A stretch of 36,262 nt of DNA. It comes from a virus. Lineage: Duplodnaviria; Caudoviricetes. Both the position numbers and the translations under genes were made by a program. Location of the stretch: positions 1 through 36,262 of the IMG/VR virus record IMGVR_UViG_3300037502_001229. One strand, 5' to 3'. Below, in pieces: positions 1 through 36,262 of the stretch (positions are counted from its first letter, which is position 1; each line of letters opens with the position of its first letter). Below the pieces are notes generated by a model. The model was not told where the DNA came from. It saw only the letters and a program-made list of their open reading frames with translations, and ran no database searches.

Positions 1-79
1 CCATGTCCCAGCCCTTTTGTCTCTCGGCCATCGTGCGGTTGCCGATGTGGTCACATCTCTCTGCGTGATCCATCTGAAC
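1..79. repeat. Terminal direct repeat (assembly overlap), copy 1
   Basis: 1-79 is identical to 36184-36262, indicating a circular or circularly permuted complete genome. Confidence 0.95.
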
Positions 80-505
80 TCGAATCATGCCGTCAATCAG
101 CTCTATTTCACGGGCAGTCCACGCCACCGGCTCCTGCACAGGTGCTGGCTGTGCGGGTGGGGTGGTGTAGAGAGGCTGGGCCGTGGGGCTGCGCGGCTGT
201 TGGTGAACTAACTGCCATTCGCCGCCCTCACGTTTCCAGCGCCACGCCACCGGCTCCTGCACAGGTGCTGCGGGTGGGGTGGTGTAGAGCAATGTGCCCG
301 ACTCTGGCGGTTCATCAGTCCACACAACTTCGTCACCCTCAAAACAAACTCTGCCCACAGGCTCCTGCACAGGTGCTGCAAGGGCTTGCTTGATGACGTT
401 GATGGCTTGGTCTTCAATTGCAGCCTGATCGGGATCAATGACCGGATTTGTTGTGTTGCCTTCCAACGCCTCCAGCGCCAGTTTCAATGCTTCGTCTTTA
501 TCCAT
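1..505 (-). CDS. 5' part of origin-spanning mosaic protein (244 aa; join 505..1, 36183..35954), Eaa/Ead-like with repeated LYTTPPA(QP)APVQEPVAW linkers
   Basis: ATG at 505 overlaps the stop of the upstream gene. MDKDEALKLALEALE... stays open through the origin and continues in frame into ORF 35954..36256. Missed by the ORF track because of the wrap. Confidence 0.85.
   Translation of the reverse strand, partial: MDKDEALKLALEALEGNTTNPVIDPDQAAIEDQAINVIKQALAAPVQEPVGRVCFEGDEVVWTDEPPESGTLLYTTPPAAPVQEPVAWRWKREGGEWQLVHQQPRSPTAQPLYTTPPAQPAPVQEPVAWTAREIELIDGMIRVQMDHAERCDHIGNRTMAERQKGWDM
119..379. repeat. In-frame direct repeats at 119-172, 242-289 and 355-379, core GGCTCCTGCACAGGTGCTG
   Basis: Read directly from the sequence. 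Further copies at 778-801, 36046-36061 and (degenerate) 36112-36153. Confidence 0.9.
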
Positions 506-911
506 TGTTCTTGCTCCTTAATTTGGCTTCGATGGCGTCAAACGTAGGCTTGCCAATAATCATTTCGCAGTAGTCCTCAATGTCGTTGCGCTCTTGTTCC
601 GTCAGCCCAACCCATTGCCGCTGTGCTTTCAACTGTGCGACCTCACGCCGCGACTCAGCCAGCTCCTCTCTAAGGATTTGCATTTGACAATCGGCGGCTC
701 TGAGTTCAGCACCATACTCCACAAGCGTTGAAATGACCTGATCCGAAATTTCACGATATTCTTCATCTGTCCACCTTACAGGCTTCTGCACAGGTGCTGG
801 CGTTGCCTTACATTTAGCACAGTCATGGTTGACACATCCCAAGGGTTGTTTCGGAATACACCCATGTTTGGTGCAGTGCGCCACGGTTTCGCATTCGTCG
901 CAAATAATCAT
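498..911 (-). CDS. Mosaic hypothetical protein: Cys-rich N-terminus, PAPVQKPV linker, C-terminal WVGLT...IEAKLRSKN module
   Basis: ORF with RBS GAGGAG; carries the same DNA repeat as its neighbour. Confidence 0.75.
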   Translation of the reverse strand: MIICDECETVAHCTKHGCIPKQPLGCVNHDCAKCKATPAPVQKPVRWTDEEYREISDQVISTLVEYGAELRAADCQMQILREELAESRREVAQLKAQRQWVGLTEQERNDIEDYCEMIIGKPTFDAIEAKLRSKNNG

Positions 912-920
912 GACTGCTCC

Positions 921-1148
921 TCAACGCCAAGTATTTGTTTGGATGTTATATGTGATCATGAAAGGGCAAAACATTTCTGCCACAATGCTCACACGAAATT
1001 CATTCATCATGCTTTTGTATTCGCAAATTTTGTAAGTAAAGCCTGCTGGATGATTCCTCTGTCCTACATTCATCATCATGATTTCTGAAAATTGAGCTTG
1101 CGCACCACAGGCAGAAGTGAGTGCGATGATTGCTAAAAATTTTTTCAT
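921..1148 (-). CDS. Small exported protein (signal peptide, 2 Cys in mature part)
   Basis: MKKFLAIIALTSACGAQA-Q looks like a Sec signal with an AxA site; ATGA overlap with the upstream gene; AT-rich. Confidence 0.7.
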   Translation of the reverse strand: MKKFLAIIALTSACGAQAQFSEIMMMNVGQRNHPAGFTYKICEYKSMMNEFRVSIVAEMFCPFMITYNIQTNTWR

Positions 1149-1447
1149 GAAAACTCCTCCTCGGCCATTTCATCGGCCATCTTTGACCAATATTCCCGGC
1201 TGACCTGATCTAGCAAAATTCCAGCTTGGTCAAACTTGCGCTCGGATAGAACCTTGGCCAGCACCATTTTGACGTTAGTGCTTGCTTCGCCTAGCGCCTC
1301 AACGATATTGAAACCATCCATCGGGTCACACGTTTCGCCATGCGTCATCAGTTCAGCAGCTCGCGCCTCGATTGCAAAGGCTCGGCGTTCTGCCCGATCT
1401 TCATCATCTTGGCGGGCGTTCATCATCATCGTATTCATGCAATTCAT
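1145..1447 (-). CDS. Hypothetical protein
   Basis: 100-aa ORF, translationally coupled (ATGA) at both ends, RBS GGAG. Confidence 0.75.
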   Translation of the reverse strand: MNCMNTMMMNARQDDEDRAERRAFAIEARAAELMTHGETCDPMDGFNIVEALGEASTNVKMVLAKVLSERKFDQAGILLDQVSREYWSKMADEMAEEEFS

Positions 1448-1710
1448 TTCGTTTCTCCGGTTGATCTGGCGATGGCGGCATTTGCTATATCACATGCTGT
1501 TTTTGCACCAAAGTCAGCACACATTTCGCGCAATCGTTTGAGCGTATCCAACAAGTTGCGCACCTCAAGGCGCAACCCGTAAATTTCTGTGTGTTGCTCT
1601 TGCGCGAGTTGATACAACCGACGCAGCTCGGCGGCAACTTCGATGCCAAACGTCACGTCTGGGTAATCAATCGCGTCAGCCAATCGCAGGGCTTCTGGTT
1701 GTGTGCTCAT
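1444..1710 (-). CDS. Hypothetical phage protein (QPEALRLAD...AAELRRL type)
   Basis: Start moved to MSTQPEALRL, which overlaps (ATGA) the stop of 1707..1880. Confidence 0.75.
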   Translation of the reverse strand: MSTQPEALRLADAIDYPDVTFGIEVAAELRRLYQLAQEQHTEIYGLRLEVRNLLDTLKRLREMCADFGAKTACDIANAAIARSTGETK

Positions 1711-1880
1711 GACGACCACCATGCCACCAGCAATGCGGCCATGCCGACACCAATTAAGAAAGCTAATACATAACCAGCCAAACGCTCCCAAAGAGGCTCC
1801 TTGAGGCTAACGCTCTCATAACCTGGTGTCCACTGGCACTCATTAAGAGTGCGTGGAGTTTGTGTGTGTGAATGTTTCAT
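1707..1880 (-). CDS. Small membrane protein (57 aa, C-terminal TM helix)
   Basis: Own translation MKHSHTQTPRTLNECQWTPGYESVSLKEPLWERLAGYVLAFLIGVGMAALLVAWWSS; strong RBS AAGGAG; below ORF-track cutoff. Confidence 0.75.
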   Translation of the reverse strand: MKHSHTQTPRTLNECQWTPGYESVSLKEPLWERLAGYVLAFLIGVGMAALLVAWWSS

Positions 1881-1923
1881 CTCTTTCTCCTTTTGTTGAT
1901 GGGGCCGAAACCCCGGTTGATTT

Positions 1924-2160
1924 TTATGCGTCCAAGCGTGCAGGCAGCGGCTTGTAAATTTCTTTGGCTTCCAAAGTGAAGTAAGCCTTCACCAAGATGT
2001 TGTTTTGGTTGAGAACACGGCCTGCAAAGGCTTTGCCACGCTTGCAAACACGCTCCATCTGGCGGCGCAACTCGGGGTCAAGGTAAGCAGCAATTACGTA
2101 GCCGTTGTTAGCCAGGGCCAATTCGTTGTGTGCGTCTGCAAGGGTTTTTAGTGCTGTCAT
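1924..2160 (-). CDS. Hypothetical protein
   Basis: 78-aa ORF, RBS GGAG, first gene after a promoter. Confidence 0.7.
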   Translation of the reverse strand: MTALKTLADAHNELALANNGYVIAAYLDPELRRQMERVCKRGKAFAGRVLNQNNILVKAYFTLEAKEIYKPLPARLDA

Positions 2161-2196
2161 TTCGGTTACTCCGGTTTGGTTTGTTGCGATGACTGA

Positions 2197-2250
2197 ATCA
2201 TAACACGAACACCCACAATCTCACACAATTATTTTATAGGGACAAACCCT
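2197..2250 (-). promoter_or_regulatory. Leftward early promoter (extended -10 TGtTATGAT) with upstream AGGG-N5-CCCT palindrome
   Basis: ATCATA at 2197-2202; palindrome at 2238-2250; intergenic. Confidence 0.55.
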
Positions 2251-2750
2251 TAGATTGCGGTGATCTCCACATCATGCGGTTTGCGCTTTCCGTCCAACAT
2301 CTCATGCAGACGTTTCTCGGTCAGGCGGTGGCAGCGAATCATTACCCTGGCAGGCAACACATCCAGCAAGGCGGCGTAATCCTCCAGCACAGCACGCACG
2401 GCCTGAATGCCAGCACCATCCAGCCGGATCGCGCCCCCGGCTGTATTACGGCGGCCAGCATGGGCCATGGCGGTGATGGCATCCATCAGCAGGCCAGAAC
2501 TGTCCTCGCACACTTGCATGGTCTCGATCAGGGTCTCCATCAAGTTGACCGCATCCGACACCACCCGCCAGTCGTCTGTCGTTGGTCTTGGCGCTTTTTC
2601 CATGGCAGCTAACCCATCGTACATTCTGGTGAGCTGGTGCGTGCGGTACTCCAACGGAAGTGGCTCGGTGGGGCTGGCCATCAGCTCGTCAAGAATCGTG
2701 TAGTGCTTCGGCCTTTGAGCCGGGCGTTTCTTCCCGGCCTTCTTTGTCAT
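2250..2750 (-). CDS. Hypothetical protein
   Basis: 166-aa ORF, ATGA-coupled to the Arc-like gene. Confidence 0.75.
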   Translation of the reverse strand: MTKKAGKKRPAQRPKHYTILDELMASPTEPLPLEYRTHQLTRMYDGLAAMEKAPRPTTDDWRVVSDAVNLMETLIETMQVCEDSSGLLMDAITAMAHAGRRNTAGGAIRLDGAGIQAVRAVLEDYAALLDVLPARVMIRCHRLTEKRLHEMLDGKRKPHDVEITAI

Positions 2751-2911
2751 GCTTTCACCTTCTCAGACTGGCGTGCCAGCTCCAACTTAATGCAATGCAG
2801 GATCTGCGCGGCCAAAGTACGTGTGTTTTCCTCGGCCAACCTTCTAAGCTCACGCTCTACATCAGCAGGAAGACGCAATGTCATGTAACGGTTTTTGATT
2901 TTTTCGGTCAT
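2747..2911 (-). CDS. Arc-like ribbon-helix-helix DNA-binding protein
   Basis: YMTLRLPADVERELRRLAEENTRTLAAQILHCI fits the Arc/Mnt pattern; ATGA coupling. Confidence 0.8.
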   Translation of the reverse strand: MTEKIKNRYMTLRLPADVERELRRLAEENTRTLAAQILHCIKLELARQSEKVKA

Positions 2912-3054
2912 TTTGTGTTTCTCTGAAGTAATTTCACCCAGCATCGGGCGCAGTGCCATTTTGTGCGTACCTCAACCCCGCCCAATGGGTCGGAGTCTCG
3001 GCGGCACACATCGCAAAATTTGAGCTTATGCACTCTTGCCATTTGGTCGTTCAT
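2908..3054 (-). CDS. Small zinc-finger protein (48 aa; CDVC...CARC)
   Basis: Own translation MNDQMARVHKLKFCDVCRRDSDPLGGVEVRTKWHCARCWVKLLQRNTK fills the gap exactly, with ATGA coupling. Confidence 0.7.
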   Translation of the reverse strand: MNDQMARVHKLKFCDVCRRDSDPLGGVEVRTKWHCARCWVKLLQRNTK

Positions 3055-3056
3055 GA

Positions 3057-3329
3057 TTAAAAGGGCACATCTGAGTCGAGATCATCAAACGCATCTGGCA
3101 CAGGGCGTGCTGCGGCTTGTTTAACGGGCTTTTGAGGCGCTTTTTCTTCCTTTGCCTTGACAGACAAGCTGAGAAACTTTTTTCCCGTCTTTTCGCTTGT
3201 TTTAAGCCACGCAGAAATCCAAAGATCAGTACCGTTTACGTTGATACTTCCCTTGTAGTCTGGATGGTTGTCGTTTTGTTTATCGTCGTTTTTAAACAAC
3301 GCACCACGGTTTGTGTTGTCATATTGCAT
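3057..3329 (-). CDS. Putative single-stranded DNA-binding protein
   Basis: GALFKN...PDYKG...W.SAW fold motif plus acidic C-tail DDLDSDVPF; located in the recombination operon. Confidence 0.75.
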   Translation of the reverse strand: MQYDNTNRGALFKNDDKQNDNHPDYKGSINVNGTDLWISAWLKTSEKTGKKFLSLSVKAKEEKAPQKPVKQAAARPVPDAFDDLDSDVPF

Positions 3330-3330
3330 T

Positions 3331-3615
3331 TCAGTTTCCTTTCAGTTTGTATATACGAATTACCCTTGCATGTGCTTTTGGGTGGGTTGCTTGCGTGTAG
3401 CCAACAGCCTGGAAGTCATCACCCCGAAAGATGGCCCCCCATACGTTTGGGCTAAAGTGCTCTGGTAGTTCGATTTGTTCACGAACATCATTGATCGTTA
3501 CAAATCCATGTTTTTGTGCATAGCGAATTGCTGCTTTTCTGGCTTTCTCAATCCATTCCTCGCGGCCAATGGACACAAGGGCAATTCCAGCATCACGAAG
3601 TTTTCGGCCGTTCAT
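3331..3615 (-). CDS. Hypothetical protein (possible winged-helix)
   Basis: 94-aa ORF, coupled to neighbours. Confidence 0.7.
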   Translation of the reverse strand: MNGRKLRDAGIALVSIGREEWIEKARKAAIRYAQKHGFVTINDVREQIELPEHFSPNVWGAIFRGDDFQAVGYTQATHPKAHARVIRIYKLKGN

Positions 3616-3896
3616 GCTTTCCTCGCTTTCAGCATGGCATCGGCCTCAATGTAACGAAGCACCGATCGACAATCAGCCCAAAATTCAGCAAACCCTTTTG
3701 GGTCTTCAATGTATATGGGGCATTCCCTACCCACCAATTGTTTTGCGTGGGCCAAGGAAACATCAAAGATTTCATTTGGCGCCTTGGCTGCAAAGTAGTC
3801 GCGCAGGGTCATGCCGCCCACCGCCAGCATTTGCCCATAACCCGCATGGTGCTCAAAGGCCGGAAACGCTGGCCCACCTGTGTTTGTATTGCTCAT
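3612..3896 (-). CDS. Conserved phage protein (GGPAFP...GMTLRDYFAAKA family)
   Basis: Motif typical of early-region proteins of proteobacterial phages; RBS AAGGAG. Confidence 0.8.
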   Translation of the reverse strand: MSNTNTGGPAFPAFEHHAGYGQMLAVGGMTLRDYFAAKAPNEIFDVSLAHAKQLVGRECPIYIEDPKGFAEFWADCRSVLRYIEADAMLKARKA

Positions 3897-3905
3897 AGTT
3901 GCTCC

Positions 3906-4415
3906 TTATTTAATGGTTAATGAGTGAGTACGAACGATCTTGCATCCTGGTACATCTTGACCAGACTTGAGCGCGGTTTTAATCAGCGTCTTGTTTGGTT
4001 TTGGATCTGGCATCTTTGGCCATGTCATGAAGACCGATGGAATTAGCTTTTCTTCAAAAACTTCAACCGATTCGGGATTGTTCCGAATCTTGATTGACAT
4101 GAGTGGATGGTCAATTGACTCAATTTGTGCGGCCATCATGTTGTTCAAAAGATAGTCGCGCAGCTTGTCGGCTGTGTTTTGGCGGCTTGTTTTAAGAGCC
4201 TTCAGGCGCTCAATCTCTGAATCAATAGCATCACAGTGCGCGTCAAATTGACGGGCGATCATGACCACTGATACTGCCTTCTCGTTGAAGGATTCGACAA
4301 CACCAGTTGACTCAATTGTGTCGGCCAGTGTTTGCGCGTCTAAATCCATGTCGGCTAACTTGGTCATTAGCTCGACATACTCTGTGCGAAGTTGGTAGAG
4401 GGCTGGCAATGTCAT
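3906..4415 (-). CDS. Siphovirus Gp157 (Gam-like) family protein
   Basis: Coiled coil, EIERLKALK, IRNNPESV, KTLIKTALKSG.DVPG; adjacent to ERF. Confidence 0.85.
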   Translation of the reverse strand: MTLPALYQLRTEYVELMTKLADMDLDAQTLADTIESTGVVESFNEKAVSVVMIARQFDAHCDAIDSEIERLKALKTSRQNTADKLRDYLLNNMMAAQIESIDHPLMSIKIRNNPESVEVFEEKLIPSVFMTWPKMPDPKPNKTLIKTALKSGQDVPGCKIVRTHSLTIK

Positions 4416-5041
4416 GCTGTCACCTTTTCTGCTTTCTTAGTCAACATCTTTTTAACGTGTATGTATGCCACGTTAGGAATCATTGAAACGTCAGCGCAGT
4501 TTGTATTTGTGTTCTTTGACACCCAATTCAAAAGCCCTGCACGGTCTGACTTGGTTGATTCGATCAGTTCATCAATCTCGATTGCTTGTTCTGCTGAGAT
4601 CGTTGGCGGCATGACTTCATGAGTTTGGTAATCTGCATCATCACGCGACTCGGTTGGAATGCTGAACGCCTGGAAACAAGCGTATTTATAAGCCGCTGAC
4701 ATGGCTTTGTTTGTTGCTTTGTCTCCACTGTCCATTGCCTCGCCAAACGTCTTTACAGTGTGTTTTGTGCCATCCTCGGACGACACAAAATCAAACTCAG
4801 CCTCGACCGTGATGTAGAACAACGCGCCGCCGTTTTTAGACTGGCGCTCGACACATTCACGGGCCAAAACACGGGGCAAGATGCACAGGCCATGCTTTGC
4901 CAACAATGGGGCAATGGCGTTGTAAACGTCATCAATGCCCCGGAAGTTGTAACCCGCGCCCTGTGAATTTCGTTTGTCTTTGACGATCCCAATGGTTGCC
5001 AGTTCAGCTTGAACTGCGTTGATTGCTTTGTAGACTTGCAT
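4412..5041 (-). CDS. erf: ERF-family ssDNA-annealing recombinase
   Basis: YNFRGIDDV, GEAMDSGDKATNKAMSAAYKYA...F.IPT..DDAD ERF signature. Confidence 0.9.
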   Translation of the reverse strand: MQVYKAINAVQAELATIGIVKDKRNSQGAGYNFRGIDDVYNAIAPLLAKHGLCILPRVLARECVERQSKNGGALFYITVEAEFDFVSSEDGTKHTVKTFGEAMDSGDKATNKAMSAAYKYACFQAFSIPTESRDDADYQTHEVMPPTISAEQAIEIDELIESTKSDRAGLLNWVSKNTNTNCADVSMIPNVAYIHVKKMLTKKAEKVTA

Positions 5042-5073
5042 CGTTTCTCCTGTGGTTGATTGTGGTGAAACGT

Positions 5074-5153
5074 ATCATACACCACTAAAAGAAAATTTTG
5101 CACAATCACCCACAAAAAAATCTTTTAAATGTGTTGTATTTTTGTGATACAGT
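5074..5153. promoter_or_regulatory. Divergent early promoters (pL/pR-like)
   Basis: Minus-strand TATGAT at 5074-5079 and plus-strand TGaTACAGT at 5145-5153, in the AT-rich gap between divergent operons. Confidence 0.6.
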
Positions 5154-5160
5154 CGCAACC

Positions 5161-5373
5161 ATGAAAAAAGATACGACCTACTACTCTCAAGTCCTTGCCT
5201 ATGCTCACAAGATCGAAGGGTCTTACAGGGCACTGGCAAAGACACTAGGCGCACCCAGCGGCCCTGCTGTCCAGGCATGGCTAGTCAATGGAGTGGCTTA
5301 CAAGTGGCGACCTGTGCTGGAAAAAAAGTACGGTCTTGCTTTCAGAAAGAGTTTGAGTGAGTTGATCGTTTGA
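5161..5373 (+). CDS. Cro-like HTH regulator
   Basis: GSYRALAKTLG..SGPAVQAW HTH pattern; first rightward gene, with a very short leader. Confidence 0.75.
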   Translation: MKKDTTYYSQVLAYAHKIEGSYRALAKTLGAPSGPAVQAWLVNGVAYKWRPVLEKKYGLAFRKSLSELIV

Positions 5374-5390
5374 TAAAAGGTTGTTAAAAT
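5362..5390 (+). promoter_or_regulatory. Sigma70-like promoter of the replication operon leader
   Basis: TTGATC-17 nt-TAAAAT with TG extension. Confidence 0.6.
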
Positions 5391-5396
5391 TTTGAC

Positions 5397-5502
5397 ATCC
5401 CTTGGTCGGGATTTTGTAGTAAGCCCTTGGGGGCGCTCTGGCGGTACTACACCGTTCGACCAACTTCACGCAAGTGGAGAGAGCTTCCCCAAGGGCTTTT
5501 TT
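5397..5502 (+). ncRNA. C4/CI-like antisense RNA and attenuator with upstream target boxes
   Basis: Closing stem AAGCCCTTGGGG/CCCCAAGGGCTT followed by a U-run. Two internal hairpins, one with a GCAA tetraloop. Exposed TACTACA and CGACCAA are exact complements of upstream TGTAGTA and TTGGTCG. Confidence 0.7.
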
Positions 5503-5514
5503 GTTTGGAAAAAC

Positions 5515-6363
5515 ATGAAGCATTACCCTCACCACATAGGTGACTTCGACAGGGCAACGAGACACCTAACACGCATAGAACGCAGCATTTACCGCGACTT
5601 GCTTGACCTCTATTACGACACCGAAAAGTCGTTAACGCTTGATCGTGAAACTCTTTGCCGCCGAATCCTTGCCCGTTCCAACGAGGAATCAACGGCCGTT
5701 GAACAGGTGTTGAGTGAGTTTTTCACGGAAACACCAACAGGTTGGTATCACGTTCGATGTGAGGCAGAAATTGAGGCCTACCGAAGCAACACAAGCCAAA
5801 AGGCTATGGCTGGCAAGGCCTCAGCAGAGGCAAAACGCCTTAAAAAGCTGCAAGCGTTAAACGGCAAATCAACAGCCGTTGAACAGCCGTTGAAATCCGT
5901 TGCAACAAACGGCAACGGCACTTTAACTAACCATCAACCATCAACCATCAACCAAGAACCAATAACCAAGAAAGAGAAGAAAGGCGCAAGCGCCGAGATT
6001 GTTTTTCCAGAAGGCTTAGACCAAACGGCTTGGACTCGGTGGGTTGATTACAGAAAGCAGTCAGGCAAAGCATTGAGACCCGTATCCTGGCAGAGCGCAA
6101 TTGACGCACTTGTTAAACATGGCCCCAATCAAATGGCGGTGGTTGAACAATCAATTGCTAACGGGTGGCAAGGGTTGTTTGCGCTGAAGAAGGATGGCAA
6201 CAAACAAAACCAATCAATGACTTTTGCCGAACGTGACGCAGCCGCTGGACGCAAACGATGGGAAGAAATGACGGGCCGAAAGTGGCCTGAAAACGAAACT
6301 TGGATTGACATCGAAACTTTTACTTTGGGGATTGAACATGACACTACCGATCAAAGCAATTGA
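5515..6363 (+). CDS. Replication initiator (YdaU/DUF1376 N-terminus, lambda O-like)
   Basis: MKHYPHHIGDF..T.HL..IE..IYR.LLD.YY; C-terminal QSIANGWQGLF; internal iterons. Confidence 0.85.
   Translation: MKHYPHHIGDFDRATRHLTRIERSIYRDLLDLYYDTEKSLTLDRETLCRRILARSNEESTAVEQVLSEFFTETPTGWYHVRCEAEIEAYRSNTSQKAMAGKASAEAKRLKKLQALNGKSTAVEQPLKSVATNGNGTLTNHQPSTINQEPITKKEKKGASAEIVFPEGLDQTAWTRWVDYRKQSGKALRPVSWQSAIDALVKHGPNQMAVVEQSIANGWQGLFALKKDGNKQNQSMTFAERDAAAGRKRWEEMTGRKWPENETWIDIETFTLGIEHDTTDQSN
5867..5970 (+). repeat. Putative replication origin iterons
   Basis: CCGTTG(A/C)A x3; AATCAAC(A/G)GCCGTTGAACAG also at 5687-5706; followed by an (ACCATCA)n-like tract. Confidence 0.7.
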
Positions 6364-6790
6364 CCGCTTGTTTGAGCGTTTGGGCGCTACCTATGGCGAA
6401 CAGTGGAACCGCCAATGGACAAACATTCCGATCAATGATGTAAAGAGCGCCTGGGCGCATGAATTGTCAGGGTTTGGTGGACAACTTGAAGCAATTGCAT
6501 GGGGGCTTGAAAACCTGCCAGAACGCTGCCCGAACGTGATTGAGTTCCGTAATCTTTGCCGCCGCGCACCTGCTCCTGAGTTGCCACGACTGCCAGAACC
6601 CAAAGCAGACCCAGAGCGTATGCGCCGTGAGTTGTCAAAACTTGGCCAGATCAAGGAGCAGGTTTTGTCTGTTAAGACACTGGACAGCAAAGAATGGGCA
6701 AGGCGACTTATTGCACGACATGAAGGCGGAGAAAACATTCGACCAGTTTCTTTGCGCTTTGCCCGTGAAGCATTGGGAATTCAACAATGA
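6338..6790 (+). CDS. Putative helicase loader (lambda P-like)
   Basis: Follows the initiator; LFERL.ATYG..W, W..EL, PNVIEFRNLC. Confidence 0.65.
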   Translation: MTLPIKAIDRLFERLGATYGEQWNRQWTNIPINDVKSAWAHELSGFGGQLEAIAWGLENLPERCPNVIEFRNLCRRAPAPELPRLPEPKADPERMRRELSKLGQIKEQVLSVKTLDSKEWARRLIARHEGGENIRPVSLRFAREALGIQQ

Positions 6791-6897
6791 CACACCAACA
6801 AGCAATGAAGATCTTAGACAGAGTACGAGAAGGGGTTGCTTACCCTGAACACGTAATAACTCAGGCTTTACGCCTAACAGGGGATATTTGTGAATGA
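6787..6897 (+). CDS. Small hypothetical protein (36 aa)
   Basis: MTHQQAMKILDRVREGVAYPEHVITQALRLTGDICE, ATGA-coupled on both sides. Confidence 0.65.
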   Translation: MTHQQAMKILDRVREGVAYPEHVITQALRLTGDICE

Positions 6898-7103
6898 ACT
6901 ACACCGAGAGCTATCAAAAGATAGTCGAGAGTTTTGCCAAGTCAGCCATGAACCCGGCTTTTATAGACAACGCACGGCACATGGTGAAGGAACTACAGAC
7001 CCAATACCCAAGTGTGTACGGTGGTCTGGGTGCAGCCGTAGCAGAGCGACTCAAATCATTGAAAGAACAAAAGAAAGATGGGGCATCAAATGAACGCACT
7101 TGA
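6894..7103 (+). CDS. Hypothetical protein
   Basis: 69-aa ORF, ATGA-coupled. Confidence 0.6.
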   Translation: MNYTESYQKIVESFAKSAMNPAFIDNARHMVKELQTQYPSVYGGLGAAVAERLKSLKEQKKDGASNERT

Positions 7104-7422
7104 TAAAGCTGTTGATTATTTGAGAGACCACGCTGGTGACTATGCCGTAGCCGAAGCCCAATTGGTCTACATGACCGAGCTACGCAAGACCATCAAGGCC
7201 GAACTGATGAAGGAATACGAGCTAGACGGGCATAAAACATCGGCGGCCCAAGAAGTTCAGGCTTATTCGGATCCGCGATACCGTGGGCACTTGATGGCGC
7301 TGAAAGAAGCCACAGAGCAAAGAGAGCGCATCCGCTGGATGATGATTGCTGCCCAAGCGCGCATAGAGAGTGAAAAAGCAAATATCTATGCAAATAATCG
7401 CACGGATAAAGCCTTCAGATGA
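7090..7422 (+). CDS. Hypothetical coiled-coil protein
   Basis: 110-aa helical ORF (SAAQEVQAYSDPRY). Confidence 0.7.
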   Translation: MNALDKAVDYLRDHAGDYAVAEAQLVYMTELRKTIKAELMKEYELDGHKTSAAQEVQAYSDPRYRGHLMALKEATEQRERIRWMMIAAQARIESEKANIYANNRTDKAFR

Positions 7423-7510
7423 TAAAATATGAGCGTGGCTAGGAGGCATCCGAACCGCTGTCTATCCCACAGCTTGCCACAATCTTCAAGGGATGTTCTA
7501 GGGAAGAACC

Positions 7511-8071
7511 ATGAAAAAAGTCGATTTAGTCGGTAAAATTTTTGGCGACTTAAAAGTTATTTGTTTTGCAGATAAAAAAGGCAATAAAGTTAGATGGCTT
7601 TGCAAATGTAAATGCGGCGCTGAAAAACCTATCTATGCCACACATTTAACAAGAGGAAATTCGACAAGTTGCACGCCGGGTGGAGGGCATGGCATTGGCA
7701 AAAAAATTCCGGGGTATAAAAGTTGGAGTGCGATGATTGCCAGATGTACAAACCGCAATCATGTTGCGTATGACTCTTATGGTGGCAGGGGCATTGTAAT
7801 TTGCGATAGATGGCTGGCTTCGTTTGCTAACTTTTATGAAGACATGGGGCCAAGACCATCCGGAAAGACTCTAGATCGTATTAACACAAACGGAAATTAC
7901 GAGCCATCAAATTGTCGATGGGCAACATCTAAAGAGCAGCAAAACAATATGCGCTCAAACAAATTGGTAGTTATTGATGGGATTGAATCAACAATTTCAC
8001 TGCATTCAAATCGTTTAAAAATTAACTACAACACTCTTTATTCACGTTTAAAACGAATTGGAGCAATTTGA
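7511..8071 (+). mobile_element. Free-standing HNH homing endonuclease
   Basis: WLCKCKCG, YGGRGI.IC.RW, F.NFY.DMG.RP...LDRIN.NGNYEPSNCRWA; AT-rich, with its own promoter. Confidence 0.9.
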
Positions 8072-8634
8072 TGCAAGAAAAAAAATGCAAAGTTTGTGGT
8101 TCCGCTTTTGTTTTGGTTAGGCCGTTACAGCGTGTGTGTTCTGCGATTTGCGGATTAGCCCATGCAAGGCAAGCAACAGAAAAAAAGAAAGCCAAGGAAG
8201 CCCAAGAAGACCGTAAGAAGACCCGAGAAAAGCTAGACGCCATGAGGACTAAGCCCCAACTGGTGAAAGTCGCTCAAACGGCGTTTAATGCGTTTGTAAG
8301 GGTTAGGGATTCTGACAAGCCTTGCATAAGTTGTGGTAAAAAAGCAACAAACGAATCAAACAGCACAGACGCCGGACATTTCCGGAGTGTTGGTTCTGCG
8401 CCACACATGAGATTTGTCGAGGATAACTGCCATGGCCAATGTAAACACTGCAACCAGTACTTAGCCGGGAACGTCCTTGCATACCGAAAAGGACTGATTG
8501 AACGGATCGGTTTAACCAGGGTAGAGCAAATCGAATCCGATCAGACCGTGCGAAAGTACACCAAAGAAGGTTTGCAGGAGATCGCCAGGCACTACAACGC
8601 AGAAGCTAGAAGGCTAAAAAAAGATGCAAAATAA
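8071..8634 (+). CDS. ninG: NinG/Rap-family recombination endonuclease
   Basis: CKVCG, CSAIC, AFNAFVR.RD...CISCG, DAGHFRS, NCHGQC..CN. Confidence 0.88.
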   Translation: MQEKKCKVCGSAFVLVRPLQRVCSAICGLAHARQATEKKKAKEAQEDRKKTREKLDAMRTKPQLVKVAQTAFNAFVRVRDSDKPCISCGKKATNESNSTDAGHFRSVGSAPHMRFVEDNCHGQCKHCNQYLAGNVLAYRKGLIERIGLTRVEQIESDQTVRKYTKEGLQEIARHYNAEARRLKKDAK

Positions 8635-8664
8635 TTGCAAAAAAATCTTGCAACGATGTAAAAT
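8635..8664 (+). promoter_or_regulatory. Late-operon promoter
   Basis: TTGCAA-18 nt-TAAAAT immediately after ninG. Confidence 0.65.
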
Positions 8665-8670
8665 AAACAC

Positions 8671-8905
8671 ATCCGCGCTGGCGATGTAAAAGGCCAGCAT
8701 CATCATGATGGGGTTCACTGTTTGGCAACGATACGGTAAGTGGTGCGCTACCCGCCGACAGTGCCCCACCATGATGGTAAGACGAACTCCGGGGATTCTC
8801 GGAGAGTCAACAACGTGAAGCACGGTACTAGAGAACGGGGAAGCGCGAATCACCCGGAAAGAGTCGATCAATCCGTGTTCTTGTCCACAAAGCGGCGAGG
8901 CCATC
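8671..8905 (+). ncRNA. Candidate structured ncRNA / late leader
   Basis: Four consecutive stem-loops in the longest non-coding stretch of the genome (see findings). Confidence 0.6.
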
Positions 8906-8931
8906 AACCATTTAACCCAAAGGAGTAACCC

Positions 8932-9060
8932 GTGAAAACCCTATTCACAATCGCAGTTCTGTTCTTTTCTTTCGCAGTCCAAGCCCAAACCACAACCAGG
9001 TGTGTAAAGAATTGGGATGGAAGCTACACCTGCACCACCACTCGAAACGGTGGGTTTTGA
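8932..9060 (+). CDS. Small secreted peptide (42 aa; signal peptide plus 24-aa two-Cys mature part)
   Basis: RBS AAGGAG, GTG start; MKTLFTIAVLFFSFAVQA-QTTTRCVKNWDGSYTCTTTRNGGF; TGATG overlap with the next gene. Confidence 0.75.
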   Translation: MKTLFTIAVLFFSFAVQAQTTTRCVKNWDGSYTCTTTRNGGF

Positions 9061-10283
9061 TGGTTAACCCAGCGGATAAAGTGGAAAAGTGGGACATTAC
9101 CCGCCTCACGCCATACGCACGCAACAGCCGAACCCACTCTGACGAACAAATCAGCCAGCTGGCAGCCAGCATCAAGGAATGGGGATGGACAACACCAGTC
9201 CTGGTGGATGAGGACGGCAGCATCATTGCCGGCCACGGTCGTACCCTCGCAGCCCAACGCCTTAAGATGACCGAAGTTCCTGTCATGGTGGCCAAAGGCT
9301 GGAGCGATGCCAAGAAACGCGCCTACGTCATTGCTGACAACAAACTGGCCCTGAATGCAGGGTGGGACAATGAAATGCTGGCTTTGGAGTTCAGCGAGTT
9401 GCAGGGCATGGACTTTGACCTCGATCTGACTGGATTCACAGCCGATGAGATCGCGGCGCTGATGCCAGAGGAAATAGAACCGGGGCAAACTGACGAGGAT
9501 GCAGTGCCAGAAGTGCCAGCGCAGCCGGTAACTGTCCTGGGAGATGTGTGGCTTCTTGGCAAGCACCGGCTTATGTGCGGTCACTCGACCAGCATCGATG
9601 CAATTGAGAAACTGACAGAAAAACAATCCATTGACATGGTGTTCACTGACCCACCTTATGGTGTGGCTGTTGTCAAAGATGGCATGGTTGGCGCTGATTT
9701 TGGTGTTGCAAAAAAAGGCAATTACAAACCGATCATTGGTGATGAGACAACCGACACGGCAATCGAGGCATACAACGCATGTGTGTCCATTGGTGCAAAA
9801 AAGATCGTGCTGTGGGGTGGAAATTACTTTTCAAATAAGCTGCCACCATCATCATGTTGGCTCGTCTGGGATAAACGAGGCGACTCAGGAATCGTCAACA
9901 CATTTGCAGACTGCGAGCTGGCATGGACAAACATGACCAGTCCGGCCAGAGTTCACAAACAACTTTGGAACGGCATGATCAGGGAAGGTGAAAAAGATAA
10001 ACGAGTTCACCCTACACAGAAGCCAGTGGCATTGTGTGAATGGGGAATCACAAACTACACAGACAAAGACGCATCAATCCTTGATCTGTTTCTTGGCTCT
10101 GGCAGCACATTGATGGCATGTGAAAAAACGAATCGCAAATGCTTTGGCATGGAGATGTCCCCAGATTACTGCGATGTCATCGTCAAACGCTGGCAGGACT
10201 TCACTGGCAAAATCGCAGTTCACGCAGAAACTGGACAACCTTTCGCGGAGGTTAAAAATGACAAGCAAGAAACAGGCCACTGA
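9060..10283 (+). CDS. ParB-like N-domain fused to N6A/N4C DNA methyltransferase
   Basis: PYARNSRTH, IIAGHGR, IADNKL (ParB); TDPPYG, HPTQKP, LDLFLGSGST (beta-class MTase). Confidence 0.9.
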   Translation: MVNPADKVEKWDITRLTPYARNSRTHSDEQISQLAASIKEWGWTTPVLVDEDGSIIAGHGRTLAAQRLKMTEVPVMVAKGWSDAKKRAYVIADNKLALNAGWDNEMLALEFSELQGMDFDLDLTGFTADEIAALMPEEIEPGQTDEDAVPEVPAQPVTVLGDVWLLGKHRLMCGHSTSIDAIEKLTEKQSIDMVFTDPPYGVAVVKDGMVGADFGVAKKGNYKPIIGDETTDTAIEAYNACVSIGAKKIVLWGGNYFSNKLPPSSCWLVWDKRGDSGIVNTFADCELAWTNMTSPARVHKQLWNGMIREGEKDKRVHPTQKPVALCEWGITNYTDKDASILDLFLGSGSTLMACEKTNRKCFGMEMSPDYCDVIVKRWQDFTGKIAVHAETGQPFAEVKNDKQETGH

Positions 10284-10707
10284 AGAAAAACCGACACAAA
10301 CAAAAGGGAAGAAGGGTGGCGCACGCTTTCCAAACGGCGGTGGAGCGCAGCCAGGAGCAGGCAGGCCAGCCTTTGAGCCGACCGATGCCGAGCGCAAACA
10401 AGTCGAGGCACTGTCAGGTTACGGCTTGCCTTTCGACCAGATTGCAGTCTTGGTGCGTGATGGCATTCACATTGATACGCTTCGCGCCCATTTTGCCAAT
10501 GAACTTATCAGCGGCAAGTCTAAAGCCAACGCCCAGGTAGGGAAAACCCTATTCCAGAAGGTCATGGCAGGCGACACGACCGCGGCCATCTGGTGGAGCA
10601 AAACGCAAATGCGCTGGGCCGAAACTCAGAAGCATGAGCTCACCGGGGCCGACGGCGCTCCATTGGAGTTCGCCAAGATCGAACGGGTGATCGTCAAGAA
10701 TGGGTAA
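10258..10707 (+). CDS. terS: Terminase small subunit (putative)
   Basis: GAGRP, HTH-like region, AAIWWSK..MRW.E, HELTGADGAPL; overlaps terL. Confidence 0.75.
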   Translation: MTSKKQATEEKPTQTKGKKGGARFPNGGGAQPGAGRPAFEPTDAERKQVEALSGYGLPFDQIAVLVRDGIHIDTLRAHFANELISGKSKANAQVGKTLFQKVMAGDTTAAIWWSKTQMRWAETQKHELTGADGAPLEFAKIERVIVKNG

Positions 10708-11926
10708 GGTCTTGCAACTCCCCACCCCAGAATGGGCCCTGCCCCTTTTGGATCCCAGCCGCTACAAAGGCGCATGGGGTGGCCGAGGCTCTGGCAAGTC
10801 ACACATGTTTGCCGAGCTGATGATCGAGGCCCACATCATGGACCAGAAGCGGCGCTCGGTTTGCGTGCGCGAGATCCAGAAATCCCTGAATCAGTCGGTT
10901 AAACGATTGCTCGAAACCAAGATCGAGGCCATGAACGCTGGTGCTTACTTTGAAGTGCAGGATGCCGTCATCAAGTCCCGCAAGGGCGACGGGGCGATCA
11001 TCTTCCAGGGTATGCAGAACCACACCGCCGACTCGATCAAGTCGCTGGAGGGCTACGACTGCGCCTGGGTTGAGGAAGCCCAAAGCCTGAGTCAGACTAG
11101 CCTTGACCTCCTGCGGCCAACCATCCGCAAACCCGACTCAGAACTCTGGTTTACTTGGAACCCAAGGCAACAGTCAGATCCAGTTGACCACCTCTTGCGT
11201 GGGCCAACTCCACCAAAAGACGCGACCGTTCTCAAAGTTAACTTTACAGACAACCCGTGGTTTCCTGACGTCCTCAAGGATGAAATGGAATACGACAAAC
11301 GCCGCGACCCAGACAAATACCAGCACGTTTGGATGGGTGGGTATTTAACAAACAGTAATACCAGAGTATTTAAGAATTGGAAGGTCGAGGAGTTTGAAGC
11401 ACCACCAGACGCCATCCATCGGCTTGGGGCGGATTGGGGTTTTGCCGTTGACCCCACCACCCTTGTCCGGTGTCACATCATTGGGCGAACTCTTTACATC
11501 GACTATGAGGCTTACATGGTCGGCTGCGAGATCGTGAACACTCCTGAGTTGTTCATGACCGTGCCCGAGGCAGAAAAGTGGCCCATCGTTGCTGATTCAG
11601 CAAGACCTGAAACGATCAGCCACATGAAAAAGAACGGATTCCCCAAGATCATGACCGCGGTCAAAGGGCCAAGATCGGTGGAGGAAGGCATCGAGTTTCT
11701 TAAGAACTATGACATAGTGGTTCACCCCCGATGTGTTCACACTATTGATGAATTAACCCTGTACAGTTACAAGACCGACCCCCTTACGGGCAAGATTCTT
11801 CCCGTGCTGGAAGACAAGAAAAACCACGTAATCGACGCCTTGCGTTACGCTTGCGAAGCCGTCCGCCGGGCTGGTGCATCCAAACCCGCCATCTTTACCC
11901 CTTTGCCAAATGTGAAGAAGTGGTGA
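10700..11926 (+). CDS. terL: Terminase large subunit (PBSX/P22-like)
   Basis: GGRGSGKS Walker A, WVEEA Walker B, TWNP, GADWG, NHVIDALRY. Confidence 0.95.
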   Translation: MGKVLQLPTPEWALPLLDPSRYKGAWGGRGSGKSHMFAELMIEAHIMDQKRRSVCVREIQKSLNQSVKRLLETKIEAMNAGAYFEVQDAVIKSRKGDGAIIFQGMQNHTADSIKSLEGYDCAWVEEAQSLSQTSLDLLRPTIRKPDSELWFTWNPRQQSDPVDHLLRGPTPPKDATVLKVNFTDNPWFPDVLKDEMEYDKRRDPDKYQHVWMGGYLTNSNTRVFKNWKVEEFEAPPDAIHRLGADWGFAVDPTTLVRCHIIGRTLYIDYEAYMVGCEIVNTPELFMTVPEAEKWPIVADSARPETISHMKKNGFPKIMTAVKGPRSVEEGIEFLKNYDIVVHPRCVHTIDELTLYSYKTDPLTGKILPVLEDKKNHVIDALRYACEAVRRAGASKPAIFTPLPNVKKW

Positions 11927-11932
11927 GACAAT
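11903..11932 (+). promoter_or_regulatory. Internal late promoter before portal
   Basis: TTGCCA-18 nt-GACAAT. Confidence 0.55.
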
Positions 11933-11953
11933 CGCACAAATTGAGGATTAAAC

Positions 11954-14398
11954 ATGGCCCGACTCTCCAACGACCAACGACTCGCCAACCTTCACGCAGA
12001 AGCCCTGGCGCAGTTTGATGACGTACAAACAGCCCTCCGAGACGAAAGACTCCAATGCCTCCAAGACAGGCGTTTTTACTCTTTGGCTGGAAGTCAATGG
12101 GAAGGCCCGCTTTGGAATCAGTACGAGAACAAACCTAAATTCGAGGTTAACAAGGTCATGTTGGCGGTGATTCGCATCATCAACGAGTACCGAAACAACC
12201 GCATCACGGTGGACTACGTGTCCAAGGATGGCCAGGAAAACGACAAGCTGGCCGAGGTTTGTGACGGTCTGTATCGTGCTGACGAACAGGCATCCGTCGC
12301 AGATGAGGCCTACGACAACGCCTTTGAGGAAGCAGTCGGTGGTGGAATCGGGGCATGGCGTTTGAGAACTGTCTACGAAGACGAAGAAAACGACGAGGAC
12401 GACCGCCAGCGCATCAGGATCGAACCCATCTTCGACGCTGACAGCTCTGTTTTCTTTGACCTCGGTGCTAAACGACAGGATAAGTCAGACGCCAAGTATT
12501 GCTTTGTGGTCACTTCAATGACCCGCCAAGCATATAAAGACACCTGGGGCGACGACCCAACCGACTGGCCCAAGATCATCCACCAGTATGAATTCGACTG
12601 GTGTACACCTGATGTGGTCTATGTCGCTGAGTATTACAAGGTCGAGGAAAAGACCGAGACCATCCGCATCTTCCAGAACATCGCAGGCGAAGAGGAACGC
12701 TACACACAGCAAGACTTCGCCAACGACGAGACCCTAGAAGAAACCCTTGCCGCTATCGGAACGGTTGAAGTCCGTCAGAAAAAGGTCAAGCGCAAGCGGG
12801 TTCGCAAATACATCATGTCCGGCGGCAAAGTTCTGGAGGATGCAGGCTACATTGCGGGTAAATGTATTCCCATCGTCGTGGTGTACGGTAAACGCTGGTT
12901 TGTGGATAACGTCGAACGCTGCATGGGTCATGTTCGTCTGGCCAAAGACGCCCAGCGCCTCAAGAACATGCAACTCTCCAAATTAGGAGAAATCAGCGCA
13001 CTGTCATCGGTTGAGAAACCTATTCTGACCCCCGAACAGGTCGCAGGTCATCAGGTCATGTGGTCTGAGGACAACCTCAAAGACTACCCTTACTTGCTGA
13101 TCAACCCGATCACTGACCAGAACGGCAACCAGGCTGTATCGGGGCCAGTGGCCTACACCCGCGCTCCCAACATCCCTCCGGCAATGGCTGCGCTGTTGCA
13201 GATCACAGAAACCGACATGCAAGACATTTTGGGCAATCCCCAGGGAGCTGACAAGATGGTCAGTGGCATGTCTGGTAAAGCCGTGGAGATGATTCAGACC
13301 CGTGTAGATATGCAGGCCTTTATCTACATGAGCAACTTTGCCAAGGGCATGAAACGATGCGGCGAGATCTGGCTTTCAATGGCCAAAGAAATCTACGTCG
13401 AAGAAAAGCGCAAGATGAAAACCATTGCGCCCGATGGACAGACAGGCATGGCCGAACTTATGCGCCCCACAATCGACCAAGAAACAGGCGAGGTCGTTTT
13501 AGAAAATGACCTCAGTTCTGCGACCTTTGACGTCGTGGCAGATGTTGGCCCGTCCAGCTCAAGCAAACGCGAGGCAACTGTCCGCGCCTTGACTGGTGTG
13601 CTGCAAATGACGCAAGACCCAGAAACCCAGCAAGTCCTCACCGCCATGGCCATGATGAACATGGAAGGCGAGGGAATGTCAGACGCCAATGCTTACTTCC
13701 GCAAAAAGCTGCTGCGCATGGGCGTGGTCAAGCCCACCGACGACGAGGCCCAGGAACTCATGGCTGAGATGCAAAACCAGCCGCAAGACCCAAACACGAT
13801 GTACTTGCAGGCCGCAGCACAAGAAGCCGAGGCCAAAGCCGCCCAAGCCCGAGCCAACACGGTCAAGACCATTGCAGATGCAGAATTGTCTCAAGCCAAA
13901 ACCGCCGAAGTATTGGCAGGCATTGGACAAGAACCACAACAGCAAACCCCACAAGCGACAGAACAACCTATGGCAGTCGAACAAATCCCAATGCCACAGG
14001 AAGCCATGCCAAACCCAGAGACAGAGATCAAACTCCGCAAGATGGAACTGGAGGCCTACAAGCTCGCAAAAGAAATCGAGATGGCCGAAGAAAAGCACGC
14101 CATGGAGATGATGAACAACGGTGTGGCCATCGAGCGAGACGAAACAGGCAAGACCAAAGCCAGGGCGCAAAACGACCTGCGAAGCGAGCAGATTGGAATG
14201 CAAGTCTTGGAGGCCATGACCGAATTCAAAGACGTCATGTCAGCCCAGGCAAAAGCCATCCAAGAAGCAGCAGACAAAACCGCAGAGTCTCAGGACAAAT
14301 CAGCCCAAGCTCAAGCAAAGACGGTCGAGGTACTCAAAAAACCGCGCCGCATTTTGCGTGAAAAAGGTAAGATTGTCGGCATCAAAATCGAAGATTAA
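11954..14398 (+). CDS. P22-like portal protein with long C-terminal extension
   Basis: G.QW, AFEEAVGGGIGAWR, GHVRLAKDAQRL.N, DVGPS..SKR; follows terL. Confidence 0.92.
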   Translation: MARLSNDQRLANLHAEALAQFDDVQTALRDERLQCLQDRRFYSLAGSQWEGPLWNQYENKPKFEVNKVMLAVIRIINEYRNNRITVDYVSKDGQENDKLAEVCDGLYRADEQASVADEAYDNAFEEAVGGGIGAWRLRTVYEDEENDEDDRQRIRIEPIFDADSSVFFDLGAKRQDKSDAKYCFVVTSMTRQAYKDTWGDDPTDWPKIIHQYEFDWCTPDVVYVAEYYKVEEKTETIRIFQNIAGEEERYTQQDFANDETLEETLAAIGTVEVRQKKVKRKRVRKYIMSGGKVLEDAGYIAGKCIPIVVVYGKRWFVDNVERCMGHVRLAKDAQRLKNMQLSKLGEISALSSVEKPILTPEQVAGHQVMWSEDNLKDYPYLLINPITDQNGNQAVSGPVAYTRAPNIPPAMAALLQITETDMQDILGNPQGADKMVSGMSGKAVEMIQTRVDMQAFIYMSNFAKGMKRCGEIWLSMAKEIYVEEKRKMKTIAPDGQTGMAELMRPTIDQETGEVVLENDLSSATFDVVADVGPSSSSKREATVRALTGVLQMTQDPETQQVLTAMAMMNMEGEGMSDANAYFRKKLLRMGVVKPTDDEAQELMAEMQNQPQDPNTMYLQAAAQEAEAKAAQARANTVKTIADAELSQAKTAEVLAGIGQEPQQQTPQATEQPMAVEQIPMPQEAMPNPETEIKLRKMELEAYKLAKEIEMAEEKHAMEMMNNGVAIERDETGKTKARAQNDLRSEQIGMQVLEAMTEFKDVMSAQAKAIQEAADKTAESQDKSAQAQAKTVEVLKKPRRILREKGKIVGIKIED

Positions 14399-14412
14399 AG
14401 GAAGGTACTCCC

Positions 14413-14700
14413 ATGAAATCCGTCAAAGTAACACCTCAAATTGCATACGTAAACGGGAAACAAACAACCATTGACGCGATCAACGTCCAATCGGTGTTTG
14501 ATAACCTGTTCGATCAAGTAATTTTCAAATACACCCTGCTGGATGCAAACGGCGTCCACTGCGGTGAGGGTTCGTTTGAATTGAATGGTGAGCAAACCTA
14601 CAAGACTTGGGACGCATCAGCCGATGGAGCCTATAACATAGTCATTAGAGGTTTGGGCCTTGAGGCTTCTGCAAACAAGACGTCAATTACCGAGGGTTAA
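14413..14700 (+). CDS. Hypothetical protein (insert gene 1)
   Basis: 95-aa ORF with RBS. Confidence 0.7.
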   Translation: MKSVKVTPQIAYVNGKQTTIDAINVQSVFDNLFDQVIFKYTLLDANGVHCGEGSFELNGEQTYKTWDASADGAYNIVIRGLGLEASANKTSITEG

Positions 14701-14703
14701 TTT

Positions 14704-17244
14704 ATGACCTTCAGCTTCGTTAGCCCAAACATCACCCAAAGTGGCACTGATACAGTCACCGCCGCCACCGCCGCGCCAACGGGTACGACAAAAACAACTC
14801 GCGGGAATTTTGCGACGTTCAGCACAGGCACGAACAATCTGACCGTAAACGGCACGCTCACGATCGATTCGACAAGTGCCATATTTCAAAACAACAGCAA
14901 CCAGATTCTGACTATCAACGCTGGCGGTGAGTTGATTGTAAATGGCCAAAAGACAACAGCGGCCAACGGCCCACTGTCTCAAGTTGGCTTGAACTGGCTG
15001 AACAATACTTACAGCACAACCACATTTGTTTTGGCAAGCACCAACCCTGCAAGCCCTGCAAAATTGACCGTCAGAGACGCATCCATCGCGTTTGGCTCTG
15101 GTTACCTAATTGTCCCGACAAACAACCACGGCATTATCACAACCCAAGGAGATCGTGTTTGGTTGCTGTCTGCTAACTTTGACTCTGGCAACGGTGAGCG
15201 CGGACGCCTACGGATTCAACAGCAAAGAGCAATCAACTTCCAAGCCAACAAAACCTATGTCGGTGTTTGGCTTAATATCTCCGTCAACCAGTATTCACTG
15301 AAAGGCTACACGCCCGTCGATATTGATGGCCCTGAAATTGGCTACGCCACAGGAGCAACTGTCATTGACATTGAAGATTACGATGCGACCTATGTAAAAG
15401 GCTTGGCTTACCCAAACGTGTCTTTTACGCTGTCAGCCAACCCGCATTTGAAATTAAAAAACAACCTTCGCGGCACGAACGAAGCATGGCGATCAATGTT
15501 GTTTGGAAACACCAGATACAACGTGGTCGAGTATGTCAAAGGCATTTCGGCAAAAGCTCAAGACGCTGTCGGCGCTTCACTCAGTGATGGCACATTGTAT
15601 TTTCAACCAGTTGGTACAAACGTGCCGGGGATTCGATCAAACGTCGAAACGTCCGACATTACCTTTGATTTGTCGCTCCAGACCGCCACGTTTGTAAGCG
15701 GAGCAGCGTCAAAGGATTTTGTATTTGCTTGGCAATTCAGCAACGCCAACGCCACCAACATTACAACTTCGCGCTATTTCTGCACTGGTCAAACCCCTGG
15801 CGCTGAAACGCACACAATTTACTCAAGCCGCTACGGGTACGACAAGCAAAGCGTCCTCGTCAATCTTTGGGGTAACGGCTCTGCGAATCCGATATTCACT
15901 CATGTAAGCCTTCCAACGACTAACAAAGTGATTGCCAACGCCGCAGCCATCACTGGCGTGGCTTTCAATTTCTCAACGAAAGTGATTTCAGTCACGGGCA
16001 CTTTGACAATCCAACAGATTTACGATGCCTATCAGTACCAACTGAATCAGACCGCAAACCTGCAAACGCCTGACGAATGCACGGTGTCAAACGGTCAAAC
16101 CTATTATGTGGGATGGTCGATCAACAACACAGGCACGATTAACGCAGGAACCAACCTTCGCACAATTCGCGCTGAGACAGTCACCAACAGCGGAACAATT
16201 ACGGCTGTTTATACAACCACCGCTGGCACGTCCAAGATACTGCAAATCAACGGAGTTACCAACGGGTCGTCTTTGTACGTGGGCAACAACGCTACGGGCA
16301 TTACAACCCTTTACCAAGCCAACACAAACCAAGCCACGTATCAGGTCTACTTTGCGCCAGGCACGACCCCAGCGCAGTTGGTGGCCCGTGAGTTGTACCG
16401 ATTCCAACGCTTTGCCCAAGTCCTTACTTTGGCCGATGGTTTGAATGTAATCAACTTGGCGGACGTTGAAGACGTTGGCATCACCCAAACCACACTGGCC
16501 ACGGTGCAAGCCTATACCGCCATTGAAACTGCCAGCAAGTTCTATGACAGGACGGCAGCATTTAGACTGACCGAGCAAGGCATCAAGCTAGGACAAATCG
16601 CCACTCGCTCCGGCACCAGCATTGAAATCGGCACATTCAACCATGTGATTAACCAATCCGCTGCTTCGGTGTACTCCATCACCAGCGGCACGATTACGAC
16701 AAAATCCACCTCTTACGCTGGTGATTCCAAATACACCACGGAAGTTGCCACACCTCCTGCAACAATCACGGCCAACAGTACAGAGGTGATTACGATTGCC
16801 ATCGAGGATGCAAACGGAAACTCGCAACTGACGATTAACGGCGGTGACGGAACATTCCAACTCTGGAAGGTTACGACCTCCACCCCAACCGCTGATTACG
16901 CCACCGGAACCTTATTGGCGACTGTCGGAAACGTAACATATCGCTTCATCGGTGTGACAGGATTTGACATTATCGGCGTGGACATTAACTCCAACATCCG
17001 CCGCCGAACATCAATGGCCAAAGGTGTATATACACAAGCCTTCTACGTGGGCGACCAGATCCAACTTGCCCAAGCCCCTGAAATCACGGAAATCAACACC
17101 AAAGTCGATATTTTGCAAAACGCTGTTGATGCTTTGGGCACACCAATTCAAGTGGGCGATGTGGTTGACTCCAACATCATCAAAGTCAACGATGTGTTTG
17201 TCGATGGAACTGGTACGCAATCAGATCCATGGGGGCCAGTCTAA
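14704..17244 (+). CDS. Large Thr/Asn/Gly-rich beta protein, probable virion fibre or decoration
   Basis: 846 aa with beta-strand composition and C-terminal DGTGTQSDPWGPV; function inferred only. Confidence 0.6.
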   Translation: MTFSFVSPNITQSGTDTVTAATAAPTGTTKTTRGNFATFSTGTNNLTVNGTLTIDSTSAIFQNNSNQILTINAGGELIVNGQKTTAANGPLSQVGLNWLNNTYSTTTFVLASTNPASPAKLTVRDASIAFGSGYLIVPTNNHGIITTQGDRVWLLSANFDSGNGERGRLRIQQQRAINFQANKTYVGVWLNISVNQYSLKGYTPVDIDGPEIGYATGATVIDIEDYDATYVKGLAYPNVSFTLSANPHLKLKNNLRGTNEAWRSMLFGNTRYNVVEYVKGISAKAQDAVGASLSDGTLYFQPVGTNVPGIRSNVETSDITFDLSLQTATFVSGAASKDFVFAWQFSNANATNITTSRYFCTGQTPGAETHTIYSSRYGYDKQSVLVNLWGNGSANPIFTHVSLPTTNKVIANAAAITGVAFNFSTKVISVTGTLTIQQIYDAYQYQLNQTANLQTPDECTVSNGQTYYVGWSINNTGTINAGTNLRTIRAETVTNSGTITAVYTTTAGTSKILQINGVTNGSSLYVGNNATGITTLYQANTNQATYQVYFAPGTTPAQLVARELYRFQRFAQVLTLADGLNVINLADVEDVGITQTTLATVQAYTAIETASKFYDRTAAFRLTEQGIKLGQIATRSGTSIEIGTFNHVINQSAASVYSITSGTITTKSTSYAGDSKYTTEVATPPATITANSTEVITIAIEDANGNSQLTINGGDGTFQLWKVTTSTPTADYATGTLLATVGNVTYRFIGVTGFDIIGVDINSNIRRRTSMAKGVYTQAFYVGDQIQLAQAPEITEINTKVDILQNAVDALGTPIQVGDVVDSNIIKVNDVFVDGTGTQSDPWGPV

Positions 17245-17691
17245 ATGCAGGCATGGGACGCATGGGGTGGATCTTGGGGGTACTCATGGGGTAACTCATG
17301 GGGCTTCTTTGAACAACCCCAAGGCGGTGGCGGCCCAGGTAAGGCGAGCAAACGAAAGGGCTGGGCCAACGAACGTGCAGCTTTTGAACAATCCCTTGCC
17401 CTACGCCAAGCTCAGACCACGTTGCGTAAAACCAACAAACCCGAAGCCGTCAAACTGGCTCAGAAAATCAACGCCTATGAGATTGGAAACATTGACCTTG
17501 AGGCGCTGAGAATCGAAAACGCACAACTGCAAGCAAGACTCCAAATAAAACAAGAGTTTCAAACAGAAATGCAATCGGCACAAAAAGCAATTCAGGAATA
17601 TATTCAAGACGAACAAGATGCAATTGACGCATTGATGTTGAGTGTCGAGATGGATTCCGACTTGGTTTTGAAAGCAATGGGTGAACAATGA
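17245..17691 (+). CDS. Hypothetical protein with N-terminal WGxSWG repeats and coiled coil
   Basis: WDAWGGSWGYSWGNSWG; abuts the upstream stop. Confidence 0.75.
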   Translation: MQAWDAWGGSWGYSWGNSWGFFEQPQGGGGPGKASKRKGWANERAAFEQSLALRQAQTTLRKTNKPEAVKLAQKINAYEIGNIDLEALRIENAQLQARLQIKQEFQTEMQSAQKAIQEYIQDEQDAIDALMLSVEMDSDLVLKAMGEQ

Positions 17692-18662
17692 GCGACATTA
17701 CGAGGACAGCAAGAAGGCCAGGCCAAGATTTCATGCAGGCTACGCCGCGAGATCAAGGGATTGGTTACATCTCTGACTTACTCGCTGCCACTTATGGAGA
17801 AAGAGTCCCCGCGCCCATTCAATTTATAGCCAAAGCACTTGGCGCTGAAGCCATGAGCAAGACATTGGGCCGGATTGCATACGGCGAACCCCTGACAACC
17901 GGGGCTGGTGGTATTGGTGGTACATCCAGATTCAGACCAGAAGTCATTGAATCAGCCGCCATTGCAGCCCCAATGCTTGGGAAAGTGGCTCAAGCCACCA
18001 GAGGTATGCCAGTGGGCATGAGCATCAAGAATGTAAGCCCACCACAAGCAGAAGCCCTAAGACTAGCGCAACAACGTGCGGCACTACCTGTTGAAAAAGG
18101 AGGTTTAGGCTTGCCAGCAAACAATACGGCAGCTGAACGTGCGGCGGCTATGGGATTTGATACACCTTTGTATCATGGAACTGGCGCAGATATTGCAAAG
18201 TTTGATAAGAAATTTGACAAGTTAGACAGGGGGTTTTGGTTTGGAAATCAAGATGTTGCAAGCAAATTTGCAAATGCAAGCGCAGGAAATCCAAATGTAA
18301 TTCCTTCATTGGTTAGGTTAGAAAATCCTTATATCTATGATGCTTTAGACCCCAACAGGGCAAGTGGATTAAAAGAGATTTTTCAAAACGCTGGAAACGA
18401 AATTTATGATGGTGTAAAAATGGTCAATACAAATAGCCCTGCGGCTGTTGTTAAAAACGCAGATCAAATCCGTTCACGCTTTGCAGCTTTTGACCCATTC
18501 CGAAAGACAGCCGCAACAGCGGCCACGATGGGAGTAGCTGCACCTGATTTATTGGCTCAAGAAAGGCCGTCAGACATGCAACTTCAAGCCATGATGCTCA
18601 GAGATATGGGAACCGACCCAAACACCATTTATCAACAAACAGGCGTTTGGCTTGGCCAGTAA
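17688..18662 (+). CDS. Protein with ART-PolyVal-like (ADP-ribosyltransferase-fold) domain
   Basis: YHGT...F....GFWF....A..FA...V.P....ENP...YDG...QIRSRFAAFDP pattern. Confidence 0.6.
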   Translation: MSDITRTARRPGQDFMQATPRDQGIGYISDLLAATYGERVPAPIQFIAKALGAEAMSKTLGRIAYGEPLTTGAGGIGGTSRFRPEVIESAAIAAPMLGKVAQATRGMPVGMSIKNVSPPQAEALRLAQQRAALPVEKGGLGLPANNTAAERAAAMGFDTPLYHGTGADIAKFDKKFDKLDRGFWFGNQDVASKFANASAGNPNVIPSLVRLENPYIYDALDPNRASGLKEIFQNAGNEIYDGVKMVNTNSPAAVVKNADQIRSRFAAFDPFRKTAATAATMGVAAPDLLAQERPSDMQLQAMMLRDMGTDPNTIYQQTGVWLGQ

Positions 18663-18691
18663 TTGCAAACAAGTTGCAAAAAAGCGACAAT
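18663..18691 (+). promoter_or_regulatory. Internal late promoter before scaffold
   Basis: TTGCAA-17 nt-GACAAT. Confidence 0.6.
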
Positions 18692-18747
18692 TAGAACAAC
18701 GGTATCCACCCAGCCGTTTTTAATGGGTGAGTTTCACAGGGTCAACG

Positions 18748-19614
18748 ATGAACACACAGGCAGAACAGGAAGACGAAACCACGAACGACGACACCGCAGT
18801 CATCGAGGAAACCGAGCAGCCCGAGGCGCAAACCGAATGCGAGCAGGAATCTAAAAATGAACAGGAAGAATCAGACGAGGTTGTAGTCTCCATTGGTGAG
18901 GAAGCGCCACCCACCGAAGAACCAGCACACGCACCTGAATGGGTACGAGAGCTACGCAAGACGAACCGAGAACTTCAGCGCCAAAACCGCGAACTTCAAA
19001 CAAGGCTACAAACCACCGCGCAGACTGAGACCAAGCCAGTCACGTTGGGGCCAAAGCCAAAACTTGAAGATCACGATTACGATGCTGACAAGTACGAGGA
19101 AGCATTGGCTTCATGGTTTGAGCGCAAGCGACAAGCCGATGAAATCAACGCCAGACAAGAAGCTGAAGTTATGAATCAGCAGAAAGCCTGGCAAGCCAAA
19201 CTGGATGGCTATGGCAAGGCGAAAGCCGAACTGAGAGTCAAAGACTTTGAAGACGCCGAGGCAGTTGCTCAGGAATTATTCAACGTCACCCAGCAAGGCG
19301 TCATGCTGCAAGGTGCGGACAATCCCGCCCTCGTCGTCTACGCACTCGGCAAGAACCCCAAGAAGGCGCAAGAGCTGGCAGCCATCAAAGACCCCGTAAA
19401 GTTTGCCTTTGCGGTCGCAAAACTGGAGAAAGATTTGAAAGTGACCAACCGTAAGGCAGCCCCGCCACCCGAAAGAGTCGTATCTGGTACAGGTCGAGTC
19501 TCTGGGGCGGTGGACTCAACCCTCGAACGGCTGCGAGAAGAAGCGGCTCGTACTGGCAACATGACCAAGGTCATTCAGTACAAAGCGCAGAAACGAGCAG
19601 TTTCATCTAAATGA
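18748..19614 (+). CDS. Scaffolding protein (P22 gp8-like)
   Basis: Acidic N-terminus, coiled coil, KP.LED.DYD, VYALGKNP, C-terminal helix-loop-helix; directly before coat. Confidence 0.85.
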   Translation: MNTQAEQEDETTNDDTAVIEETEQPEAQTECEQESKNEQEESDEVVVSIGEEAPPTEEPAHAPEWVRELRKTNRELQRQNRELQTRLQTTAQTETKPVTLGPKPKLEDHDYDADKYEEALASWFERKRQADEINARQEAEVMNQQKAWQAKLDGYGKAKAELRVKDFEDAEAVAQELFNVTQQGVMLQGADNPALVVYALGKNPKKAQELAAIKDPVKFAFAVAKLEKDLKVTNRKAAPPPERVVSGTGRVSGAVDSTLERLREEAARTGNMTKVIQYKAQKRAVSSK

Positions 19615-19632
19615 TTTTTTTAAGGAAATACC

Positions 19633-20916
19633 ATGTCTAACTCATTCAGCAAAGAAGAACGCGTTGCCTTTGAAGACCTCCTCGAAGGCTTCCAAGACGC
19701 TTTGGTTTTGTCCCGTCATGTCAACATCTACAACACAGATCAGACGATGATGGAACGCGCCAATAACACCATCTGGCGTCCACAGCCCTACATCGCTCAG
19801 TCGATCAACAGCACCCCTGGGACTGCGATCCCTGGCTATCAGGGCATGACACAGTTGGCCGTCCCCGCCACTCTGGGCTTCAGCAAGACCGTGCCATGGG
19901 AAATGACCACCCTCGAACTGCGCGATGCCTTGCAAGAAGGCCGCCTTGGTGAGTCTGCCAAGCAAAAGCTGGCCAGCGACATCAACATCGCCATCATGAA
20001 CGCAGCCGCTGGCTTGGGTTCGTTGGTTGTGCCGATCAACGCTGCTGCTGGTGATTATGATGACGTAGCCCTGTGCGATGCCATCATGAACGAGCAAGGC
20101 ATCCCCGACTACGACCGTTTCATGGCTTTGTCTAGCCGTGACTACAACGGTCTGGCTGGTAACTTGGCTGCCGCTACCCGCAGCTTCGGTAATGCCAAGT
20201 CCGATAAGGCTTACGAGCGCAGCTACGTGGGCATGGTTGCAGGTTTCGAGACCTACAAAATGGATTACGCCAATCGTCAGCTCGCCGCTGGTGGTGGTGG
20301 TTCCATCACCATCGACACACTGGACGCAGGCTCACAAGCCAACTACGCGCCTCAGGCCACATCGACAGCCGTTGGTGGTCAGATCAACGTGGACAACCGT
20401 TTCCAGACCGTGACTGTCTCCTCCACAACCAACGTGCGTGCTGGCGATGCCTTCACAATCGGTGGCGTGCAGGCCGTGCATCAAATCACCAAGCAAAGCA
20501 CAGGCCAACTGAAGACCTTCCGTGTCGTGAGCGTGACCAACAGCACCACCATGGTGATCACTCCCCCGATCATCGGCGCTCAAGGTTTGACCCCAACCGA
20601 TGCCCAGAAGCAGTACAAGAACGTGGAAGTGGTTACACCTTCCAACACTGCTGCGATTACCTTCCTGAACGTGAACTCCGCCTCGGTGAACGTGTTCTGG
20701 CAGCGTGACTCTCTGGAAATCTTGCCTGGCCGTTACGCAGTGCCATCGGACGCTGGTGTCGCAGTGATGCGTGCCACCACCGACCAAGGCATTGAACTGG
20801 TGATGCAGAAGTTCTATGACATTGATAGCATGACTATCAAATATCGTATGGACACACTGTTCGGTGTGGTCAACAAGAACCCCCAGATGAACGGGGTGCT
20901 CCTGTTCAATCAATAA
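19633..20916 (+). CDS. Major capsid protein (P22 coat family)
   Basis: 427 aa; ELRD...G..AKQKLASDI, GD.FTI.GV, RMDTLFG.....P..NG. Confidence 0.93.
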   Translation: MSNSFSKEERVAFEDLLEGFQDALVLSRHVNIYNTDQTMMERANNTIWRPQPYIAQSINSTPGTAIPGYQGMTQLAVPATLGFSKTVPWEMTTLELRDALQEGRLGESAKQKLASDINIAIMNAAAGLGSLVVPINAAAGDYDDVALCDAIMNEQGIPDYDRFMALSSRDYNGLAGNLAAATRSFGNAKSDKAYERSYVGMVAGFETYKMDYANRQLAAGGGGSITIDTLDAGSQANYAPQATSTAVGGQINVDNRFQTVTVSSTTNVRAGDAFTIGGVQAVHQITKQSTGQLKTFRVVSVTNSTTMVITPPIIGAQGLTPTDAQKQYKNVEVVTPSNTAAITFLNVNSASVNVFWQRDSLEILPGRYAVPSDAGVAVMRATTDQGIELVMQKFYDIDSMTIKYRMDTLFGVVNKNPQMNGVLLFNQ

Positions 20917-20931
20917 TCTGGCCAAAAAATT

Positions 20932-20957
20932 GGGGGGGCTTCGGCTCCCCCTTTTTT
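20932..20957 (+). terminator. Rho-independent terminator after coat gene
   Basis: G-rich stem, cUUCGg loop, U6 tail. Confidence 0.9.
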
Positions 20958-20972
20958 CAATAGGAGAATTTC

Positions 20973-21140
20973 ATGCCATTGACCAAAGGCTATTCGAGCA
21001 AATCCATCGGGAAAAACATCTCTAAAGAGATGAAATCCGGCAAACCCCAAAAACAAGCCGTGGCTATTGCACTCAGCACAGCCGAGAAAGCAGCCAAGGC
21101 AGCAGGCAAGCCAGGTAAAGCACCCAAAAAGGCCAAATGA
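20973..21140 (+). CDS. Small basic protein (55 aa, KQAVAIAL family)
   Basis: RBS AGGAG; MPLTKGYSSKSIGKNISKEMKSGKPQKQAVAIALSTAEK...; below ORF cutoff. Confidence 0.8.
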   Translation: MPLTKGYSSKSIGKNISKEMKSGKPQKQAVAIALSTAEKAAKAAGKPGKAPKKAK

Positions 21141-21418
21141 TGCAAGAAAAGATTCTCACCCCCAAATACCGCAAGGGCAAAAAGCCTGTCAGGGTTCGCA
21201 AACCCTCTAAACCTATCGACGGCATCAATCATCGTCTTCTTGCTGAACAAGCAGCAGAACAAGAAGTTTTGACCGATATTGAACAAGACGACAACGCAGC
21301 CCCTACTCGCGCAGAACTCGAGGCCAAAGCGACTGAACTCGGGATTAAATTTGACGGTCGCACCAAAGACAAAAAACTGGGACAATTGATCCAAGACAAA
21401 CTGTCCGCAGGAGAATGA
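21137..21418 (+). CDS. Hypothetical protein (C-terminal helix-extension-helix-like)
   Basis: TRAELEAKATELGIKFDGRTKDKKL. Confidence 0.7.
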   Translation: MMQEKILTPKYRKGKKPVRVRKPSKPIDGINHRLLAEQAAEQEVLTDIEQDDNAAPTRAELEAKATELGIKFDGRTKDKKLGQLIQDKLSAGE

Positions 21419-21419
21419 T

Positions 21420-21902
21420 ATGGGCTGGACTAAGCGCCAATTTATTGAGCAGGCATTTGACGAAATCGGACTGGCCTCTTACGCCTTTGACCTGACGCCA
21501 GAGCAAATGCAATCCGCAATCCGGCGCTTGGACACCATGATGGCCGCATGGAACGCCCTCGGTATCCGATTGGGCTACCCACTACCCTCTGAGCCATGTG
21601 ATAGCGACCTCGACGAACAAACCAACGTGCCTGATTCATCCAATCAGGCCATCTACACAAACTTGGCGATCAAACTGGCCCCGTCTTATGGCAAACAAGT
21701 TTTGCCTGACACCAAAGCCACGGCCAAAGAATCTTACAACACGCTCCTGTCCATTGCAGCCATGCCAGTGCAGCAACAACTGCCAAGCACCATGCCATCA
21801 GGCTCTGGCAACAAACCCTGGCGCGTCTACGACAACCCCTTTATCCGTCCACCCGCAGATCCAGTTTTGGCTGGTGGCGATGGCCCCATCGAATTCAACT
21901 GA
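21420..21902 (+). CDS. Head-tail adaptor, P22 gp4-like
   Basis: LDTMMAAW..GI.LGY, NLAIKLAPSYG, MPSGSGN. Confidence 0.85.
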   Translation: MGWTKRQFIEQAFDEIGLASYAFDLTPEQMQSAIRRLDTMMAAWNALGIRLGYPLPSEPCDSDLDEQTNVPDSSNQAIYTNLAIKLAPSYGKQVLPDTKATAKESYNTLLSIAAMPVQQQLPSTMPSGSGNKPWRVYDNPFIRPPADPVLAGGDGPIEFN

Positions 21903-21911
21903 GGAACCAAT

Positions 21912-22367
21912 ATGCCAACCATCAACCAACTTTCAGGCATCAGCCAAGTATCTGGCGGCGACCTCATTCCGGTCTACGTCTCCAACAATGGGGATGCTCG
22001 CAAGGTCTCGATCACGCAGCTGCTGCAATACTTCCAGCAGACATTTGCAGCCCCTACTGTGGCGACCAACCTGTACACCCCAGGCACTGGCTTCAACATC
22101 ACCGTGCCAACGCCCACCAGCGAACAGCAGTGGATGATCTTGCAGCCTGCCGGTACTCTGGCAGCTGGCACAGTCACTCTGCCTTTGAACACTGGCGTGC
22201 CAGACGGCACACAGGTGCTGGTCACCACCACCCAGACCATCACCAGCTTCACGCTGGCTCTGAACGGCGCAGCAGCAGCATTTGGCGCACCCACCACCCT
22301 GGCAGCCAATGCTTTCTTCACCATGCGTTTCTACCAAGCTACAAATAGCTGGTATCGCGTTGGATAA
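21912..22367 (+). CDS. Putative virion structural protein
   Basis: 151-aa beta-rich ORF ending WYRVG, in the tail module. Confidence 0.65.
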   Translation: MPTINQLSGISQVSGGDLIPVYVSNNGDARKVSITQLLQYFQQTFAAPTVATNLYTPGTGFNITVPTPTSEQQWMILQPAGTLAAGTVTLPLNTGVPDGTQVLVTTTQTITSFTLALNGAAAAFGAPTTLAANAFFTMRFYQATNSWYRVG

Positions 22368-22369
22368 TC

Positions 22370-22654
22370 ATGGCCACCAAAGACACACGCCTTGCCCGTG
22401 CCGGGGTCTCGGGCTACAACAAGCCCAAGGCCACCCCGAGCCACCCGACAAAATCCCATGTCGTCGTGGCCAAGTCGGGCGACCAGATCAAGACCATTCG
22501 TTTTGGTCAGCAAGGCGTGTCCGGCTCTCCCAAAAAAGAGGGCGAGTCAAAAGCGTCAAAGGCCCGGCGCGAATCATTCATGGCCAGACATGCAAAGAAC
22601 ATTGCCAAAGGCAAGATGTCAGCGGCATTTTGGGCGGCAAAAGAAAAGTGGTGA
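22370..22654 (+). CDS. Conserved basic phage protein (IRFGQQG...SF.ARH...SAAFWA)
   Basis: 94-aa ORF with a motif familiar from diverse phages; function unknown. Confidence 0.75.
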   Translation: MATKDTRLARAGVSGYNKPKATPSHPTKSHVVVAKSGDQIKTIRFGQQGVSGSPKKEGESKASKARRESFMARHAKNIAKGKMSAAFWAAKEKW

Positions 22655-22659
22655 GCTGA

Positions 22660-24063
22660 ATGCAAATCCAAATCCTTTCGGGCATCTACGCTGACACCAC
22701 GCCAGAGTTACGCACAGCGTACCCGGTCAACATGGTTCCAGTGCCCAAGCAGTCCGGCATCAGCAACGAATTTCTGCGCCCTGGTGACGGGATTGTGTCT
22801 AACGGTACAGGCCCAGGCATAGACCGTGGCGGCATTAACTGGAATGGCGTCTGCTACCGAGTCATGGGCACAAAGCTAGTGACCGTGGCCAGTAATGGCG
22901 CTGTAACAGTTTTAGGTGATGTTGGCGGCACTGTTAATAACTTGGTTTCTTTTGATTACAGCTTCGACCGATTGGCCATTGCATCCGGTGGGCGTCTGTA
23001 CTACTGGAACGGCACACTTACTCAAGTAACCGACCCTGATATCGGAACCGTTTTGGATGTGGTGTGGGTTGATGGTTATTTCATGACCACAGACGGTGAA
23101 TTTATTGTCGTCACCGAACTGAACGACCCCACACAAGTCAACCCATTGAAATATGGAAGTTCTGAAGTTGACCCAGATCCCGTGGTGGCTCTGCTCAAGC
23201 TGAGAAACGAAATCTACGCCCTCAACCGCAACACCATTGAAGTATTTGATAACGTGGGCGGTGAACTTTTTCCATTTCAAAGAATTGACGGCGCTCAAGT
23301 TCAAAAAGGTTGTCTTGGCACACAGGCTTGCTGCGTCTACTTGGAGCGCATCGCCTTTCTTGGTGGTGGGCGCAACGAAGCCCCAGGCATCTACATCGGC
23401 GCAGCAGCCACCACCCAAAAAATCAGCACGCAGGAAATTGACAACCTGCTCCTGACCTACACCGAGGCGCAACTTACTCAAGTCAAACTTGAAGCACGCA
23501 ACGACAAAAACCATCAACACCTCTACGTCCATCTTCCAGATAGAACGATGGTTTATGACGCATCAGCATCTGAAGCACTTGGCGATCAGGTCTGGTTTAC
23601 TCTCACCACTACCGTGGTCGGATTCGCTCAATACCGCGCACGAAACATGGTTTGGGCTTACGACAAATGGCTTGTGGGCGACCCACAGAGCAACGCCATC
23701 GGCTATTTGGTGCAAGACACAGGCCATCATTGGGGCCAGCAAGTCCGCTGGGAATTCGGCACGATCATTGCCTACAACGAAGGCAACGGCGCTATCTTTA
23801 ATCGTTTGGAATTGGTCAGTTTGACGGGCAGCGTAGCACTCGGCAAGAACCCAAAGATCAGCACCAGCTACACCATCAACGGTCTTGCGTGGAGTCAAGA
23901 CAAAAGCATTTCAGTTGGAACCACAGGAAACACCGCAAAACGTCTTGCATGGTTTCAGCAAGGTCATATGAGAAACTGGAGAATCCAAAGGTTCCGTGGT
24001 GACAGTGACGCCCATATCTCATTTATTCGACTTGAAGCTCAGATCGAGCCACTGGCATTCTGA
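22660..24063 (+). CDS. Tail hub / packaged DNA stabilization protein, P22 gp10-like
   Basis: 467 aa; RGG..W....YRV.G..L, DGYF, AE/SE..PD, TIE.F; synteny. Confidence 0.88.
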   Translation: MQIQILSGIYADTTPELRTAYPVNMVPVPKQSGISNEFLRPGDGIVSNGTGPGIDRGGINWNGVCYRVMGTKLVTVASNGAVTVLGDVGGTVNNLVSFDYSFDRLAIASGGRLYYWNGTLTQVTDPDIGTVLDVVWVDGYFMTTDGEFIVVTELNDPTQVNPLKYGSSEVDPDPVVALLKLRNEIYALNRNTIEVFDNVGGELFPFQRIDGAQVQKGCLGTQACCVYLERIAFLGGGRNEAPGIYIGAAATTQKISTQEIDNLLLTYTEAQLTQVKLEARNDKNHQHLYVHLPDRTMVYDASASEALGDQVWFTLTTTVVGFAQYRARNMVWAYDKWLVGDPQSNAIGYLVQDTGHHWGQQVRWEFGTIIAYNEGNGAIFNRLELVSLTGSVALGKNPKISTSYTINGLAWSQDKSISVGTTGNTAKRLAWFQQGHMRNWRIQRFRGDSDAHISFIRLEAQIEPLAF

Positions 24064-25019
24064 TGGCTACCGCACCCGTTTCACGTAAACTAAACCTAAC
24101 CCGCGACCAGCTCGCGCAGTTCCTGACCGACCAGCAACAGATCAGACAGTTTGAAATGCTGTTTTCTGTTGCTGATGAAGCGCAATACATCCCAGACGAA
24201 CTTGCAGAAGTCAGCGCCGCAGCAGGCAACGCCCAAGCCTCAGCAAATGAAGCAAATGATGCAATTTCCCGTTTGGCTAAATCCTTAGAGTTGTTGGCCA
24301 CAGCGCCAGTCAATGAAAGCAACAACTCGGTAACCACCGATTACATCGATTTCAACACGAACGCACCAGCACCAGCGATAAAGGTTGGACGTTTGCATTG
24401 GAATGGAGGCTACACCCTCAACTTGGAAATGACTCCAAACGTCAACCAGGCTATCGGTGAATCGCAGTATTACTACATTAAGGCATCAGCAGCCATTGCT
24501 AAGGGTCAGTTGGTCATGTTTGACGGTTCTGTCGGCGCATCCGGCGTGTTGAAAGGCAAGCCAGCCACAGGCCTGACCAATGGCCAGCTCGTCATGGGCG
24601 TGGCCGCAGAAACAATTGCTCTAAATGGTTTTGGCTTGGTCTCCAGCTTTGGTTTGGTGCGTGGCTTCAACACTACCGGCGCACCTTACGGTGAGACATG
24701 GGTCGACGGTGATATCCTGTACTACAACCCATCATTTGCAGGTGGCCTGACAAAGAACCTGCCAGCAGCCCCGACACCTCATGTGGTGGTGGCAGCCGTG
24801 GTCAACGCGGCCACAGCAGGATCTGGTTCTGTTTTTGTCAGAGTCCAAGCCGAGCCACTGGTAAGTCAACTTTCCGATGTGTACGCTCCAGCTCCAGCCA
24901 CAGGAGATGTGTTGGTTTACGATGGCGTCCAACAACGATGGGAAAGCGGCCCGGTCACTCCAGACATCTTGCCGTCCTCCGTCAAATCTAACCTGGTGCT
25001 CACATGGCTTTCGATGTAA
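24063..25019 (+). CDS. Tail needle/fibre-like protein (gp26 position)
   Basis: N-terminal helical segment then beta domain; LSDV...P.TGDVLVYD...WE repeat unit. Confidence 0.6.
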   Translation: MATAPVSRKLNLTRDQLAQFLTDQQQIRQFEMLFSVADEAQYIPDELAEVSAAAGNAQASANEANDAISRLAKSLELLATAPVNESNNSVTTDYIDFNTNAPAPAIKVGRLHWNGGYTLNLEMTPNVNQAIGESQYYYIKASAAIAKGQLVMFDGSVGASGVLKGKPATGLTNGQLVMGVAAETIALNGFGLVSSFGLVRGFNTTGAPYGETWVDGDILYYNPSFAGGLTKNLPAAPTPHVVVAAVVNAATAGSGSVFVRVQAEPLVSQLSDVYAPAPATGDVLVYDGVQQRWESGPVTPDILPSSVKSNLVLTWLSM

Positions 25020-25339
25020 TCACACCCACCAAGCTGGGCCAAGCGGCCATCACGACCAGCGTCACCACGCTGTACACCGTCCCGGCCAGCACACGCGCCC
25101 TGCTCAAAGAATTCAGCATCGCCAACACCACAGGCGCGGCCATCAACGTGCGTGTGTTCTTAGTCCCATCGGCAGGCTCGGCAGGCACAGGAAACGCCTT
25201 CTTGTACGATGTTTCAGTCCCAGCCAATAACGCTTTGCAATACAACGGCATCGAGGTACTGAACGCAGGCGACACCATCCAGATCCAAGCCGCATCCGCA
25301 GGCCTCACCATCATCGCCAGCGGCGCACAAGCAACATAA
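25007..25339 (+). CDS. Small structural beta-sandwich protein
   Basis: TLYTVP...IANTT...L.AGD.I; similar to the next gene. Confidence 0.7.
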   Translation, partial: AFDVITPTKLGQAAITTSVTTLYTVPASTRALLKEFSIANTTGAAINVRVFLVPSAGSAGTGNAFLYDVSVPANNALQYNGIEVLNAGDTIQIQAASAGLTIIASGAQAT

Positions 25340-25349
25340 GGAAAATGAA

Positions 25350-25685
25350 ATGACCGTTACCGTCAAAGTACTTATTCCGGCCAAACAAGCCGAAAACACA
25401 CAAACCACGCAATACACAGCGGTGAACTGCAAAGCCATCATTGACAAGTTCACAATCACGAACACCAGCGCGTCCAATGTGACGATCAGTGTCAACTTGG
25501 TGACATCTGGAGGCAGCCCAGGCGCATCGAACTTGATCATGGACACCCGTGCCATTGCACCCGATGAGACTTATACAAGCCCCGAGTTGGTCGGCCAAGC
25601 TCTTGAACCTGGTGGCTTCATCAGCACCATCGCCAGCGCAGCCACATCGCTGACAATCCGAGCATCAGGCCGCGAAATCACTTAA
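25350..25685 (+). CDS. Small structural beta-sandwich protein (paralog-like)
   Basis: TTQYT...ITNTS...LEPG..I...LTIRASG. Confidence 0.7.
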   Translation: MTVTVKVLIPAKQAENTQTTQYTAVNCKAIIDKFTITNTSASNVTISVNLVTSGGSPGASNLIMDTRAIAPDETYTSPELVGQALEPGGFISTIASAATSLTIRASGREIT

Positions 25686-25696
25686 AGGAGAACAGC

Positions 25697-26095
25697 ATGG
25701 ACAAATTCATGATGATGCCCAAGGGCTTTATGGGCCTTCCGGTTGAAGAAGAATTCATCACCGTAGCCGAAAACAAGAAAAACACCCAAGTCGTGATCAA
25801 TGATTGGATGTTAGGCCCAGAAAAACCAAGCAACGAACCCACAGCCAACAAGGTGTATTGGGTTGCGCTTGGCAAGGCTATGCAGGTGGACGAGAAAGAA
25901 GCCCGCCGCCGCCGTTGCTCGAACTGCGAGTATTACGACAACAGCACCATGACCCAGGCCAAAATGGAGCGCATCCCGCGCAACGATTGGGATACCGATG
26001 CCGGTTTCCGTGGTTACTGCAACAAATTCGACTTCATCTGCCACGATCTTCGTTCTTGCCAGGCTTGGGAAGAACGCGAGTTTGAAGAAGATTGA
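25697..26095 (+). CDS. Cys-motif protein (CxxC...C...C..W, HiPIP-like spacing)
   Basis: RCSNCEYY...GYCNKFDFICHDLRSCQAW; RBS AAGGAG. Confidence 0.7.
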   Translation: MDKFMMMPKGFMGLPVEEEFITVAENKKNTQVVINDWMLGPEKPSNEPTANKVYWVALGKAMQVDEKEARRRRCSNCEYYDNSTMTQAKMERIPRNDWDTDAGFRGYCNKFDFICHDLRSCQAWEEREFEED

Positions 26096-26120
26096 ACAGA
26101 TCATGCAAATATGGGACAAT
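26092..26120 (+). promoter_or_regulatory. Internal late promoter before ejection module
   Basis: TTGAAC-17 nt-GACAAT with TG extension. Confidence 0.55.
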
Positions 26121-26174
26121 CTGGCCGCTGAGTCACCAAAGCCGCCAGCAGCTTGCCCTAAACAGGAGTTGCAA

Positions 26175-26627
26175 ATGTTGGTCGTCACTGAAGGAATCAC
26201 AAAAGGCCATCTTCTTGAGGTCTATTCTGATCCGTACATCACTAAAGTCGGACACGACCACCGACCAGCCGCGCACATTGACCACCCTCTCGTTACCTAC
26301 TTGTCCGCATGGACTGGCAACACATTTGCTGGCGCATTCATGGCGGTACGATTTACCCCCATCGAAATCGAGTTGCACGCACTTTTGAAGCGGTCGGCCA
26401 TCAAGCATTCACGCGCCCTCGGCAATGCCTGTTTGCAGTGGGCATTTGCCCAACCCATTCAGCGCGTCACCGCCTACATCATTGAAGGCTTGGAGGCGGC
26501 CAAAAACTATTGTCTAAAACTCGGTTTTAAAGAAGAAGGCCGCAGACGCGCAGCGTGTATGCAGGGCGGTATTGTCAAAGACGTTTACGTGCTGGGCATG
26601 ACCCGGCTGGATTGGAGTTCAAAATGA
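26175..26627 (+). CDS. GNAT-fold protein (P22 gp14/DUF2824-like position)
   Basis: RBS AGGAG; A.NYC.KLGFKEEGRRR GNAT motif; precedes the ejection genes. Confidence 0.75.
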   Translation: MLVVTEGITKGHLLEVYSDPYITKVGHDHRPAAHIDHPLVTYLSAWTGNTFAGAFMAVRFTPIEIELHALLKRSAIKHSRALGNACLQWAFAQPIQRVTAYIIEGLEAAKNYCLKLGFKEEGRRRAACMQGGIVKDVYVLGMTRLDWSSK

Positions 26628-27433
26628 GTTTTGTAGGTAATTTGATTGGCGATGTCGTTGGCGGCATTACAGGTGCAAAACAAGCTGGCAAAGCCGCAGA
26701 AGCAGCAGGAAGAACGCAGGCAGGATTTGCACAACAAGGCATTGACGAACAGCGCCGACAATTTGACGCACTGGTCGAATTAATGGCCCCATACGTCAAA
26801 GCCGGTACAGGTGCAATGGGCCAGCAACAGGCTTTAATTGGGTTGCAAGGTGCTGACGCGCAACAGCAAGCTATTCAAAATTTTGAGCAATCCCCATTGT
26901 TTCAATCCATCACTCAACAAGGCGAAAACGCCATCCTCCAAAACGCATCTGCCACAGGTGGATTGCGTGGCGGCAACGTGCAAGCGGCTTTGTCTCAATT
27001 CCGACCACAAGTTTTAAACTCTTTGATTGAGCAACAATATGGACGACTTGGTGGACTATCGACAATGGGCCAGGCGGCGGCGGCTGGACAAGCCTCACAA
27101 GGAATGCAATCGGCCAGCAACATTGGCAACCTTTTAGGCAATCAAGGCGCAGCACTAGCAGGCGGTCAAATGGCTCGTGGCGGTGTTGCACGCCAGTCTT
27201 TTGGAGATCTACTAAACATTGGAAAAACAGTCGCACAATTTAGCGACCGCCGACTCAAGAAAAACATCAAACAAATTGGCACACGCCCAGATGGTTTGAA
27301 CGTCTATGAGTTTGACTACATTTGGGGTGGCAAACGTCAAGTTGGTTTGATGGCTCAAGAAGTCCAAACAATCTACCCGAACGCTGTTTCAGAATCTGGC
27401 GGCTATCTCATGGTTGATTACAGCAAGGTCTAA
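26624..27433 (+). CDS. DNA ejection protein (gp7-like) with C-terminal S74 chaperone-like domain
   Basis: Gly/Ala/Gln-rich, L.NASATGGLRGGN; SDRRLKKNI...GLMAQEV...VDYSKV. Confidence 0.8.
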   Translation: MSFVGNLIGDVVGGITGAKQAGKAAEAAGRTQAGFAQQGIDEQRRQFDALVELMAPYVKAGTGAMGQQQALIGLQGADAQQQAIQNFEQSPLFQSITQQGENAILQNASATGGLRGGNVQAALSQFRPQVLNSLIEQQYGRLGGLSTMGQAAAAGQASQGMQSASNIGNLLGNQGAALAGGQMARGGVARQSFGDLLNIGKTVAQFSDRRLKKNIKQIGTRPDGLNVYEFDYIWGGKRQVGLMAQEVQTIYPNAVSESGGYLMVDYSKV

Positions 27434-27437
27434 AAAC

Positions 27438-28784
27438 ATGGCAATCAATCCATTACAAGCACCAGTCAACTACATGGCGATGACTCCCCAAGTTGACTTG
27501 GGCAGATCATTTTCTGAGCTTGGCCAAGTTTTAGCGCAACGCCAACAGCAGCAACAAGCGCAAGAGGTTAAACAGCAATTTGCCAATGACCTGCAAGCGG
27601 CACAGGCAGATGGATCGCAAAAGGCATGGCTTGGCATGATCGCCAAGTACCCGCAATTCCGTGAAGCCTTTGGCGATGTCCGCAAAGGCGTTGGAGAAGA
27701 ACGTCTAAAAAACGAGTTCACACAAGGTTTTGAGATCTCCAACGCAATGGAGGCGAAAGATTTCCCCGCTGCCATTAACCGCACAAAACTTTTGATCGAA
27801 GCCAAGAAAAATTCAGGCGAACCCACCAAAATTTATGAAGATGTTTTGGGCGCACTCGAAAGAGGCGACTTTGCCGCTGCTCAGTCTGGCGCAAATTTAT
27901 CACTTGCAGTCCTTGACCCAGACCGATATGAGAAATCGGTGAAGGCAAGGACAACAGCAACCAAAGCGCCTGAGGAACTACGAACAGCCGTAGCAGCCGC
28001 TGACAAAGCCGTGGCCGATGCCACCACCGCACAGGCTACAGCTAAAAACGCACCAGAGAAAGCAGCAGCGGACGCGGCTTTGTCTACAGCAAATGCCCAA
28101 AAAGCCGCCGTTGCAGCCAAGTTTGCAGAATCCAATGCAGTCATTGACCTTCAAAAGAAGGGTTGGGACATCACCAAGATTCAAAACGATATTGACATTG
28201 CCAAGCAAAACAGCCGAATTGCCGCTATAAATGCAGCCACGGCCAAAGAAGGAAACAGCCTAAAGCGCCAAGAAAACGAATTGAAACTGCGTGAAATGAT
28301 CGACAAGCGTGATGCCACCGTGCGAGAAAAAGTCGCAGAGGTTGAAAGCGCACGTTCCGACATGGACAATTTTTTAAACACCGCCGACAGGATTCTCAAG
28401 ACGCCCAAAAACATTGTTGGTTCCGCTGCTGGCCCAATTTCGGCTAGGATGCCCACACTCAGCCAAGACACCGCCGACTTCGAAGCCTTGGTGGAAACTT
28501 TAGGCTCGCAGGCTTTTATGTCGCAAATCCCAAAGATGAAAGGCGCTGGCGCTCTTTCTGAGAAGGAAGGCGACAAACTGCAATCATCGTTGCAAAACCT
28601 TAGTTTGAAACAATCACCAGAGCGTTTGATTGAAAACGTCAAAGAAGCCCAACGTCTTATTCTCAAAGGCCGTGCAACATTGGCAAAAAGATCAGGTTTG
28701 CCAGAGTCCATTCCAGACACGCCGTCAGTTCAAACAAGCCCCGGAGATATTGACGCTTTGCTTAAAAAATACGGGGGCAAATAA
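27438..28784 (+). CDS. DNA ejection protein (gp20-like)
   Basis: Ala-rich helical, MKG.GALSEKEG.KL; synteny. Confidence 0.75.
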   Translation: MAINPLQAPVNYMAMTPQVDLGRSFSELGQVLAQRQQQQQAQEVKQQFANDLQAAQADGSQKAWLGMIAKYPQFREAFGDVRKGVGEERLKNEFTQGFEISNAMEAKDFPAAINRTKLLIEAKKNSGEPTKIYEDVLGALERGDFAAAQSGANLSLAVLDPDRYEKSVKARTTATKAPEELRTAVAAADKAVADATTAQATAKNAPEKAAADAALSTANAQKAAVAAKFAESNAVIDLQKKGWDITKIQNDIDIAKQNSRIAAINAATAKEGNSLKRQENELKLREMIDKRDATVREKVAEVESARSDMDNFLNTADRILKTPKNIVGSAAGPISARMPTLSQDTADFEALVETLGSQAFMSQIPKMKGAGALSEKEGDKLQSSLQNLSLKQSPERLIENVKEAQRLILKGRATLAKRSGLPESIPDTPSVQTSPGDIDALLKKYGGK

Positions 28785-30740
28785 ATGGCCACCCTTCAGC
28801 AACTCGAAACAGCTTTACGCAATGCTGACAAAGCTGGCGACATGGATGCAGCACGCCGTTTGGCCCAAGCCGTTGTGCAAGCCCGTGGCGAAGCTGCCAA
28901 CCAAATTCCCGGAGCAATCGTTCCATTCACTGAACCGCAAGCGCCTGAACCCACTTTAGGCCAGCAACTCATTGGCGCAGGCGAGACAGCCTTGACCCTT
29001 GGCACTGGTGCAGTCGGCGGCACGCTTGGCACTTTGGCAGGCACACTTCAAGGCTTGTCTCAGCAGATCCTCTCCGGTCAGTTTGGCACACCACAAGCCA
29101 TGCGTGCAGTCGAACAAGCCGCAGCAAAAGGCGCACAGGCGCTCACCTACCAGCCACGCACCCAAGCTGGCCAAGAGCAGGTGCAAGCCGTGGGTCAAGT
29201 ACTGTCCAACGTCCTCCCACCAGTCTTGCCTGCAATCGCAGCCCCAGGCGCCGTGATGCAAGCCGCACGCACCGCAGCCCCAACCGTAGGCGCAGCCCGT
29301 CAGATCGGAACAGCAGCAGGACAGCGTGCAGCTACAGCAACAGGCCAAGCCATCGCAAGGCCAGTGCAAGCGGCCACCACAGCCGTGCGCGAGACCTTGG
29401 GCATGGAGACCCCAGCAGCAGCACCAGCAGCCGGTGCGCGTGTCTCAGGCGGTGCAGCTGCCACACCTTTAGAGCTACAACGTGCCCAAGAAGCTGAAAT
29501 GGCTGGTTTGCGCCTTACTGAAGGCGAAATGAAGCGCGATCCAACTTTGCTAGATTTTGAAAAAGAAAAGGCCAAAACTGCGGAGTTTCAAGCTCCATTT
29601 GTACAAAGACAACAAGAAAACAACCGCGCCGCTTTGGGAAAATTAAATCAAGTACTTGATGATACTGGTGCAGAGTCCGGAGATTACGCCAACACTGGCA
29701 TCAAAGTAGTAGACACACTCATGGCAGGATGGGATTTGGAAAAGAAAAAAACCAATGCCCTTTACAACAAGTTCCGCGAGTCGCCAGAATCGCAAATAGC
29801 CGTTGACACCACGCCCGTGCTTGAATTTCTCAATAGCCAAGCCAAAGGCGTTGCGGGTGTAACTGGCGTTCCCGACACTGCACGTCAAAACGCTGTCAAT
29901 CTTGGCATTGCTCAAATAGATGATGGTGGAAAGCTCATTGCAAATCCAAACGTCACATTGGGCCAGCTTGAAGATTTCCGCCAATCCGTTTCAGCCATCA
30001 GCGCGGCGAATCCAAATGACAAACGATTGGCAAGTATTTTGAAGCGTCAAATTGATGACATTGGCGACCCCATCGGCGGGGAGATGACCAAATCAATGCG
30101 TGCCCAACGTCAACGCCAAGCTCAAAAGTATGAAAACAGGGCTATTGTTTCGCGTCTGTTGCTTGAGAAGAAAGGCATGTCAGACGCACAAACGCCTATT
30201 GAGGATGTTTTCCGCAAAACTATATTGTCAGCCAGACCAAGTGAAATTCAACACCTTAAGCGTGTTCTTTCAACTATTCCAGACCAAGAAGGACAGCAAG
30301 CATGGAAAGAGCTACAAGGGGCCACAGTTCGCCATTTGCTTGAAAAGTCAGAGGCCGGCATTGGCTCCGACAATTTACCAGTTATCAGCGGGGCAAAACT
30401 TGATAATGCTTTACGTCAGTTTGATCAAAACGGAAAACTAGATCAAGTCATGGGCGTGTCAGCAGCGGAACAAATCAGGAACCTCAATCAAGTCCTGAAA
30501 TACATTCAATCCACTCCCCCACTCACCAATATAAATAATTCAGGATCAGCTCGCACAATCGCTGCCCTTATTGCTGAATCCGCTATTCAAGGTGCAGCCT
30601 TTGGCGTTCCTTTGCCAGTTGTGCAAGGCATGAAAATGCTGCGCGATAACGTAGCAGATCGCCGCATAAAGGCCAGAATTACCAAAGCCTTAAACTATAA
30701 GCCAAACACATCGACGGCATTGCCACCAGTCCAGCCTTGA
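28785..30740 (+). CDS. DNA ejection protein (gp16-like)
   Basis: 651 aa, Ala/Gln-rich, N.SG.A; third gene of the module. Confidence 0.7.
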   Translation: MATLQQLETALRNADKAGDMDAARRLAQAVVQARGEAANQIPGAIVPFTEPQAPEPTLGQQLIGAGETALTLGTGAVGGTLGTLAGTLQGLSQQILSGQFGTPQAMRAVEQAAAKGAQALTYQPRTQAGQEQVQAVGQVLSNVLPPVLPAIAAPGAVMQAARTAAPTVGAARQIGTAAGQRAATATGQAIARPVQAATTAVRETLGMETPAAAPAAGARVSGGAAATPLELQRAQEAEMAGLRLTEGEMKRDPTLLDFEKEKAKTAEFQAPFVQRQQENNRAALGKLNQVLDDTGAESGDYANTGIKVVDTLMAGWDLEKKKTNALYNKFRESPESQIAVDTTPVLEFLNSQAKGVAGVTGVPDTARQNAVNLGIAQIDDGGKLIANPNVTLGQLEDFRQSVSAISAANPNDKRLASILKRQIDDIGDPIGGEMTKSMRAQRQRQAQKYENRAIVSRLLLEKKGMSDAQTPIEDVFRKTILSARPSEIQHLKRVLSTIPDQEGQQAWKELQGATVRHLLEKSEAGIGSDNLPVISGAKLDNALRQFDQNGKLDQVMGVSAAEQIRNLNQVLKYIQSTPPLTNINNSGSARTIAALIAESAIQGAAFGVPLPVVQGMKMLRDNVADRRIKARITKALNYKPNTSTALPPVQP

Positions 30741-30748
30741 GCGACAAT
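30720..30748 (+). promoter_or_regulatory. Internal late promoter before tailspike module
   Basis: TTGCCA-17 nt-GACAAT. Confidence 0.6.
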
Positions 30749-30771
30749 TCACCATCCAGGAGAAACAGTAA

Positions 30772-31260
30772 ATGTCCGCACTTTCGATACAACCGCCATA
30801 CCCAGCATTTGCTGGCAGTGACGGTTTGCCATTGGAGAATGGTTACATCTGGATTGGCACGGTCAACCTGAACCCCCAGGTCAACCCCATCGCGGTATTC
30901 TGGGATTCGGCCTTAACCATCCCAGCAGTCCAGCCCATCCGCACGCTCAACGGCTATCCTGTTTATCAGGGTACACCCGCACGTTTTTACGTGGCCAGCG
31001 ACTACAGCATCTTGGTGCAAAACTGCAAAGGAAGTTTGGTCTATTCCTCACTGAATGGAAATGCTGGCGCAGGAAGTGGAATCGTTGGTGGTAACCCTAC
31101 GGGGACAGGATCACAGACGATTTTTCCACTTTCTAGTGCGCCAAGCGCAATCTACATCAATGGCGTGTACCAGTTCAAAAACACCTACACCTATTCTGGG
31201 GGTAACGTGGTGTTTTCCGAAGCTCCACCGTTTACATCCAAAATTGAATTCTTGCTTTAA
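30772..31260 (+). CDS. Stand-alone tailspike head-binding domain plus small adaptor domain
   Basis: G.PLENGYIWIG..N..P...I.VFWD....QPIRTLNGYP...YSILVQ resembles the P22-type head-binding domain. Confidence 0.8.
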   Translation: MSALSIQPPYPAFAGSDGLPLENGYIWIGTVNLNPQVNPIAVFWDSALTIPAVQPIRTLNGYPVYQGTPARFYVASDYSILVQNCKGSLVYSSLNGNAGAGSGIVGGNPTGTGSQTIFPLSSAPSAIYINGVYQFKNTYTYSGGNVVFSEAPPFTSKIEFLL

Positions 31261-31269
31261 GGATTAAAA

Positions 31270-31773
31270 ATGCTCAAGACAGTTGGATTCCCATCAACAC
31301 GCACCGGCGATCAAACCATCGTCAACGGAAACCTTGTTATCGGCACAGCAGGCAAAGGCATCGACTTCTCTGCCGATCCATCTGCTGCTGGCATGACCAG
31401 TGAGTTGTTAGATGATTATGAAGAAGGCACTTGGACTGCCACAATGAGTGGTACTACAACAGCACCCACGACTCCGATTACCGTAACCGGCAGTTACACA
31501 AAAATTGGGAGAATTGTCACTGTTAATGCAAGATTTTCAGATGTAGACACCACAGGGGCATCGGGTAACTTAATTGTTACGGGTCTTCCTTTTACACCAA
31601 GTGAAATTTACCACGGTACGGCTGCATTTTTTAATTTTGGGACAGACCCGTCAATTGCTTACTGCACCACTGCATCGCAGGTGCTTTTTTCCAGCATAAC
31701 CGTAGGAACGAACGTAGCAATTGTAGGTGGGGCAAGTAGGTACTGCTTTTTCACGATCACCTACATTGTCTAA
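31270..31773 (+). CDS. Tail fibre/adaptor protein
   Basis: GKGIDFS...LDDYEEGTWT...G.YTKIGR.V...GLPF module typical of fibre C-termini. Confidence 0.75.
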   Translation: MLKTVGFPSTRTGDQTIVNGNLVIGTAGKGIDFSADPSAAGMTSELLDDYEEGTWTATMSGTTTAPTTPITVTGSYTKIGRIVTVNARFSDVDTTGASGNLIVTGLPFTPSEIYHGTAAFFNFGTDPSIAYCTTASQVLFSSITVGTNVAIVGGASRYCFFTITYIV

Positions 31774-31783
31774 AGGAACGAAA

Positions 31784-33202
31784 ATGTCACTTACTAAAGC
31801 AACATATTCAATGATCTCTGGGGCTACTGTCAACGTGTTTGACTTTATGACCCCAGCAATGATTGCCGATGTGCAAGCAAGAACAGGACTCGTTGACACT
31901 ACTGCTGCAATCCAAGCCGCAATCGACTCTCTCAGCTCAGGCGGCGGCGTTGTTCGTTTGCCAAAAGGTAAATACAAAACAACCGCAGAATTGCTTATTC
32001 CCATTAACGGCATAAGCCTCGTCGGCGATGGTCAGTTTGGCACAAACACCATATACGACCAAGGCTCGACCACAATCTACGGAGTTCATTCCGGAAATAG
32101 TATTGTGAACATTAAAGGATCAATTGGCACGACCTTATCGAATCTTTGCTTGCAGAGTGGTCCAACGTCCGGAGCGTACCCTAAATCTGCTTTGATTTTG
32201 GGCAGAACAAGTCCAGCATCTTCAGCGTTTCACAAATTCATCAGCCTTGCTGTTTATGGTAACTATTCCGTAGCCGCTATTTATTCAATCGCATCTGAAG
32301 TCAACTACTGGCTGGACCTGAATGTTTGGCTCTACGGTGGCGGCGCAAAATATTGCTTTTACACAAGTGAGCGAGATGACCTTAATTTAGGCCCACTGAC
32401 GCAATCGACAAACTTGGACAACGTATTTGTTAACACAACACTGACATCAAGTGTTACCGATGCAAATGCGGCGTGTGTTTACATTAATTGCGGTCAAGCA
32501 ACGGGAAGTTGGGTGTTTTTTGGTGGGTATTTGACCCCGGCTGGTGGCTCGTATGTAGAGATTGCAAGTGGTTTTATTGACGGTTTACCGGCTTTGGGGC
32601 CATTCGTATTCAACGGTTTTTCTGGTGAGCGTTTCTCAGGCAGCGACCCGTTGTATGGATTTAAGCTGACGACTGACACGACAATAGATTTGCCCGGACT
32701 TGTCATTGACGCCATTCGTTTTGACTTTTTAGGTGGCTCTAACCACTTCCAAATATACAAAGCACCAGATTTGACGCTGGTTGCGCCAAACATTGTTATT
32801 CAGCCGCCAGAAGCGTTCCCATATGCCCAGACAGGTTTATTTTTACAAAAAGTAAAAGGCGGTGTGTATAGCGCTGGCCGCGATTATTCGTGGACAAATG
32901 TGACCTTTGAAAGTGCGTGGTCCAATTCACTCGGGTCACCCTATGCGCCCGCTGGATACAACATTGATTCAAATGGTTTTGTTCGATTGCGTGGACTTGT
33001 TAAGCGAAGTGCTGCTGGATCAACAATCATGTTCTACTTGCCAGCAAACCTTTTCCCACCTTATGACTACATTTTTTCCGCAGGGGTGGGTACGGGTGTA
33101 GGTCAAATTTTGGTCAGGTCTTCAGACGGTGCTGTGTCTTTGTTAACGGGAACCGTTACGGATGGCGTAAACCTGTCGTCTGTTCAATTCAACTGCCATT
33201 GA
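31784..33202 (+). CDS. Tailspike / depolymerase (pectate-lyase-like beta-helix)
   Basis: D.TAAIQAAID...GGVV.LPKGKY...I.LVGDG; C-terminal G.V.LRG...F.LP..L.P domain. Confidence 0.85.
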   Translation: MSLTKATYSMISGATVNVFDFMTPAMIADVQARTGLVDTTAAIQAAIDSLSSGGGVVRLPKGKYKTTAELLIPINGISLVGDGQFGTNTIYDQGSTTIYGVHSGNSIVNIKGSIGTTLSNLCLQSGPTSGAYPKSALILGRTSPASSAFHKFISLAVYGNYSVAAIYSIASEVNYWLDLNVWLYGGGAKYCFYTSERDDLNLGPLTQSTNLDNVFVNTTLTSSVTDANAACVYINCGQATGSWVFFGGYLTPAGGSYVEIASGFIDGLPALGPFVFNGFSGERFSGSDPLYGFKLTTDTTIDLPGLVIDAIRFDFLGGSNHFQIYKAPDLTLVAPNIVIQPPEAFPYAQTGLFLQKVKGGVYSAGRDYSWTNVTFESAWSNSLGSPYAPAGYNIDSNGFVRLRGLVKRSAAGSTIMFYLPANLFPPYDYIFSAGVGTGVGQILVRSSDGAVSLLTGTVTDGVNLSSVQFNCH

Positions 33203-33247
33203 ACGCGCCGACTCAACCGGTATTTTTATTTTTAATTGGAGATTGAA

Positions 33248-33547
33248 ATGGCTATTAGAAAATCACTCACTGTCACGGGCGCGGGGTATGTTGCATTTGA
33301 GAATTTTTATTTTGAAACAGGTGAAGCAACTGTGACCACTCCAGCACTTTACATCAAAGTAGAATCCGTCACAGTCTCAAAAAACAAGGTTCAGGCAGTT
33401 GTGTCTTTTACCGATGAAGACAAAAAACAAAAACTGTTTGAAAAGTCTTTTGCATTTTCTCCGTTGATGGACGGTGATAATTTTATTAGACAAGCCTACA
33501 AACATTTGAAAACCTTGCCAGAATTTGCTGGCGCAACCGATTGTTAA
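33248..33547 (+). CDS. Tail-associated hypothetical protein (QAY.HLKTLPEFAGATDC)
   Basis: RBS GGAG; motif typical of genes after fibre genes. Confidence 0.75.
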   Translation: MAIRKSLTVTGAGYVAFENFYFETGEATVTTPALYIKVESVTVSKNKVQAVVSFTDEDKKQKLFEKSFAFSPLMDGDNFIRQAYKHLKTLPEFAGATDC

Positions 33548-33590
33548 ACCAAAACCCAGGTGGATTCTTGGGCAATAAACGGAGAGCATC

Positions 33591-33839
33591 ATGGCTTTAG
33601 AAAAAAAAGTAGTAGTAGACCTAGCTGAAGTAGTCGAAAACGGTAGCGTACAAGTTCGCACCAAGACCGCCATCAAAGAAGATGGCGTTGAGATCAGCAG
33701 CAAGTTCCACCGACACATTGTCGCTCCCGGTGATGACTACAGCGGCGAGGATGCCCGTGTGCAGGCTCTTTGTGCAGCCACTCACACCGCTGAAGTGATT
33801 GAAGCATACAAGGCAGCCATCGCTGCACAAGGAGTCTGA
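33591..33839 (+). CDS. Tail-associated hypothetical protein (VQVR...EDG.EIS..FHR)
   Basis: RBS GGAG; 82 aa. Confidence 0.75.
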   Translation: MALEKKVVVDLAEVVENGSVQVRTKTAIKEDGVEISSKFHRHIVAPGDDYSGEDARVQALCAATHTAEVIEAYKAAIAAQGV

Positions 33840-33840
33840 T

Positions 33841-34194
33841 ATGTCCACCAATTCGCAAATTGCATTCACCCCCCTTGGCAAGACTGTCGTGGTTGCTGCC
33901 GCAGGCACAGCCCCCGCCGGCGTACAGGCTCCAGTCTCTGAGAAGTTCAACCCCCAGAACGCAGGCCAGTACCGCTTTGTGAACGCAGGCACGAACACCG
34001 TGTTCTTGGGCACTGGCCCGACTGCTGCACTGGCCCAAGCTGCTTCCGTTGCTCCTGTCGCTGGCACACCTTCGGACGCCATTGTCTTGGTGCCTGGCGC
34101 TGTTGAAATTCTTCGATTTAATCGGGACACTTTCTTCAGCGGTTTGGCCTCAGGCGCGACTACTGTTTACATCACACCAGGTCAGGGGATCTAA
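33841..34194 (+). CDS. Putative virion beta protein
   Basis: RBS AAGGAG; ends VYITPGQGI. Confidence 0.7.
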   Translation: MSTNSQIAFTPLGKTVVVAAAGTAPAGVQAPVSEKFNPQNAGQYRFVNAGTNTVFLGTGPTAALAQAASVAPVAGTPSDAIVLVPGAVEILRFNRDTFFSGLASGATTVYITPGQGI

Positions 34195-34611
34195 ATGACT
34201 GGCTCCGAAGCAGCAGGCGGGTGGCTCGTGGGCAAACTTGCCCCTGCTATCGGTGGCCTTTTTGGTGGTCTTAGTTTGGCTATGTTTTGGACTCCTGAAA
34301 AGCTCAAAGAAAAAGGAAAGATCGCCAGCATCTTTATTGCTGGTGGTATTTCGGCAATGTCAGGTTTTGCTTTCACAGGCCTTGTTGCTATACAACTTGG
34401 CATTGACCAGCAAAAAATTGATTTAATTATTGGCTTGAGTTGGGCGCTCGGTTTGTCATCCATTGCAATAGTCAACTGGATGGCCAACTTCATGGCAAAG
34501 CGCGAGCATTTGGGGATTGATCAAGTCGCCCAAGACTTGAATGCAATGCGTAAAGGTCAAACACCCAAGCCACCAGTCCAACGTGTTCGACGTTTAAGGG
34601 TTAAAAAATGA
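34195..34611 (+). CDS. Holin-like membrane protein
   Basis: About 3 TM segments and a basic C-tail; start of the lysis cassette. Confidence 0.6.
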   Translation: MTGSEAAGGWLVGKLAPAIGGLFGGLSLAMFWTPEKLKEKGKIASIFIAGGISAMSGFAFTGLVAIQLGIDQQKIDLIIGLSWALGLSSIAIVNWMANFMAKREHLGIDQVAQDLNAMRKGQTPKPPVQRVRRLRVKK

Positions 34612-34913
34612 GTGTCGGTGCATGGTTGCTGATTGTGCTGATCATTGAAACTGTCGCCATTCTGTGCGTGGCTTACATGTCTTTCAGTGGCTTTTTTTCG
34701 CCTATGCGTTTGCTCGCCAAAATCGGCATCTTGATAATGACCACGGGTCTGATAGTGCAAATCACGCGAAGTTTGCATTACTTTGAATTTGGCTCATATC
34801 CGGTTGATACTTTCTTTCCATTGTGGATAACTAAAGACATTGGTGCATCAATCTTAGTCTTTGATTTGATGTTGCTTTACTTCCAAAACAGAATCGCACA
34901 AAAGGAGTCATGA
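34608..34913 (+). CDS. Membrane protein (about 3 TM), lysis cassette
   Basis: Hydrophobic; ATGA-coupled. Confidence 0.6.
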   Translation: MSVGAWLLIVLIIETVAILCVAYMSFSGFFSPMRLLAKIGILIMTTGLIVQITRSLHYFEFGSYPVDTFFPLWITKDIGASILVFDLMLLYFQNRIAQKES

Positions 34914-35323
34914 TGTTTCAACTTTCAGCACTGCTCGGCATCGGTGAAAAGCTGATTGATAAGCTAATTCCTGACCCCCAAGCCAAAGCCCATGCCCAAA
35001 TTGAACTTGCAAAAATGGCGCAAGATGGTGAGCTTGCAAAGATGGCCAACGAGACAGACCTGTACAAAACAGAACAGGGGAATCTCACTGATCGACTCAA
35101 AGCAGACATGAGCAGTGATTCATGGTTGTCCAAGAACATCAGACCCTTAACGTTGGTTTACATCCTTGTTGCATACCTTCTGCTCGCAATACTTGACGCT
35201 GCACTGGTTGATATTGCTGACGCCTTTGTGGAGTTGTTAGGGCAGTGGGGCATGTTGGTCATGTCGTTTTATTTCGGTGGCCGTACCCTTGAGAAAATCA
35301 TGGACATGAAGGCAAAGAAATGA
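34910..35323 (+). CDS. Holin of 3TMs (GTA-holin-like)
   Basis: LIDKLIPDP, DM.SDSWLSKNIRP, FYFGGRTLEK. Confidence 0.8.
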   Translation: MMFQLSALLGIGEKLIDKLIPDPQAKAHAQIELAKMAQDGELAKMANETDLYKTEQGNLTDRLKADMSSDSWLSKNIRPLTLVYILVAYLLLAILDAALVDIADAFVELLGQWGMLVMSFYFGGRTLEKIMDMKAKK

Positions 35324-35757
35324 ACTTAACCCCCAACTTCACCCTGGAAGAATTGACAGCCAGTGAGACCGCCGAGCGCAACGGATGGGACAACAGCCCC
35401 AATGATCAAGAGTTGGCTAACCTCACCAGGCTTGCTGACTTCTTGGAGCAGGTCAAAGTAGTCATGGGCGGCAAACCCATCATGATCTCGTCAGGCCTGC
35501 GCACAAAGAAGGTCAACGACGCCGTGGGCAGCAAGGACACCAGTCAACACAGAATCGGCTGCGCTGCCGACTTCCGTGTGCCAGGCATGACACCAGACCA
35601 AGTGGTGAAGGCCATCGTTGCCAGCGGCATTGGTTACGACCAGGTCATCCGCGAATTCGACCGCTGGACGCATATCAGCATCCCCAACAGCGTGGACACC
35701 AGCCCACGCAAGCAGGCTTTGATCATCGACCGCATGGGAACAAGGCCTTACGCATAA
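35320..35757 (+). CDS. Endolysin, peptidase M15A family
   Basis: LTPNFTLEEL, ISSG.R...N.AVG....SQH..G.AAD, W.HIS. Confidence 0.88.
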   Translation: MNLTPNFTLEELTASETAERNGWDNSPNDQELANLTRLADFLEQVKVVMGGKPIMISSGLRTKKVNDAVGSKDTSQHRIGCAADFRVPGMTPDQVVKAIVASGIGYDQVIREFDRWTHISIPNSVDTSPRKQALIIDRMGTRPYA

Positions 35758-35957
35758 ACAGCGCAGGCCACCAAAAAGGCTATCCAGAGCATCCCCAGGA
35801 TGCCCAGCACAAACCAGTACGCCACGCGTCTGAGCATGTACCGCCACACAGACTGCGGCAACATCTCAGGCCCGTGCAACTTCTTGCCGATCTTGGCCAC
35901 ACGTACAGGGCAGTTCCGGCCCTGATTGCAGTTTCCGTATTCGTCGCAGCAGTTCAT
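35748..35957 (-). CDS. Small membrane protein with Cys-rich N-terminus (CC...C.QGR.CP.R)
   Basis: RBS GGAGG, ATGA coupling; C-terminal TM; last gene of the leftward operon. Confidence 0.75.
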   Translation of the reverse strand: MNCCDEYGNCNQGRNCPVRVAKIGKKLHGPEMLPQSVWRYMLRRVAYWFVLGILGMLWIAFLVACAVYA

Positions 35958-36262
35958 GGTTTCCTCCAACTCAACATCAATTCCCGGCAATCGTTCCACC
36001 CTGCCTTGTACCCAGGGTGTTCGCTGTTGTCTGTGATCTTGTCGGGCACAGGTGCTGGCTGCTCGCCGTACATGATCCCGTTTCCAATGGCGTGCATCTC
36101 GTCCAGCGTTGCAGGCTGTTGCACCAGTGCTGGCGGTGCTGCGGGTGGGGTGGCTCTGACCTTCTGTAGCAAAGCAACGCGCTCCATGTCCCAGCCCTTT
36201 TGTCTCTCGGCCATCGTGCGGTTGCCGATGTGGTCACATCTCTCTGCGTGATCCATCTGAAC
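35954..36262 (-). CDS. 3' part of origin-spanning mosaic protein
   Basis: In frame with 505..1; ends with GWNDCRELML, reminiscent of Eaa-type C-terminal motifs. Confidence 0.85.
   Translation of the reverse strand, partial: VQMDHAERCDHIGNRTMAERQKGWDMERVALLQKVRATPPAAPPALVQQPATLDEMHAIGNGIMYGEQPAPVPDKITDNSEHPGYKAGWNDCRELMLSWRKP
36184..36262. repeat. Terminal direct repeat, copy 2
   Basis: Identical to 1-79. Confidence 0.95.

Follow-up and report, generated by a model that had tools for sequence, protein, structure and literature searches.

In-frame protein modules between conserved DNA joints in two early genes of a P22-like phage

Two adjacent early genes of a P22-like podophage, here termed gene A and gene B, consist of short protein modules in a row. 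Six kinds of DNA joint, which unrelated phages have in nearly identical form, connect the modules in frame. We think it probable that homologous recombination at these joints trades small domains from a common pool, and that the domains act early on the host. The repeat-spacer array that a first-pass annotation had reported in these genes is confirmed, and the interpretation offered there, recombination joints possibly used by the ERF of the same arm, is partly supported. The window, that is, the whole stretch of 36,262 nt under study, begins and ends with the same 79 nt (36184..36262 is identical to 1-79). Therefore, the contig is a circular genome of 36,183 nt, and gene B (244 aa) consequently spans the junction.

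The window encodes a P22-like portal, coat and stabilisation protein, as well as a terminase, NinG, a holin and an M15 peptidase. Its leftward arm contains ERF, Gp157, SSB and an Arc-like protein, and genes A and B come last, at the terminus of the arm, facing the lysis genes. A domain search of the window gave no PF00589 integrase, and a promoter scan was uninformative (3 found vs. 5.8 expected). Some other features may be recorded here: an ART-PolyVal ADP-ribosyltransferase domain (PF18760, E 5e-12) at 17688-18662 (plus strand), between the portal region and the coat gene; a ParB-N and N6/N4 DNA methylase fusion at 9060-10283 (plus strand), directly before the terminase genes; and a short iteron-like tandem repeat with a 7-nt period at 5924-5967, within the DUF1376 replication gene. 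As for the host, five of the seven genome-contig matches to the exact joint are phage-like contigs in Burkholderiaceae, Polaromonas, Rhodoferax and Dechloromonas bins, which suggests a freshwater betaproteobacterium; the other two (Nocardioides, Micrarchaeota) are chance contexts. The Polaromonas bin also holds a 385-aa member of the family (L241:1834-2991) with at least five B-type joints and with modules that also occur in the viral contigs L012 and L029.

Gene A (498..911; this and all array features below are on the minus strand) encodes a mosaic protein of 137 aa, with 284 homologues in which the same pieces are differently combined. A Cys-rich N-terminal module is followed by a B-type joint (777..801), a helical module, the recurrent joint D (597..617), a short spacer (537..596) replaced by other sequence in relatives, and joint E (about 501..536) at the gene end, which carries both a Shine-Dalgarno-like purine run (about 514-519) and the start of gene B.

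Codons 1-168 of gene B lie at 1..505, the start overlapping the end of gene A, and the 3' part (35954..36183) lies across the circular junction, which is bridged by contigs of runs X2, X3 and X4. Gene B has 972 homologues, and the recurrence of its modules was counted among the 120 of them that were listed. Joint 0 (467..490) supplies the first helix of a predicted N-terminal hairpin, and the 0-to-A spacer behind it (407..466) is found in 9 of these 120 with other downstream modules. Then follow a composite of the recurrent joints A and B (353..406, with A at 383-406), module m1 (290..354, 65 nt; 20 of 120), a composite C+B joint of 48 nt (242..289), module m2 (173..241, 69 nt; 5 of 120), a second C+B joint of 54 nt (119..172), and module m3, a predicted long helix (82 of 120) that occupies 1..118 and continues across the junction at 36155..36183. 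Beyond m3 lie joint C with a degenerate B (36112..36154), module m4 (36062..36111), a partial B joint (36046..36061) and a terminal module (35954..36045), part of which (35999-36025) is replaced in runs X3 and X9. The C+B composites and the partial B joint are copies of the DNA repeat. The terminal module carries a Gly-Trp-Asn-x-Cys-Arg motif, which is present in 12 of 189 array ORFs. Enterobacterial EaA-like proteins often have it as well (38 of 113 ORFs of the enterobacterial type).

The first-pass annotation had described six copies of one repeat on the minus strand, in frame with both genes, and had given 69 and 65 nt for the two shortest spacers; all of this was verified. The array is real, but the repeat is not uniform: its copies are composites of two half-joints, C and then B, and those at 355-379, 778-801 and 36046-36061 contain only the B half-joint, whole or partial. 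Joints 0, A, D and E are further types beyond those noted before. Exact shared runs among the repeat copies of the window are 8-29 nt, and 29 nt is also the longest exact repeat in the 1.14-kb A/B region, compared with maxima of 15 nt among 500 codon shuffles and 22 nt among 500 synonymous recodings of the same proteins. Across relatives the grammar is fixed: 0, spacer, A, B, spacer, C, then any extra B-spacer-C units, D, spacer and E. The spacers span 10-110 codons in frame, and within genes the spacing is nearly always in frame (B-C in 120 of 121 cases, D-E in 48 of 49, 0-A in 49 of 49), whereas from joint E into the next gene (E-B, E-E and E-A) it is so in only 3 of 19.

The joints are conserved as DNA. 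The exact 22-nt joint pattern matched about 300 viral stretches, 120 of which were retrieved. Since such a search is biased, a codon-blind scan with all synonymous spellings of the nine-codon joint B was used, from which 119 stretches of about 130 were retrieved. Even so, a single identical 27-mer occurs in 71 of the 102 matches with distinct downstream 30-mers, and the background use of each modal codon is 19-51%. The mean pairwise codon identity is 0.92 for joint B, 0.91-0.94 for C and 0.97 for A and E, with lower values for D (0.81-0.92) and joint 0 (0.73-0.81). As a control, five conserved holin peptides from 80 loci found by protein gave 0.35-0.46; among these holin-anchored relatives, only 6 of the 80 loci have any joint. 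Conservation at the protein level only, named beforehand as the outcome that would speak against the proposal, is thus not what we find. Kinship does not explain the identity either, since 24 carrier genomes (the window and 23 others picked for length and near-completeness) belong to many groups that have 0-4% of their DNA in common, at 33-99 kb and a GC content of 43-61%. Joint E also carries the ribosome-binding site of the next gene, which accounts for part of its conservation. Raised codon identity (0.64-0.82) is seen, too, in motifs of an adjacent gene family at carrier loci.

Could the joints stay identical because they serve as recombination sites that are folded or bound by a protein, with C+B forming a hairpin and B...C looping the module out, in single-stranded DNA or in mRNA, to direct exchange? 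Joints B and C do form an imperfect inverted repeat, codon-usage-weighted recodings rarely reach the folding stability of the window joints (fraction 0.001-0.022), the B-C duplex in three joint dialects is stabler than GC-matched recodings (64 of 65, 34 of 40 and 32 of 37 units), and synonymous positions in the stem mostly preserve pairing. However, with recodings matched for GC, the values are only 0.05 (RNA) and 0.08 (DNA) for the modal B-C duplex, itself one of 21 pairs tested, and 0.01-0.4 for the composite joints. Moreover, the units are not independent of one another, compensatory changes on both sides of the stem are not seen and one modal position breaks it, while joints 0, A, D and E are equally conserved and have no pairing partner. 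An integrase (PF00589) is present in only 5 of the 50 carrier records surveyed below and is missing from the window. We therefore regard a structured site as improbable, and prefer to see the joints as plain stretches of homology.

If the joints are exchange points, modules should be found in changing company, and this is the case. A set of 189 non-redundant ORFs yielded 446 modules with a length of 24 nt or more, which fall into 380 clusters, 331 of them singletons; the Chao1 estimate is about 620 modules for the B-C slot alone. Recurrent modules have changed neighbours in 70 of 84 comparisons, in line with the earlier expectation that the same spacers recur in other arrangements, and relatives vary in module order and number, so that the fixed order named as contrary evidence is not observed. 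Breakpoints also lie inside the repeat, as had been anticipated. With modules defined by the joints, homology ends inside a joint in 110 of 134 cases (40.6 expected). Because this version relied on joint-defined modules, the test was rerun with seeds outside the joints, and 339 of 651 breakpoints fell in joints, compared with 176 expected and a maximum of 218 in 20,000 simulations. The remaining 312 lie outside the six joint motifs, many of them at further conserved blocks.

The modules of the window itself provide examples. For instance, m3 is identical over 150 of 150 nt in phage G041, which has 1% of the genome in common with the window and no match to its terminase or portal, and the identity extends for 44 and 19 nt into the flanking joints and no further. 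Module m1 is 88% identical in L190, beside different neighbours. Conversely, three phages with terminases 96-98% identical to that of the window (G003, G006 and G021) have arrays at the same locus with other modules and other gene numbers. Another relative, P0140, is a fusion in which residues 1-47 of gene A (96%) are followed by one new module and by the last 52 matched residues of gene B (92%), including m4; the fusion point is the B-type joint of gene A. In public contigs from runs X2 and X4, the D-E spacer is the one part of gene A that is replaced, with both flanks aligned, and a contig of run X9 has a different module of 132 nt between two copies of the 36113-36153 joint. Run X1 is without cover at 301-350, which was not taken as absence. 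Apart from the array, the gene at 3612-3896 (minus strand) matches G041 at its two ends only. Other small early genes (3612-3896 and 1444-1722, both on the minus strand) look to be built likewise with different joints, and the joint grammar may extend over much of the early arm.

All this material consists of assembled contigs, and identical joints could have led an assembler to join different phages wrongly, so that the reshuffling would be a metagenome artefact. Short-word assemblies do break at joints, where the summed depth peaks, and several contigs end near a joint. Run X1 contains both continuations of m3, which means that two phages can co-occur and also that m3 is a shared assembly node. 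However, exact shared runs across joint B are short (99% are at most 45 nt, and 0.01% reach 79 nt, the length of the window overlap), and 9 of 234 flank pairs around joint B were found again in separate contigs. The m3-m4 link of the window is bridged in runs X2, X3 and X4, the GenBank phage DSL-LC05, which belongs to a sister dialect, has modules related to those of the catalogue in other orders and combinations, and the enterobacterial dialect follows the same grammar. Furthermore, mis-joining presupposes identical joints in unrelated phages, which is the very thing to be explained. An artefact is thus very unlikely, and recombination between phages remains the reading we follow.

Which enzyme could perform the exchange? 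The window encodes an ERF single-strand annealing protein (4412..5041, minus strand; PF04404, E 1e-23), which is a candidate for the recombinase but not a specific one, and the first-pass annotation had suggested a role for it. Its special role was not borne out by a survey of 50 records, namely 49 viral contigs selected from loci L001-L239, each 30 kb or longer, and one bacterial bin. ERF is present in 15 of the 49 viral contigs (13 of the 32 near-complete ones) and lacking in the bin, RecT and Rad52 are found in 0 of 49, an Enc34/Gp2.5-like protein in 5 and AAA_24, which we take to be Sak4-like, above the cut-off in 3, and none of these five annealing-protein families is detected in 26 of 49. 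The domain search gave no ERF match in G041, the phage with the identical m3, and the close relative G021 has an AAA_24 protein instead. An ERF-specific system is therefore rejected, other annealing proteins or none being found elsewhere. The ERF of the window is 85% identical over 157 aa to one (G025:71051-71623) from a 99-kb phage with about 1-3% common DNA, a sign of gene flow beyond the array.

From the sequences at hand, the best-supported inference for module exchange is general homologous recombination during co-infection. ERF works like Red-beta, and the minimal pairing lengths are 23-27 bp for Red-beta and 31-34 bp for RecA (PMC3945230). The exact runs across joint B, with a median of 20 nt and a 90th percentile of 31 nt, are near these minima, although half of them, at less than 20 nt, are below. 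Chi sites were considered and rejected: the joints hold 8-mers one or two letters off E. coli Chi, and the modal form of joint B has two mismatches. According to the accessible part of PMC8022716, Betaproteobacteria have no reliable Chi of the E. coli type. The crossover could be made by any general annealing protein of a co-infecting phage (ERF here, and elsewhere perhaps a Sak4-like or Gp2.5-like protein or host RecA), with no need of a dedicated recombinase, and would likely result in the swap, gain, deletion or fusion of modules. A joint would be copied together with its module at each exchange, which would homogenise its synonymous sites, and modules with consensus joints would presumably spread best.

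At the protein level, 38 module pairs gave a dN/dS of 0.13 and a dS of 0.27, which indicates that the modules are under purifying selection as protein and that synonymous change is less constrained in them than in the joints. In the predicted structure, residues 1-168 of gene B are beads on a string (pTM 0.30): a helical hairpin, m1 at low confidence, a beta-hairpin of m2 and the long helix of m3. The 43-residue m2 unit with its flanking joints was modelled with 52 aligned short B-C units, all different, and is predicted to form three strands (pLDDT 89.6, pTM 0.58), with strand 1 from joint B and strand 3 from joint C. Consequently, the earlier term "linkers" is only half right, as two of the three predicted strands of the mini-domain come from joints B and C. 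These joints would form its outer strands around a variable middle strand and loops, and the other slots are predicted to hold helices or zinc-ribbon-like pieces on a proline-rich tether. Neither model has a match at E<=0.001 in BFVD or PDB (best VIA Z 2.2), no sequence match was found in PDB, and Atlas matches are below 0.9 and unnamed. Like mini-domains are predicted in many proteobacterial phage proteins, including some labelled DUF551, MazZ or Ead/Ea22, all with E>0.01. Pfam names one of the 120 listed gene B homologues, by an RF-1 domain. In P0017, residues 102-167 are such an RF-1 (peptide release factor) domain, placed as a module between joints.

The modules might instead be mostly selfish or near-neutral cassettes between standard joints, with selection on the protein only against misfolding or toxicity. 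Database searches give the modules no known function, close relatives that are otherwise alike have no modules in common, and the model of gene B is beads on a string. However, the dN/dS of the modules and the almost invariable preservation of frame argue against it, as does the functional cargo of lambdoid counterparts, e.g., the dATP/dGTP pyrophosphohydrolase described in the portion of PMC10834534 available. We hold this to be improbable. The modules are likely to be small predicted domains acting on the host early in infection. The "effector library" of the first-pass annotation is putative, what is shown being purifying selection on the modules. The least certain part of this interpretation is that they serve as peptides for host interaction or counter-defence, with their diversity maintained by frequency-dependent selection.

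A relation to the lambdoid EaA/Ea22 proteins had been proposed, and it stands at the level of grammar and mini-domain, not at that of the named domains. The position is alike, beyond the recombination genes where the leftward early arm ends, as in the P22 layout: in the window, ERF, Gp157 and SSB lie upstream of the array on the same strand, and in G002, G008, G026 and G042 an integrase is directly beside it, as in the lambdoid exo-xis region. The build is alike too, with a helical N-terminus, a micro-module bounded by two strands (Val-Ala-Trp / Pro-Leu-Tyr) and swappable tails. The profile of the window-type mini-domain matches 76 of 121 enterobacterial-type loci collected by a degenerate scan (iE<0.01), 23 of them at <1e-5, and the best domain of P22 EaA itself has iE 1.1, at about residues 51-78 of the frame. 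Matches to phrog_60 are weak. However, DUF551 (PF04448), MazZ (PF04447) and Ead/Ea22 (PF13935) were not detected in genes A and B or in the 120 listed homologues, nor the DUF551 end motif in any of the 189 array ORFs, while PF04447 and PF04448 were both detected in P22 EaA as a positive control. Therefore, the window is not classed as a member of EaA/Ea22, despite the like working and the common mini-domain. The window-type arrays also differ in that a gene can hold as many as five tandem units and the joints are of six types, in the codon identity of these joints (0.92, compared with 0.57 for enterobacterial-type loci and 0.72 for a sister freshwater dialect), and in being carried mostly by integrase-less phages of many unrelated groups. 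In the available part of PMC10834534, Ea22 mosaicism, DUF551 as a portable domain and mosaic blocks are described, and DNA joints are not. The array represents an extreme, homogenised at the DNA level, both of lambdoid EaA/Ea22 mosaicism and of "boundary sequence" recombination.

Several other systems resemble the array in part. In T-even tail-fibre genes and in the PeSL cassettes of T4-type phages, conserved short motifs are exchange points between variable segments; those are receptor-binding fibres or promoter-bounded whole genes, unlike the cytoplasmic-type early mini-proteins here. Integrons are arrays of cassettes with attC sites and IntI, a dedicated tyrosine recombinase acting on a single-strand hairpin site. 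Integrons and CRISPR arrays share with the window the repeat-spacer look, a large spacer pool and a possible repeat hairpin. However, the window has no dedicated integrase, and its repeats and spacers are protein-coding and in frame, whereas CRISPR spacers are non-coding and uniform, not of 10-110 codons under protein-level selection. Diversity-generating retroelements, which have a reverse transcriptase with template and variable repeats, act by adenine-specific mutation, and here whole modules are replaced. Another parallel is boundary or linker mosaicism, with short conserved DNA at the junctions, about as long as the pairing minimum, and enriched breakpoints. Boundary sequences are a cited proposal that has rarely been confirmed and are not findable at most mosaic boundaries, according to the part of PMC3029335 available, and relaxed recombination has been attributed to Rad52-like proteins (PMC3945230). 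Here, such sequences lie inside genes and in frame, encode structural strands and delimit sub-gene modules of 30-330 nt from a pool of hundreds to thousands. No account of these DNA joints was found in the literature searched, which included few subscription papers, and the accessible part of PMC9836094 contains nothing relevant to the comparison.

A bolder reading, which we consider rather unlikely, is that the joints are a common "cloning standard" of unrelated freshwater betaproteobacterial phages, self-complementary signals selected for recombination, through which the entire community would shuffle thousands of mini-domains, all on a single three-stranded scaffold, as an antibody-like library of counter-defence binders. 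At the more modest level preferred here, the array makes it possible to measure what the old "boundary sequence" idea proposes, at sub-gene scale and among phages with almost no other DNA in common. Because they are built of modules shuffled at joints, these proteins escape Pfam and PHROGs; with the joints known, unexplained ea-type genes become a defined catalogue of modules of 20-50 residues, which are under purifying selection and can be synthesised and screened at low cost. If their targets are defence or regulatory proteins of the host, the modules would constitute a natural mini-binder library, and if it is defence proteins that they bind, the joints would provide a route for counter-defence functions between unrelated phages.

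Follow-up and report, generated by a model that had tools for sequence, protein, structure and literature searches.

The locus and its phage

The window, by which we mean the whole stretch of DNA that was analysed (36,262 nt), is a complete phage record with direct terminal repeats. It encodes a P22-type head, NinG (8068-8634), a ParB-methyltransferase and the terminase genes. An 846-aa ORF without PHROG or Pfam matches lies between the portal and scaffold genes (14704-17244). Searches with PHROGs and with PF06530 did not find Q in the complete genome, in agreement with an earlier note on this DNA that had described the phage as lacking Q. Relatives of the coat protein at E <=1e-50 number 6,994 among the 8,000 scored, and one of them is labelled Limnohabitans sp. 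The stretch is present in 20 of the 24 listed sequencing runs, mostly from freshwater, with one on record as RNA; three RNA-labelled runs gave contigs of 151-171 nt only (read length), which do not speak to expression or to the ends of the RNA, and one metatranscriptome covers the neighbouring genes as well. We infer that the host is a freshwater betaproteobacterium; a sample of 300 Gammaproteobacteria genomes returned one weak NinG match and nothing that points to a host.

The features discussed below follow the NinG gene:

8635..8664, plus strand: sigma70-type promoter (-35 TTGCAA, 18 nt, -10 TAAAAT; 9 of 12 matches), from which transcription would start near 8671
8677..8698, plus strand: H1, a short separable hairpin module outside the conserved core
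8699..8778, plus strand: H2, a long hairpin of the precursor that takes up the 5' strand of P1 in its base; its structure is conserved, its sequence is not
8772..8910, plus strand: conserved core RNA, a four-way junction of 139 nt including A-CCA
8772..8778, plus strand: 5' strand of P1, acceptor-like, pairing with 8900-8906 or with 8699-8705 in H2
8781..8808, plus strand: P2 arm (H3 of the earlier note), with a 3-bp stem, a bulge or internal loop and a variable hairpin; two of the three basal pairs show compensatory changes
8809..8819, plus strand: J2/3, a linker that is conserved and single-stranded in the alignment
8820..8878, plus strand: P3 arm (H4 of the earlier note), a 6-bp stem around a near-invariant 47-nt domain; five of the six stem pairs show compensatory changes
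8830..8856, plus strand: interior of P3, with an AG-rich bulge (8830-8835), a helix (8836-8839/8853-8856) and a 13-nt loop (8840-8852)
8880..8899, plus strand: P4 hairpin, which abuts P1 directly, in the position of a T-arm; four of five pairs show compensatory changes
8900..8910, plus strand: 3' strand of P1, one unpaired base and CCA (8908-8910), where conservation stops
8932..9060, plus strand: gene for a 42-aa protein of unknown function, a neighbour only, after the Shine-Dalgarno-like AAGGAG at 8920-8925

The sigma70 promoter that had been proposed ahead of the RNA is thus matched by a sigma70-like site, and relatives, whether or not they carry the RNA, have a similar promoter-like sequence in this position. 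The 42-aa protein has a hydrophobic N-terminus and two invariant cysteines, gives no match in Pfam or PHROG, and is encoded at 73 IMG/VR loci of this phage group. A terminator-like hairpin (9038-9053) falls within the last codons of its gene.

Structure and conservation of the core RNA

The plus strand of 8671-8905 folds with a minimum free energy of -87.6 kcal/mol (z -2.9), and none of 200 shuffled sequences folded as well; the minus strand has a z of -2.3. The four helices drawn in the earlier note (H1 8677-8698, H2 8699-8778, H3 8781-8808 and H4 8820-8878) are all found where it had placed them, but its list lacked P1 (8772-8778/8900-8906), the hairpin P4 (8880-8899) and the A-CCA end (8907-8910). 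In the alignment of six distinct sequences, similarity between homologues begins at 8772 and ends at 8910, and RNAalifold, applied to the plain MAFFT alignment, returns a four-way junction of P1, P2 (H3), P3 (H4) and P4. The helices of the structured RNA proposed for this site are therefore real; however, the conserved unit is not the one first outlined but the 139-nt junction at 8772-8910.

Homologues were sought among the neighbours of NinG and with short conserved motifs. The element occurs in eight IMG/VR contigs and three metagenome contigs, and the six distinct sequences are that of the window (the RNA is identical in L003 and L212) and those of L005, L020, L095, L101 and L216. Following HMM and context checks, the pattern scans gave 1 of 2, 6 of 11, 8 of 9 and 3 of 11 true matches, the rest being due to chance; three further scans (51, 53 and 104 loci) added no new sequence, and none of nine GTDB matches to one exact pattern, which divergent copies could escape, was true. 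Five more homologues are known as spurious gene calls only (P0122-P0126). The independent lineages number only about four, as one downstream leader is common to three of the six DNA homologues. The five records searched for a second copy of the core held none, blastn of phage and plasmid collections produced short chance matches only, and a covariance model gave no match in two genomes and no real match at the Aeromonas phage ST4 locus. A gut-phage group with two short core motifs was rejected, as it reads as coding sequence.

Covariation, which the earlier note had named as a check, is present in the core: across the six distinct homologues, 13 of 30 pairs have changed on both sides. Overall, 94.4% of 180 cells are paired, a value that none of 500 shuffles reaches, and controls in which the core structure was slid along the alignment have 35-43% of cells paired. 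Based on six related sequences and a structure derived from the same alignment, this count is strong but is not equivalent to an R-scape test. In P1, 97.6% of the cells are paired, with one pair changed on both sides and two on one side; L101 has 11 nt more in its P2 arm. The inner helix of P3 is a prediction without covariation support, since its sequence never varies, and in the ungapped centre of the core 48 of 59 columns are invariant. Folded singly, four of the six homologues form the same four-way junction, and all six keep P1 and P2. Taken together, these observations leave us in little doubt that a structured RNA exists at this locus. The P2 loop and the apical loop of P3 could also form a short loop-loop pairing, although its register is not constant.

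It had also been considered that the 62-aa ORF at 8740-8928 might be conserved as protein instead, but this ORF carries no coding signature. Its variants include two synonymous and eight non-synonymous ones, variable columns fall evenly on the codon positions (4/20, 4/19 and 3/20), and a 2-nt indel occurs in four of the six alignment rows. Protein matches to the ORF share the core stretch alone, and their starts and ends differ.

Leader modules and genomic contexts

H1 is found alone in other contexts, Aeromonas phage ST4 has it in its RNA/tRNA region, and at the position of H1 the homologues have other short hairpins instead. H2 has kept its structure: its stem is unbranched with 18-31 pairs in five homologues and has about 17-20 pairs, as read from the fold, in L101. 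Its sequence, however, is only 36-55% identical between pairs of homologues, compared to 68-93% for the core. In all six precursors 4-7 nt of the 5' strand of P1 are paired within the base of H2, with a predicted probability of 0.56-1.00 that was reached by 1, 0, 2, 0, 3 and 1 of 40 shuffled leaders, and closing P1 instead of H2 is calculated to cost 4-12 kcal/mol. The conserved alternative pairing in these predicted folds is that of H2 against P1.

The suggestion that the RNA has two exclusive folds survives in this form, but not through the pairing originally put forward for it, between 8789-8798 and 8847-8857. The complementarity is present, but it is not conserved: the ensemble probability of the duplex is 0.001 for the window sequence and 0.000 for the remaining five, and a long version of it is possible in three of the six. 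Similarly, GCGCT (8745-8749) does complement AGCGC (8842-8846), as a kissing interaction would require, but GCGCT occurs within H2 in only two of the six homologues. The duplicated motif CGGA(AA)GAGTC is present in two copies in the window, but the first copy differs in the other five alignment rows, and two copies arise in 4 of 100 shuffles.

Among the 73 loci with the 42-aa gene, six contain the RNA and 67 do not; the covariance model, run on 67 of the 73 loci, gave three distinct matches. The RNA was found in none of 50 further related phage records, 22 of which are at least 90% complete. Two complete sisters of the window phage, whose coat proteins are 91-92% identical to that of the window, have neither the RNA nor Q, and Q was found in none of the five sisters tested. 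The RNA is optional. At the corresponding site, the relatives L019 and L021 have nothing but the promoter, L395 has one hairpin, and in L369 modules of the H1/H2 type precede another RNA.

The contexts of the core differ among the homologues. In the window, L005 and L020 it lies in a late leader. In L101 it is located about 400 nt behind a strong promoter-like site, in a pL-type leader that heads an operon with RecT and YqaJ genes, and the core of L216 lies in a leader similar to that of L101; the distance from the promoter-like site to the core is about 110 nt in the window and about 390-400 nt in L216 and L101. The L095 core belongs to a 90-kb phage, in whose record the window coat protein has no match, and lies 210 nt behind the genes for tRNA-Pro and tRNA-Met. 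These varied contexts show that the RNA has moved between phage groups and that it is tied neither to late genes nor to packaging. A role in place of Q, in late timing or in packaging had been envisaged for it; however, sisters that lack Q lack the RNA too, the RNA is optional in these sisters, and some homologues reside in an early leader of the pL type or follow tRNA genes. This argues against the RNA being a substitute for Q and against the other two roles alike.

Ends, relatives in kind and possible functions of the RNA

The core ends like a tRNA. N-CCA follows a P1 stem of 7-8 bp in five of the six homologues and N-CC in all six, the end of L216 being A-CCT; in the homologues known from protein calls only, a CCN proline codon stands in the CCA register in four of five, and P0122 has no CC there. 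In the three predicted folds examined, P1 and P4 would stack into a helix of 12-13 bp (7+6 in the window, 8+5 in L095 and 8+4 in L216). Other features of a tRNA are missing: P4 has a variable loop of 8-9 nt and no canonical 7-nt T-loop, P3 encloses 47 nt, with neither a 7-nt anticodon loop nor a tag frame, and ARAGORN makes no tRNA or tmRNA call over the core. An identity as an 8/4 or 9/3 tRNA was rejected, since such tRNAs keep the anticodon arm (Mukai et al., PMC5389517) and the core does not fit them. In a lake allele (run X6), H1 and H2 are kept and 8782-8910 is replaced by about 48 other letters, with the junction right after CCA, a weak case of one contig at a depth of 5.3 whose shorter side spans 20 letters. 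In a second contig, a different hairpin ends directly before 8911. The CCA could alternatively be a linker, because AC(C/T) also trails other leader hairpins and similar sequence occurs at sites free of the RNA.

Our tentative preference, held at somewhat less than even confidence, is for a processed, tRNA-ended stable RNA that would act in trans, comparable to RNA C and RNA D of phage T4, and whose maturation would be gated by H2. The analysis shows the fold, the ends, the overlap of H2 with P1 and the independence of context, and these points speak for the proposal. The RNA is likely cut out of the promoter leader and would work free of it, via a protein or tRNA partner at the invariant loops. 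Host RNA polymerase would transcribe the leader, and H2 would fold first and hold the 5' strand of P1, so that the precursor would not yet be tRNA-shaped. H2 would then be cut, most likely by RNase III, a guess from the length of its stem, and the 3' strand of P1 would displace H2 and close P1, which could stack on P4 to form an acceptor/T-arm-like helix of 12-13 bp. RNase P and 3' trimming may subsequently release the mature RNA, and the same cuts would free the downstream mRNA. Processing by RNase P has been described for several phage regulatory RNAs (PMC4919922); here the enzyme would be hindered until H2 is cut, because the 5' leader stays paired in the P1-closed precursor. In the last and weakest step, a host factor might bind to a tertiary surface made up of the invariant P3 domain and J2/3. 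The phage likely benefits only under certain conditions, for instance when facing a host defence or a translation block, and this would account for the absence of the RNA from most sister phages.

A candidate for the partner is the elbow of tRNA. Lehmann et al. (PMC3664808) define the tRNA-elbow platform by AGNNA and UGNNA, with an extra base between positions 4 and 5 of AGNNA in the L1 stalk, and a review (PMC4919913) considers the double T-loop motif worth seeking in viral RNAs. The P3 domain resembles the apex of T-box stem I in that an AG-rich bulge, a short helix and a large apical loop follow in the same order and AGNNA is present: the bulge before the short helix reads AGAGA in five of six sequences, and all six have AGAG-x-A, in which x is an extra base like that of the L1 stalk. 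The single variable base sits at this extra position, but purine-rich words of this kind easily arise by chance. In contrast to the T-box apex, the second motif is CGNRA rather than UGNNA in all six sequences (the apical loop of P3 has CGCGA or CGCAA, and UGNNA occurs in J2/3 in two of six only), the context is that of a phage, and neither a T-box-type specifier loop nor an antiterminator was recognised in the core. Since the U is missing from the loop motif in all six, the domain cannot be assigned to the double T-loops, and a platform of similar kind that binds the tRNA elbow is a lead with a slim chance of being correct.

The closest systems in kind are T4 RNA C and RNA D and the STnc100/PasD RNAs, and the core RNA is a member of neither. 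T4 makes RNA C (species 1) and RNA D (species 2), whose role is unknown, from its tRNA region (PMC3014915); they too are small phage RNAs of 119-139 nt, and RNA C has several arms with the last hairpin next to the 3' strand. However, RNA C possesses a true T-arm loop, which the core RNA does not, and two homologues, when searched with blastn in 50,697 phage records, T4 included, gave short chance matches only. STnc100/PasD (RF02076), for which a phage origin has been described (bioRxiv 10.64898/2026.05.13.724894), likewise has several arms and is carried by prophages, and in its Rfam consensus the last hairpin directly adjoins the closing stem, but cmscan matched it to none of the six homologues, and its members are described as base-pairing regulators, whereas no target was found here. 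Lambdoid late leaders also yield small RNAs, e.g., StxS (PMC7547250). With Rfam 15, cmscan reports no match in the window at the gathering threshold, none over the core at E up to 10, and none at five homologous loci at E up to 5, in keeping with the earlier note, whose author had recognised no known family. A search of the open literature found no description of the core RNA and no match to four core motifs, although it could be an unnamed entry in large candidate lists: the available text of Fremin et al. 2023 (PMC10690425) contains neither core motifs nor contig ids, and the RNA may be among its 10,006 candidates. We think it probable that the core RNA is undescribed.

The first alternative is a cis-acting antiterminator like put of phage HK022, in which the nascent RNA would stay on RNA polymerase and let it read through downstream terminators. 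The shared features are a position in promoter leaders, a phage without a recognised antiterminator protein for the operon (the window genome lacks Q), invariant loops suited to a protein-binding surface, H1 and H2 as two adjacent hairpins, and terminator-like hairpins downstream, at 9038-9053 in the window and about 25 nt after the core in L101. However, put measures about 65 nt, consists of two hairpins and has to fold during its own synthesis (PMC8632103). What is conserved in the present RNA is a 139-nt junction that would be kept masked in the precursor; H1 and H2 are conserved neither in sequence nor in size, and no conserved double hairpin of the put type was found. The RNA is also absent from most sisters. 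None of the 50 related records (including the 22 that are at least 90% complete) has it, all five tested sisters lack Q as well, and it is missing from 67 of the 73 loci with the same downstream gene; its CCA-like end would also be left unexplained. We consider this reading unlikely.

The mutual exclusion of H2 and P1 in all six sequences, with folds 4-12 kcal/mol apart, would also suit a switch that senses a ligand or protein, in which binding to the core stabilises P1 against H2 and alters expression of the next gene. The core interior is near-invariant and purine-rich, as is typical of aptamers. Nevertheless, neither predicted fold, both ending at 8910, touches the Shine-Dalgarno sequence at 8920-8925 or makes a terminator, and a fold run further downstream has no conserved pairing to the Shine-Dalgarno site. 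The downstream genes are unrelated among the homologues, and L369 keeps both a hairpin of the H2 type and a helix that competes with it, the RNA behind the hairpin being a different one. A switch is therefore a decidedly unlikely explanation.

The same compact multi-helix fold, with its invariant centre (48 of 59 columns) and one copy beside tRNA genes, where phage ribozymes are known to occur, could belong to a new class of catalytic RNA, self-cleaving or not, that would process its own leader and be kept off in the precursor by H2. This appears improbable to us, as no Rfam ribozyme matches at E up to 5-10 and the closed, acceptor-like ends suggest processing from outside. Resemblances to hatchet, hairpin and group I intron cores were rejected by eye on strand order or closing pairs. 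It is less probable still that the element is a structured, near-neutral leader module, or one that acts at the level of DNA and spreads by recombination between leader cassettes. Its rare and patchy occurrence and the make-up of the leaders, which appear to be strings of swappable modules, agree with this view, but the loops are invariant across unrelated phages, and the compensatory changes include G-U pairs and thus point to RNA.

Small cloverleaf-like phage RNAs that are matured by RNase P are known in the antisense RNAs c4 of P1/P7 and CI of P4, whose shape the core RNA shares, as it would their processed ends, but an antisense RNA that pairs its loops with a phage mRNA, as c4 does with ant mRNA (PMC12197685), is the least probable reading, since the core has no Rfam match and no common complementary site in the five own phage records searched (one of them, G004, 29% complete, and the L216 record left out), with 0, 1, 2, 0 and 0 complementary 12-mers against 0.2-1.3 expected and none of 17 invariant 7-mers having a complement within 1.5 kb in more than two of the five records.

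If the RNA is indeed a processed one, then the conserved precursor hairpin H2 predicts an ordered path of maturation. What stable phage RNAs like T4 RNA C and RNA D do is an old open question, and the present family offers a compact case for it, with clear boundaries, an invariant domain to mutate, and natural plus and minus alleles at one site. Were the P3 domain to bind tRNA or a defence protein, this would constitute a new RNA route by which phages protect or steer host translation. The modular make-up of the leaders also makes it likely that more RNA families exist at such sites.

Several other stretches near these loci appear structured. In L369 (1700-1995, G005), the same promoter and H1/H2-type modules precede a different structured RNA of about 150 nt without an Rfam match, whose first helix likewise competes with the base of H2, and L018 has a different structured-looking intergenic stretch after ninG (3070-3400). 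In the phage that carries the L095 copy, a long structured and apparently non-coding sequence lies upstream of tRNA-Pro and tRNA-Met (L413, 900-1690, G003). Three tRNAs of Aeromonas phage ST4 (OR261032.1; L331, 1990-3080) are preceded by about 1 kb of structured and mostly unannotated sequence, which holds the H1 module and a sub-threshold match to STnc100 (39 bits, E 1e-5). The pL-type leaders of L101 and L216 share, in the approximately 400 nt upstream of the core, more RNA modules than the core and H2.
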